From Fistulifera solaris (taxonomy: Eukaryota): DNA of 64,000 nucleotides. The position numbers were made by a program, and so were the translations under genes. The stretch covers positions 62,001 through 126,000 of the forward strand of contig AP026153.1 in the NCBI GenBank assembly GCA_030295235.1, in the 5' to 3' direction. Below, one piece after another: positions 1 to 64,000 of this stretch. The notes beneath the pieces were generated by a model, which saw nothing but the letters and a program-made list of their open reading frames with translations, did not search any database and was not told where the DNA came from. Each line of letters opens with the position of its first letter. Within the stretch, counting starts at the first letter, position 1.

Positions 1-72
1 AAAGTAAGTAACAACACTGTGCTTGTTTCGTTCTCAACTCTATCGGTTTTTATTAACTACTTTTCGATGCAG

Positions 73-3000
73 ATATCTCATTTGCGATCAGGTGGAAGCA
101 CGGCTTGGTGGGCAGTTTCGTTTGAAGCACAATAACGTTTGTGGAAATTTCTTCGCTGACAGTCAAGTCGTGGGCAATCCTGCCATCAACTTGGACGCTT
201 CCAGTGCAGCGACGGTCAAAATTTTCGATCTGAGCAACAAGGCGAAGGTGGTGGATATTCAGTACAATAAGGTGGCTCAGGATCTTCTTCTTACCGTCCC
301 TTTGAGTCAATGCTCTCAAGTTCCTCAAGATGGACACGTGTTCGGCATCTTCGATGGCAAGTACTGGCTCCATGACCCGCGTTTCGTTGTCGACGAGAAC
401 TCTCTGGAGAAACCAAACAACGAAATTTGCTCTTCGGCCCCTCCTACGTTTCTCAACGAAGCATCGTGCGTGATATCCCAAACGGCTCCGTGTGTGACCT
501 CATCAGCACCCTTGAGCGTGTCGTCAACAGTTCAATTGACCATTGCCACGCTGCAACAAGCATACAAGGACACGGGCAAGCTGATGTATGCTGTGAATGG
601 TCTGAGAGGCCCATGGGACCCTCCCTGTAAGGCTGGGACTACTTCTCGTTGGGTGGTGGTCAATGTGGATTGTACCGACACCACCATGAAGGATTCGACT
701 CGTACATTCCTCCAGAATTTACTAGTAGAGGCCAAAACCACGCAAAGCAATCCGTACATGCTGGATGTCTTCATGCCTTTTGCTGGTTGTGACGCGACTG
801 ACGCAAATGGGCTCTACTATAGGATTGCTGCCAACGGCAAATGCTATGAGAACGTTCACCCAAATCATTGGCAGGTTTTTGATTTTACTGCTTGGGCCGC
901 CCAGCATCCTGGTGGGGCTCCAGCTATCGAGCAGTTTGCGCTGAGGGGTGAATTCGTTCTTAACTTTCCGGATTGGCACACTACGGATCGATGGACAACT
1001 TACTCGAAACAGTTGACGAGTATCGGACGTTTTGGTGACACTGTTCCTGCTATCGGAGATCCACAACCCGGTCCTATCGAGGGAGGGGTCTCTCTGGTTT
1101 GTGGAAGTCCGTTCGAAGTCGCAAACAATGCATCCTTGGCCGGTTCGTTGCTAGCAGGTGCTTTCGACATTGTCACTTCTGAGAGCAAAACGACACCGGA
1201 ATCAAGATTGATGGAACAGAATCTGATGATCTGGATGGATGTTGCGTTGAATAGTAAGGACCAACTGAGGCAACGAATTGCGTGGGCATTGAGTCAGATT
1301 CTAGTTGTGGCCCCATACGCCCTTGAGTCGTGGTACACCAACGAAGTGTTTCTGACATACTATGACATCTTTGTAAGGCACGCCTTCGGAAACTATCGCG
1401 ACATCCTCAAAGAAGTGTCTTACTCTCCAGCGATGGCCGAGATGCTGAGCTATCTCAATAGCGAAAGGTAAATGCTAGTTGCCAACTCGTTCTTTTCGCA
1501 TTGACTAAGAACTCACAAACCCTTAGCACCGCAATTGTCTTCGACATAAAGAAGCAACTCCAATTTGCTGATGAAAACTTTTCTCGCGAGTTAATGCAGT
1601 TGTTTAGCGTAGGCCTTTATCAGTTGAATCAAGACGGGTCGCTGCTGTTAAATAGAAACAACCTCCCCGTGCTGACTTATACGAACGATGACATCATGGA
1701 GTATGCTAGGATGTGGACCGGTTTCAAGCAACAGCCTCGTCGAAACAATGTCGAAGATTTCCCCTCGCCTTGGACTGGAAGTCTTGTCGACCCTATGATG
1801 ATTCGAGTCGAAGCAAGAGACAGTTTGCCAAAGGTGAGTTGATGGCTTCTTCTGCTTTTCTTAAAATACGCTTGGCGAAAACTTATTATACTACCTCTTT
1901 CTGTTCAGATGGGTCTGAATCGTGCGTACGTCGGAGATGGATACCCCTTGTGCTCCGACTTGCCAAGCCAGCACTTTTTGAAGCGTGGAGCAACCTACCG
2001 ATTATTGGGGCCAAAGCCCAAGCCCCGTCTTCTGAACGACCCTGATAGTTGGACTGAATCTACAACGACAAAACGTTTCTCTTTAGACACGCGCTCTGGT
2101 CTCTACCAAACCCTCTGTAAAGCATCGGGTGGCACGTGTTCTTATCCTGCAAAGTTGTCTTGCAGTCAAACCTTGCCTGCACTGGTATCGAATGCGAAAT
2201 CGACGAGCCCCGCATCGTGAAAGTAAGCGGTATGTACTACGAGTATGCGCGTTTGCCATGTGTTCAGCAAGCGTACTACAGCAATCCGGCAATGATGACG
2301 AACCAGTGGGGATGGGCATACTGCGCCGATCGACGCACGGCGGCTGGATCCGTTGCCTGCTGCCCCGATAGTAGTGGAAAAGCAAACACTGGTGTGGTGA
2401 AATTTGATGGAGAGAAGCTTACATTCGATAGATCTGTTGCACGTTGCAAAGCGAGCGGTATGAACGCATGTGAAGTTCCATGGTGGGATTGTAACGGGTG
2501 TAACGAGCAACTAGGACACTGGACCACACATTCTTGCAACTTGGCAGTGAAAGTCCACCGTGATGGTAAAATCGGAATCGTGCACGAAGTTATTGACAGT
2601 AGACCAAACGTGGGCAAGGATATCCACTACAACGTTCGAAAAGACACGAAAACTTCATTCCGGGTTGACTGGCAGGGGCCACTGAACACGCTACTGAGTT
2701 CTTACGACACACAATGCGGTGCCATGGGATGCAAATTTGATTCCATGCAGAGCGTTTGCCTTTGTCCTGTATCCAGCGTGGTCGATTCTTCGGTCTTTTC
2801 CAGCGCACCGACAAAGAATCAAGTCCTTTCTCAATTACGCATCGGATCATTTTCTCCGGACATTTTGACAGGATACAGTGCTAAAGATCTTGGCAATGGT
2901 GTTGTGATGTATTCCACAGACGGGTTGATTTCGGCGAAATCTGTCTTTCAGGTGAAAGACGCAAACGGAGTGACGCATTTCCGAAAGAATGTCAAATCGA

Positions 3001-5427
3001 TTGTGACAATCGGGTCGGGGGACTTTCATTCCGTAACCCGCCTCACTTTATTTCTCTTGCGTTCCCTGAACTCCGTGATGCCGTATACGAGACTGAAGCT
3101 GGACTTGACCATTGCTTTGTAAGTGAAAGGGTAGCATGTGCGATGGCTATTTGATTGAAAGACCGCCAGAACTTACATTCCCATCTTTCCATCTTTAGCA
3201 CCATCCGAACACGGCGCCTTTTCTGGCTTCGAGAATGCTGCAACGCTTTGGAATATCTAATCCTTCTCCTCGCATGATCTCAACTGTTGCGACTGCCTTC
3301 CGCACGGGAGTCTACGTTGCAGGTGGAGTGACTCTAGGTAGCAGAAAATACGGCGACATGTTCGCCATGATGGCTGCTATTCTTCTTGATCGCGAGTCTC
3401 GAGCCCCTATTCTCGATGCAGATCCTGCTTCCGGGTCTCTTCAAGAGCCCTTCCTTCGATACGTTCGTGCGATGAGGTCGCTCGAGTTCAAACCTTCTTC
3501 GGATGCACCCTACGTGCGCTTCAAGACATACTTCCCGAACGCCCTTGGACAGCAGCCGCATCTGCAAACAAGTGTGTTCTCGTTCTTCAAACCTGAATAC
3601 TCCCCTGCAGGACCCGTCGGAAATGCTGGTCTTTTTTGTCCAGAATGTCAACTTACTGATGGGCCGAAGGCGATCACATTGATGAACGCATTGAACAGTC
3701 TGTTGAAATATGGATTGAGCTCTGATTACGGTGGATTCGGGCACGGAAGAGGACTCGCGCCAAGCAAGGGTGACTACTCGAACTCCTATGGTAGTTTGAC
3801 GTTAAAACTCAGTGACTCGTTGACGGCGACTCAAGTAGTGGACGAGCTTGCACTGCTACTGACGGCCGGTAGATTGGATGCTCAAAAGCGTGTCTTGATG
3901 GTGAACGTCTTTAACTCGCAGGTTTCGAGAGCGCAAGGCATCATCACGGTCGAGCAAATGATGCTCACCACACCCGAGTTTCATACAAATACGTTATCGC
4001 AAAACAACGCCGGCGCAGTCTCTCCGCCCCCGCTGCCGACACCCAACACCAAGCCGTACAAAGCAGTCATCTATGTGATGCTCTCGGGTGGTGTCGACTC
4101 TTCTCAACATGCTTGTTCCGCAAGTGTGCAGTGGAAGGAACAACGCCGGGGTCACCGTCGATCAACAGTACAATGCGGAGCGTGGAAGTTTGGCCCTCCC
4201 ATCTGGAGACCGATCTTTACAGATTGCTGCAACCGGTCAGCCTTGTTCGACATTCGCTATCCACAAAGAGCTGCCGCTGTTCAAGTCGTTGTACGATGCC
4301 GGCGATTTGACATTTATCGCAAACATGGGAGTTCTGAACGATGTCACGGGTATCGACAAGATGAACTACATCGCCAAGACGCGCATTCAACTGTTTGCTC
4401 ACAACTGGATGCAACAAGAGGCAAAGACGATGGACCCGAAATCGGCTAAACTCGGTACTGGTGTCCTTGGTCGACTGAGCTCAGTGTTGAAAGACAAGGG
4501 ATACACACCGGGTTCTGTTTCGTTTGATAGTGAGTCTATTTCCGTTTCTCCAGAGCGTAACAAAACACCCAAACCGATCGTTGTGAGTCCCTACGGAGTG
4601 AGCAAGTTCGACACCAAGCCGACATCTGAGACGTTTGACTTGACATCGTACGCCAAGCAGTTGAATGCAAAGCCAGGCTCGGTGGATTCGTTGTTCGGCC
4701 AGACTTGGGCTGCGAGATTCCTTGATGGCATGAACGAAGCAGAGTTTTTCAGCAGCAAAATTGATCAGGCTCCCTTGGGAAGTCACTGGACGTGGGACAT
4801 GGGCCACATTGGTTACCAGTTTCGTATGCTTTCCAAGCTTGTGAAAAGTCGTACCGTGAGGGGAGTCGATCGCGATGTGTTCTACACTGAGTATGGCGGC
4901 TGGGATCACCATGCAGGGCAAGTCTCTGGCTTATTGAACAACTTTAGGGAGCTGAATAAGTCGCTGCATTTGTTGGTGACGGAACTGAAACTCCAAGGCG
5001 TGTGGAACGACGTAACTATTGTTATCGCCTCCGAATTTGGGCGAACGCTTACGCCAAACTCAGGTGGAGGATCAGACCATGCTTGGGGAGGACATTATGC
5101 GTTGATGGGAGGCGATGTTAAAGGAGGAAAGATTCTTGGCCAATACCCTACTGATTTGACGGAAAAGGGCATTTGAATGTCGGTCGAGGGCGTTTCATTC
5201 CGACGACAAGTTGGGATGCTGTTTGGAACGGAATCTTGCAGTGGATGGGAATTAGCACGGAGGCAGAACTCGATTACTGCTTGCCGAATCGAAAGGCAAC
5301 TTCCGGTGTAAGCGGCTTCACAAGTCTGATGTGGCGAGGCGATCTCTTCCAATCCACTGGTCGTAAAAGGCATTTGCGCGAGCGACCAACGGAGTCTGAC
5401 CAACAGCAAGAAGAAAGCATGATCTGA
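73..5427 (+). CDS. DUF1800-DUF1501 fusion protein, copy A (5' end outside window; several frameshifts)
   Basis: DUF1800-type motifs DQLRQRIAWALSQI, YYDIFVRHAFGNYRDIL, DENFSRELMQLFSVGL, HPNTAPF..FGISNPSP. DUF1501-type motifs YKAVIYVMLSGGVDS, LFAHN, GGWDHH, SEFGRTL..GGSDHAWGG, GRFIPTTSWD. GT-AG introns at 4-72, 1468-1526, 1834-1908 and 3119-3198. Confidence 0.85.
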
Positions 5428-6008
5428 GTGAAAGATGTGTTTTTAAAGACTAAGATTCGTTATCGATTGCTCTGATATAAAAACATAGATCTCCTAGCTC
5501 CTCGTGAGTCGTCACTCGAACAAACCTTTCTACTCTCTACTAAAAATACTCGGTAAACAGTAAAACCTTAGAAGAATCAGTGGTTCCATGTACGCTAGAG
5601 CGGCGACAAGCGGCGATTTTGATTCTTTATGATTCCTCACGTGCGCAATTAAAAAAGGCTGATCAAGGCCAGAGAGGGCCCGAAAAGGAGATCACTGATC
5701 AGACTGAACCTTCCAGTTCGGGTTCAATTTGTAGTAGAAGTTAACACAGCGCAGTTTTGTGGGAAAGATTCAGCAAGCTTGAAAAAGTTCGCAAATAATG
5801 GACAAATGGATCTCATAATTTTGACATTCATCCACTAGCGAAGGTAAGATCTTTTTGAGGTTGCTCCATACCAAAACCAAATTGTTGTTGAGATATATGA
5901 CATCATCTGGTTGATTGTTTCTCTTCCACTCTCACTGTAAAGCTATTTCGTTTCGCCTTTCTCATTGCCAGGTTTACATCAACAATAAGATATCTCGACT
6001 CAAAAACC

Positions 6009-6180
6009 ATGCGTCTCGCTTCTTCCTTTGGCTCCTTGGTTGTCGCCGCGACTCTCTACACGACCGTCTCCGGCTGCTGGACGTGTGAACCTCGAGAGGG
6101 TTGTTTCGAGTGCGTGTCCAAAATCGACAATGGCGATGGATTCTCCACGGTCACGTTGGATTTCTCGGGTTGCAAAACGC
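6009..6180 (+). pseudogene. 5' fragment of a secreted Cys-rich protein, apparently truncated at the edge of the Helitron-like region
   Basis: Signal-peptide-like MRLASSFGSLVVAATLYTTVSG followed by CWTCEPREGCFECV...SGCK, then an abrupt switch to AT-rich non-coding-like sequence near 6181. Confidence 0.45.
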
Positions 6181-7609
6181 ATTTCAAAAAGGAAATTATT
6201 GACGGCTCTCTTTCACATTGCACGAGTCTTTTACATATATCTTTAATAAATAGAAATAAATGGTATTGATACAGTGAAGTTGTTGAATGTTTGATTGTAG
6301 ATTATTGCGTGTTATTTGCTTGAATCAAAGATGCATTGCAACCAACACCCTATTTTTATGCAACACAATGCGACGATGCCGCGCTCGATCTCCGCGTGAT
6401 GCCGTAGGGTGATGAACACACAAAAATTATGTGCGTGAAACATGTTTGTGACTCAATTAATGCTTCAGTCACGGGTTAGGTTGTCCCCATTTCTTGCTGC
6501 ATTGTTGAAACGGCTAAGCACGAGATCAACCAACATTCGACCAGGAAACTCTTGTGAATGTGTAAGTATAGTCGTTGGGATCGACAATGTTGTTGTTTGC
6601 TTATTTTTTTGTCAAAAAATTTGGCCTTACTGCGTAAACAGAACAAGATGTGACGCACCTTCGCTACAGTTGGATGAAACCAAACGGCCCACGCTCCAGA
6701 GATCTAAGCTATAGGTCAACCAGCCATTACACGGCTTCCATTTTCCAACGCATGCTTTTCGGGAAATTTTTGCTTCTTCAGTCTAGACGGAGACGATCTC
6801 CGAATAAATAAATCGAAGGAAGTAATAATTGCAAAAACGAATATTGTCGTAGCAGTGTTCATGATATTGTTATTGAGTACCGATTTAGCGACTATACAAA
6901 CGACGGTAAAGAGGACGATCCGAAAAGTGAAACGTTCGTTTTGACAATTGGGGGTGTGGGGGTGAGAGTTTCTCGGTCATCATTATTTTTTAGGCTTTTT
7001 ACTTTGGTGAAAAGTATCTTAATGACTTCGCCACGGTGTTTGGGGACTACAACTTGCAAATAGAGTCAATTAGGGTCATTTCACCCAATTTTTACTGCTT
7101 GTATCGAAAAAACCTGCTAGAATTTGGGATTTTGATCTAAACAACAGCCTCTTATAGTAGTATGGAAAGCTAAATTTGTCTACAAGGAAAAAGTGTACTT
7201 TCTTGTTTTTCTTTTCTACTTAATATTTTCGTCAAGATGATAATGAAACGCCTAAAATATTAAAACAAAGTACTATTTTCAAGGCCGTTTTTCATTGATT
7301 GTAAGAATACGTATCGATTTAATCGCCGTGATTTTACGGTTGTAAAATGTCTATTGGTCGCAAAAATTTGTAAATCAAGAACGTACAAAGTGCGTGTATT
7401 CGAGAAAAATCGACATCCGTCGTTCCGTTTGTTCTTGTTCGTGCAAACATTCGAATTCATTCGATGAATGTCTCGTGTAGCGTTGATTGACAAGAGCGCT
7501 GGTACAAGTAAAAGCAATCATGTGAATGGTTTTCCTGCTCTGAATGGTCTACAAGTTAGGAGTGATAATTGTTGTTTCCAAAATAACAATTACGGAAAGG
7601 TTGTTTTGA

Positions 7610-7721
7610 GCACCGTTTTGAACAACCGTTTATTGCGGCCGGTATTTTGAGAACGCGCTGAGAACGCACCGTTTTGAACAACCGTTTATTGCGGCCGGTA
7701 TTTTGAGAACGCGCTGAGAAC
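7610..7721. repeat. Perfect 56-bp tandem duplication
   Basis: gcaccgttttgaacaaccg...gcgctgagaac occurs at 7610-7665 and again at 7666-7721. Confidence 0.9.
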
Positions 7722-7740
7722 GCGCTGTGCGCATGGGATT

Positions 7741-10700
7741 ATGCATTGTGTGAGAAGACGAAATCGAGTTCGAGAGACGATAAAAGCGAAGTTGGCAGAA
7801 TCAGTTTCAATTGAGAGAAATGGTTCCTCTGTGATCGTAAAGAAGAAAGCGTGTTGCGTCTGCGACACGCAACTTGATCATCGAAATGCGAACACAATAT
7901 CATTAAAAGCTCTTTCGACAAGGAATTGGTTTGAGCCTGATGCTTCATTAGAAGTGCCGATTGGCTTTTTCAAAAGCGAGTATTGTGTTCCTTCAGATGT
8001 CATATCAACCTTTTTCTGCGGACGAGCAAGATCTGCTCTCAAAAGTTATTATATCCCCGAGAACATGCTTTGAACGACAAAATCAATCTTTACATTTATC
8101 AATCTGTAACTCCTGCTTAAAATGTCGATCACGATCTCCACCTCAAAAATCTATAGTAAATATGCCAATTGGGACGGAGCCCGATGTTCTGGCTTCTTTA
8201 AATGATACCGAACTTGCTTTGATTAGCATGGGAAGAGTCTCAAAGCATATCTTTACTATTTACGGTGGTGCGCATAAATCGATCAAGACCTGGCACAAGA
8301 TGTATGTCAATGACGTCAAACATACAATAGCTGCGTTGAATTTGCTTGAAGCTGCTATTGTCAGGCCTTCAATTTTCTGTGTTTTGTCGGGGCCGTTTAC
8401 TCCTGAACAAAAAGGATTGCAATCACTAGTATTGCTGTTGATATACCAAAAGTCATACGGGCTCACGAATGGCTTAGACAAAACAACATTTATTATATGA
8501 ATGAGCCGGCTTTGCGACCCGAAGATTTGCCTGTTCCAATCGTGATTGATTCTACCTCGGTAGAGCAGTCGACTGACAACAACATTGAAAAGAGACACGA
8601 GACAACAGTTTTCTTTCCGCAACTAGGGAATATTGACGATACTCGTAGCAATACAGAAATTCTGAAGCAAGCTCTCTCTCCTAATGATTCTGAACCAATA
8701 ACTCTGAACTCACAAGCAACACCGGAAACTTTAAAGATGTGGCAACCTGCTGATTTCATCAAAGCATTTATACGCCAATTCCCTTACGGACATGGAATTC
8801 GACCGGCGAAGATGAAGCTAGAAGTGTACATCAAGCACTTAGTCACGCTTAGTATCAACGTTTCAACGGGCGGATTTTATTTTGGTCGTTGCGGAAGTTT
8901 ATTTTAAACAAGCCATTGTCGGCAAGAGTTCAATGAAGGTCAAACAGAAATTAGGCGCCAAAACGGCTGTCGAACTGCTGAATGATATCGATGTCGAGGG
9001 AGATTGAAAACGTGCTCGAAGATCCATCTTTAATTGAGCATGAACCATGTTCAAACATATCCTATTTTCTTCGTTCGGTGTTTGCTGTATCAAGATGCCT
9101 TCCTTTTTCTGATCAAGTCGCCAAGAGAAGAAAAGGCTTAAAGTGTTTTCTATTTGTACACAATACGGCCTACCCACTGGTCTGTTAACAGTCACACCAG
9201 ATGATGCTGACAACTTCAAGATATGTGTCTATAAGAATGAAGTCGTACATCATGTGTCTATGATGCATAATTCGGATTTTGATTCTGTGCGAAACTATCT
9301 TTCCGAGTGTGAAGCGATAAGAGTTGATTATCCCGGTTTTGCTGAATTGGAGTTTGAGAGTGCCATGGACGTCGTGATAACGGACATTTTCGGATGGAAC
9401 CGAGAAACTGGTCATTCGGAATCTGACGGTGGTCTATTTGGAAAATTAAATTCATGGTTTTTCGCTGTTGAAGAACAAGGTCGAAAAAACGTTACACGGT
9501 CATTTCTTAATTTGGGTCGATGGTTGGGACGACATTATTTCCTCTGTACAATCAAGTGAAAGTCAAAACGTTGTAGAGAAGATGACAACATTCATGGAGA
9601 ATAATATCAGCACTTCCTGCTTTGATATAAAAGTTCAGTCCCGTTCCTCTGATCGTCTTTCTCATTCTACAACCATGGCAGAGATTGCCCTGCATCATAA
9701 TTGTACTGATCCAGATCCTGTGTATCAATACTGTACAGATCAACAACTTCACGGAACATGCGTTACCAACATTGCCAGAATTCACCCGAGGATTTACAGC
9801 TCGCTGAAATGTTTGAAATGCAAGCGATTGTTTACGTTGGATACGTTGATCAAAACAGCTATTCGGACCATTTTCTCGAAACAGATGAATCTTGAAGTGA
9901 CCCAGGACAACGAAGACATTTTATTCCGTTATATAACGTCGATATGCCAGAGTGGTTTCCCTGGATTGGAACCACTTATTGACTTATTACCTACGTCCAT
10001 TCGACTCTTTCTTTTACATGCAGCGATCTACATAATCAACGCCATTCGCCCACGGTGCTTCAAGAAAGATTCTTCATGCAGACTAAGGATACCATCAAAA
10101 CCACTTGCTACTGCTCAATGTGACTTTCTTGACAACCAAACAAGCATATGGTATACATGGAATGGCATCCGCCATACACGAAGACCATTTCGATTGACAC
10201 CAAAACGAAGTCAACTTGATGCTTTCACCAACATGTATCATCCTTTTTTAGGCGAGCTGTTTCATTGCAATACCAATTTCCAATGCATAATCGATGGACC
10301 CGCAATCATGTATGTTACGAACTACGCTTGTAAAAGCACGAACTGAAGACAAACTTGATCAATTAGGAGTATTGCTTTGCTTAAAGAAGGTTCTAGAGAA
10401 AGAGATTCGTGAACTTGAAGACCAATCTGAAACAGCTGACAACCCCATCTCTACCGCCTTAAAAACGCATTCTAGCATCAGCTCTGGCCGAAACATCAAA
10501 CTATATCATCAGCGCACCAATGGCAAAATATCTCATACTAAATGACTCTCGATTCGGATGCTCGCACATATTCTCTTTTCTCCCTATCCATGACTTCATA
10601 AAAAGCCAGACTTCCCTCGCAAAACTGGATGTATCCCTAAGGAACACCACATTCTTGTCGTCACGTCAGCGACACATACTTATTTCGACCGGATCATCTG

Positions 10701-13335
10701 AACGGCATCGATCCATATACATTCTATTCAAGTTTTCAAGTACGAACTGTTCGCGGCAACACCTGGAACGACACAGATCTCTTCAAATTTCAAAATGAAG
10801 CACCGATTGGATACAACAATCTGCGATTAGTTGAAGCCGAAACACGAACAATACCAACAATAAATTATCCGCTCTTCTCGTCCGGCACAAGTTTTCGAAC
10901 ACAATATTCTTGATAAAAATATCGAGACGAATGACTTGGTCGAGGATCATTGCAAAACAATTCTGTTGTTGTTTTGTCCTTATCGATCAGAAGAACAGGT
11001 ACTGACTCCCTTTGCATCATACAAACAATCTCTCATCTGCAAAATTGAAAGCCGGCAACTCAATCCGAAGTTCGAAACGTACATGCAGAACATGCAAAAT
11101 TGCAGGAATTCCCTCGACTCGCGTCACATCCCTGACATCTTAGAGGAAGGAACCGTTGAACTACCAGAACCTGAACGAAGTCAAAAGAAGCGAAAGTCAA
11201 AACTCCCTTCTGAGGAAATTCTCACTCACATAGATAACGACTTGTCAGCTGTTGTTCGCGGACTTACACGATACATACCTTCATAACGAACAAACCGACA
11301 CAACTTCATTCAATCTCGCCGCATTAACTGCTCAAGGCTCAAACGATTTACAATACGATCAAGGGCTGCAGCCAAAACCTGTATCGTTAGAAGCCGAAAG
11401 TCTCTTCGAGGGAAGAAGACCGCACAGACGAACAACATGATCATCAGATGACGCAAAACGATATTTATGAAGCAAGACCAGAAGTAACAGCAGCAACATT
11501 GATCAGTGCATATAGAAGCCGAGTTTGTCGACAGACCGCATTATCAGATCCCGACCGTCACAATGTAAGCAATATCAAAGCGACAGGAAGTCGCGAAAGT
11601 ATCCGTGAATGGGCGGAAGCTGCGTTTCGTGACGACGAAGATCAGAAAGCCGCATTCAAAGCTTTGATAGCCGATTTCGTTCTGCAATACACACGAGAAC
11701 CACGAATGATGTCCAGACACGAAAGTACGTATCTAAAAAAAATGGCAAAACGAATTAACCGAACTTCGAGGCTTGAATGAAAACCTGAGCAATCCCGATC
11801 TCGAACGGCCCAGTCATCATGTTTCTTACCCGGACCAGGGCGGATCGGGAAAATCACATGTCATTCAAAACATAATCGAATATGCAAAACAATTCACTAA
11901 AGAGATTGAACAACCATTCACAACCAGAACAATTGCAGTAACCGCGATGACAGGTGTTGCAGCCACATCTATCCTCGGAGAAACGCTTCATTCTGCAGCG
12001 CACCTCGACATGCCAAAAGACGTCACACCGAAACTCACAAATACTACATTACTCAACAAAGTAAAAAAATGAATGGAGGGATACTAAAATGCTAATTGTC
12101 GACGAAATATCATTCGCGAAGCCAAAAGAATCTCCAGTCTCTGGCAAAGAACCTCGACCTCATTAAAGACTATCACAAAACCAATTACTATTATGGTGGA
12201 ATAACAATTTGCTTCGCTGGAGATTTCTCCCAATTAGAACCTATTAACGCCAAGGCCCTCTACCAAAACGGTCCGACCGATCATTGGCATAGATGGGTCA
12301 ACTCATTTGTCGAACTCAAAGGCGGTCATCGATTTCATGACCACGAGTACAAAGACATGTTGACTAGTCTGCGATCAACTGGTATTCTCAACGACCGTCA
12401 TCTAGCCATGCTCAACAGCAGAGTCCAAAAATTGAACGACTTGTCCAACATCCCACCGGGTACCCAGATCGCTTGTGCTGATAATAAAGACCGGTGCGCA
12501 CTGAACAATCTTGCATTCAGATCACATCTTCAAAGAAGCATACAGCACAACTTACGACCCCATTACGAACAAACCACCAGCGCACACCATGATCGTCAAA
12601 ATGTCCAACCTGAAATGGCACTTCAACAAAAAAGGCCTTTCTGAGAGTGCGAAACACACCCTGTTCGAGAAAGTGGGAGACTTCCAAATAAAACGAGCCA
12701 GCGACGACAAATTCTTTGATCCATTCCTAAAACTCTACATCGGTGCACCAGTTATGCTGTCTGAAAACGAGGGCGTCAAAAATGGCATTGCAAATGGAAC
12801 AACAGGAACGATAAAGAAAATAATACTCGCCAAAAATGGAAACGAAAATATCGAGGTCATAACCGTCGATGGCTACAAAGTCAATTCGATTGAAGTGAAA
12901 TTCATTGAGAAAATCATAGTTGACGTACGGCTTCCATCCACCAACACAACAAAAGACATAGCCCTCCACCCAATTAATTCAAAAGCAGACGTAGAAATGC
13001 CATTCGAGTGTATTCCCGGACACATTCAAACATCAACCGTGCCAATCTTATGCACTCAATTCACCTTCGTTCTCAACCACGCAACAACAGTTCATAAGTT
13101 ACAAGGAAGAACACTCGAAGCCCTCTACATTGCCAATTGGTCATACAGAAGGAATTGGGTCTATGTTGCACTATCTCGAATTCGAACACTCAATACATTG
13201 TATCTTCGGAGACCCATCAAACAAAGCGCCAAATCTACGACCATACTCCGAAATGCTCAAGATGCTCCAATATTTCAGAATCAACAAAACGTCTACGCTA
13301 TGACAATGACATATACTTATATTATACTTAACTAA
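7741..13335 (+). pseudogene. Helitron RepHel (HUH endonuclease + Pif1/SF1B helicase), heavily frameshifted
   Basis: Rep motif 1 (YGLPTGLLTVTPDD, ~9164-9205), HUH motif 2 (FAVEEQGRK-TLHGHFLIW, ~9461-9514) and motif 3 (YVTNYACK, 10311-10334). Helicase motifs GGSGKS, TAMTGVAA..GETLHS, LIVDEIS, FAGDFSQLEPI, NGIANGTTG, HATTVHKLQGRTL, YVALSR. Confidence 0.9.
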
Positions 13336-14014
13336 TAACCAGAACATCCGACTCCATTGTATACCTAGCAAATAAACTTCAGTCTTATTTCAACCCAAAC
13401 TTCACGAGCGCGACCACTCCCAATTTTGAATAAACAGAAATACTGTTACAATGCCATAATAGCAAACCCGTATCTTTCTTTCGACCTTTCTCTCCAACTC
13501 TTTAACCTTCTAATAGTTGCGAACACAGTGCCTATCCGAACTCAATATCCGAACCCAACCAACACAACACTTGCCAAAATCATCCATAAATTCTCAATCC
13601 CATTCGATCAACATGTTCCAACAAAAACAACGCCAAACCGGCTACACCATACGGCAGTCACCATCAAAAAATCCAAAAGATAGGACACAGACGACCTCAT
13701 GAACTCTTCACCTCTCCAATCAGAGGACATCACCTTGAATTCATCTCTTCTGCACATCCCACAAGAGCCCAAACCGATGCCTACTTACCAAACATCTACA
13801 GAAACATAGCCACCGACCAAGAACTACATGACCTTGGAATCTTTAGTTGGGCATTCGTTCGCTAGGATCAGATGGCCAGCCAGAAATGAATGCAGGCACT
13901 AGTTGGCCCCGAAGATTCCTCGTCGTTGAAAATGACCTTGACACACTTTTCAACAGAGCATACAAGATACACTAACTACTCTCGACAGAGTTACCGACGT
14001 TACGCCCAGGTTAC

Positions 14015-14557
14015 ATGCTGTACCCAACGACCAATCGAATAATACACAAAGGTTCTCCAATGAATATGAAGCACGCAGACCTGTCAAATACGCAATCAAT
14101 CCCAGAGACCAGAAACTTGTTTCAGCTGACCACTACATGCTCGATACGGCCATTATCCGGCTTCATGGAAAACAAATACGCTGATGACCTTGACGCCGAT
14201 TTTGTTCGAAACCACTATCCCGTGGCCTGCGGAATGTTCAACCCCTACCGTACAGATCTCCCTGAGCACCTCCGCCAATACGGTTTTCCCATTGGTACCT
14301 GCTTAGCTGCATCAGAATTTGCACCAACCGAAGATGATCCACTTGACGAACAAGATCGCATAGACTATCCACCTCACCATCAAGAACATCACCAACAAGT
14401 TCACCAACATGATTTTCAAGATAATCATCAAGAACATCGTCAACAAAATCATCAAGACACTAATCAAGAAGGACGTCAAGAACGTCGTCAACAAGGTCGC
14501 CAAGAAAATCGTCAAGAAGGTCGTCAACAACGCCGTCAACAACGCCGTCAAGAATAA
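14015..14557 (+). CDS. Possible accessory ORF of the Helitron-like element, with a His/Gln/Arg low-complexity tail
   Basis: 180-aa ORF ending in (H/R)Q(E/Q)x tetrapeptides encoded by a 12-nt tandem repeat at ~14375-14553. Confidence 0.35.
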   Translation: MLYPTTNRIIHKGSPMNMKHADLSNTQSIPETRNLFQLTTTCSIRPLSGFMENKYADDLDADFVRNHYPVACGMFNPYRTDLPEHLRQYGFPIGTCLAASEFAPTEDDPLDEQDRIDYPPHHQEHHQQVHQHDFQDNHQEHRQQNHQDTNQEGRQERRQQGRQENRQEGRQQRRQQRRQE

Positions 14558-15242
14558 AACCCAAAACAACCAATATCTTCATCTTCCAGCGTACAAAATC
14601 AAAAGACTACATTAACTCCATTTAAGACACATTGAGACTTTCCATAAAATTTCTCCCAATTCGCTACATTATTTTTTAAAAAAAATTCCCATTTCACAAC
14701 AACAAATTCTACACTTCACTATACAATATGATGTAGCAGCGAACGAGTACCGCAACGACCCAAGAAATCAATTCACTATACATTACCTGGTACCTGCTAG
14801 AGACTCTAGAGCCCTATACCAATCAAATGCGAAACCACGTAATGAACCAGGAAACGTAGACTTCTACGTAGCCCCTTATTTATACGGTCACCATAACCAA
14901 GACTCCCTTGACCATAACCTTACGACAACGCACGAATTGGATGAACCAACATAGCTTATGCATCCGTGACCGAATAGAAGGGATAATATCAAGGTGGAGT
15001 CGGTGTAACCCTAAGGCATAAATGCACGGTGACGTAGCGCTACCGATCCATCCCTGTCCCTAACACATCTGGATTGATTCAACATCACATCACTTTTCCG
15101 CCTCACAAAAAGGCGCAGCCTACAATCAAACAACAACCATGGACGCAAACAAAATTTGTTGCGACGAGAGTCTCTATTATCATCATTGTTTGTCTTCCTG
15201 TTATATTCATTACCTTTATTTTGAAGAAAGCTTTGCCCGAAC

Positions 15243-18200
15243 ATGAGTCAACAACACGAAAATGTTGTCGAGGAATTCAAGTTTGTATGGAATCGATTGC
15301 GAGCGAATTTATCGACCGAGGATTCGAAAAAAGTCCTGACAATGACACCGCAACGCAAATCACGATGGTTTGGACGTCAACAGGAGACGACTCCTCCTCC
15401 GACGGCACTGTATGTCACCTTGACACAAATGGAAACAATAGTCGAAGATTTACGACGATTGGCCGAGTTGGTGGTGATGGGTGAAAACGCCGTGACCGCC
15501 GGAGAAAAACAAAAGCCAGTTGAGAAGAATCAAGATATTCCAAAGGACGAGGAAGAAGAGTTAGACTTGACGACGATGTTACAATATCATGCACAATTGT
15601 TCGATTTATTCATTGAAGAACACGTCTTGTCGTACATGGTGGATCTGGTGCTCGGTACTCTCTTTTCTTCTTCCGCTACTGCCAAATTACTACCGCCATT
15701 GCCCGTCGCCACACAAGCCATTCAATCCATTTCCATTCTCATACAAAATGTTTCACAAGTGACCAGTTTGTATTTATTATTATCGAGCGATACGATCAAT
15801 CGGTTGAGTCAAGAGTTGCCCCTCGACGATTATCTTGCCGCCGAGCGGTATCTGCAATTGCAACACCTCGACAGCAGTTTGACTTTTGCTTCACCGGCCT
15901 TGACAGATTTTGCGACGCATTTTGTCACTTTACTGAAGTCACTAGCAATGCGAGTGACACCAGAGACGTTGCAATTCTTTGTACAGTATCCAGCGGAAGA
16001 TCGTCCCGCCTTGCAGTTTCCACTCTACGATCGGGCTCTGGAATTTTGTGCCGCGCATCATGATTCGTTTGTGCGGACAACGGCCCTCAACATTTGTTTG
16101 AATGTCTTGCGTCTGACGACCGTCGACGAACCGGCGCACGAGACGAGTGATCCACCGGCCCTGCCGGTGGGGGTGTTACATACCTCGTATTTGCCCTTCT
16201 CGGATCGTTTGTTGATTGCGCAATATGCCTGTCTGCCGCGACGTGTCGAACCACTGATTGCGCCGATATTTACAAAATTGGCGGAACGGTGGAATGCTTT
16301 GGAGGAACATTTGCGGGAGATACCCCCCGAGTCAAGTGACAGCCATGCCAAAGCGTCCCTGGTGAAACATCAAGTGAAGGTCGATCGGTGGTTGTCGCAG
16401 TGGCGCAATCAAGCGGATCAGTTGCACGATGAATTGCTCTTTCTGCAAGATGTCTTTCAAGTGGGCTTGACGTCTTTGAACGAGCAGTTGATTGAAATGA
16501 TGCTGGCGACTTTTGTGTATCCGTTGCAGCTTCAACCGCTACTCTTGTATTGCAAGTGCGTCGAATCCCCCGACAATACGAATGAATGTGACATACCTTC
16601 CGCACTGTGGGCACCCGCACAAGCGGCCTTGTTTACGATAGCGGCGTGTTTTCATTTCTTGGAACACCCGGCGTTATTGAAATTGTTGTGGGTCGCATTT
16701 TTCCATCCATTAAGTCCGGATTCGACGAGTGTGCCGACGATTCGTGCTCAATTGCAAGTGGAGTCCGTCAATGAAGCAGGAAGGCCCTGTTTGCGAATGG
16801 ATTCGCCTCTCACGGTAAACCTGAATAGCCGAGAAACGTATCCGTTTGGAAGTCGCTTCACGAATGCGGAATTACCGGATGTTTTCCGCCGAGGAGGCGT
16901 GCGTCTTTGTGTTGGCGCCCGCCTTGCAACAAGTGTTGGCATTCCGAGGGGATGATTTGGCCTTGCTCGCTAAAACGAAACCGAATCCTTATCGTCAGGC
17001 TTGGCTGACTTGCTTGCAGCCTAGCACATCGCAATTTAGCATGACGCTGAGGCACTTGGCCATTGGCACTTTGAATGCTGCTGTGCAAGCCTTACCAGTG
17101 AGCTTAGTATCTTCTATTCTTCTGGGAACTGATCTTCAACAATTTCATGACGATATGCCGATCGATGAAAGAGATCTAGATTCAACTGCAGCACATATCG
17201 ACGACCGGGGTCTGGGTAGCAGCAATGTTTACCAATCCAGACATGCATTGACCAAAACGAGAGGAGTGGGTACGGATCATATGGGTGTCGTCGTGTCGCG
17301 ACTGGCGACGAGTGTTGTCTATCAGTCACCAGGACAACAGCAAATTTATGATGCAACCGCAGCTCACGCACTGATATACCTTGTCTATACAAACCCGCAA
17401 GCGTTAAAACTAGCTGCACAGAGCATTGATTCTGTGTGGCGGCATGCGGCGCACGCGTCGTGCCGATCCGCTGCGTTGCTGAGAGATTGCCCTACTCTTC
17501 GTGGAGCTCCGAGTATACAAGACCCGAGATATGATGATAAATTGGCGACGGCTCTCATGGACATGGTGGTGTACGGAACTGGCGACTTTCCCCAATTTCA
17601 GCCGGGTTTGGCTGATTTTCTGATGCAATCTACTAGTGAACCGTATCCATCGTGTACTCTCGCCGTTTGGTCGTGCGGCACTTTTCCGGACCTAATTGAG
17701 CAAATCGGGAAACAGTTTAGAAAGGCAGCTTTCAAGAATGATGAACAGAAGCTACTGGAGGAAAAACGTACAAATCTGCTCTACATTTGGCAACTAGATG
17801 CTTTTGCCTCCTTGTTGAGAGATTTGTCAGCCACACAGGGCGTTGCCTTGCGTTCCGTTTCACAGTTGACAAGTCTTGTGCGCTTGGACGATGGGACATT
17901 TGCAAACAAGGATTTTAGTTCGATTCAACGCAAGCGCCAGGCGTTCGCTACTTTGTCTCCCAAAGCCTTAGACACTCTATTTTGTGAAGATGCAGTGACT
18001 GTCCTACCGGAAATCGGTTCCACTATAGACATTGTTGGCGCTTTGGCTGTTCCGTGCGTTTGTGAAGCGCCACCCAAGTCGGCGTTGCCTATTGCGGAAG
18101 GCGTTTCCTGGCTGTCGCTTTACCTTGTACCTCAAGACAGTAGTTTGCTTTTCGTACAACAGGATATGAAACTGCTGATGGCATGTCCTTTAGAACGAGT

Positions 18201-18495
18201 TTGGATTGTTGGAGATCCAGAAAAGCCCGCAGATGATTCTTCAGCTCGCAAACTGCTACTTCAATACACTTGGATCGATACCAGTCCTCCGCCGCTTTTC
18301 TTATTCGATAATGCCGTACCCAAACCGGAAATCGTGGAGCAATACTTTTCTAAAATGCAACTGAATACCAGCACGTGTATTGTGTGGTTCGAAAATCAGA
18401 CCATAGCAGACAGCGCTATGTCTCTGTTGATTCGAGCAATTTTTATGGCACGGTCGACGCGAGGGGAACGCATACAGCGATTCTTCTCGCCCTAA
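15243..18495 (+). CDS. CLEC16A/TT9/gop-1 family (FPL domain) autophagy/endosomal protein; frameshift near 16885
   Basis: VEDLRRLAELVVMGE, LFDLFIEE, QAIQSISILIQNV..SLYLLLS, FVTLLKSLAMR, FPLYDRALEF..DSFVRT. Confidence 0.8.
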
Positions 18496-18566
18496 GACTG
18501 GAGCCTATGAGAACTTCTTCGTATATTTGCAATTCTGATTTCTAGCTAAAACTACATACATGCGGG

Positions 18567-21500
18567 CTAAAATCCATTCGCCATGTAAATTCCGTTTTTT
18601 TCAAGGTGAAGCACTCCGTCAGCCTCAAAGGCGTGCATCATTTCTTGCTTGGCGATTGTGTCGACTTCTTCTGGGAGGAAGCCTGAGCGGCCTTTAGTTT
18701 TCGAATGAAACATATCTTCTTGCTTCAATAAACGATGAAATCCTCCACCGCTTGCTGAGTGCCGATTGGGAAGAAAGTAATCCAAATCAGAGTCTGACGA
18801 TACCCCCATCCACTCGGCAATGCCATTCCAGATTGAATCCCAGCTCAGAGTTGGGATTAATCTACCTCGGCCGACGTTTAAGGGACTGTCTGCGGTAAGA
18901 TCGTTAGGGAATTGACCGAGAATCTGTCCGCCCTGTATATCTCCTCCCATCATTAAATATTGTCCACCCCAGCCGTGATCTGATCCTTTGCCGTTGTTCG
19001 AAGTTACTGTCCTTCCGAAGTCTGAACAAATGATTATCGCAACGTCATCCCATATTCCTTGGTGTTTTAATTCTGTCACTAACAACGACAAACCTTTGTT
19101 CAAATCTCGGAACATCGGTAGGATCTGTCGTTTCATATCCATATGATGATCCCATCCGGCCCATGTGGTCACAAAAAATTCACGGCGTTTCAAACGTTGT
19201 GCATGGGTAGAGAGAAGCTTGGCAATCATTGAGAATTTCTGACCATAATCCGGAAGGAATGACGGCCAGTGCTTTCCCAACTTTGCTTGGTCCAAGTGGG
19301 ACTTGAGGTCTTCGGCCTCTTCTATGCTCTTCAAAAACTGTTGAGACCAAGTCTGGCCGAATAAGGAAATTTCGTACGAATCAGAGATGGCATTGAATTC
19401 CGCTGCGTAGGGTCTCACGTCAAAAAGTTCAGAAGCCGGTTTGCGGCCAAATGTCGTGACCCCATTTCGACTTACTATCATAGGAGCAGGCTTTTCACCA
19501 ATGTTCGGCTCAACTGCTACAACAGACTCGTCGATTGAAATGGAGCTCGACGACAGCCCTGAACGCTCGAGGATCGCGGCTAGACGTCCCAGTAGCCCGG
19601 TCCCCGGTATGACTTTCTTTGGATCCATGGACTGCGTCTCTTTGATCATTCCATTATGAGCGAATAATTGCATAGTCGTTCGTTCTTCAAAGTTCTTACG
19701 AGTCATGTTGACATTTTCTATCATGCCAGCATTTGCGAAAAACACCAAGTCGCCTTCATCGTACAGCTCTTTCAACAAGCTCAGCTCTGGATGCAAAGCG
19801 AATTTGCTGCAAGGTTGCTGTTCCGCGTCAATGATAAGTGTCCTTTCTTCGTCCGTCAAGGCTAAGTCGCCGCGCTCATCGATGTACTGCTTATCAACCG
19901 AAACGCCAGCACTATTGGTTCCACTGCACGCATGAGGGACCAGCATGTTATACGAATCAAACCCACCATCCAGGAAAAGATAAACGACCGCTTTGTAGTC
20001 GCCAATCCCTCTGGTTACTTTCGATTTTGCGGCGGGAAGCTTGGAATTTATACTCTGTGAGATCGCATTTGCGTGAAACTCCGAGGTGGCCACTATAATT
20101 TGCTGAAGGTTCAACAAAGCGGAGTCCGCTGATTTTCGGGTCAATAACGTATCATATATTTCGATCAATCGAGCGCGCTTTTCTGCTAGAACACGACCTG
20201 CAGTAAGTAGTAGGGCGAGCTCATCAACAACATCTTCGGATTTGGAATGGGAGGAGGGCGAATAAGTTAAGCGTCCTCGTGCCAAAGTCGTGTTCCCCAC
20301 ACGACGCAGATCTTCGTCTTTCGATCGTCCATAACCGAACCCTCCAAAAGCAGAATCAAATCCATATTTGACAAGACTTTGAAGGCCATTAGAAAGCGAG
20401 ATGGATTTCGGACCTGTTAGAACGAGACATTCAGGACAGACGAGCGATGCTTCTCCAGCTGGACCTATCGTGGTTTTACGATGAGACGATTTGAACTGAT
20501 TTAAAAACTAGACGCAATAAACAACTTACCAGAAGGAATGTGCTCGGGCAAAAGAAGGAAAAGACATTGGGCAACTTGTGACACTGTTGTCCAATGGAAT
20601 CTTGCATATCCACTCCCAATCGAATGTATGGATCATCGAAATCGGCTTCAAACTCAAGAGACCTCAGTAGACGAACATACTTCAGAAACGGCTCAAGAAG
20701 TGATCCATGTGCAGGGTCATTATCAAGTACAAGCGACCGGCTCTCCCTGTCAAGTAGAATTGCAGCAGTCATTGCCATCAAATCACCATACAAACCGGCA
20801 CCAAAGGCAATCAATCTTCCAGATTCATCGAGCGTTTTATAAACACCTGTTCGAAATGCTTTGCCCACTTCCAATATCAAGCGAGGAGAAGGATTTGAAA
20901 TACCGAATCTTTGGATAAATTTATGCGCCAGGAAAGGCGCTGTGTTTGGGTGATACTGGATACGCACAGTAAATCAATCATGGGAACGTTTGAGGTTTAA
21001 TCAAAGACAACAGTGCAAGAAGGAAAACAAAAAACTTACAAAGTAATGGTCAATCCCTTCATCCATTTCGTCTGCCCCATCGCGTACTTCTGGATAAGCT
21101 ATGGACATAAAGTGAGGGGGATTTCGGAAAGAAACGACGATGGCTTCTCTCCCCACAATGACTTCAGACCGAATATTCTTTCGAAAACAGATTCTCCCAT
21201 TGTCATCAACTACTTCGAAAATTGTTGACTCGTCCAGCTTTTCCGTCTTGGAAAACATTGTGACACCGTTTCCCAAGTCGTATTTCGAGAGATCATTTCG
21301 ACCGTAAGGAGAAAAAGCGCCAATTTTCAGTTCTTCAAGGATTTGATTTCGCGTTGGAGCAATTGAAAAGGCGCGATAGTCCATTACTGTGACGGGACAC
21401 AGACATAGGTTGTCCGACGAATCCCGCTCGCACCCCATGTTGTCGCACCAGTCATCGTAGAACTCCAATACATTCTCGATAGGACCCGACCATTCTACAC

Positions 21501-24500
21501 GAAAGAATGTTTTGCTGTCTTCTCGTACAGGACTGTCGAATAGATTATCAGCGATATCGTCAGCGCGATGGACAAGAGCTACTCTGCCGCTAGCATCAAA
21601 TTTCACCATAGTGCTACATGAGGCGCTTGTCCAATAGTCCAGACGCTGATTGCAGCCATTGCAGACCCAGCTGGGATCCTGACAAAGAAAATGCCGCTCA
21701 GTTGCACAACGGTTTTTCGCCGTCTCTCTTGACACCATTTCTCCACTAAATTCTTCAAATCTAAGATCGGCTTTGCCATCCTCTGAACTACAGCACGCAG
21801 TGCCACCAATCGGCAGCCGAGGATCCCCGCAGAAAAAACGCGCATTTCTCGTTTTCATTAAACTGCCGTCATTGTAAAAGGCCTGGTGTACACAAGGTGG
21901 ACGGGTGTACTCGTAGTACATGCCGGGCCCAACTTCAATTACACGAGGAAGTTCAATGCTGCATTCCTGGCCATCACATATCAAGTCCTCTTCCAAGACC
22001 ACGAGCGTTGAGTACTCGCAGGACTTCCCATCTAGACTATTGCAAAGCTTTGAAAACAAAGGTGACGACCGCGAAAGTACTAGCCTGTTTATGGAATGGT
22101 CTCTGTGCCACTTTGGCGGCTCCTCTAAAAGTCGCGGCTCCGGGTAATTTCCCAGAAATCGATAGGTGGCTCCTTTGTGCAGAAAGTGCTTCTCTGGAAG
22201 GTCTGCGCACAGCGGGACATGGTCACCTACATACGTTTGGTTCAATCCCATCTGTTGATAACGTGACGGTTAGCTCAGACGAAATTCCATTGAAATGCAA
22301 GGACGGCGCGCCACACTTACCTTCGGGAACGCATCCTTCATTCTAGCCTTTATTCTCATCGGATCGATTTGATTCTTATCGTCGTTATCTTCGATATTCC
22401 CTCGTTTTTCCTGGCGACTCAGTCCTGTCCATAAACGCGCCAGTTCGGAGACATCCTCGTTGCTATAAGTCTTGATTGGATTTCCAGCGGCATCCAGTAC
22501 AAGAGAGCCATCAGGATGCAAGTGCTCCAATCCTAAACAAAACAATTGCATTATCTCTCGAGAAAAGTTCTCATTTGCATATTCTACGCGACGGAGTCTT
22601 CTCCACGAAAATGCCGTGGAATGGCCGTTATGGTATGAAAGCATTTCCGCCATTACAGGACTGAAGGAAACTTCCTTCAAAATATTTCTATAGTTTCCGA
22701 ATGCATGGCGCACGAATATGTCATAATAGTGCTACGAAATGGAAGGACAAAAGGTTGTCAGAGGAGGATCATATAGACACCTTGAGCATTCATCAAGACA
22801 GCCGACAATATTTAGTCAGTCAGGAGGGCAACTTACCACAAAAACTTCGGTCTCGAACCAGATCTCTATAGCCGAAGGAGATACAACCAAAATTTGAGAA
22901 AGAATCCAGGCCACTTTTTGGCGCAACTGGTCCTGTGCATTGAGCGCAATGTCTAACCATATGCTAGTCCTCTGCTGCTCAAGATCAAGGGTGGATGTGG
23001 TACGATTTCCTGGTGTTACCGCGTCAAATGCTCCGCGAAACAAAGCGCCTTGTTTGTCATTGGAAATTTCATTCGGACTACCGCAGATCAACGCCGAACC
23101 AACGTTGTCAGCACCATCGTCGCCAAATAGATCTTCAAATGCATCTTGCAACTCGATGGATTCGTGAACGGCAATGGTATCTCCCAATCTACCTAGTTCG
23201 ATGACACCCCTTTCGATGCTTTCGTACCAAAGCGACATTTTATGAGTTTCAGGAAAGGACAAGGTAAAGTTTCCATCCACCGCAAATTGCCGAATTACAG
23301 CATCACCACCTGCATGACGTCCCACATATTCAGTGAAATCGTACACCTGATAATTTGACCGGTGCGTCTGCTTCCAGCACGCTCCATTTTCCGTGCGAAT
23401 GTACAAAAGATCTGAAGCGTCCTGCTCACATTGAAAAGTCATCACGGGGACAACAATATCCCGAAGAAAGGGATGTGAATCCGTGGAAGACTCTAATAAC
23501 TGCCGTAAATAAGCTTTGGTCTTGCTTTCTTTCGCATTAGTTTCGTCACACTCAAATGAATCGGCGAGGACCCATCGAGAATGAGCACCTGGTGAACAGG
23601 ACGCCTTCTCAGAATCTTCGAGTCGCAACCCTGTCATGGAAAACAACAACCGTTCCTTTCCACTGGCGCGATAGACTTTACCGAATATAGATGCATCCAA
23701 ACGAATGCGCTTGCTCGTGGGACGTTCCGCCGCACAATCGGTACCGCTCGTAGACAAGCGACAATTCGCTTCATTCAGAAAATTCGGCAGTGCCGCAACA
23801 CAGAGTGCCCGGTATTGCAGATCGGTCGCATTTTTCGTCATTTGCACAAGATGACTGCCACCGTCTTCCAATGGATGTTCCACCGTATTCTCTTGCAAAA
23901 GAAATCGTCCGTCATGAATGTAGTATTCTCCCTTATACATGCCCACCACAGTTCGCAACGAGTATAAGTCCACTTGTGATAATTGAATGCAAGCATCGGT
24001 ATGTGTAATATTTTGAACGAGCATGAGTTCCTGTGGAGTATGCGTGATACCGATTGTCGTATTCCACCGCCACACCACCGTCCAACGAAACGACGGGTAA
24101 ATCGGTTTGCATTTGCGCATCAAAATAGACAGGAGGGACACCACGAGCTTCACCATTGACATAGACGTGGAGACAGCGGCGTTCAAACACTATTCGAAAA
24201 TCGGAACCAATGCCATTTGTAATGTGTCGACACAATTGATATCTGAGGAACGAAAAACGCCACATTGTGAGAGCGTTTAGAAAAACACGATGGATCTCCA
24301 CTAGCTGACTTACGATCCATCGGGAATGGGAACATGCTCTTCCGTATCAGGATAAAAGACGGTAAAGTCGGTCACGTTCGGAATCAACGTTCGCTTTTGA
24401 CCATGAATTCGTATTAACTTTTGATTGTCCCCCACACTCGAAATTTCCAAAACAGCTTGCCGATCGGCATCCGTCCAAGCGTATTTCCGATATCGCGTGG

Positions 24501-25205
24501 GTTCTTGACACGGATGAGTCGGTATACCTTGTGTCGTGGAATGCAATAACCGATGATTCCAATGTTTTCGAAAATGCGCACGATGCGATGTGGCCGGTTC
24601 GTGGAATTGCTGTTGCAACCACGTGACCGGATGCGTAAAGTCCCATAAATCGGATCGTGTGACACCGAACGTAGCTTGTTCCAAGAATCGTGCCGCCATG
24701 CGATCGGGATCAATGCCTTTGAGAGCATGTGTCATGAGTGCGTAATGATAGTTGCCGTACTTTTGGGATAATCTGGGTGGTAATGATACGAGGCATGTAT
24801 TGTTGTTGTCGAAACACTCGATGGAAATCCGCAATCGCGACGATTGTTGTTCGACCGTCCCGTACCATTCCCAATCATGACCATCGTAACTGCGGACCAA
24901 TGGCAGTTTGCGTCCTTCGGCAATCAACCACAAGGCACACCAGGTCTGTTGTTGGGTGGTTTTGGACAACAGAAAAGATCACCCGCGTCACGGGTGGCAT
25001 TGAACAATTGAATGGAACGCGACGACGGACATTCGATCGGATCCTCGGATCGACACCAGGAATTTGTGAACAGGAAAACAAAGAATAGGAACAAAGAGCG
25101 AGTACATCGGCTGTGAAAGAAGTGAGCGTTTTGAGTACGTCGAAGTAAGCCAGAGTATTAGAAAAGGAACGACAACATTATTTACCTTTTGTTGTTGTGC
25201 GTCAT
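18567..25205 (-). CDS. DUF1800-DUF1501 fusion protein, copy B, predicted secreted
   Basis: ATG at 25205 and intron 25111-25185, then a hydrophobic signal SLFLFFVFLFTNSWC. DUF1800 motifs AARFLEQATFG and DQLRQKVAWILSQI; C-terminal DUF1501 motifs LDGGFDSYNMLVP, AGWDHH, SDFGRT, GSDHGWGG. Further introns at 24243-24313, 22732-22836, 22252-22320, 20956-21039 and 20465-20529. Confidence 0.85.
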
Positions 25206-26010
25206 AATGACTCTTTCATAGAATCAACGAAATAATGAATAATCAATACGGAGTAGAAAAGAAGCGACGGCGCAAGAGAAGGGAAAGCAACCGCAGAAAA
25301 TTGTTTGAACACCCTTCTACTTTGACAGTGATTATCTGGTGGAATTGGTTTGTTTTCTGGAATGATTACACGACGAGGCGTCGGGGTCGGGAGTATCGCC
25401 GACAGGTCTTTATGATTATTTCGAACTCGTCGTCGTCCGTGCTCGTTTTCTCCCTTCCGTCAATCAGGTCTTTCCTGTGAAACTATTATTTTACTTTGAT
25501 TCGCTGATGTAACACAGGATAGAGAAAGACATTATTGTTCCTCTTTCTCGCGTGTGCCGATGTCCGTGTCCGCAATTTTGTCGAAGCTTCGAAAAGGCCA
25601 CCAAAAATTTGAATCAGCGCAACGGTACTTGATACATAGAGCGCATTTACTATGAGTTTCAGTGTTGTCCGTATTTGACCACGATTGAATTTCAGTCTCG
25701 AGATCACGTCGTACGTCGTCGTTCTCGCTCTGTTTAGACTTCAAGTCCGTTGAAATCGAGTGACACTGTGCTCATAAGAGCTAGTTGACGTTTTTTACAA
25801 CGTGTAATGGCTACAACGGAACTATTTGAATGCACAATATCAACGACGATACAACATACAACCACACGGATTAACAACAACATCATCATTCCTTCTTCAT
25901 CCCTTAACTTCATCTTTCCCCGAAAGATCAATTCAAATAATTTAAAGTCAGTACAGCAGTCCAGAGAATAGACTGATAACAAACAAGCGAACAAAGAATT
26001 ACCTCGCAAC

Positions 26011-27115
26011 ATGACGAAAGATGCAACAATCCTTTCACCCCTTTCTTTGTATTTCATTCTGGCGAGTGTTTATAGTGCCTACTTGTATCATGGCCTGGAG
26101 TTTCTTTCGTACGAATACTGGTTGCCGTTACCTGCAGTGGGTTATTTGCGATGGGATCTGGCGGTCCTGGGTGCATTGTTGCAAATCGGATTGTGGCATC
26201 GTCTTTGTTTAGTGGTGATGCATAGACCAAAGATCATCTCTCTTTTGATTCTTTTTCTATTGATCATATGCTACTACGTCTTACCAAAACCACCGTACTT
26301 TTATACACGATCACCTGTCTTATTTCATTACACGGATCATCATTTGGAACCATTTCATCAGAACATTACCATTCACCCTACGGGATGGACGCGACAACAA
26401 AGTCACGCCGTGGCGGGAAACGGTGTACAGGGCACGTCGCAACTGGACGCACGTCTCCACAGCGTACGGTTTCGCGCATCATTATTATGGAACGTGTCTT
26501 CAATACGATGAACGACACGACGATGATCGTTTGCCCTTCTATTCCTTCCGACATGGTTTCGGACATTATTCCGAAAAACGAGCGGCGCGGGAAAGCCTTT
26601 ATCGTCATCATTTACCAGAACACGTGGCACAAGTGCAACAGAATTTGAAAGGCGAAATCTTGCCGTTGGTGCGACCTTTGTATGCGCAAGTGGTCCAGGC
26701 CGCTTCGGAACAAGACATTGTGTGGGGCGATGTGGCAGGTTTGGGAGTACCGACAGTGCAAATTCGTATGCCCCATATTCCCATCAATCTTCATCCGCAA
26801 ACCAACACGATCTATCAACGGCGGTTTTATGAACTTGTGTCCAATGAGACTGCGTGTCATACGACGGCCACGGTGCAAACGATCGTGATACCCTTACTAC
26901 TTCCGCATCGTGCCGGTCTACGACACTGGACGCGCGAGGAGGAACATTATTATGCCCAAGATATCTACTTTCAATACGGTAAAGTGTATCAATATCCTGC
27001 TTCAACGGTGCATGCCGTCTTGTCCTCGTCGCGGTTTCACGAAAGAGGCATTTACATGGTACTGGAAGCCATGGCCATACCGTGTGAGGACGGAAGATGG
27101 ATTTTCTTTCATTGA
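26011..27115 (+). CDS. Hypothetical membrane-anchored protein, possible cupin/2OG-oxygenase-like C-terminus (frameshift near 26417)
   Basis: Three hydrophobic N-terminal segments, with two overlapping ORFs joined by one indel. The fold guess from VIPLLLP..GL..W...YGK..HAV is weak. Confidence 0.5.
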
Positions 27116-27669
27116 TTCGTCACAATGAAATAGAATGGAATAGCGGGCCGATTTGTTGGGCAAATAGCAATGATTTCACTCTCTATCTGCTTCTAAAAGA
27201 GCCTCGCCTCACAGTATCATGAAGTTCATCGACTTCCCCGACTCAGATCTATTTCAGTCCCGCAAACTGTCTAGTCCAATTTTATAATGATGGAATAAAT
27301 GCTTTGATCTTGCTGCTAATGTCAGCCAGATGAATAGAGAACAACAGATCCCTTACATTCATCTGGATGTTGCTGATTGCGCTTATCGAGCGTTTGGTCG
27401 CCGTGCATTCACTCCCTAGGATCCCATCCAGGTTTACTATAAAGCAAACTGTATATTACCTTTTCTCCGACTGCTTCGGTTTCAGTCCCGAGACGAATAT
27501 CCGGGCTATTTTGGCTTCGGCGCGAACACGCGACAGAAAATTAATTTTCTCTTCTTGTTGCGTTTTTGTGAGTTTTTTGTTTTGTGAATCAATCTCTTTC
27601 AATTCTTATTAGTCTAGTAGTCTCTTAATCACTCGATAATACGCCTTTTCGTTTATCCCACAATTCATC

Positions 27670-27973
27670 ATGGTAAGAAGAAGCGACAATGAAACGCGTC
27701 TTTTATGACAAGACGCAATCGTGTAATTTTGTCTCTCATTCTTTACTTGCTGTTCTTAATATAAAGCCCCACTCCTGCAATGAAGCCGCCTTTTCGTTAT
27801 TGCAATGCATGGAAGAAACACCCTGCGTCGTGGAAGAAAAACGCAGCGTCTACGATTGTTTACAAGATCCGTACGAATCCGATCCGTGTCGCGCCTTTCG
27901 GAATGCGTATACCATGTGCAAACATTCGCAATTGAATATGCGGACGCGCATTCGCGGAGTGCGGACGTATTGA
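27670..27973 (+). CDS. COA5: Cytochrome c oxidase assembly factor COA5/Pet191
   Basis: ATG (27670-72), intron 27673-27766, then PHSCNEAAFSLLQCMEETPC..CL..CRAFRNAYTMCKHSQLNMRTRIRG, which has twin CX9C-like spacing and a Pet191-type C-terminus. Confidence 0.85.
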
Positions 27974-28109
27974 ATAACTACGATGTGATGTAGTAATGAT
28001 AATGATAATAATAATGATAAGAAGAGTCCTACCATGGAAAAATGCCAACGAAACGGAAATATTATGGATTTAAATAATGCCGCTCGACTGCTTATTCCAA
28101 TTATTCGTA

Positions 28110-29201
28110 TCATACAATTTCCAAACTCCCCGACCGGGAAGTCGGTGCTTTTCTTCGATTCCGTGAATGACTTCGTTCACTACTACTGTGCGGTGATGAC
28201 GAAGGTGATCGATGATTGGGTGTCAGTGTTTGCATTTCCACATCGTCGTTTAAGGCAGACGGTCGCTCTAATTCGTTATTGTCGTCGTCTTCCACATAAA
28301 CTTGTTGCATGGCAGGATCCCATTCGTATCCCAACACGACGGGTCGTAATCCAGTGGGAAATTGGAGGGCATGAAAGGGCGACCATCGGTTTGTGTTTCC
28401 TAACACTTCATTGAACGGCACTTCGTGACGATGCCATTCGGTCCCGTGTTGTCCCACTTTCATTTGCATACGGGCAATTTTATTGTAACCCGTTTGTACG
28501 GCTTCCCATTGTTCGTAACCCATGGCCGTGGTGAAAATCAAAAACAAACAACTGATTCCGGCCAAAATCAATAGGAGAGGATGACTGTGCAATGACGACG
28601 ACGTGTTGTCGTGACACGGCGTCGAAGATCGTTCTTCTTCCTCGGAACACAACCATGCGGCTCCATAAAATTGCAAGCCCAATAGTAACAAGACTTGGAT
28701 ACAACAGAGAGCTGTGTAGAGTAAAAACAGCACAAAGAATTTATGATTCCCAATGCCGACGGCATTGTTGATCCAGGGACAATAATGATCCAATTTGACA
28801 ATGCATCGTCCCGTTTGACTGTCGTGATGCGCACGAGATGGTTTGAAATTGTCGTGGCATTTCGGGCATCTTCGGATGGTGCGTTTGGTTGTCGAGTCGA
28901 CGGATCTTACGGTCGTTAGAGGACGCGCTCCCAACGGCACGGCACCTGGATCGGTTGTGGTCGCTTGATACAAGGATACGAGTGCCAGCAGTGTTGTGGG
29001 GCAATAGAGGATCCAAAAACAAGCCATGGCGACGGCCGACTGGGAAATAAGGTAGAAAAAGCTCACTAAAACAGAATAGATATGTATACTGACGGATACT
29101 AAAATTCCCAACAACCCACCGATATTCCAAGAACACCATCGTTGCGCGGTAAAGGACGTTCCGTATCGTTTCCCGCACACGGAAATTTCATGGCGGGGCA
29201 T
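28110..29201 (-). CDS. DHHC-family palmitoyltransferase (DHYC variant)
   Basis: TDPGAVP, CPKC..FKPSRAHH..RCIVKLDHYCPWINNAVGIGNHKFF, and transmembrane helices. Confidence 0.9.
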   Translation of the reverse strand: MPRHEISVCGKRYGTSFTAQRWCSWNIGGLLGILVSVSIHIYSVLVSFFYLISQSAVAMACFWILYCPTTLLALVSLYQATTTDPGAVPLGARPLTTVRSVDSTTKRTIRRCPKCHDNFKPSRAHHDSQTGRCIVKLDHYCPWINNAVGIGNHKFFVLFLLYTALCCIQVLLLLGLQFYGAAWLCSEEEERSSTPCHDNTSSSLHSHPLLLILAGISCLFLIFTTAMGYEQWEAVQTGYNKIARMQMKVGQHGTEWHRHEVPFNEVLGNTNRWSPFHALQFPTGLRPVVLGYEWDPAMQQVYVEDDDNNELERPSALNDDVEMQTLTPNHRSPSSSPHSSSERSHSRNRRKAPTSRSGSLEIV

Positions 29202-29522
29202 TCTTGGTGTGAATCGTAGACTTTAGAGTCAAGGACGGCGATCAATGTGTTATTCTAGTCTATTGCAAAGTCAACAACGAAATTAGAATGGCGTTTTTGC
29301 ATGGGTGCGTGTTGGAACTTCTTCCACGATCCAGTGTGACTGTCATATTTTAGTAGCCTTGAGTGTCCGAGTGTTACTGAGCCGGAACTTACTTCAAAAC
29401 AGAAAGTAGTCGCAACACGACCAGTTAAAACCTGCAACAAACAGCAAAACGCCGCTTCCTATAGTCGATTCCTTCCTTCCTTCCTTCCTTCCTTCCATTT
29501 CATTCTTTACAATATTCGTACA

Positions 29523-30839
29523 ATGAAATCGATCAAATGGGACGAATTGGATCAAGTGGTGGAGTCTTTGGAAGCCGGAGATGCGGAAGCGGTCGAGCGG
29601 GCCGTTGCACGCGTCGTCATTCAGGAAGATCACGACAATTATGATGATGAGGATGATGATGAGATGAAAACAGCAAAAGACGAAACGAAGGATCCTCCAA
29701 CGAATGAGAACACGAAAACGAATACAACAACAAAGAAGAAGAACGAAAAATTAACCAAGAGCCGCAAAACCTTACCCACGGTGTTACAGACATCTCAATA
29801 CGAAAACATCCCCCCTCGGTATGGCGGGGGCACACATGTTGGTGACCTTTGGTGTCTTGCAGCCGTTACCCGAAACCGTAGAAACAGCCTTGCAATTGAC
29901 ACGACACGCTCTGTGGCGGGTCCTCCAACAAGCCGTGCAATTGCATAAACAACGCCAAACCTCCTTTCGTCAAGCCCGTCAAACGATACGTTCCGATATT
30001 TACAAATCGCGACAAATCCCGCATTCGTTGGAGACATATTCGTCCGAATATCAGTATCGCGTCCTCCTCAAACATGATGCGGCGGCCAAGACGACCACGT
30101 GGTTGGATTTGGAAGATTTGCAAGCCTTGTTTCCGGAACAAATTTATGCCTATGTGCAATGGAATCATCGATTGCTCGAATATCAACGCAACAAGGCAGA
30201 CAATGATGATGATGATGATGACGAAGAAGACGAAGAAGAAGCAGAAGACGATGACGAAGAAGACTTAATGTCTCAACCGGTCACGGGAGGACATTTAATG
30301 GAACGCGCGGCACATTTCGATCAACGCACGTGTCACATGAAAGAAGACTGGTACCTGCAATTCGCGCAAGTCATTCGAACGAAAGGATCCTTTTGCCCGC
30401 TCGTGATCCAGGATTTCACAGTACCCGCTTTTGGCATTGGATTCGTGTTCCGGCGATCACAGAGGAAGGGTGGTCGCAAGACGATGCGTTCAAAGAACCG
30501 CATCCAATTGTCTCCAAGGCCATGGCCTTCTTGGCATTTGATTTCTTGGGTCGCATCATTGAACAAGCCATTGTGTACAAAACGAACGATCACAATTGTA
30601 CCGAATTGCCCTCGGATCAAACTTTGACGCCGGACGATTTGTATACGGCCGTACAGCACCATCCGGAATTGCAGGAATTGACCGCGTCCTATTTTCAAAA
30701 TAAGAAGAAAACACCTCAAAAGGCACCGCAATTGTATTTTGGTCCAGGATTTGAAGTACGATTGGAGATGGAATTGGAAGAAATGTTGGCGAATAGTAAA
30801 GAAGAAGAGGAGAAACCACGAAAACGACAGCGACTTTAA
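29523..30839 (+). CDS. Spt3/SUPT3H-like SAGA subunit (two frameshifts)
   Basis: HMLVTFG..PLPETV (N-terminal histone fold), ERAAHFDQRT.HM...Y.QF...SF, FWHW and AMAFLAFDFLGRIIEQA (C-terminal histone fold) parallel the Spt3 layout. Confidence 0.65.
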
Positions 30840-32738
30840 TGATTCAAATTCCTTTTTACTTGTAATTCTGTTAATAACTCGGACTGCTCACAAATTCGTC
30901 GCCCTCCAAAACTTCTTCCTCGTGACCTACTTTTTTCGTAACGCGCCAAACTGTTGCTACGACTGACATCCTTCCCTTCCCGTTTGGGATACGCCAAGGC
31001 ATACAGCAGATCCAAATGCTTGGACGATTGTTGCGACAATTGACCAGGTGGAGGCAACGATGCCATGACACTTTCGCGTGTACGACGCTGAATCGTCTTG
31101 GTCACCAGACCAGTGTGACCGTCCGTGACACGAACATCACCGTCGGTACTGCCAATGGAGCGATCGTCGCTGTTGGCATCGTCTGTGGAACTTCCACCGG
31201 CGCGACCGCGGACGGCGCGGAGGAGACGGCGGTTCCATTTGTTGGTCACTTTCATGGAGATCATTGATCGTCCCAAACGGAACTGCACCGGTTGAGATAG
31301 AGAAAGCTCCAAGGGTCGTCTTAAATAAAGATAGGAACCATTGGACGACCCGGCGTCGGTGAAAATAAATTCCCCATTTTTGAATCGAATCGCCGCGTGG
31401 CGGGCCGAGACTGTACGATAGTCCAGGACCATATCCGAGCCACTGGAACGTCCTAGCAAAGAGGACGTGTGGCATTTCTGCCATCCGGCTTCATGAGTGT
31501 GCTGAAGGAAAGCTGAAACCTTGTGTTGAAAAGACGCTGCGCCATTTCGTGTTTCGTAGCCACCAACAAGGAGATGTACGGAGGCTCCAGAGAAGATTTG
31601 AAGAGTTTGACCTGGCGACCATCCTTCAACTTAAAATCCGACTTGAACGAGCTCTTGCAAACCGAGCACGTGGCATCCACGGACGAGAGAAAGCAAATCT
31701 GATTGTCAGCTTCTGCCGTGTGCCATTTGCGAAGACATTCCACGTGCACGTATTTAGTATCACCACTGCACTTGCAGGGAGTGATCATGGGGTTCTCGTC
31801 GGTATCTTCTTCGTCGAAACACATGTAACAAACCGGATTTTCGCCCAAATCTCCCTTGCTGTTGTTATGGGGGAGTTTTCCCTGTGGATTCGTTTCGCCG
31901 TCCGAAGAATCATCCGAGTTTTCTGTAAAGAGAGGAGAATGAGCACAGGCTATACAAAACTATTTCTCCATTTCATTCCACCCAAACAAGACGTACCTCC
32001 ATCCGTTTCGGCCAAATCCAAAAATCCATTCGAATTGGTCGTATCCTTCATAATCTTTTGTATCTTTTCTTCACTCAAGACCTTGTTTTCCACACCATCG
32101 TGCGTTTCAATGACAACCACACCGACGGACCCGACCCGCAAAAAGTCTCCCACTTGCAAAGTATGCGAGGCGGGCGGATGTTTGCGATCCCCCAACAGAC
32201 GGCACGTTCCGGAATGTCGGGAAAAGGCTTCGGGCGCCGGGACGACCCAAAAGGACTTGCCGTGCGTCGTGACGAGCAATTGACACGCACGAGTGTCCGA
32301 CAATTCGTAACGTTGCAATTTGCGGCCGACGTGTTGGGCGTATTCGGCTCCCAAATCGACGCCACTGCGGTGGCGGTTGCTGCCTTGAATAATGACACCT
32401 TCCGGTTTGATGGTGAAGGACGTGAATTTCTTTTTTCCGCCGGCTTGACTGTTGTTGCAGGGATAGACCTTGACTTCGACTTGTGTGTCGAGACGTGAAT
32501 TGATATCGGAGGCCGGATTGATGCAACGTGCGGGTAAGTCGGCTTCGCGTGAGCGGCCGCGGTCCCAGTCTTCCACTACCAAATGCGGTTCTTCGTGTAC
32601 AACCGAAGACGGTGAACGCGGATTCAATTCGATAGGTGACGGAGGAATCGTATCGGGACGGTGATGATGATTGCTTTCGATCGGAGGAGATGCACGAAGT
32701 GCTGAAATATCACGATTGCTGTTGTTGCCTTCTTCCAT
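30836..32738 (-). CDS. FHA + RING-CH (RINGv) E3 ligase-like protein (intron ~31923-31995; frameshifts)
   Basis: CYMC..PCKCSGDTKYVHVECLRKW...CSVC (RINGv) and LGRSS..D....TVSARHA.I...DAGSSNGSY (FHA). Confidence 0.85.
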
Positions 32739-33861
32739 AATGAATAATGAAGATGGATGGCGATTTTACTATTTTTCTATCCAATTGCAACGACCGTATT
32801 CTCAAATCAAATTCGTTCCGACTGTCGATTGCTACGTTTTTCAGAGTTAACTTTCAATAACTGCTACAACGGAGAAAGAAAGGCACACGTGAGAAACAGA
32901 CTCAACAGTACGAAAGCGCTACACGAACGTTTCTCGTTCCGCCGCGCGAACATCGCATTACACACATCGTTATCAATTAACAACGTACAATGAAGCGATG
33001 AAGAAAAGTCAAAAGGAAGAAGAAGTCAAGAAAGTGTTATTAGAATAATACGAAGGAAGGAGAAAGTCAATAATGCAGCAGCAGCAGCGAATAAACGAGG
33101 CCGTCCCCGCAACAATCACGGCCTGGCTGCTGCTTGCGTCGTCGGCCGCGCCGCCATCGCCGTGACGGAAGTCACAGAAGTCTTTTGCGGGGATGTCTTT
33201 TACTCTTCGAGTCAGAGTCACATTCCATCGTGTGTAGTACTATACGCGTTTCATGTACACCGGGTCCTATTTAAACTCAAAGGGACGTCCAAGTAGGATT
33301 GAATTGACATTTACACTATGCCAGTTTTTGTAAAACGACAGGCGGACTGGTTCGCGATGCATAAATAATTTAACCGTCGTATAACGCTCTTCTAAACCAG
33401 GATTCACACTGCGACTCTATATTATCGATCAAAATGTACTCAAGTCTCAAGTGAACAAGGTCGCTTCTCAACACGGATCAAACCAAAGTAGCGATAAAAT
33501 AGCCTTGTCCTACATCTCTTTCTATAGTCGAAGCACGAATTCGTTTCTCCGAATTCTTCATTCGTGATTGAAAATCCAGCTCGGCGCAACAGGAATCAAA
33601 TACTCCGTCCGTTTGTTCTTTTGTAGTCTAGCTAGGTGTCGAGTCTACGAAATCATAGCTGAGTCAAGAAGTGTCTATATTTATTAATAAAACAGCAGGA
33701 AAATCGTCTATTTCATCCTCAAATATCGAAACCAGAGCTCCATAGGATGATTATTTTGAGAGTTTGATTTCACTGCAGAGAGCAACATAGTTCGAGTTGA
33801 TGAAGTCTTTGTCACAACCAGTCGACCGCTTTTTTCATACTTTTCCCCCAATTTACTACAT

Positions 33862-34524
33862 TCAATCATCATCTAATTGCAATTCCAGTGCCCCCGCCGT
33901 CACATTTTGATAATATTCTTTGCCCAATTGCAAACACACGGCAAACTCCAACGACAATGGAATGATACCCACCGCCACATGACCACACCGAAATCGCATC
34001 AGGACCACCATTTGTTGTTGCGCATCATAGTCGTTGACTGCTTTTTGTAAACAGGTTCGGACGGCCGTCAATTCGAAATCATCCCGACAGACTTCGGCAT
34101 CGTATTCTCCCAAGGTCAAATAATGCAACAAGACGGAACGATTTCGTCCCGGAAGTGTCAAGGCGGCCAAGGTTTGTGTACTTTGAATGAACAAAAATCC
34201 ACGTCCCAATGCTTGCATTTGATAAACAGCGTAAGGCATGGCGTACAGGCGAATCTGGTGCAACACGTGGTGGCGGGCGTGTGCGGAATCATCGTCGGGC
34301 GTGTTCCAACGCCCCTGAGCGTCGATGCGTTGATAGGCGGCACAATATTTCTTGTGTCTTTGTTTCCAATCCTGTATTTGACATTCTTTACTACAATAGG
34401 TAGCGACGTGACATTGACTGCATTGTTTGGGTGTTGTCAATGGTATATTGCAATGGAAGCATTTGTTGTTGGAAAAGATGGAGTAGCGACACCGGCGTAA
34501 CCCAATTCCAACGTCTGCAGCCAT
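33862..34524 (-). CDS. MYND zinc-finger protein
   Basis: CFHC..CSQCHVATYCSKECQIQDWKQRHKKYC. Confidence 0.8.
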   Translation of the reverse strand: MAADVGIGLRRCRYSIFSNNKCFHCNIPLTTPKQCSQCHVATYCSKECQIQDWKQRHKKYCAAYQRIDAQGRWNTPDDDSAHARHHVLHQIRLYAMPYAVYQMQALGRGFLFIQSTQTLAALTLPGRNRSVLLHYLTLGEYDAEVCRDDFELTAVRTCLQKAVNDYDAQQQMVVLMRFRCGHVAVGIIPLSLEFAVCLQLGKEYYQNVTAGALELQLDDD

Positions 34525-35005
34525 TCGGTAGATAGAGATGATGATTCGGTTGTGGTCGTCATAGGAAAACAAAACTACTGAAGAATTTGCAATGATGATG
34601 AAAGGGAGGCCTGTGCTTTTGGAATTTTGAAGAATGAATGGCGTTTACTTTTCAAAAATGCGCGACGGTCTGTCCTTGATCGGGTCATTCTGACGTCATC
34701 GACGAACACAAACGCCACACGAAAAAAAAGTGAAACACACTATAACATGCATTGACAATTCACATTACAAAGATGATGATCTTCCACGAAGCGAGGAATA
34801 AGAGTTAGCAATTTGTACGCAATTCATTCGTTCCTTCGTTTCGCAATCGGCGTAGCAATCTCTTGTCTGAAGAAGAGAAGCGTGATATTCACCGTTGCTA
34901 CGACTATTCGTCGCCTCCATTTTATTATTCACTGGCCATTTGTTTTCCGACGAACCCATTCTCTTTCCACAACCCAAAGCACAACAAATTCAACAAAAGT
35001 ACAGC

Positions 35006-37098
35006 ATGGCCCCCAAATTCTCATGTTCGGTCTATTCCTTTCGTTGCATGCAACACGCACTGTGGCGTTTACAAGCCGTCGCATAATAATGCGGCCCGTG
35101 ATGTTATTCAGCACCACATCACCAACATCGACGGAATTCAAAGGCATGGAATGGTTACAAGATGCGGTCGTCGAAGTCTTGAACGAATTGTACGATCCCA
35201 AAGAAGTCGCCAAGGGGAACTTATTATTGCAATGGCAAAAGAATCAGAAAAAGAAAAAGAATAAAAAAAGACACCGGTGACGTCGACAGTGGTAGTCTTG
35301 TGATTGACGCCGAACAAACACAATTATTGGAACAAGCTTCCGCACAAGCGCAGCCCTTTTCAAAACATCAAGCGATGGTAACACCGGCGACACGATCGGA
35401 TTTTGGTGATTTTCAAGTCAATGCCGCCATGGGATTGGCGCAAGCGTTGCAACTGAATCCACGCGAATGTGCGCAACAAATTATGACGCGGCTGCGACCG
35501 AAAATTGCGGACGTCATGGAAGAACCGGAAATTGCCGGACCGGGATTTGTCAATTTGCGATTTAAGACCGACTATTTGACGGCCACCGTGGCGGCCATGG
35601 CGAATGACGCGTCGGGGCGTTTGGCGTTGCCAGCGGTCGCCCAAAAACAAAAAGATCGTGGTGGATTTTTCGTCACCCAATATTGCCAAAGAAATGCATG
35701 TGGGACATTTGCGTTCCACGATTATTGGTGATACATTGTGCCGTGTATTGGAATTTGTGGGACATGATGTGGTCCGACTCAATCATGTGGGTGATTGGGG
35801 GACACAGTTTGGCATGTTGGTGGAACATTTACGGGATGAATTTCCGGAAGCGTTGCAACCGTCGCAAAACCCTGTGGATTTGGGTGATTTGGTCGTCTTG
35901 TACAAGGCAGCGAAGAAGCGTTTTGATGAAGATGACGAGTTCAAAGTACGAGCGCGTGAAGGTGTTGTCAAATTGCAAGCCGGACAACCCGAAGAATTGG
36001 CAGCGTGGGAAACACTCTGTGCGGCCAGTCGAGTCGAATTTGAAAAAATATACCGTATGCTCAACATACAAGGATTGCAAGAACGAGGTGAATCGTTCTA
36101 TAATCCGTATCTGAAAGACGTGGTCGACGAACTCAAAGCCAAAGGCATGGCCGTGGAAAGCGATGGCGCCACGGTCATTTACATAGACGGCTACACCAAC
36201 CGGGATGGTTCTCCGTTACCCATGATTGTCCAAAAAATCCGATGGTGGCTTCAATTACGCGACCACCGATTTGGCCGCCATCCGACAACGCACCTTGTTG
36301 TTGTCCGATGAAGGAGGCGAACAGGCCGATCGCGTCTTGTACGTGACGGATGCGGGCCAAAGTCAACATTTTGAAATGGTCTTTCAAGCGGCCAAACAAG
36401 CGGGATTCGCTCCCACCCACGCACGATTGGAACATGTTCCCTTTGGACTGGTCCAAGGAGAAGACGGGAAAAAGTTTGCCACCCGATCGGGTGAGACGGT
36501 CAAATTAAAAGATCTACTCCATGAAGCCGTCAAAAGGGCCGGACACGATTTGCGATCAAGGAATGCTGCCACGGCGAATGTTGCGTATTTGGAACAAATC
36601 GATCGCATCGCCCACATTGTGGGCATCGGTGCCGTCAAATACGCCGATTTGTCCATGAATCGTGAATCCAATTATCGTTTCAGTTACGATCGGATGTTGA
36701 GTTTGAATGGCAATACGGCACCGTACATGTTGTACTCGTACGCTCGTATTTGTGGAATTGTCCGAAAGGGCAGTGGTCAAGCCGACGATGCTGTGCTGGA
36801 GTGGCCTTCTTCAGCCGATATTGTAATATCCCACGAGACGGAACTGGAATTGATGCGCAATTTAGTACGCTTGCCCGACGTGATTGCCGAAGTCGAACGC
36901 GATTTGTATCCGCACAAGATTTGTGATTATTTGTTCGAAACGTCGCAAAAATTCAATCAATTTTACGAACATTGTTCTGTAAATCAAGCCGAAACTCCCG
37001 AATTGAAAGCAAGTCGTTTGACCTTATGTGTCGCCACGGCCGGAACCTTGCGACTCTTGTTGAATTTGTTGGGCATTGAAGTCGTCGAGCGGCTATAA
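35006..37098 (+). CDS. argS: Arginyl-tRNA synthetase, probably organelle-targeted (frameshifts)
   Basis: [63 protein letters not shown]. The N-terminal signal-like ...[13 protein letters not shown] resembles a diatom bipartite leader. Confidence 0.95.
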
Positions 37099-37188
37099 CA
37101 GAAGGACGATGGACTGATTAAAACGTTACGCTAAGCACAATAATTTTAAAAGTAGTAGTGAACTGGTTCTGCACTGCACACTCGTTGT

Positions 37189-38078
37189 TTACGACTCCAA
37201 CGGTTTCTTCTTTTTCTTTTTCATAATTTGTTCCACGGTATATTCGTCTTTTCCTTGATGCAACACGTGCGCCAACCAATGCAAGGCGGCCGGATCGACA
37301 ACATCATCGAGGAGGGGCGTGGGATTGCACACCAACATGGCACTCCCTTGGAGACCGGTCTTTTGGATGACAATATTGGCATAATAGCGTCCGACTTTGG
37401 CTTTTTCCTGGGCCAATTCCCGCAATCGCGTCGCAAAGGACCATCGGAATTTGTGGCCTTGCACAAAGGGAATCCATACCAAGACGGTCGCGTACGGATT
37501 TCGTTCCAGAATGCGTTGTAATAAGGCTTGGACCGCCGCATATTCGTCGTCGTGCACAAAGCCGGCATCCAACAAGACGACATGGTGTTTGTCACTGTCG
37601 GGGGGCATTAAGAACTCCAATGTCGCTGGATCATAACAATCGAGTGGTTGAAACTGTGCGGCTGAATTAAGGCCTTCCACTTGTTGCATGTAACAATCGG
37701 TACAGCGATGTTCATCCATGCCTTCTCTTAAGAGCGACTGGGTGAGCAAGGGCGATCCAGGATACAGTTCGAAATCCTCCAAGCCATCGGCTCCGACGGT
37801 TTCGAGAACAGTTTGGATGTACGTCCGAATCGGAGCGGGAATTTCGTATTTTTTCGCGGTTTGACAATACCGCTGCAAGACTTTCCCGATGCCGTGTTTC
37901 CATTCGTCTTGATTTTCTAACGCATAAACACCGTATCCCGAATGCGCATCGGCGACCATCAATCCTTCCGGATGGACTTTTGCAATTCTTGGATAACATT
38001 CACCAGCAGTAGGTGCTTAAAGACATCCGCGTGATTGCCGGCGTGGTCTTCGTGTTTATAAAAGGGCGTGTCGGTCAT
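37189..38078 (-). CDS. RlmJ-like rRNA adenine methyltransferase (frameshift near 37980)
   Basis: Hand translation from the ATG at 38078 gives YKHEDHAGNHADVFKH, followed by DAHSGYGVYAL and YPGSPLL, the RlmJ signature blocks. Confidence 0.8.
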
Positions 38079-38619
38079 TTTCTTTCTTCGATAATGATGT
38101 CGTTTTTGGAACTTTTTTGTCGTTCTGACTCGATGAATCTTTCGGATCGAACTCTTTCAAGCGTTGATTCTTTGATAGAAGGACTTGTTTTAATAAAAAT
38201 GGAAGGAACGAATCGATTTTATTTATGCAACAACAACAACAACAACAAGACACACAATAAGAACCAAAAGATCGTCGTATCGTTTTGTTGTCGAGGGTCA
38301 TCTTTCGTGTCTTGCTTCGGACGACAGATGGACGATAGAAAGTCATCGTGTCCTACTGGCAATATGCTTCGCGCACGCTTTCGTGCGCGGCGCCTCCCGT
38401 CATTGCTGTGTATCATCCAAAAAGTAGAAACGGAATTCCGTGTGGCGAGAGGTGGGAGAAAAAACGAACAACAAAACAAACGAACGAACGAAAAGCCTTC
38501 TCGCTGCTTATATCCTCGTCATTCGTCGTTCTAGCAAGAAACGATTATTATTAGTCTATTCGAACTCTCCTTTTCTTCTTTCTCACTACCAACTACAGTC
38601 AGTCAGTCAGTCAACAAAG

Positions 38620-39493
38620 ATGAACGACAAAATGGTTCCCGTACAAATTGAAAAATACGTCAATGCGATTGGTGATTTCATGGACAAACATCCCACGACG
38701 ACCATGAATGGTACGATGTATGCGTTTGTTGTGTGTTCTGCTTGTGTATGTACATTGTAATTGAAAGTAGAGACGAAGAGAGAAAGAGAGAAATAAAAAG
38801 GAATGCTAGAGAATGCTAGAGAAAAGAATTGTATTTGCTGGCATGGAAAACGAAGGATCGTCATCATCGTCGTCACTTTTCGGAGCCACCGATTTTCTTT
38901 CCGTTTAGAACGACACAACACTGCTTCTTGTGATTCATGGATACAAACCGAGTTTGCTGCTTCGTTGTGTGCTACAAGAGTTGCTCATTCTAAAATTTAT
39001 GAGTTTTCGTCCTTTTTCTCATTCGTTCTTTGTTCTTTTCTCATGCACTCGTTTCTTTTTTCCAGACAAATTGAAAGACTTGGAACACAAGACGGGATAC
39101 CACAAGGTCTACTTTTTTGTCACGGGTGCCGTGTCCGCACTCAGTGCCTTGTGGTTGTTGGGTGGCGTCAAATTGTTGGTGGATTTGTTGGGATTCGTCT
39201 ATCCCGCCTACATGTCCTTCAAAAGCATGGATTCCGGCAGTCACGATGATACCCAGTGGTTGACCTATTGGGTCGTCTTTTCCTTCCTTTCCATTGTCGA
39301 GAATTTGTTGAGCGTCATCGTCACGGCCATTCCCTTTTATTTTTGGATCAAAATGGGAGTCATTGTGTGGATGTACGCTCCGTCGACGCGGGGTGCCGAA
39401 GTATTGTATCAGCAAGGCTTGCGACCGTTGTTGGCTCCCCTATTTGGAGGCGGGCAAGAAGGATTAATGTGTCGGGGAGTCTATCTAGTGTGA
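38620..39493 (+). CDS. REEP/Yop1/HVA22 (TB2/DP1) ER-shaping protein; intron ~38711-39065
   Basis: GFVYPAYMSFKS..DDTQWLTYWVVF..IPFYFWIK..GAEVLY. Confidence 0.9.
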
Positions 39494-39909
39494 GTCACCT
39501 TTTGCATCATTCCAAAGCGATACCTAAGATCCTTATGAGTGTATCTTTCTACTACTATTTTTCGACTTGCTTATTTGTTTGTATGCTCTTAGTACATTAG
39601 ACCTGCTAGAACTGACTAGCAAAGATATTATAGGGAAATCTCAGATTTTCCTTCCATAGCTAGCGCTAGAATCTAGAGATCTAAGCTTGGAACGAAGAGC
39701 GTATCCTCTCGTTTCTCGAGGCCCGTGGACGACCGACAGACAATGTGACGCGTGCCCCGTGATTCGTCCTTCTCCAGTCACTTCTGTATCCTTCGTTCAC
39801 CATAAAAACGGTTGCGTCACGGACTGAATCATGACTCGTTGACACTACAAAATCGTACTGTGCAAAATGCGAACCATGGTATCAGTCATGAGTCGTCATG
39901 AGTCGTCAG

Positions 39910-40651
39910 CAGGCCTCTTTATATCCGTTTTCACCCGAAAACACGGAAATAAGGTATTTTCGGAGACCTGGTAGATTTATTTTCGGTTAAATCCGGATTT
40001 TACGTAGAGCTACGTAGAATATGTACTGACTAACACATTAGCCCTGCTAGACAATCGTTTTGCTAAGTTCACTTCATCCACAACTGTTTACAACAAGCTA
40101 AATAATTATTAGACTAATCAAATTGCTTGCTTTTGTGCCTTAACGTCGCTTACTGCAAGCCACCGAGATGCGTGGCGCTAACTATTGCCAGCTGCAACTT
40201 TATCAATGGAGCACTTGCCATCACGAAAACATTTTGTTTTTGACTTTAATTTAGTTTGTGCGCTTTCATGTCGGAAATTATTTCTTTCGCAGCACCAATG
40301 TCGTCAACTATATTACACAAAGCTTTCGCCGATCATTTATCAACCCCTCAAGAAAGACAACATCTTGATTGTAACAATGATGAGGCTTTTCTAAAATCTC
40401 TATTATCAGTCTGTTCTATGTTTGCATGACCTGGTTGAATATAGTTGCATAGAGCTTCGTATATTGTGTGCTAAAGAACGAACCACCATAGTTTTTACCA
40501 AGATTATGGTACAGGTTCTCATCCGTTACACCCTCTCCCACACTCACTCGCAATACGGAAACACGGAATTAGGTTAAATTCGGGGGTCCTGAAACCTTAA
40601 ATCCGAGTATTTTCGGGATTTTTCGTAAAAACCCGAAAATAAAGTGGCCTG
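39910..40651 (-). mobile_element. hAT-like non-autonomous element E1 (742 bp)
   Basis: TIRs CAGGCCTCTTTAT...ATAAAGTGGCCTG (1 mismatch), 8-bp TSD GTCGTCAG at 39902-39909 and 40652-40659, and subterminal CGGAAA/CCGAAAA repeats. Orientation is inferred from a motif shared with E2. Confidence 0.85.
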
Positions 40652-40666
40652 GTCGTCAGTCGTCAG

Positions 40667-42053
40667 CAGGCCTCTTTATTCTGGTCAAATGACCAAAATA
40701 ATAGCATTTTCGCCAAAATAGTGCTGAAAATATGACCAAAATAAGGTATTTTGGTATTTTGGTCATGCAATTTATTATGATTTCTGCTTAGCAAGTATGT
40801 TGTTTTCTGAGTAGTTGAATTCTATTTACTATGCTTTTTACTGCACCGCGAATGTCTCTGTACGATTGAGTGTTTTGACGCAGTTTTTGCACGCCATACA
40901 TTCGTTTTTTTATTGACCTTTGCCGCCCTTCTTCAATATTCAAAAATAGGAGGGTGATTCACTTGAACACAGCGCAAGTGTTGCTTAAAAGGAACTCCGA
41001 CGGATTGATTTGGAGCAGGGGATTTGAGTGTGGAGGATGTTTGCACGCTTGGGCCTGATTGCTCGGCATTTCCCCGCCTACTGCCATTATGTTTCAATGT
41101 TTGCATTGACATATTGTCTTCCGCCAGGAGGATGGATGTTGGATGTTCCGTAAAAATAAGGAGACAAGGAACGGACGGCTTCTAATGGCTTCATAATACC
41201 GTGGTTGGATGCATATGCCCTCGAAGTTACAACAATGGATGGCGACAAAATCGTCTGGGCGGCATGCAAATTCTGTCTCGAATGTGGACGCGATACGCCG
41301 TCTCCCAAGCCCAAGAACGGATGTCAACAATCTTTTCGCCATCGACGCTTCTTAACATTGGCACAGTAACTAGTTGAAAATTCACGTTGAAAGCCAGAAA
41401 TATACGAGGAGTAAAAGAAAATGACGAAGAAAGAAAAGCGTGCGTTATTTAATGAAAAGATCAAAGCGAAGAAATCTTTTATTGTGAACCGCCGAGCTAG
41501 CAACGTCTGCTTCGAAAGTACACTCCCCTTCAGCTCTTGGAGATTGAAAAGCAGTTTTACGCCTTGCTGACTCGCCGCCGAGAGTCTGCCGCTTTTCCTA
41601 TTCAATGCAGAATGATGCACACGGAGACTTCGCCAGTGACAAGTTCGAGATGTGCTGGCAGAGTGTGGGCCCGGGGTTTGTATTTCTGAAGGATTTTTAT
41701 GGTAGCATTGCAGCGATGATGGCGGGAATTGCATCTGTCGAGTCTGACTTTCCAGAGCAAGCGGATCAGAGGCAGTAATTCCAGTTCGATGACAGACTTT
41801 ACGTTGGAGCCTATGTTGCATTGCAATCCGTATGATGATTTCTTTGAGATGTTTCTGAATTTGGGAGGTTTGCAATGTTCTTTTTAGTGATGTGAATGGG
41901 AAACACCCGTAATATTACGTGATGAGATTTACATGGTACATTTTCTACGTAGTTCTACGTGAAAAGCTAAAATAAACCAAAATAACTTTGAAAATATGAC
42001 CAAAATAACCTATTTTGGTATTTTGGTCACGAAAGCCAAAATAAAGAGGCCTG
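40667..42053 (+). mobile_element. hAT-like deletion-derivative element E2 (1387 bp) with a transposase N-terminal zinc-finger remnant
   Basis: Perfect TIRs CAGGCCTCTTTATT...AATAAAGAGGCCTG and TSD GTCGTCAG at 40659-40666 and 42054-42061. A 41-bp GACCAAAATA block lies at 40725-40765 and 41989-42029. The + frame from 41202 reads WLDAYALEV..WAACKFCLECGRD. Confidence 0.85.
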
Positions 42054-42722
42054 GTCGTCAGGCTTTCCTACGACATAGTACCAAGAGTCAAGAGTACTCC
42101 GGGGTATTAATAATGGTAGGTCCGATCAAATCCGCCATTGTACTAACAATATCAAGCGAATAAGTCCCAATAGCATTCTCCGGGAAATATACTGTACTAC
42201 TAATGTACCGACGAACAAGGAAGAATCCGAAATTACGGAAAATCGCAGAAACTGTCGTCGCGACTCCGCGCCCCCGCAGCTGCTACGAGAATTCTACACG
42301 AATTTCGTACTGGACTTGGCGAGCTCCCCCGAGACCCTGTTTGTACCGGATTCTACGTGCGAGGTACGAGAGGAACTGGCGACGATGATTTTGACGGCAA
42401 ACAACACGAGACGACGGCCACCGCACCGTACAAACTGGGAAAATTTTTATGGAGGAGACCTCGAGCAGCGTTGCATTGCGTTTGCGTCTCCCTTTCTTCT
42501 TCTTGCCGTTTCGTGGTGTTGTTCTCGAGAACTGATTCTCCCGACCAATCAACGAAAATAGAGTCCACGGAGTCATTGAAATTCACTTTCTTGCAAAGTA
42601 TTCAAAATCATTTGTTCATTGGTTTTTACTGGAAAGAAGCAACGAGAGAGAGAGAGCTTGTCTTTGCAGCCAACCAGGATTGTTGTTGTGAAATCCTTTC
42701 ATAACATCTTTCCCATCCTACA

Positions 42723-43625
42723 ATGCCACCCCACGCCGATTTTACTGACAACAAACCCATTAAACACAAACGCCGGTATTGTCGTTCCGAAGGATGTACG
42801 AATATAGTCAAGTCGCAAGGCCTCTGTCAACGACACGGCGCCAAACCCCGCATGTGCAAAGTCGAACAGTGCAGTAAACAGGCACAGGGCAATTTTGATG
42901 GCATGTGCAAATCGCATTTCAAGGCCTTGAAACGCGTCATACCGGTGGAAGCGGCTGCTACAACAACAGCAACGCGACCGACGGGACGATCTTCGGTCTA
43001 TGACACGATACTGCCGGCCAGTATGATGTGGAACCCGGAATCGGGCACACCGATGCCCTTGGTGGAGCATTTGGCGTGTGGGTTTCAAGACCAACCACCG
43101 GCGTGGCATCGCAATGAAGAACGACTCGCCCGCGGTTTACCGCCCGTTCACAACATTGCCACGCAATTGGAAGCGTGGGAAAAAGAACTCGTCTGGACCG
43201 AAATTTTGCTACTGACGGGCAATCCCGAATCGAGTTTTCGGCATTTGGCCCGCGGATGGGGTCGCGACAAAGGATTTCATACCGTCTTGGCACAATCGAT
43301 TTGTGAACGACGGGGGAATGTGGAACGCAAGAAGAAGCGCAAACGGGACGATGATGAAGAACAAGAGAATGAAGATGATGAAGAAGAAGAACCGACGGAA
43401 CCGATTCATATTGATGTGTACGATGAAGCTGTGTATGGGGATTACCATGAAGCCTTGGCGGCCGATTTGTTTTGTTTTTCTACCCAACAAAGTCCTCCTC
43501 ATAACATGTTTTCTTCTACGTTGGACGAATCAACATCGTCTCATTTGGAGCCTTTGACGCTGCATTCTACAACAACTCTCAATCGAGAGAATCATCCTTT
43601 CAAGGAAGAAGAAGAAGAAGTATAA
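42723..43625 (+). CDS. WRKY19-like C3H zinc-finger repeat protein
   Basis: CRSEGCTNIVKSQGLCQRHG and CKVEQCSKQAQGNFDGMCKSH repeats. Confidence 0.7.
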   Translation: MPPHADFTDNKPIKHKRRYCRSEGCTNIVKSQGLCQRHGAKPRMCKVEQCSKQAQGNFDGMCKSHFKALKRVIPVEAAATTTATRPTGRSSVYDTILPASMMWNPESGTPMPLVEHLACGFQDQPPAWHRNEERLARGLPPVHNIATQLEAWEKELVWTEILLLTGNPESSFRHLARGWGRDKGFHTVLAQSICERRGNVERKKKRKRDDDEEQENEDDEEEEPTEPIHIDVYDEAVYGDYHEALAADLFCFSTQQSPPHNMFSSTLDESTSSHLEPLTLHSTTTLNRENHPFKEEEEEV

Positions 43626-43795
43626 CTTGCTTTAAAAAAAATTGTAGTTGGATAGTCTCATTTCTGGCTCCGACGTACTCAGCTCAATCTCTTTCGAGGG
43701 CTACCATTCTTTGTCGTTCCCTGAATCATCGCAACTTCCTGCTTCTACAAATACGAATACTACTTTGTCTACTACCACTACTTCTACTCATTATT

Positions 43796-44107
43796 TTAGA
43801 AACCATGCAAGACGATACTTTCGGCATGACAAATTTCTTGGGCCGTCAAAAATTCCTTGACATTCGTGCGTTGATCTCCACTGAGTTGAATGACTTCACC
43901 GGCATCTTCATCTTGTTGGACGGCCCCGTTGCACGAAAACGTTTTTTTGAAGGCTTTGCAGATGCGTTTAATGTCCAAATCGTCCGCGAGGCCCGCCACC
44001 GTCGTGATACATTTCCGTCCGTTGCGTTGTTGGACCCGCACGTGGACCTTTTCTTCCGTCGTGACACCGCCTTTGTCACCGGCGTCTTCGAAGGCGTCTG
44101 TATTCAT
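43796..44107 (-). CDS. SUI1: Translation initiation factor eIF1/SUI1
   Basis: VHVRVQQRNGRKCITTVAGL..KKTFSCNG..VIQLSGDQR..IVLHGF. Confidence 0.95.
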   Translation of the reverse strand: MNTDAFEDAGDKGGVTTEEKVHVRVQQRNGRKCITTVAGLADDLDIKRICKAFKKTFSCNGAVQQDEDAGEVIQLSGDQRTNVKEFLTAQEICHAESIVLHGF

Positions 44108-44978
44108 TTTGTTATTTTGTTGAATGAATGAATAATGTGAGAAGAACGGAACCAAAGTATAGTAACGAATGGGAGCGAGTGTGAGAAACACCCACAAGCT
44201 CTCGCAATCATCCATTTTGACACATTTTGAAACGTACCAAACGCATTGAAATTCATTTGTGCCGTTGTCATGATGCTAGCTAGCTAGAACTGTAAAGAAA
44301 TGGATTGAATCTAAGGTTGGTGGACGTGGACGAGGACGAGGAATACGAATGCGGTGCTCTGGGTGTTTGGTTACTTTTCAACACAACGCGGCCAGGAGAG
44401 GCCTCCTCATGGTGGGAGCAGTGCAACACGCTTGCGATTGCGGACGGATGGACAGTCCGTTTATGCCGATCCTTGCTGTTTCTGGAACTGTTCCTCCTTT
44501 TGTACACTTTCTTTCATATCCAACTTATCCTTTCTTCCATCGAATTCGATGAACGGTCTTCCTTTCGGACGATCTACAGGATGCTGTGTCACTCTGTACA
44601 GTATTCGTCTATGATCCAAGAATGCTCTGAATTTCATTGGTGGAAACAAAGTCGGAGTCGAATGACTGTCTGTTGGAGTGTATTCGCCAAGACAATGGGC
44701 TGACGTGACCGATCTCCAGTCATTCGGCGGAGGTGGTTCGATTTCGAAAAGCGCGCCATGGTGTGCGTAAGCATTATATTTCGACGCGACGTTCCTTTTG
44801 TTTTGCGCCCTTTTCCAGCCAACAAAAAAAAAAAAAAAGGAAAAGAGACCGAGTAACAAACGCCCATAGAAACGACTTGCAAACACAAGCCTTTCGATCG
44901 ATGTTCCTTTCGTATTAGAAAACAACTAAACATTTCTTTCTTTTTTCGTTCAAAATTACCATTCTTTTAGATAAAAGA

Positions 44979-47102
44979 ATGAATGGTAGTTATTTGGCGT
45001 TTCCCGGAGAAGAAGGAACATCTGCTGAAAGTGATCTTTATCATCATGCGACACGCAACAATAATCAGGCGCAACATTCGTTTTTAGGAGAATCATCGCA
45101 ATTGCAAGTGCAGCAACCAACATTATATGCCGCGGCAGCGTATAATCCGCAATACACTACTTTCACACAAGATCATCATTCCCTTTACATGCCGGCTCAT
45201 TTGCCCGACACTTTGAATCATCCTCCTTCGCTTCATAACACTACTACTACGTATTCGTCTCTGCCACACAACAACGCCTTGAAAGACTATCCGGCGTATC
45301 ATTTAGCACAATTTGCTGCCGCCGATTCCTATCACAACAACACTTTACAACCACCCAACAATCTACTGTCGTATCACGAAACCGACGCCCCCGATCCTCT
45401 CTTGTTCATGACCAGTCTTTTGTCTTCTTCGACTACTGCTATAGACAAATCATCCTCCGAGGAATTCGTCATGCCTCCGTGGCTCAACGAACTAACAATT
45501 CCGTGTTCAGCATTGTCGTTGACACCCTTGACAGGAAAGGAAGTCGTCCAACGCGTGCAATGGTGTATGAACGATGTTCTCACGCGCTACATTCCGTGCG
45601 TCGATTTCTTGGTCGAATGTCAACAGTCGTTGCGGAAAGGATTGGCCGTCGCGACGCGTCGGATACGACGACAAGAAGCGTTGACGCCCGTCCAATTTTG
45701 TACGACCTTTGTGGAACCATTGCCGGGACAATTTTATGCCAAATCGTCCACGACGATGGAACAAGGTGCCCTCCAGGAGGCGGTCCGGGAATTGCAGACG
45801 TTGGTGAATGATGCACGGAATTGTATACGACAAGGTTCGGAAGCCGTGAAAAATACGTTCTTGGGAGGAATGAAAGATGGAGAATCGTGGGGATTGCGGA
45901 AATGGTTGTCACGGCACGGGAATGCTTTACGCATCTGTACCGATCTCGAGTGTTTGTTGGCGGCGTGCAAACAATTGGATCGGGCTTGTACGAAAACACA
46001 ACAACTGGCGCGGTTGTTACGACCGATGGCGCAGCGAACGTTGGAACAATTGAAGAGGGAGATTCCGGCGTCGTATCAAGAAGTCAGTGCCGCGCATCCC
46101 TATTTGCCCTTTTTTCATCGTCTCGAAGCGGCGTTGCGGAACATGTCGCAATTTGATCCCGAAGAAGAAGCAGTCATTTGTATTGATGATGATTCGGATG
46201 ATGACGATGAAATTGAAGTCTACAATGCACCACCTCCGCCCCGAAAGCGCAAGCAACAGGAAGTGGTGATGGATGTGAGCAGCCCGAAATTGCCGCCAAT
46301 GAAAGAAGCGAAAATGGATCCACAGACGATTGCGGTGCAAAATAATGACGAGAGCTCTTCGGGAGAATCCGAAGATGATAGTGTCGTGGAAATTGTGGAC
46401 GTCAAGCCATCGACCATGCAACGGCACGTTCCCGTGTCGAGAAGTCCGAGTGATTCAACACATAACTGGCCGGTTCCGATCGATGAACCATACGCCAAAT
46501 CCACTGCCGAGGCCTTGGCCAACAGTATCGAGCAACTGGCGGTGGCCTTGGAAGAAGAAGAGCTGGTGGTTCCGCGGGTGTTGGAACGGGAACCATTTTG
46601 GAATCCGTCCAGGTTTGCCAGTGCTTTGCGTTTGTTTGCTCTCATTTTGCGACAACCCGAGGCCATCCATTTTGTCGACAATGTGAACGAAGATGCTTTG
46701 GTCGATTCGGGGCACCGACTTTTTTCACACGTCGTCAAGCATCCTTTGTGCTTTCGGGACATTCAGGCGGCGCTGATTCAGAATGACAGTCAAAGTGAAT
46801 CATCAGTTCCTCGCACCAACAATGGCAAATTGCTCAGTCCATCGCAGTGGAATATGTGGAAAGGATCGGAGCTGTTGCAAGCCATTGATCTTATTTTCTT
46901 GAATTCATTGGCGTATGGACAAGCGCTGGGAGAAGGGAAATCGCAGCATCGGTCCAAAGTCAATAAATTACGCAAAACGCTGTGGAATGGCATTCACGCC
47001 ATATTGCAAGCGGAATGTGATGCGGCCGCGCGTCGACTGCACACCCCCACACGCCGATCCGAAGACAGCGGCTTTGTCGTGTACAAAATACAGGAGAGAT
47101 GA
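44979..47102 (+). CDS. Uncharacterised 707-aa protein with a possible degenerate C-terminal bromodomain
   Basis: Uninterrupted ORF. VVKHPLCFRDI...IDLIFLNSLAY resembles bromodomain ZA/B-helix motifs; there is also a basic RKRK patch. Confidence 0.7.
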   Translation: MNGSYLAFPGEEGTSAESDLYHHATRNNNQAQHSFLGESSQLQVQQPTLYAAAAYNPQYTTFTQDHHSLYMPAHLPDTLNHPPSLHNTTTTYSSLPHNNALKDYPAYHLAQFAAADSYHNNTLQPPNNLLSYHETDAPDPLLFMTSLLSSSTTAIDKSSSEEFVMPPWLNELTIPCSALSLTPLTGKEVVQRVQWCMNDVLTRYIPCVDFLVECQQSLRKGLAVATRRIRRQEALTPVQFCTTFVEPLPGQFYAKSSTTMEQGALQEAVRELQTLVNDARNCIRQGSEAVKNTFLGGMKDGESWGLRKWLSRHGNALRICTDLECLLAACKQLDRACTKTQQLARLLRPMAQRTLEQLKREIPASYQEVSAAHPYLPFFHRLEAALRNMSQFDPEEEAVICIDDDSDDDDEIEVYNAPPPPRKRKQQEVVMDVSSPKLPPMKEAKMDPQTIAVQNNDESSSGESEDDSVVEIVDVKPSTMQRHVPVSRSPSDSTHNWPVPIDEPYAKSTAEALANSIEQLAVALEEEELVVPRVLEREPFWNPSRFASALRLFALILRQPEAIHFVDNVNEDALVDSGHRLFSHVVKHPLCFRDIQAALIQNDSQSESSVPRTNNGKLLSPSQWNMWKGSELLQAIDLIFLNSLAYGQALGEGKSQHRSKVNKLRKTLWNGIHAILQAECDAAARRLHTPTRRSEDSGFVVYKIQER

Positions 47103-47171
47103 CATAATAATAAGCATTATAGTGTTATTATGAGTTCCATGCTACAATGAGAATGCGTGTTTTACCAAGTC

Positions 47172-48638
47172 TTATGTTTCACTATTTGTCTCGGACAAGG
47201 GCGGTGCGGGAGGCCATTTGCGCGATTGCCGCGTAAATTCGCGGAATTGACGGTCCTGCACTTGCGTATGAGGCCATAAATCCGGTCGACTGACACTTTG
47301 TCTCCGTATCACCGGTGCCCCCTTGCGCGCCGAGCGATTGTAAAACAAGACGTACGCCGAACTTTGATTCCGTCGAAACGCTCGTTCCTCCAGTTCGTGG
47401 CACCGCGTGTCATTGAATTCGTACCATTGTTCCGAAAATCGATTCAAGGCGTACGCGGTGTAATGTCCCGAGCCGAGGTTTCCCACGTGATTGGAGAGTG
47501 CGTATAAATCAAAGAGGGGATATTCACTGCCTTGACTTAGGACGTGCCGTGACAGATCCCAATTCCGGACGGGATATGCAATGGGAGCTTCATTTTTGGA
47601 TCCCATGCGACCATTTTCTTTGAATTTGAATCGTTTCAAATGAACAATGAGAATTGGCGGCAAAATCCACAAATCGGTCTTTTTGGTGGCATCCCGATGT
47701 TTTTGACATTGCGAACAGTACCACTGATTTTCTCCCGACAAGGTTTCTTTGGCCAAATACAAACGGAGACAATCTTCCAACGACCGACAATGGGCCGATA
47801 TGGGCAATGACAAATACATGAATGGTTCGAAACGAATGTTTTTGTGACGGCATTTTAAACACTGGACCTCACTCCGCAGCTGCCCTTGAAAGATATCGAC
47901 AATCAAGGATTTGTCCCGACATAAATAATTTTTCCAGGCTTCAATGGCATCTTGTTCATCATTCGTTCCATCACAGTCTTTATCTTCGATATAAGGTTTC
48001 TTTTTAATGCGATTCAAATCTTCATGAATCCCATCCAACAGAAACGAAAGTAATTCTTGCGCGTCGTGTTGATGATATCCTTTGAATTGCGGTGCAAATT
48101 GTTCCAATTGAGCTTTGAACGCGACGGGCGATACGGTCGATTGCCGTCCCAACCACAAGTCTTTCATCAAGGCCGCGTACGCCGTCACTAATTTCCCACC
48201 CGTTCCCAAAAAATTGTCGTGATTGATTTCGGACCGATAATCGTAACCCAAAAAATAGTCCGTCAACGGAATTGTCGCACTCAAACATTGGATACTGGAA
48301 TTGAGAAAACAAGTATTTCCCAAATTGGTCAAGCCAATGACACCCAATGGCGTGTTATCACGGGACTTTTGCATAATTTCTTGAAATTGGGAGGCAACGG
48401 CATCGGACACGTGATTGTAATTGCGGGCACGTTGGGTCGGTGAATGGGGAATTCGTGAATTAACGCGCAAGAACGAAGGACGGAATGATCGGCGTCGTTT
48501 GAGTCCGTTGGGTGTTGTAGTATTGTTGGTTGTTGTGTTGATATTGCGACTCTTGGATCGTGTACGAGGACCGTTTGGCTTCGTGTCATCGTCGTCTTTC
48601 ATCTCTTCGGCATTCATTTTTGAACAGGAATCGCCCAT
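47172..48638 (-). CDS. Ubiquitin-specific protease (peptidase C19)
   Basis: Cys box GLTNLGNTCFLNS, QHDAQE, LIVHLKRF, and His box HVG..GHYTAY..WYEFND. Confidence 0.95.
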   Translation of the reverse strand: MGDSCSKMNAEEMKDDDDTKPNGPRTRSKSRNINTTTNNTTTPNGLKRRRSFRPSFLRVNSRIPHSPTQRARNYNHVSDAVASQFQEIMQKSRDNTPLGVIGLTNLGNTCFLNSSIQCLSATIPLTDYFLGYDYRSEINHDNFLGTGGKLVTAYAALMKDLWLGRQSTVSPVAFKAQLEQFAPQFKGYHQHDAQELLSFLLDGIHEDLNRIKKKPYIEDKDCDGTNDEQDAIEAWKNYLCRDKSLIVDIFQGQLRSEVQCLKCRHKNIRFEPFMYLSLPISAHCRSLEDCLRLYLAKETLSGENQWYCSQCQKHRDATKKTDLWILPPILIVHLKRFKFKENGRMGSKNEAPIAYPVRNWDLSRHVLSQGSEYPLFDLYALSNHVGNLGSGHYTAYALNRFSEQWYEFNDTRCHELEERAFRRNQSSAYVLFYNRSARKGAPVIRRQSVSRPDLWPHTQVQDRQFREFTRQSRKWPPAPPLSETNSET

Positions 48639-48920
48639 ACTGATTCCTCAGCAGCAAGGTGACAACGATCCTGTTTCAGAGAGGATTTGGCTTAAAAAAG
48701 AATCACAACCAACCTTCAACTGCACTTTTCTCGTTGTTTTTGTTGTTATTGAAGTCACCCCGAAAGATCGAAATCAACGAAAAATAACGTCGGCTATCGT
48801 AGTTTTCCAGCGAGGTTCGCGGTTCGCTCTTCGTACTTGTTACAAGAGTGTAGAAAATAAAGTATACTGTCGAATGTACAAAGCCTAGTACTATATTACA
48901 CAGTGTAAATGTCCCTCCAG

Positions 48921-48938
48921 TGACGTCAAACGTGACGT
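48921..48938. promoter_or_regulatory. Tandem TGACGT(CA) bZIP/CRE-type sites upstream of the USP gene
   Basis: TGACGTCA at 48921-28 and TGACGT at 48933-38. Similar intergenic sites lie at 34691, 44701, 49861 and 62177. TGACGT is the known aureochrome/bZIP core, but function here is unproven. Confidence 0.3.
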
Positions 48939-49314
48939 CCAACGATAGGTGGAACAGGCTCCTCGCGATAAAGAGATGCCGGTTAGTCTCGACCATGCGT
49001 CGGCGAGAATAGTGTAAGAGACACTTAAGAAAGAGCAGATACACGCAAGTAGAGACGTGTCACTCTAAAAGAACCAGCTTTGCATGGAACGAGTGATTAC
49101 GGCAAGGATAGGAAAGAAGATTCGCTCTAGATCCTACTTTAGAACCTTCAAACCGTATTGAATCGAATGATAAAATGCATTCTAGCTAGGTGATTAGCTA
49201 CCTTTTCATGTCGTAAATGTAGAAAAGTCTTGCGCGATCAAGTCAAATCAAGGAGGACTACTTTCACACCTGCTTTCTAAATTTTTCTCCTACCTTCTCT
49301 TCCGAGCACTCCTT

Positions 49315-49548
49315 TCATAACCCCGCAGTTTGACAAAATCGCGTATGATTCATCAGATCCTCATTGAAACATTGTTTGGAACAATAGTAGGCCTTCTTGC
49401 ATTTCCCACATTGCAACAACCGTCCTCCGACGGCACTGTTGTGCGTGTGACACCGCGTGCACTGGTGGGTCGCAAAGCCCCATTTCTGCAAGAGTGCGGT
49501 ATCATCGAAGGGATGTTGCTGTTTCGTGGGAGGAGAAGGAGGCATTAT
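49315..49548 (-). CDS. Small MYND zinc-finger protein
   Basis: CTRC..LLQCGKCKKAYYCSKQCF...HTRFC at the C-terminus; start approximate. Confidence 0.7.
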   Translation of the reverse strand: MMPPSPPTKQQHPFDDTALLQKWGFATHQCTRCHTHNSAVGGRLLQCGKCKKAYYCSKQCFNEDLMNHTRFCQTAGL

Positions 49549-50119
49549 AACAAGTTGGTGCTTTTGATCGTGGTTTTGGAGAGAAGCTTGTATGCAAGAC
49601 GCGTCTTGGATGATGAAGGGTATGTTGGAAGAGCGACGACTCTTGTGCACTTCCAATTTTAAAAGAAAAGCTACGAAAGGAAGAGCGTGTCGAGGTTGTC
49701 AAGACTCTGACGAATGAAAGAGAGATTTTGCTTGTGCAACTGTTGTTTCGTTTGTGTGGGTCAAACAATGTTTTCGTTGATGTTTTGTGATGATCTCTGT
49801 GCACTTTATGACTGGAAATGACCCTCGTTTGTCCCGTGCCCTACAGTTCACGCCAGACTGTGACGTCGAACTGTCCTCGGAGAGTTTTTTAGTCTTGCCG
49901 GGTCTTGGGTCCTGAATCTTGAATGATGGTCTTTGCGTCGCACGTACACTGCATCATCATTACGCGACAAAAGCGACAACCCGCGACAACGACAACATCC
50001 ATTCACACGCAACAAACTAGTCTATTACGATATAGTATTTAATCCATTCTTGCGATTTCATTCTCATAAACCTGTAAACTTCTCTCTCGTTGTCCCCTTA
50101 GACTCTGGCAAACTCTAAA

Positions 50120-51102
50120 ATGGATCTCTTGGATGACTCTTCTTCATCTTCTTCTGTAGAAGACGAAGAGAAAGATGTGACGGTCGGCGTCCGAAAAGCA
50201 CGGAAATTGTTATCGTTAGCGGCCGTCTTGCCGCAATCCATTTTAGAAGAATTGACACAACAACGAGGGAATGATTCATCAGACGAGGATGATGAGCGTC
50301 CCCCATCCAGCAAGAGTCGACCCGTTTCCAAAGACCGGATTTCCAACTTTTTGGCGGAATTACAGGCGGTGCGGCCGACCTCTGTACCAGGAAACCATTC
50401 ACTCTCCCGTAGCAACCGAGTTACGACTACGTCGGATTTGGGAACCGCTTTTTTGCAAACGGCGACAGTCGTACAAAAGGAAATACGATACGGAATATTC
50501 ATCAAGAAGAGTCATCAATTACGAACGACCTTTTAGCAGAACCATCCATTCGTGCGCCGGTGAAACGGCTTTCGACGGTACGACCCGTTGTCCAATCGGC
50601 GCCTGCAATTGCACTGGAAAGGACGGCACGACCCGTTGTTTCTATTGCTCCGACTGTCGCAACGGAAAGCCCGGCCTCTCTTGCTCGTGACACCAGTGCA
50701 GCATCTCTGACGGAACCGCATTACACCGAATCCACACCAACCAACGACGACACGAATCGCAAACGCTCGCGACGAGAAATGGAAAAAGCGTTGCGAAACG
50801 GGGATTTTCAAACACTCCAAGTCACACATTATGTCGAACAAGCCAATCCCGACGCGTACGTTCCGGATCCGGAAACGTACGCGGTCCCCTAACACGGCAT
50901 TAAGGTCGTCCCGACGGCCATGTACGATCCCAAAGCGGGGACGGCGACGAATTTGGCAGCCGGCAAAGGACGTGGTAAAAATCAAATTCATCATTTAATG
51001 GCGTCGGCGGCCAATTTGGAGCTGCAGCGTGCCCGGGGGATGGCGGCGTCATCGAATGCTTCGAGTCATCGGGCCAACGCCAAACAAAAGTACGGTTGGT
51101 AA
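50120..51102 (+). CDS. PRCC-like protein (frameshifts)
   Basis: The C-terminal KNQIHHLMASA..ELQ..RANAKQKYGW matches the PRCC C-terminal pattern. Confidence 0.65.
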
Positions 51103-51436
51103 ACTGCTTTTCTTTAGTAAACTAGAACGCATATTTATTCATTTTCTACACTGACCTGTTAATAGGTCTAGTCAACGCTTTTACGAGATAAATTCTGAGA
51201 AATTGGCGCTGTTTGCTTAGCACACAATACTAATGAATGAAATAATAGTGAAGTCGGTTGGCAAAGTAATCTAAGAATGTTTAAACTGTAGTGAACTATC
51301 GACGATGAAGAAAAAGTGTCGAACGGCTCGTATAATGGTACATTGGTACGTTGACAGTAGGTGTCAAGCAAAAAGAACAAGAGGAAGTCAAATTGTTCGA
51401 GTGCCCAAAAGGAGGTGCGGTGGCGCTGACATTCCA

Positions 51437-51655
51437 TCACTCTTCGGAAGAATAGTGCGAGCTTTCTACCGAAACGGTGCGAACGGAGGAATCATTGTCG
51501 AGCAACGGATGTGGGTGCGCTTGTCGATAACTTCGGACGGGGCACCCCGTCGCTCGCGCCTCTTTCAGTGCTTGCTTCGTGAGTAAATGAATGCTATCGT
51601 CTAGTTGGTCAAAGTGTGCTACTGCCGCGGAGGATTTGGATGCTTGGCAACCCAT
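51437..51655 (-). CDS. 72-aa MGCxxS lipidation-motif microprotein (paralog 1)
   Basis: Shares MGC..S, DDSIH and PHPLL with 54544-54780. Confidence 0.7.
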   Translation of the reverse strand: MGCQASKSSAAVAHFDQLDDSIHLLTKQALKEARATGCPVRSYRQAHPHPLLDNDSSVRTVSVESSHYSSEE

Positions 51656-52632
51656 TTTTAATGTATTATGAAAGGAGTTGCGATGCGTTGATTATCTTCT
51701 TGATTTGAAGAAAATAATAAGAAATGAAAATATCCTGAGAAGAAAAGCTTTTCGTTTCGTCGACAATTTTTGCAACGCTTGTTCGCTCGTCTATGCAGGA
51801 TTTTTTTGGCCCAGGCAACAACGACGCCATAATTCTACGATTAGTACTAACGACGTATTCGCTTTTGTCACGTAATGTCATAGAAATTGAGCGATCCGAA
51901 ATCGATGTCAGGGTGACTCCGAACAAAGTAGTAGCTGACATCAAGCTTCTCTTCCTCACGTTCTCTAAGATACTTATCAAAGTATACACAGAGATGAGCA
52001 TAAATCATAAATCATCTTTCTTTCCGTGTTATAAATTTAATCCAGGCTCAAAAAGAATTGCCCCTCGCAGATGAAAGAAAACTTCAAGACATCACCGAGC
52101 GAGTCTCTGTTTAAAAGTAGCTTTCGTTGAGAACATAAACTACACTTAGACTTTACGTTCAATACAATATACAATTCATTGTGGTTAATTTTTTAATTCC
52201 GGAACTTTAACCCTGACATGTTGAAATGTTGAACATCATAGATTTCTGTTGACTTAGTGTAGCTTTTTCCAGAGACAGAGATTTAACAAGTACTCGTTGG
52301 CGAATGACGAATGACGAACGACGAACGTCCAAATTTCGCTGGCTTCCTCGGTATGAAAAAGTACAAGCTGTGACACGCGAAAACCATACACAGTACACAG
52401 TTCATTCAGAGTGAGTCACGAATGATGAGATTTGGAATTTGGAATCCTGCGCAGCAAAATGTCCGCTAATTTTCGCAAACAGAGCAACGAAGATGGAATG
52501 AAAATGATGTATACCTGGTAAGCCTTACAAGTAAGGGAAGCCAAGCACATCCTGTTCATGTGTTTGCTTTACCAACCAGGTCTCATTAACATTACAAATA
52601 ATCAATACTTTTTTGATTAAAAAGGAAATGCG

Positions 52633-53073
52633 ATGGATTGTGGATCAATAATAGCATTTGGCGCTGTTTGCATTCTGCTGATACCAGTTGTTCTCCTTTT
52701 GATCGATTTGACAGCTACATCAGCGGCAGTGAATCACAAGGAGATGTCGATAGAAAATGATTTTATTGACGACAAGAAAGAAGAGACCGCGGAAAAGAAG
52801 AGTCTGTCGAGCCTAGTGAAGAAACAAACGACAGCGCCGTCAATCCTGTGGACACCCAAACTAATGGATGGCGATGCGCATGTGAAGGCGGATTTTGCCA
52901 CCGGGTTTGTTGCAGAATTTTTCGGGAGCCGAAGCCGTGCTGCGAATGAGCGCGGGTCGATGTTACCACAAAAAGAACGTCTGACGGGGCGGTCGCACTG
53001 TTCCTCTACGTTCTTTTGCAGCATTTCAGGCTGGAATGGATTTTTCATTTATCCCTGGGAGTGGGAGAGGTAG
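52633..53073 (+). CDS. Hypothetical N-terminally anchored protein (3' end uncertain)
   Basis: ATG after an A-rich leader, and an N-terminal transmembrane segment IIAFGAVCILLIPVVLLLI. Confidence 0.4.
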   Translation: MDCGSIIAFGAVCILLIPVVLLLIDLTATSAAVNHKEMSIENDFIDDKKEETAEKKSLSSLVKKQTTAPSILWTPKLMDGDAHVKADFATGFVAEFFGSRSRAANERGSMLPQKERLTGRSHCSSTFFCSISGWNGFFIYPWEWER

Positions 53074-53405
53074 AGGCTGCGTTCTGGTGACCTGCGCCGG
53101 AAAAGTTGAATTTGAAGGCATGATTTGGCGTTCTTGGAAGACCTAACATCATCATTGCGTTTGATTGAAAGTCTTCGACGTATAAAAAGAGTACCAGTGC
53201 GTCGTCCGCCATGCAGCGGTGAGACAAAATAAATGAGAACAGGTCGACGGAAAAAACGCGACAAAAATTCAAAATGATGGAACGAAAAAGATTCTTTCAC
53301 ATTATCTTTCTGTCGATCGAGTCACCGTGCGCAAAGATATCGATGATACGTTTACATTCTGCATAGTTTGAAACGACACTTTGCTACAAACACCAAAGAA
53401 CGAAG

Positions 53406-54251
53406 ATGATTGGAGATAACGGCAACTCCCTGGAGCAATTCGCTCCCGACGCCGCGTCGCTCTTCAACAACATGAAAACACCGGCATCCATTATTGGCGG
53501 TGCATTGGTTTCTTTGGCCATTGCGGGTCCTTTACCGCTGGAGGGTTCCTCGCGTGAAAACCGTTCGCTGAAAATGGCTCGAGCGTTGTACAACGTGATT
53601 GGCGTTCTCAGCTTCAGTTCCGAATTGCTGGTAGTCATTTGGGCGACCGTCGCGTCGAACAAATTGGTCGAGACGCACGTGGAGCCGGCACAGAGTGTGT
53701 GGCATCTGATTGAACGCGATTTTAATCTCGAATGGGCGGCGACGAATGCCCATTTTGTTGCGGGCATGTTGGGATTCTTGGTACTTGTGGCCCTTCGCAT
53801 GTTCTTTCACGCCGATGGCGGCTTGTTGGGAATGGGAATCGCGGGTATTCCGCTCTCCGCACTTTTGTTAATGATTTCCGTGATCAACCGGGGAGTTGCT
53901 CGAGGTTCCGGAGACGGCCATCGTTATGGTGCTAATATTGGGTCGCTGTTTACGACTTATTTGTCGTTGTTGACTCAGCGAGCATGCAACAAGTCTTGCG
54001 TAGGATACTTGGAAATGGGGTCCATTGTTTTGTTGTTGACGAGTATGGCAGCAACTTTCAAGGGCGTTGCCGAACGATATCATCTTGGCGAATCAAAAAG
54101 ACCAATTAAACCGAATACAAATGGTCGAGTATGCGAATACGAGGTCAGCAATTGCCTAGCCTGTTCAACGTGTAAGCCAGTTAGTTATTTACATCAAAAG
54201 ACGCGTTTCTTTCTAGAGTGTAAGACAAGAACCTTAGATTCCTACAATTAG
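53406..54251 (+). CDS. Hypothetical multi-pass membrane protein (true stop may be near 54110)
   Basis: About five hydrophobic segments in a 281-aa ORF. Confidence 0.65.
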   Translation: MIGDNGNSLEQFAPDAASLFNNMKTPASIIGGALVSLAIAGPLPLEGSSRENRSLKMARALYNVIGVLSFSSELLVVIWATVASNKLVETHVEPAQSVWHLIERDFNLEWAATNAHFVAGMLGFLVLVALRMFFHADGGLLGMGIAGIPLSALLLMISVINRGVARGSGDGHRYGANIGSLFTTYLSLLTQRACNKSCVGYLEMGSIVLLLTSMAATFKGVAERYHLGESKRPIKPNTNGRVCEYEVSNCLACSTCKPVSYLHQKTRFFLECKTRTLDSYN

Positions 54252-54543
54252 TTGCTCACGACTCACGACTCACCAGCCGAAGGAACAAGAAAGAATCTCC
54301 GAGTACCGCTCCGTTACACTGTGACCCACAGTTAACTTTCCAGCTCAGTACATTTTGCTCGGAGTTGACACCGGCATTCCAGACGCGAAGCTGGTCGTTG
54401 TTTCGTGTCAATCAACGGTTGCTTTCGTCATTAATTATTTGAAAGAACAACTTTGACATTGCAAACAAAAAAAGCTCGACGAACCACTCAATCTGCATTT
54501 CGCTTACGCGCCTCCTTCACCCTTCAACGAATTTCATAACAAA

Positions 54544-54780
54544 ATGGGCTGCAATAGCTCCCGAGCGGCCGAATTTCACGCCGAGTGTGTAGACGACAGC
54601 ATTCATGCCATGCTGGCACGAGAAATACGAAAAGCGCAACAGAAAGGGCATAAAGTATGCGGTTACAAGCCAGCGCAACCGCATCCGCTTCTTCAAAAAC
54701 GACCAGTGACGTGCACGGAGGACGACGACGATGAAGTTCAAACGACTCTTTGTTCCGTCAGTGGCAGCATAACTGCATAA
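54544..54780 (+). CDS. 78-aa MGCxxS lipidation-motif microprotein (paralog 2)
   Basis: AAAATG start context; MGCNSS..DDSIH..GYKPAQPHPLL, shared with 51437-51655. Confidence 0.7.
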   Translation: MGCNSSRAAEFHAECVDDSIHAMLAREIRKAQQKGHKVCGYKPAQPHPLLQKRPVTCTEDDDDEVQTTLCSVSGSITA

Positions 54781-54925
54781 AGACGTCACGTCGTCTGCTA
54801 GCTATCCAATTCAGTGCATTATTCTTTGTTTCTTTGAACTTGTAAATCGCAAAATAATGATAGAGAAAGTGTTTGACGCTCAAATGTCAACGGTGTCACC
54901 GCCATGGTCGTCGATGTCCATGTAA

Positions 54926-56644
54926 GGGTCGATCTTATCGGACAAAAAAACCCGGCCATCTGGCCATCAGCCACCAAAAATCGTCTGTTCTCAACCGTTC
55001 CAGCCATTTCGGACGAGCCACATGGCCGAGATTTTTGACATGTCCATTTTCTCGGCCACCTCGCATCCACGCGGCCATTTCAAAATTTTTCACCTTTTTC
55101 AACACGACCATTTGTTACAATCGTCACTCAAATGTTCTGATTGATTAATCATTCGCCATTATTTTCATTTACAGCTGATCTATTTGTTGTAGGGAACAGC
55201 CGGGAAAAGACTGCGTCTTCGTACCCACAATATTCCGACAATCAGCCGTTTTTTGATCGCGTATTTCCTGCCGACCGTTATCGTTATTCAACTTTTTTCA
55301 TCGCTTCTTCATGTATTCCCATCAATAAGGCTCAAAGACATACTTTCATAGTGTGATGGAGCTCATGGAGTCACTGGTTCTGCAATAAGCGCTCGAAGGC
55401 GCTCGAGCGGACGATCGAACGAGCGCTTGGTCTCCAGTCGGCTTCTTTCTTCTGCGAATTATGAGATCTTTCTCATACCAGTGATCGAAAAATGACACAG
55501 AAAATCATGCATCAATACAAAAAGATTTATTCCTCTTAAAGAAGGAAGCGGGGGCGGAAGAATGGAGAGCTCAATTGACGACGACGATGGGAATTTTTCG
55601 CGGGCCGACTGTAAATTTAAATGCCGACACACAACCAAGTGTGAGCTTTTCTTTCTATGATGTAGACATCACAACAGAAGATCTCACGTTTTGGTGCCGG
55701 CTACGATGCTCAATTTGATCTGGCCGTCCACGAATCGATGAATGGTGGGGAAACCGAATTTTTCAGAACGTAGTTTTTATTCCCTAATTTTAGACGGAAA
55801 AACGATATAATGCCACCTTCTATCTTCTTGACCTCGTGGATCTTGTGTCAGATGCTCTGTTTTACATGTGCTATCCGTTCCGAAGAGTATTTGGTTCTGA
55901 GATCTTGTCAATATTCTTCTTGCAAAGCTAAATCTATTTGCCAGTCTATATTGTTGATTGAGCATGATACAGCTTGCATTGTTCGCAGACCTCATCTAGG
56001 AAGTGGACACAATCGCAAGTATCTAGTTAGTTACTTTACTGTGGATTGCTAGTGAATAAACTGCAAAGCGTTCAGGACGGAAGCTCTAGTACTTTACTTT
56101 GATCTCCTCACGGAGGATGAAGTGACGCTCACAGCTCTACCCGGCAAATGAAAGTCGAGATTAATGGCATGATAATTGACTCTAAGAGTTTCTTCCTACG
56201 ATTCGCAAAAGTAAAGTTTCCCTTTCGATGCAACAGCATATGAATCGCGAAAAACAAATAGATCTCGTCGATGATCTAGATGCTACTTTTCGACGTTCCC
56301 GATGACGAGTCGCTTTCCGCACCTGCGACAAATCCCCTTCACCATGCATCCATGATTAATTCTTGATTACAATAGAGTAATAATTATTTCTAAGTCCTCA
56401 AAATGAGATTTTTTATCAACAAATGTAGGTCGACGTCTTTCGATGAAAATGTGTCGTGATTTTCAATGCAATTGTAAAGGAAAAAACGAGGATTCTTATT
56501 TAGTCACTGCAATGTCGTATCGAAACTGTCAAAATGGCTGGTGGCCGGCAAAAATTTTCCGATAAAACGTATCGAGCCATGTCGACGGCCATGTAGCGAG
56601 ATGGCTGGCCAGATGGCCAGAAATAATTTCGATAAGATCGACCC
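54926..56644. mobile_element. PIF/Harbinger-like non-autonomous element (1719 bp)
   Basis: Perfect 15-bp TIR GGGTCGATCTTATCG...CGATAAGATCGACCC, TAA on both sides (54923-25 and 56645-47), an inverted subterminal GGCCATCTGGCCA at both ends, and no long ORF. Confidence 0.85.
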
Positions 56645-56680
56645 TAATTTTTAGAGGTCTCTACGTAAACTACTTGAAGC

Positions 56681-56749
56681 GACGTTAAAATTCTGCCTCG
56701 CCGTAGGCTCTACGTAGAAACTTGTACTGAGAGGCAGAATTTTAACGTC
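56681..56749. repeat. Perfect 19-bp inverted repeat with a 31-nt loop
   Basis: GACGTTAAAATTCTGCCTC (56681-99) pairs with GAGGCAGAATTTTAACGTC (56731-49). Confidence 0.9.
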
Positions 56750-57306
56750 ATTTCCTTTTTAATCAATACCAGGTAAGGCTTACTATCTTTACCAGTCTAC
56801 TTTTGGTGTTATTCTCGACGAAAATGCAGGTGCATTTTCGTTCTTGTTTCTGTTTTGTTAAGCCGGTGCGACTTATTAGAAATCGTCTTCGTTAGTCGAT
56901 CGTCTTCGTCGTCCTTTTATCACTCATGTCCTCATGTCTCAACATGCGTCGCGTGACTCTTTGTGTTCGTAGCATAGGATCTCGCGACAGAATTCCAGAT
57001 TCCATCGGAGGGAGTTCCGTTCCGCTTGTCCGCTTGCAACACGCACTTCAACCTTCGCAAAAACACGAATGCGAAGCAGCTGTCCAAAACGAGACAACAA
57101 ACCATCGTTGCTGTTATAACAACGTAAACAATTCCACGTGACACGTTCTTGACAAAGTATCAAAGTCAACGGGCAAGTCACGGCAAATCAGCGCGTTGGG
57201 AAGGCAAACGAAAGAGTCAGGGGAGACACGACACGCAGTCATCCGTCGCAGATTTCTCTTGGCTAAAAACTCAGCAATTCATACTACAAACAATCGGCAA
57301 CTCAGA

Positions 57307-57834
57307 ATGGGGACAATGTTTCGATCACTTTTCTTACTTTTCGTCTCGCTGAGCTTTCTGTCGCACGCATCGTCTTACCCTCATCGAGAGTTGAGTGCGA
57401 AAATGGAAAATTGGACGAATAACACGGATACCGGAAGCGAAACGGACACGGTAGCCAACACCAATTCCACTGAAACCAGTCCAAGCAAGAAACCCAAGGC
57501 TACAGTATCGACTGGAGATGACGACGCGACATCGAAAAAGACAATCAGCAACTCAACGGCCGTCATCCCCGGACAACAGGAAACAAACTATGTCAATACC
57601 TCCATTTCGCAGTGGGATATCACCAACAAATCCATGATTTCAATGAACGATACTTTGTCCGAAAACAGTGGCTTTCTTCCCAAAGAACGACCGCAAACAA
57701 CAGAATGGCTGCAATCGTGTTTGGGGATCTTTCTGGGCTTGGCCGTCATTCTGTTTGGTCTCACGGCGTATAAAAAATACCAAAAACGCCGGCATTATGA
57801 GAATGCTCCTGAAATGCAAACATTGGTAGTGTGA
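57307..57834 (+). CDS. Type I membrane glycoprotein with a Ser/Thr/Asn-rich ectodomain
   Basis: Signal peptide, several NxS/T sequons, a transmembrane segment (LGIFLGLAVILFGLTAY) and a basic cytosolic tail. Confidence 0.75.
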   Translation: MGTMFRSLFLLFVSLSFLSHASSYPHRELSAKMENWTNNTDTGSETDTVANTNSTETSPSKKPKATVSTGDDDATSKKTISNSTAVIPGQQETNYVNTSISQWDITNKSMISMNDTLSENSGFLPKERPQTTEWLQSCLGIFLGLAVILFGLTAYKKYQKRRHYENAPEMQTLVV

Positions 57835-58215
57835 TTTTGATCTGTTATGAATACACTACGCGTTTTAGAATCTATTCCGCATGCTACTCGCATAACAGCA
57901 ATACCAGGAAATAATCGATGGTTCTCCTCGCTTCCCCAAACTTCGACAAATTATCTTCTACTCCATTTAGTTAAGTGAATGCTCGTAGTTAGTATACATA
58001 ATGACTTTAAGAGATTCATAGCAATTTTTTCTATTACGGAGTAGCTATTTACAGATGGCTTAACGTTCAAGAAGACTTCGCGATGCTTGTTAACATTGCC
58101 TCAAAGAGAGCCAATAAGGATGAAAAATGTACAGCGCTCCTTCTTGCTAGCATGGAAGTCGTTCACAGCGTCAACTTTGACTCTGTATGGGCGAACATTT
58201 GAGCAGAGTACGCTC

Positions 58216-58455
58216 CTATTGCGATGGCGCGCAGGTATCGCCGTTCGATGACGACACGTCTGCTTGATGGCAATCATCGTCGAACCCGTCTTTGATCAGT
58301 TCCAGCGCCTCGTCAAGGACGCTGATGAGCAGGCGACGACGTTGACTGGTGTCTCGCGTATGCACTCGGGGTGATGTGTTTTCCGCTGAGGAGCGTTGCC
58401 GAGCAACGAAGGAGCTGGGCGTCGCGGACGGAATAGTGATGTTCTTGAGATTCAT
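58216..58455 (-). CDS. 79-aa microprotein with a VL(D/E)EALxL motif (paralog 1)
   Basis: RLLISVLDEALELIKD, shared with 59359-59595. Confidence 0.6.
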   Translation of the reverse strand: MNLKNITIPSATPSSFVARQRSSAENTSPRVHTRDTSQRRRLLISVLDEALELIKDGFDDDCHQADVSSSNGDTCAPSQ

Positions 58456-59358
58456 TGTTTGATAGGCGCTTTTGAAAGAGGGACGGGATGTGAATTAGTA
58501 ATATTATTATTTGTGACAAGCAACTGGTTTCAAAAGAACGACGCGGAAAAGTAGTGGTAGAGGTCTAATGTCTAATGAGCTGGTGGTCTTGAGAAAAGAG
58601 CGGACATTGAACTATAATTCTCCGCACCGTCTCACAGCCGCTTCTTTGATGTCTTCCTTTATGTACAATGAAGGAATTTGGGCTTATTGGGTATTGGGTA
58701 CATTGTACATTTTGTTTTTGTTTCTTGTCTCTTGTCTCTTGTCTTCTAACGATAGTCATCAATGTAGTACAAAAATTGGATACTTTTTAATTTTGAATTT
58801 TGAATCCGCTTAAACAGCCACGCATACGAACAAAAAGAAGTCAATTGAATCATCGTCGGCAAGACTATCGTACCTGGTACTGTATTAGGTATTAGATATT
58901 AGGTCTAAACCCGCAGAGCGCAAAGAATCCAATGAACGATCTAGGTCTACAGCAAACGGAAAATGAAGCGAGTTAGAAGTTAGAAGTTAGTTAGAAGCTT
59001 GGTCCTTGATGCGTGTCATGAAAATAAACGGAATTATCTGACGTTCCTCATTCAACCTTCGACCAATTTGTCACTCTGCATAACGAAACATGATGATTGC
59101 GAAGGAGTGGCCCGCATCAAATTAGTCTTGATTGGAAGGATGGGATGATCTGCTCAAACAGAACTGCTCCTAATCTATGATTTTATAGCAAAAACTCCAA
59201 ACGATCCTCCACCACGAGGCACTCGGCGGCGAGAATATTATACGATAATCAGGCGAAAAAGTGTAGAACGTAGCCAAAGCTGACTATATGTTTTATGTCG
59301 GAACCGCTAGCATTAAATTTCGTGTTTTGGGTCATGTACAAGTAAGTTGCTTCTGTTC

Positions 59359-59595
59359 TTATCTAGCGTGCTCCTCTAGTTCGTTCAAACTTCCGTCTTG
59401 CGACGCAAATAATTCTTCACAATCCTCCACCAAAGCAAGGGCTTCCTCGAGAACACGGATAACCCGTTTTGCCGAAAGGTTTGGCGACGACTCGTTCGGA
59501 GATGCCAAACGCCTTGACGAGTCAAACGATAAAGCTCCTGAAGACATGAATAGTCGTCGATTCAGGGGTGTAGCGGGTGGGCTTTGCTTCGTCAT
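59359..59595 (-). CDS. 78-aa microprotein with a VL(D/E)EALxL motif (paralog 2)
   Basis: KRVIRVLEEALALVED; same strand, size and layout as 58216-58455. Confidence 0.6.
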   Translation of the reverse strand: MTKQSPPATPLNRRLFMSSGALSFDSSRRLASPNESSPNLSAKRVIRVLEEALALVEDCEELFASQDGSLNELEEHAR

Positions 59596-60067
59596 GGTTT
59601 CCAGAGATCCTTGAAATTATCCTTGGTCGGTAGATAATTAGAAAATAGCGACGGAATGAAGCGACGATGCCTTGCGATTTTGTGAAGCAATTCGGATGGA
59701 AGTCAATAGAAAGATGATGCATGTCCAATTGCCGACGAAAAATGCATCCGTCATTGCGTCATTTGCCACCTCGGACAAAACAGCTCAGAACGCGGTTTAT
59801 CCACAAGAGTGAAGAACATGTTGAAGATGACTGATCGTCATTTCTTCACTAAGTTTTTGTCGTATTTTCCGTTTCTCCGGGACAAAAGAAGGCCCAGAGC
59901 TTTTACAGACATTCTATTCTGACATCACGCTCCTTGTGACGCCATATACGTGATTCGAAAGGATCCGCGATCCGCCACGAGACATGGTATTTTTGCGGTT
60001 GCAATACGATGATTTTCGCATTGAAACAGCATAATAAGGAATAATAAATGATTCAAAATAAGGTCTA

Positions 60068-62069
60068 ATGATTGTGATCTACCGGCTGCTTTTCACTATT
60101 CAATTATGTGCTCTGCTTGCTGCATCGTTTTTGGGTCGAGAAAATAGCTTTCTTGTTTTGAGATCAACAGCAAAATGCGGTTTAAAAAAGACAGCGGTTC
60201 TCGTTATTTGCATCCCCCGAACCGCGCGTTCGAGGTCTCATGGAAGAGGAAGATTTCCAACAAAAGAACGTGTACAATGAGGCCCTTAATCAATTGCGAC
60301 AGAAATTTCCCTACTTATTGCAAACGCCGCTATCAAATTCTCTACTGGCCCCCGATATCGAGTTGAATGTTGGAGTCTCTCCCAGTATATCATTGGCTTC
60401 CTCTCGAGAGGAACTGCTTCGACTTCAACAAATCATTATATTGACGCTTCGGGCCGGAAATCTGGTGCAATTCCAGCCACCCGTTGTCCAGTGCCAGTTC
60501 GGGTGTCTTCCCAACAATACAAATATTGTAAGAATCCGATGGCGCGTCGACTTGGCGGCTTCTCCACAACAACCCGTTTTGTTTGACGGAGAGTCGGTTG
60601 TCCAGTTGAATGGATCATCCATTGACACGCTGCGTCTAGAAAGTGTTAACTTCAATGGCCAGCCGCAAGACGCCGTCACGATCGGGCGCTTTCTGTCGTC
60701 AAGTCGAAGAGCCGTGCAGCAAGTACAGAGTTCACCGCTGCTGCAGCCGTTTCTGACGTCGCTATCTCCTCTTTTGGATACTCTCTTACTATCTTCGTCT
60801 TCGAATACATCGCTTGAGGATTCATTGTCGGAAGAATCTTCGTCTATCTTCTTGATACGCCCAATCAACTCGACGAACACAGCAAATGCAACAAAAAGCA
60901 GCAACGGAGAAGCTCAATGGGTACCACTGGAGGAATATCCTAGCAACTCATCTGATTTTCCTCTTCCAGGATCCGGGTCCTGGAGCAAGTACGCATTATT
61001 TCACAAACGTGCTGAACAATTCTACAAAGAAGTGTTACCAGCTTTACAAGATGGGACCATCGACGAATCGTGCTTTGCGCGTGAAGCGCGTCTCATCACT
61101 CAGGATGTCGGCGTCAAGAATCCACAACGGTTTTATCAAACACTAGCCATTGGACGACAACAATCGGGTGCGCAGTTTCAGTGTACGGGGATCAAGGCTG
61201 TTTGGAATGACAACGCTGTGGAAGTCTCGTATACGACTACTATTCCATCTTTACCTTCAGCGTTGCGATTTCGAGGCGCGGATGTATTTGCATTCAATGA
61301 CGCTGACCCCGTTCAAATAGCAAATATTCGTCAAGTACAGTTTCAAAATGAGGAGCCTTCGAGTGCCTGGGATGGTACGCTCGTCATGAAAAGTTTAGCG
61401 AAAGCGGTAGAAACAGGACGTCCGGATACGTGGGCGGACTTAATTCTGTTACCCAAGTCGGGACAATCCAGGTCTTTTCCTAGAAAATCGCGATCTGATA
61501 CTGCAGCCACGACAATCTACCGAATCATGGAACGGCTCCATATTGATTTGCGGCAGCTGGCTGGGCAGAATGAGACGGCTGTGGTACCAGCTAGCAATTA
61601 TCTTGACGAGGCGGTGCAGCTTACAGGCTACTTAAATGAAACGCTTGTCAAAGGGTCCGCACTATACTCAAGAAGTATTCTACTTGCCGTGCAATCATTT
61701 AAAGCAGCACTTAATAGCAATCAGATCAAATCCAAACAAGCGCCAGCGGTGCGGATCGAATTGACCGAAAACGGCAATGTGCGATGCGCTTTGACCTTAT
61801 TCTTGCAAGTCGTTGGGGTTCCTGCGTCAGTAAATGTACCCGTGAAGCTGCAAATCGATTTTGAATATGTTGCGGATCCTGACTCGGGTAGAATTATCCA
61901 GCATCGGTTGCTCGAATCACGGATCAATGGTCAGTTGACACCAGGAGACGTCGTCTCGCGTTGGATCCGCCGATTCACAGATCCCTCTTCAAAGCGATCA
62001 GAAGAGGAAGACTGGCTAGGTAGTGCCCTAGACACCATCAAATGGATGAGATCATTACGTCCTGAATGA
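60068..62069 (+). CDS. Uncharacterised protein with a probable bipartite plastid leader (frameshift near the 5' end)
   Basis: MIVIYRLLFTIQLCALLAAS-F leader lies upstream of a 609-aa ORF in another frame. Confidence 0.65.
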
Positions 62070-62464
62070 AGAATCGACGTTAGTCTGCTGCGGGGCTTGA
62101 AAACCTTGTTCATTACTTCAACGCCGTCGCACCTAGAAAGGTTTGCATCCCTTTTGTTCTTACACAAAATCATAACTGACGTCAAGGATAGTCTATTTTA
62201 TATAATAAGTTTGCTGACAAACTATAAGGACAAAAGAGCCATCGTCAAAACTTCCTTCCGATTGATCAGAACTTGCGGGAAGGGTACACTCTGTACCACA
62301 CTGCTTTATATCGAGAATACGAACAGTTTTCTTGTCGTCTTCTTTGGATCTGACCCTCATTCATTTTGCTCTTCCGCCCATTTCTTTTATCTTTGAAGGA
62401 AGCGCACACGCAATAACACCTATCCACGTTACTTGGTTATTTGCGGACTGAAATTACAAATATA

Positions 62465-64000
62465 ATGGGAGCCTTTATCGATTCGATCGACGAAGCGGTC
62501 AACGAATCACCCATTGGGCGATTCTTTGATCTCAAAGAACGAGGCAGCAAGTTATCGATCGAGTTTCGTGGAGCATTGGCCACTTTCATGAGCATGGCCT
62601 ACATTCTTGCCGTCAATCCGCGCATTATTTCCGATAGTGGCGGCCCCTGTCCCTTTCCGGAAAGTGGTAACTTGTTTGAACCTGAATATTCCGCGTGCAT
62701 TGAGGGCGTCAAAAGGAATTGATTACATCTACAGCTCTCGCTAGTATGTTCGGGTGCTTCGCCATGGGACTCGGTGCAAACTTGCCAGTGGCTTTAGCAC
62801 CGGGTATGGGTATGAATGGTATGTACATTTTTGATTCCTCTTTTCCATCGGCATTTCTATACTCACTGGTAATCGCGATGTATCTTTCAGCTTACTTCAC
62901 GTATAGGTGAGAAGAATTTGCGTGTTCATGTCGTTATAGCTCGCTTTCACTGACAAAGCTGCTTCATTTTCATAATTACAGTGTGGTTGGATTCCGCGGA
63001 ACAGGCAACATTTCGTATGAATCCGCGTGCACCGCTGTCTTGATTGAAGGCTTTATCTTCCTTTTCCTTGCAGTGACTGGTATTCGTTACTGGATCATCA
63101 AATTCATTCCTGAACCGGTTCGTTTGGCTACGCCGGCGGCCATCGGGGCGTTTCTGGCGCATTTGGGATTGCAGACAGCGGAAGGCATCGGATTGGTGGT
63201 CTCGGACATAGCGACGGCTGTGACTTTAGGAGCGTGTCCCCTTTCGAAACGGACCCCGATTGTGGCGCTCACACCGGATTGTGCCGCCAATACCAACTTT
63301 TGTGTGACGAGCGATGCTTACACTTGTGACGACGAAGGAGGGGTCATGACATCAGCCATGACATGGCTTGGGCTTCTGGGTATGGCCATTATGCTCATCT
63401 TGCTTGCATACAGGTAAGAGAAGCAACATGTATCTGAATCTGTCGGACAGTCAAGGTAATAGTCTCACTTTTCGTCACTTCATTCTCTGCAATCACAAGA
63501 TGGCGCTCGGCTTTTATTGTTGGCATCTCGTTTGTCACGTTTATATCGTGGTTCCGTGACACTGCTGTTACATATTTCCCGAATGACGACATCGGCGACG
63601 CACGCTTCGAGTATTTCAAACAGGTTGTCTCGATAGAGCCCTTGGATAAAGTCTTAGCACCCTTCACCAACGAACTGAGCGACGCCGGCGTGGCTCTATT
63701 CACGTTTCTTTACGTTGACTTTCTTGATACCAGTGTAAGGCTTATGTTTGTTTCAATTCGATCTGTATACAAACACTCATCGTGGTTTATTTTTCAGGGA
63801 ACTCTCTTAGGAATTGTGTCAGCAATGGGCTACGTAAACGAGGAAGGAGATTTTCCCAAATCGTATTTTGCTTACAGCGCCGATGCTCTTGCCACCATTT
63901 TTGGCAGTATTTTCGGCCTTAGCCCTGTAACATCGTACATTGAAAGTGGAAGTGGTGTGGAAGCTGGCAGTCGTACAGGTTTGACTGCTGTATTTTGTGG
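62465..64000 (+). CDS. AzgA-type adenine/guanine permease (runs off window)
   Basis: GALATFMSMAYILAVNP, ANLPVALAPGMGMNAYFTY, LYVDFLDTSGT, FGLSPVTSYIESGSGVEAGSRTGLTA. Introns include 62819-62890 and 62907-62981. Confidence 0.9.

Follow-up and report, generated by a model that had tools for sequence, protein, structure and literature searches.

The window, a stretch of 64,000 nucleotides of diatom DNA, carries two related hAT-type elements, E1 and E2, bounded by copies of the 8-mer GTCGTCAG and lying in opposite orientation in an intergenic region. The features of the locus are the following, with TSD standing for the target duplication.

39885–39908, + strand: 10-bp tandem repeat GTCATGAGTC, 2.4 copies, in the left flank and overlapping the left TSD copy (TRF and sequence)
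39902–39909, no strand: left TSD copy GTCGTCAG, adjoining E1 (sequence)
39910–40651, − strand: E1, a 742-bp non-autonomous hAT-type element without coding remnant; termini at 39910–39922 and 40639–40651; subterminal motif CCGAAAA / TTTTCGG
40652–40666, no strand: 15-nt spacer GTCGTCAGTCGTCAG, the right TSD of E1 plus the left TSD of E2
40667–42053, + strand: E2, a 1387-bp internally deleted hAT derivative; termini at 40667–40679 and 42041–42053; subterminal motif (G)ACCAAAATA / TATTTTGG
41187–41366, + strand: possible remnant of an N-terminal zinc-finger region (P0045 residues 19–75, tblastn E 4.8)
41635–41863, + strand: decayed remnant of a transposase C-terminus, including a ...VESDF... motif, with stops and frame changes (tblastn, ORF list)
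42054–42061, no strand: right TSD copy GTCGTCAG, adjoining E2 (sequence)
42082–42095, no strand: 7-bp tandem duplication CAAGAGT, 2 copies, 21 nt past the right TSD

An earlier note on this DNA had described the layout as GTCGTCAG-E1-GTCGTCAG-E2-GTCGTCAG, and this is what is present, with the refinement that the two middle copies are an overlapping 15-mer. The spacer at 40652–40666 consists of two GTCGTCAG 8-mers that overlap by one G, or equivalently of 2.1 copies of a 7-bp unit, so that its length is 15 nt and neither 8 nor 16. On the + strand of the window, GTCGTCAG is found only in these four flanking places.

The sequence CAGGCC[T/A]CTTTAT stands at all four ends of the two elements, the right terminus of E1 having A where the other three termini have T. 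This 13-nt terminus (CAGGCCWCTTTAT) has four exact occurrences in the 64 kb, only at the ends of E1 and E2, and a fifth match with one mismatch at 22907; shuffled sequence averaged 0.11 matches, and none of 100 shuffles reached five. As the earlier note had claimed, the elements have this 13-bp terminal inverted repeat in common but differ internally and did not arise by tandem duplication, since a BLAST comparison found only their ends in common. The left ~117 bp of E1 match the reverse complement of the right ~117 bp of E2 at 71% identity (E 9e-10), and therefore E1 and E2 are related and opposite in orientation; the left end of E1 is a 3'-type end, which makes E1 the inverted one relative to E2. 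The subterminal difference that had been pointed out is real, although the two motifs, CCGAAAA(T/C)A in E1 and (A)CCAAAATA in E2, turn out to be variants of each other that differ by a single base. Both CCGAAAA/TTTTCGG and CCAAAATA/TATTTTGG are concentrated within the terminal ~130 bp, giving each element short terminal inverted repeats accompanied by subterminal repeats, as in hAT elements.

Neither element has an intact transposase frame; both are non-autonomous, and only decayed remnants are left. The longest stop-free frames of E1 and E2 have no family match in Pfam, and E1 has no tblastn match to the transposase family discussed below. The C-terminal remnant in E2 (41635–41863) matches residues 689–765 of P0063 (E 3.6e-6), residues 614–681 of P0001 (E 5.4e-5) and P0010 (E 2.2e-5) by tblastn. 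The possible zinc-finger remnant at 41187–41366 is collinear with it, but by itself without significance.

The transposase family was reached through a metagenome locus, L024, which shares the 13-nt terminus and whose end is 81% identical to the right end of E2 over 54 nt. It belongs to a lineage of transposases of about 700 amino acids with members in diatoms, a chytrid and a liverwort. When a 34-member profile of the family was compared with the PDB, the three best matches were Hermes (E 0.03–0.055), with an alignment spanning the CxxH and TRW-S motifs and the C-terminal E..FS. An AlphaFold model of a family transposase (pLDDT 84) gave the same answer, its 11 best Foldseek matches all being Hermes chains (E 8e-10 to 3e-7, target TM 0.51–0.62). 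Two positions of alignment A1, C330 and H333, are invariant, and four more, D234, D300, W329 and E650, are nearly so. The fold comparison applies to relatives of the remnant in E2, and the window itself has no intact gene. A phmmer search of the PDB with the single L024 protein returned no match, nor did the copy of Pfam-A used here, either for the L024 frames at E up to 10 or for five full-length transposase relatives at E up to 1; precomputed assignments to PF27073/PF27046, models absent from that copy, are listed for relatives in a large database, and one relative bears the UniRef name 'HAT C-terminal di...'. Perfect 8-bp direct repeats surround both E1 and E2, as expected of hAT TSDs, and because of these repeats, the remnants in E2 and the Hermes-like profile and model of the remnant's family, we assign both elements to the hAT type. 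The hAT label given to them earlier is thus borne out by the TSD, the subterminal repeats and the remnants of a transposase family with the Hermes fold.

Sequencing run X1 indicates that the two elements differ greatly in abundance. Its depth is 37.6 over the interior of E1 and 6.8 over that of E2, against 9.6 and 7.9 over the flanks, which makes E1 multicopy and the interior of E2 single-copy. Therefore E1 and E2 do not form an obligate composite, in agreement with their earlier description as distinct elements. One X1 contig (record 2) extends out of the left flank 28 nt into E1, and another (record 5) joins the terminal 15 nt of E2 to the right flank. None of the X1 contigs listed crosses from E1 through the 15-mer into E2, and therefore this joint is known from the window's assembly only. 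Contigs that skip E1, E2 or both were likewise absent, which is uninformative either way given that the contigs are short. Run X3 and most of X2 cover only small parts of the stretch.

Taken together, we consider it probable that two non-autonomous elements inserted into a hot spot situated on a pre-existing 7-bp tandem duplication. E1 and E2 would be cut-and-paste elements of two sister subfamilies within one hAT lineage of a raphid pennate diatom. Prior to both insertions, the site would have contained a 15-nt stretch, GTCGTCA twice followed by G, presenting GTCGTCAG in two registers with one base in common. Each register would have taken one element, in opposite orientations and each with the usual 8-bp duplication, and the outcome would be T-E1-(T + T[2..8])-E2-T, where T is the 8-mer. 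The 15-nt spacer argues that the 15-mer predates both insertions, since insertion into the first TSD would leave 8 nt, and the TSDs may be identical largely because the tandem duplication offered the same 8-mer twice. The double use of the 8-mer could then be explained by a local hot spot whose sequence conforms to the usual hAT pattern nTnnnnAn, given as the Hermes target pattern in excerpts of two reports (PMC2803484, PMC10368747), with the family having no recognition of GTCGTCAG as such. Two insertions into the same 8-mer, as suggested in the earlier note, are thereby retained as the simplest reading. How the insertions followed each other, the preference for a hot spot and the source of the 15-mer are inferred; an insertion hot spot at this site is probable, and an excision footprint of an earlier hAT occupant and ordinary slippage are about equally plausible sources of the 15-mer. 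Two insertions 7 bp apart would be very unlikely under random insertion, and the explanation leans on an assumed hot-spot strength.

Short tandem duplications are abundant in the window as a whole. Duplications of period 7 were found at 24 loci versus 3.2 in shuffles, a 7.5-fold excess, and 20 of these loci lie outside long open frames. The excess peaks at this period and is smaller at periods 5, 6, 9 and 10; at period 8 there are 8 duplications versus 1.25 expected. Several arrays comprise 3–4 units.

These duplications bear on an alternative that we regard as possible but clearly less probable than two insertions into an older duplication, in which an earlier element had inserted at GTCGTCAG and excised, leaving the 15-mer as two TSD copies minus one base, after which both 8-mers were re-used. 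Repeated cycles of insertion and excision at one 8-mer would build 7-bp arrays. hAT elements nick one base into the flank, and the 15-mer is exactly T + T[2..8], as the loss of 1 nt at the G/G microhomology would produce. Accounts of hAT excision describe hairpinned flanks that are rejoined with short deletions, P-nucleotides and microhomology (PMC5499845, PMC3499496, PMC5873905). An independent second instance of TSD + TSD[2..8] comes from a contig of run X2, where a family end is followed by GTATCGAG, then TATCGAG and then unrelated DNA. That instance is improbable as a coincidence with pre-existing duplications and favors a causal link between transposon and duplication. Also in keeping with such a self-renewing target are the maximum of the duplication excess at period 7 and the presence of other short duplications within tens of bases, at 39885–39908 and 42082–42095. 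On the other hand, at least three insertions into one 8-mer would be required, and 7-bp duplications are common in the DNA of the window anyway. Only 1 of the 24 period-7 loci, the E1/E2 site, is occupied, only 2 of the 6 exact 15-nt loci fit nTnnnnAn, and neither the 3–4-unit arrays nor the full 10-bp duplication would come from a single footprint. For the 10-bp duplication at 39885–39908, an origin as a P-nucleotide footprint was considered and rejected: a palindromic addition of 2 nt would suit one register, yet with ten registers and several models to choose from, such a fit is within chance.

The same idea can be extended, such that the lineage revisits the same 8-mers, each insertion-excision cycle adds a 7-bp unit and so generates the intergenic excess of 7-bp duplications, and E1/E2 represents a landing pad with both registers filled. 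We hold this broader version to be doubtful, and we think it similarly improbable that the source of the excess would be this lineage or hAT elements generally in the host.

A transposase that recognizes GTCGTCAG itself as its target, as had been proposed earlier, is very unlikely. Four perfect copies of the 8-mer around two different elements would speak for such specificity, but the ends of related elements are flanked by other sequences: GTATCGAG beside an E2-type end of 87% identity in the X2 contig, CTCGCAAT beside a related end in L013/L021 and ATCATGCC beside one in L024/L030. Moreover, the one GTCGTCAG on the − strand of the window, at 16113, is empty. Four different flanks are thus seen among the five insertions of the lineage that were examined, three of them from other organisms, and the proposal of a GTCGTCAG-specific family is not supported. 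Three of the four distinct flanks (GTCGTCAG, GTATCGAG and CTCGCAAT, but not ATCATGCC) fit nTnnnnAn, a number too small for establishing a preference. An indirect argument comes from the sequencing contigs. If Logan contigs (k = 31) stop at the first 30-mer that they share, the point at which X1 record 2 breaks off indicates that at most two flank bases are common with other identical E1 ends in that run. The metagenomic flanks come from a scan for the terminus followed by N{8,24} and CSAAAAYA, which returned 45 loci with only two distinct credible relatives, L024 (= L030) and L013 (= L021); L016 and L025 are doubtful relatives. The remaining loci were rejected as matches by chance, most of them within GC-rich genes of bacteria (L005, for instance, is inside an 894-aa frame). 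No second terminus was found within 2 kb of the scan loci, hence no complete relative with both TSD copies, and viral_contigs gave no match to the terminus pattern or the transposase profile.

It is also very unlikely that E1, spacer and E2 landed as a unit in the form of a composite (macro)transposon, or that they are the product of a single aberrant transposition, for example of the reversed-ends or sister-chromatid type. The left end of E1 and the right end of E2, which lie outermost, are homologous in inverted orientation over ~117 bp, and the inner ends, facing each other across 15 bp, resemble an end-to-end joint, of the kind described for episomal hAT elements in part of one report (PMC2803484). 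However, the outermost ends are both 3'-type ends, the copy numbers of E1 and E2 in X1 are very different, and the 8-mer that makes up the inner spacer is also that of the outer TSD. An imported unit would bring foreign spacer DNA, so the spacer must have formed in place. Equally remote is an assembly artefact that fused two alleles, one with E1 and one with E2 at a common site: the source is a metagenome, X1 shows strain variants and none of the contigs listed spans the middle joint, but such a fusion would leave a break or a spacer of 8 nt rather than a clean 15-mer, X1 confirms both outer junctions, and two insertions at the same 8-mer would still be needed.

E1 and E2 resemble the hAT superfamily (Hermes, hobo, Ac/Ds) in their 8-bp TSD, short terminal inverted repeats and many short subterminal repeats, in the predicted Hermes fold of the transposase with its C-terminal E..FS motif, in a target, GTCGTCAG, that fits nTnnnnAn, and in the occurrence of deletion derivatives and MITE-like copies. 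They differ in that the transposase lineage is only weakly similar to Hermes in sequence (E 0.03) and has no match in the Pfam-A copy used, and in having two subfamilies with a common terminus and subterminal motifs one base apart. These comparisons point to new members of a known hAT kind and not to a new sequence-specific transposon. The sn-weak allele at singed is a double insertion of defective P elements, inverted, in one 8-bp target with an 8-bp spacer. Like E1/E2, it is an inverted pair of defective elements with 8-bp TSDs sharing one target duplication, but it belongs to a different superfamily and has a spacer of 8 bp instead of 15 bp. For Hermes and hobo, sections of one study describe hot spots at which particular 8-bp sites are re-used within the nTnnnnAn preference (PMC2803484), whereas re-use at E1/E2 is inferred from one natural locus. 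Excision footprints of Ac/Ds consist of the duplicated TSD with P-nucleotides or a small deletion at the joint, often at microhomology (PMC5873905), and the 15-mer has the same form, although it is equally possible as a slippage duplication.

The near-identical multicopy 742-bp element, together with a deletion derivative, points to a hAT lineage that appears to be active in a raphid pennate diatom, and E1/E2 provides a natural example of two elements with one common target duplication. If the re-use of footprints were systematic, cut-and-paste elements would have a simple way of creating hot spots for themselves and of giving rise to short tandem repeats in regulatory DNA. Beside the locus, the CAAGAGT duplication is polymorphic in run X1, with a 10-nt deletion at 42094.

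Reading 39700-42300 directly confirmed the layout described in an earlier note, in which two neighbouring defective hAT-type elements, E1 and E2, lie between identical 8-mers, the copies of the target site duplication (TSD):

39902-39909, left TSD copy, GTCGTCAG
39910-40651, E1, 742 bp
40652-40666, 15-mer GTCGTCAGTCGTCAG between E1 and E2
40667-42053, + strand, E2, 1387 bp
42054-42061, right TSD copy, GTCGTCAG

The exact terminus CAGGCCWCTTTAT occurs at the four element ends and at no other place in the 64 kb (mean of 0.11 matches in shuffles; five reached in 0 of 100). A variant with one mismatch (CAGGCCACTTTTT, 22907-22919, within a 457-aa open frame) is probably a chance match, because it has neither a partner terminus nor subterminal motifs nearby. 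GTCGTCAG itself is found at the four flanking positions and once on the minus strand at 16113, an empty copy with no insertion. Since the TB2/DP1 gene ends at about 39493 and the next frames start at about 42079, E1 and E2 are intergenic. In the site flanks, contigs of X1, a sequencing run with 74% of the window's sampled words, miss 10 nt at 42094 and add CTA at 39548, and these intergenic stretches therefore vary between strains.

In BLAST, the similarity of E1 and E2 is confined to their ends, the left 117 bp of E1 matching the reverse complement of the right 117 bp of E2 at 71% (E 9e-10). In a six-end alignment these two ends are collinear for about 140 nt and have block ACGTAGnnCTACGTAGAA in common, and the subterminal motifs, CCGAAAA/TTTTCGG in E1 and CCAAAATA/TATTTTGG in E2, are one base apart. 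Therefore, the elements represent related but separate subfamilies, inserted in opposite orientation; as the earlier note had argued, they are not a tandem duplication. E2 is an internal-deletion derivative that runs in + orientation, its 3' end lying at right. In E1 the left end is 3'-type; the two 5' ends thus point towards one another, and the description "head-to-head" is correct.

The stop-free frames of E1 and E2 had no match in Pfam. A metagenome scan for the terminus and subterminal motif returned 45 loci, most of them chance matches within bacterial genes. One locus, L024 (identical in sequence to L030), carries the 13-nt terminus of E1/E2 unchanged, its end is 81% identical to the E2 right end over 54 nt, and just inside this end, on the opposite strand, is a frame of 509 aa interrupted by a single in-frame stop:

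2001-4034 of L024 (= L030), autonomous-type relative; in-frame stop of the transposase frame at 2971-2973

The transposase frame is directly adjoined by a frame of 463 aa that has a CCHC knuckle and resembles a retroelement gag. For the transposase frame itself, scoring of 8000 candidates gave 273 relatives at E <= 0.001, of about 700 aa, including proteins from Fragilaria crotonensis (diatom), Batrachochytrium salamandrivorans (chytrid) and Marchantia (liverwort), and one with the UniRef name 'HAT C-terminal di...'. Using seven relatives in tblastn, we found remnants of the transposase C-terminus in E2 (41635-41863, + strand; E 3.6e-6 for P0063, 5.4e-5 for P0001 and 2.2e-5 for P0010), a weak N-terminal match collinear with them at 41187-41366, and no match in E1. 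The transposase lineage, with members in diatoms, a chytrid and a liverwort, had no match in the Pfam-A copy used, which does not contain PF27073/PF27046, the precomputed accessions of the relatives (P0001-P0120). The best three PDB matches of a 34-member profile were Hermes transposase (E 0.03-0.055), with the alignment covering CxxH, TRW-S and the C-terminal E..FS, and Hermes chains made up all 11 best Foldseek matches of the AlphaFold model of P0001 (pLDDT 84.2), at E 8e-10 to 3e-7, with target TM 0.51-0.62 and >520 aligned columns. Taken with the 8-bp TSD and subterminal repeats, this evidence places the elements in hAT, as they had been labelled, E2 carrying remnants of a Hermes-like transposase family.

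The 15-mer is the 8-mer twice with one G common to both copies (TRF: 7-bp unit, 2.1 copies). Insertion of the second element into the TSD of the first would leave 8 nt between elements; the 15-nt spacer therefore indicates that GTCGTCA-GTCGTCA-G was present before both insertions, and each overlapping register would have received one element. The earlier interpretation holds in part: the claim of two independent insertions at the same 8-mer is borne out, but the shared 8-mer is better explained by an insertion hot spot at a short tandem duplication, under ordinary hAT target preference, than by a sequence-specific family. Flanks of related ends are as follows:

GTATCGAG, right end of E2 type in run X2 (10 differences over 77 aligned nt)
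CTCGCAAT, related end L013 (= L021)
ATCATGCC, related end L024 (= L030)

Three of the four distinct flanking 8-mers (E1/E2 and related ends) fit nTnnnnAn, which is, according to passages in PMC2803484 and PMC10368747, the Hermes target pattern, with hot spots inside it.

Exact tandem duplications in the whole window and mean of 20 shuffles

Period 5: 52 loci; shuffle mean 42
Period 6: 24 loci; shuffle mean 12.9
Period 7: 24 loci; shuffle mean 3.2 (7.5 times over-represented)
Period 8: 8 loci; shuffle mean 1.25
Period 9: 1 locus; shuffle mean 0.05
Period 10: 2 loci; shuffle mean 0.05

Long open frames make up 64% of the window, and 20 of the 24 period-7 loci lie outside them, with clusters at 51999-52445 and 58563-58990; some are arrays of 3-4 units with variant units. 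These duplications may be footprints of transposons with 8-bp TSDs or products of slippage. Two short duplications lie beside the E1/E2 site:

39885-39908, 10-bp unit
42082-42095, 7-bp unit

Whether the 15-mer arose as a hAT excision footprint or by slippage stands at about even odds. Passages in PMC5499845, PMC3499496 and PMC5873905 describe hAT excision as the rejoining of hairpinned flanks with small deletions, P-nucleotides and microhomology, and two 8-bp TSD copies minus one base at a G/G microhomology give exactly the 15-mer. The same form is seen in X2, where a family end is followed by GTATCGAG, TATCGAG and then unrelated sequence (chance odds of the 7 extra matches about 6e-5), and the duplication excess is highest at period 7. 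However, just one period-7 locus out of 24 carries insertions, only two of six exact 15-nt loci fit nTnnnnAn, and several arrays with 3-4 units, together with the complete 10-bp duplication, look slippage-like.

A landing pad for repeated insertion at the same 8-mer, self-renewing as the earlier note had it, is a live minority reading. Strict recognition of GTCGTCAG by a sequence-specific hAT family, also proposed there, is unsupported, because the flanks of related ends (GTATCGAG, CTCGCAAT and ATCATGCC) differ. The X1 flank contig enters E1 by 28 nt and then ends. On the premise that the first shared 30-mer terminates a Logan contig, this would indirectly indicate that no other identical E1 end in X1 has more than 2 flank bases in common.

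An obligate E1+E2 composite is contradicted by X1 depths of 37.6 for the E1 interior (a single 524-nt contig, 1 mismatch) vs 6.8 for the E2 interior, with 9.6 in the left and 7.9 in the right flank. E1 therefore belongs to a near-identical multicopy family and the window E2 is single-copy; the two are not an obligate unit. A shorter, diverged E2-like derivative in X1 (depth 25.7; joints 41306>41402 and 41439>41773) corresponds to window 41172-41969 without 41307-41401 and 41440-41772. Since the inner spacer is made of the outer-TSD 8-mer, the arrangement arose at this site and did not arrive from elsewhere.

Two inverted defective elements with one common 8-bp target have their closest known precedent in the double P element at singed; in a literature search the term 'singed-weak' was unmatched, and a P-element review did not mention this case.

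Long open frames of the window bear eukaryotic domains (DHHC, UCH, TB2/DP1, ArgRS), and the ArgRS piece shares 90% identity with its Fistulifera solaris counterpart and 70-80% with those of other diatoms, so the host is a raphid pennate diatom. DUF1800 and DUF1501, families mostly known in bacteria, occur as two sets of frames on opposite strands (8-5176 and 18567-24189), each adjoined by a frame whose cytochrome-b5-like match is weak.
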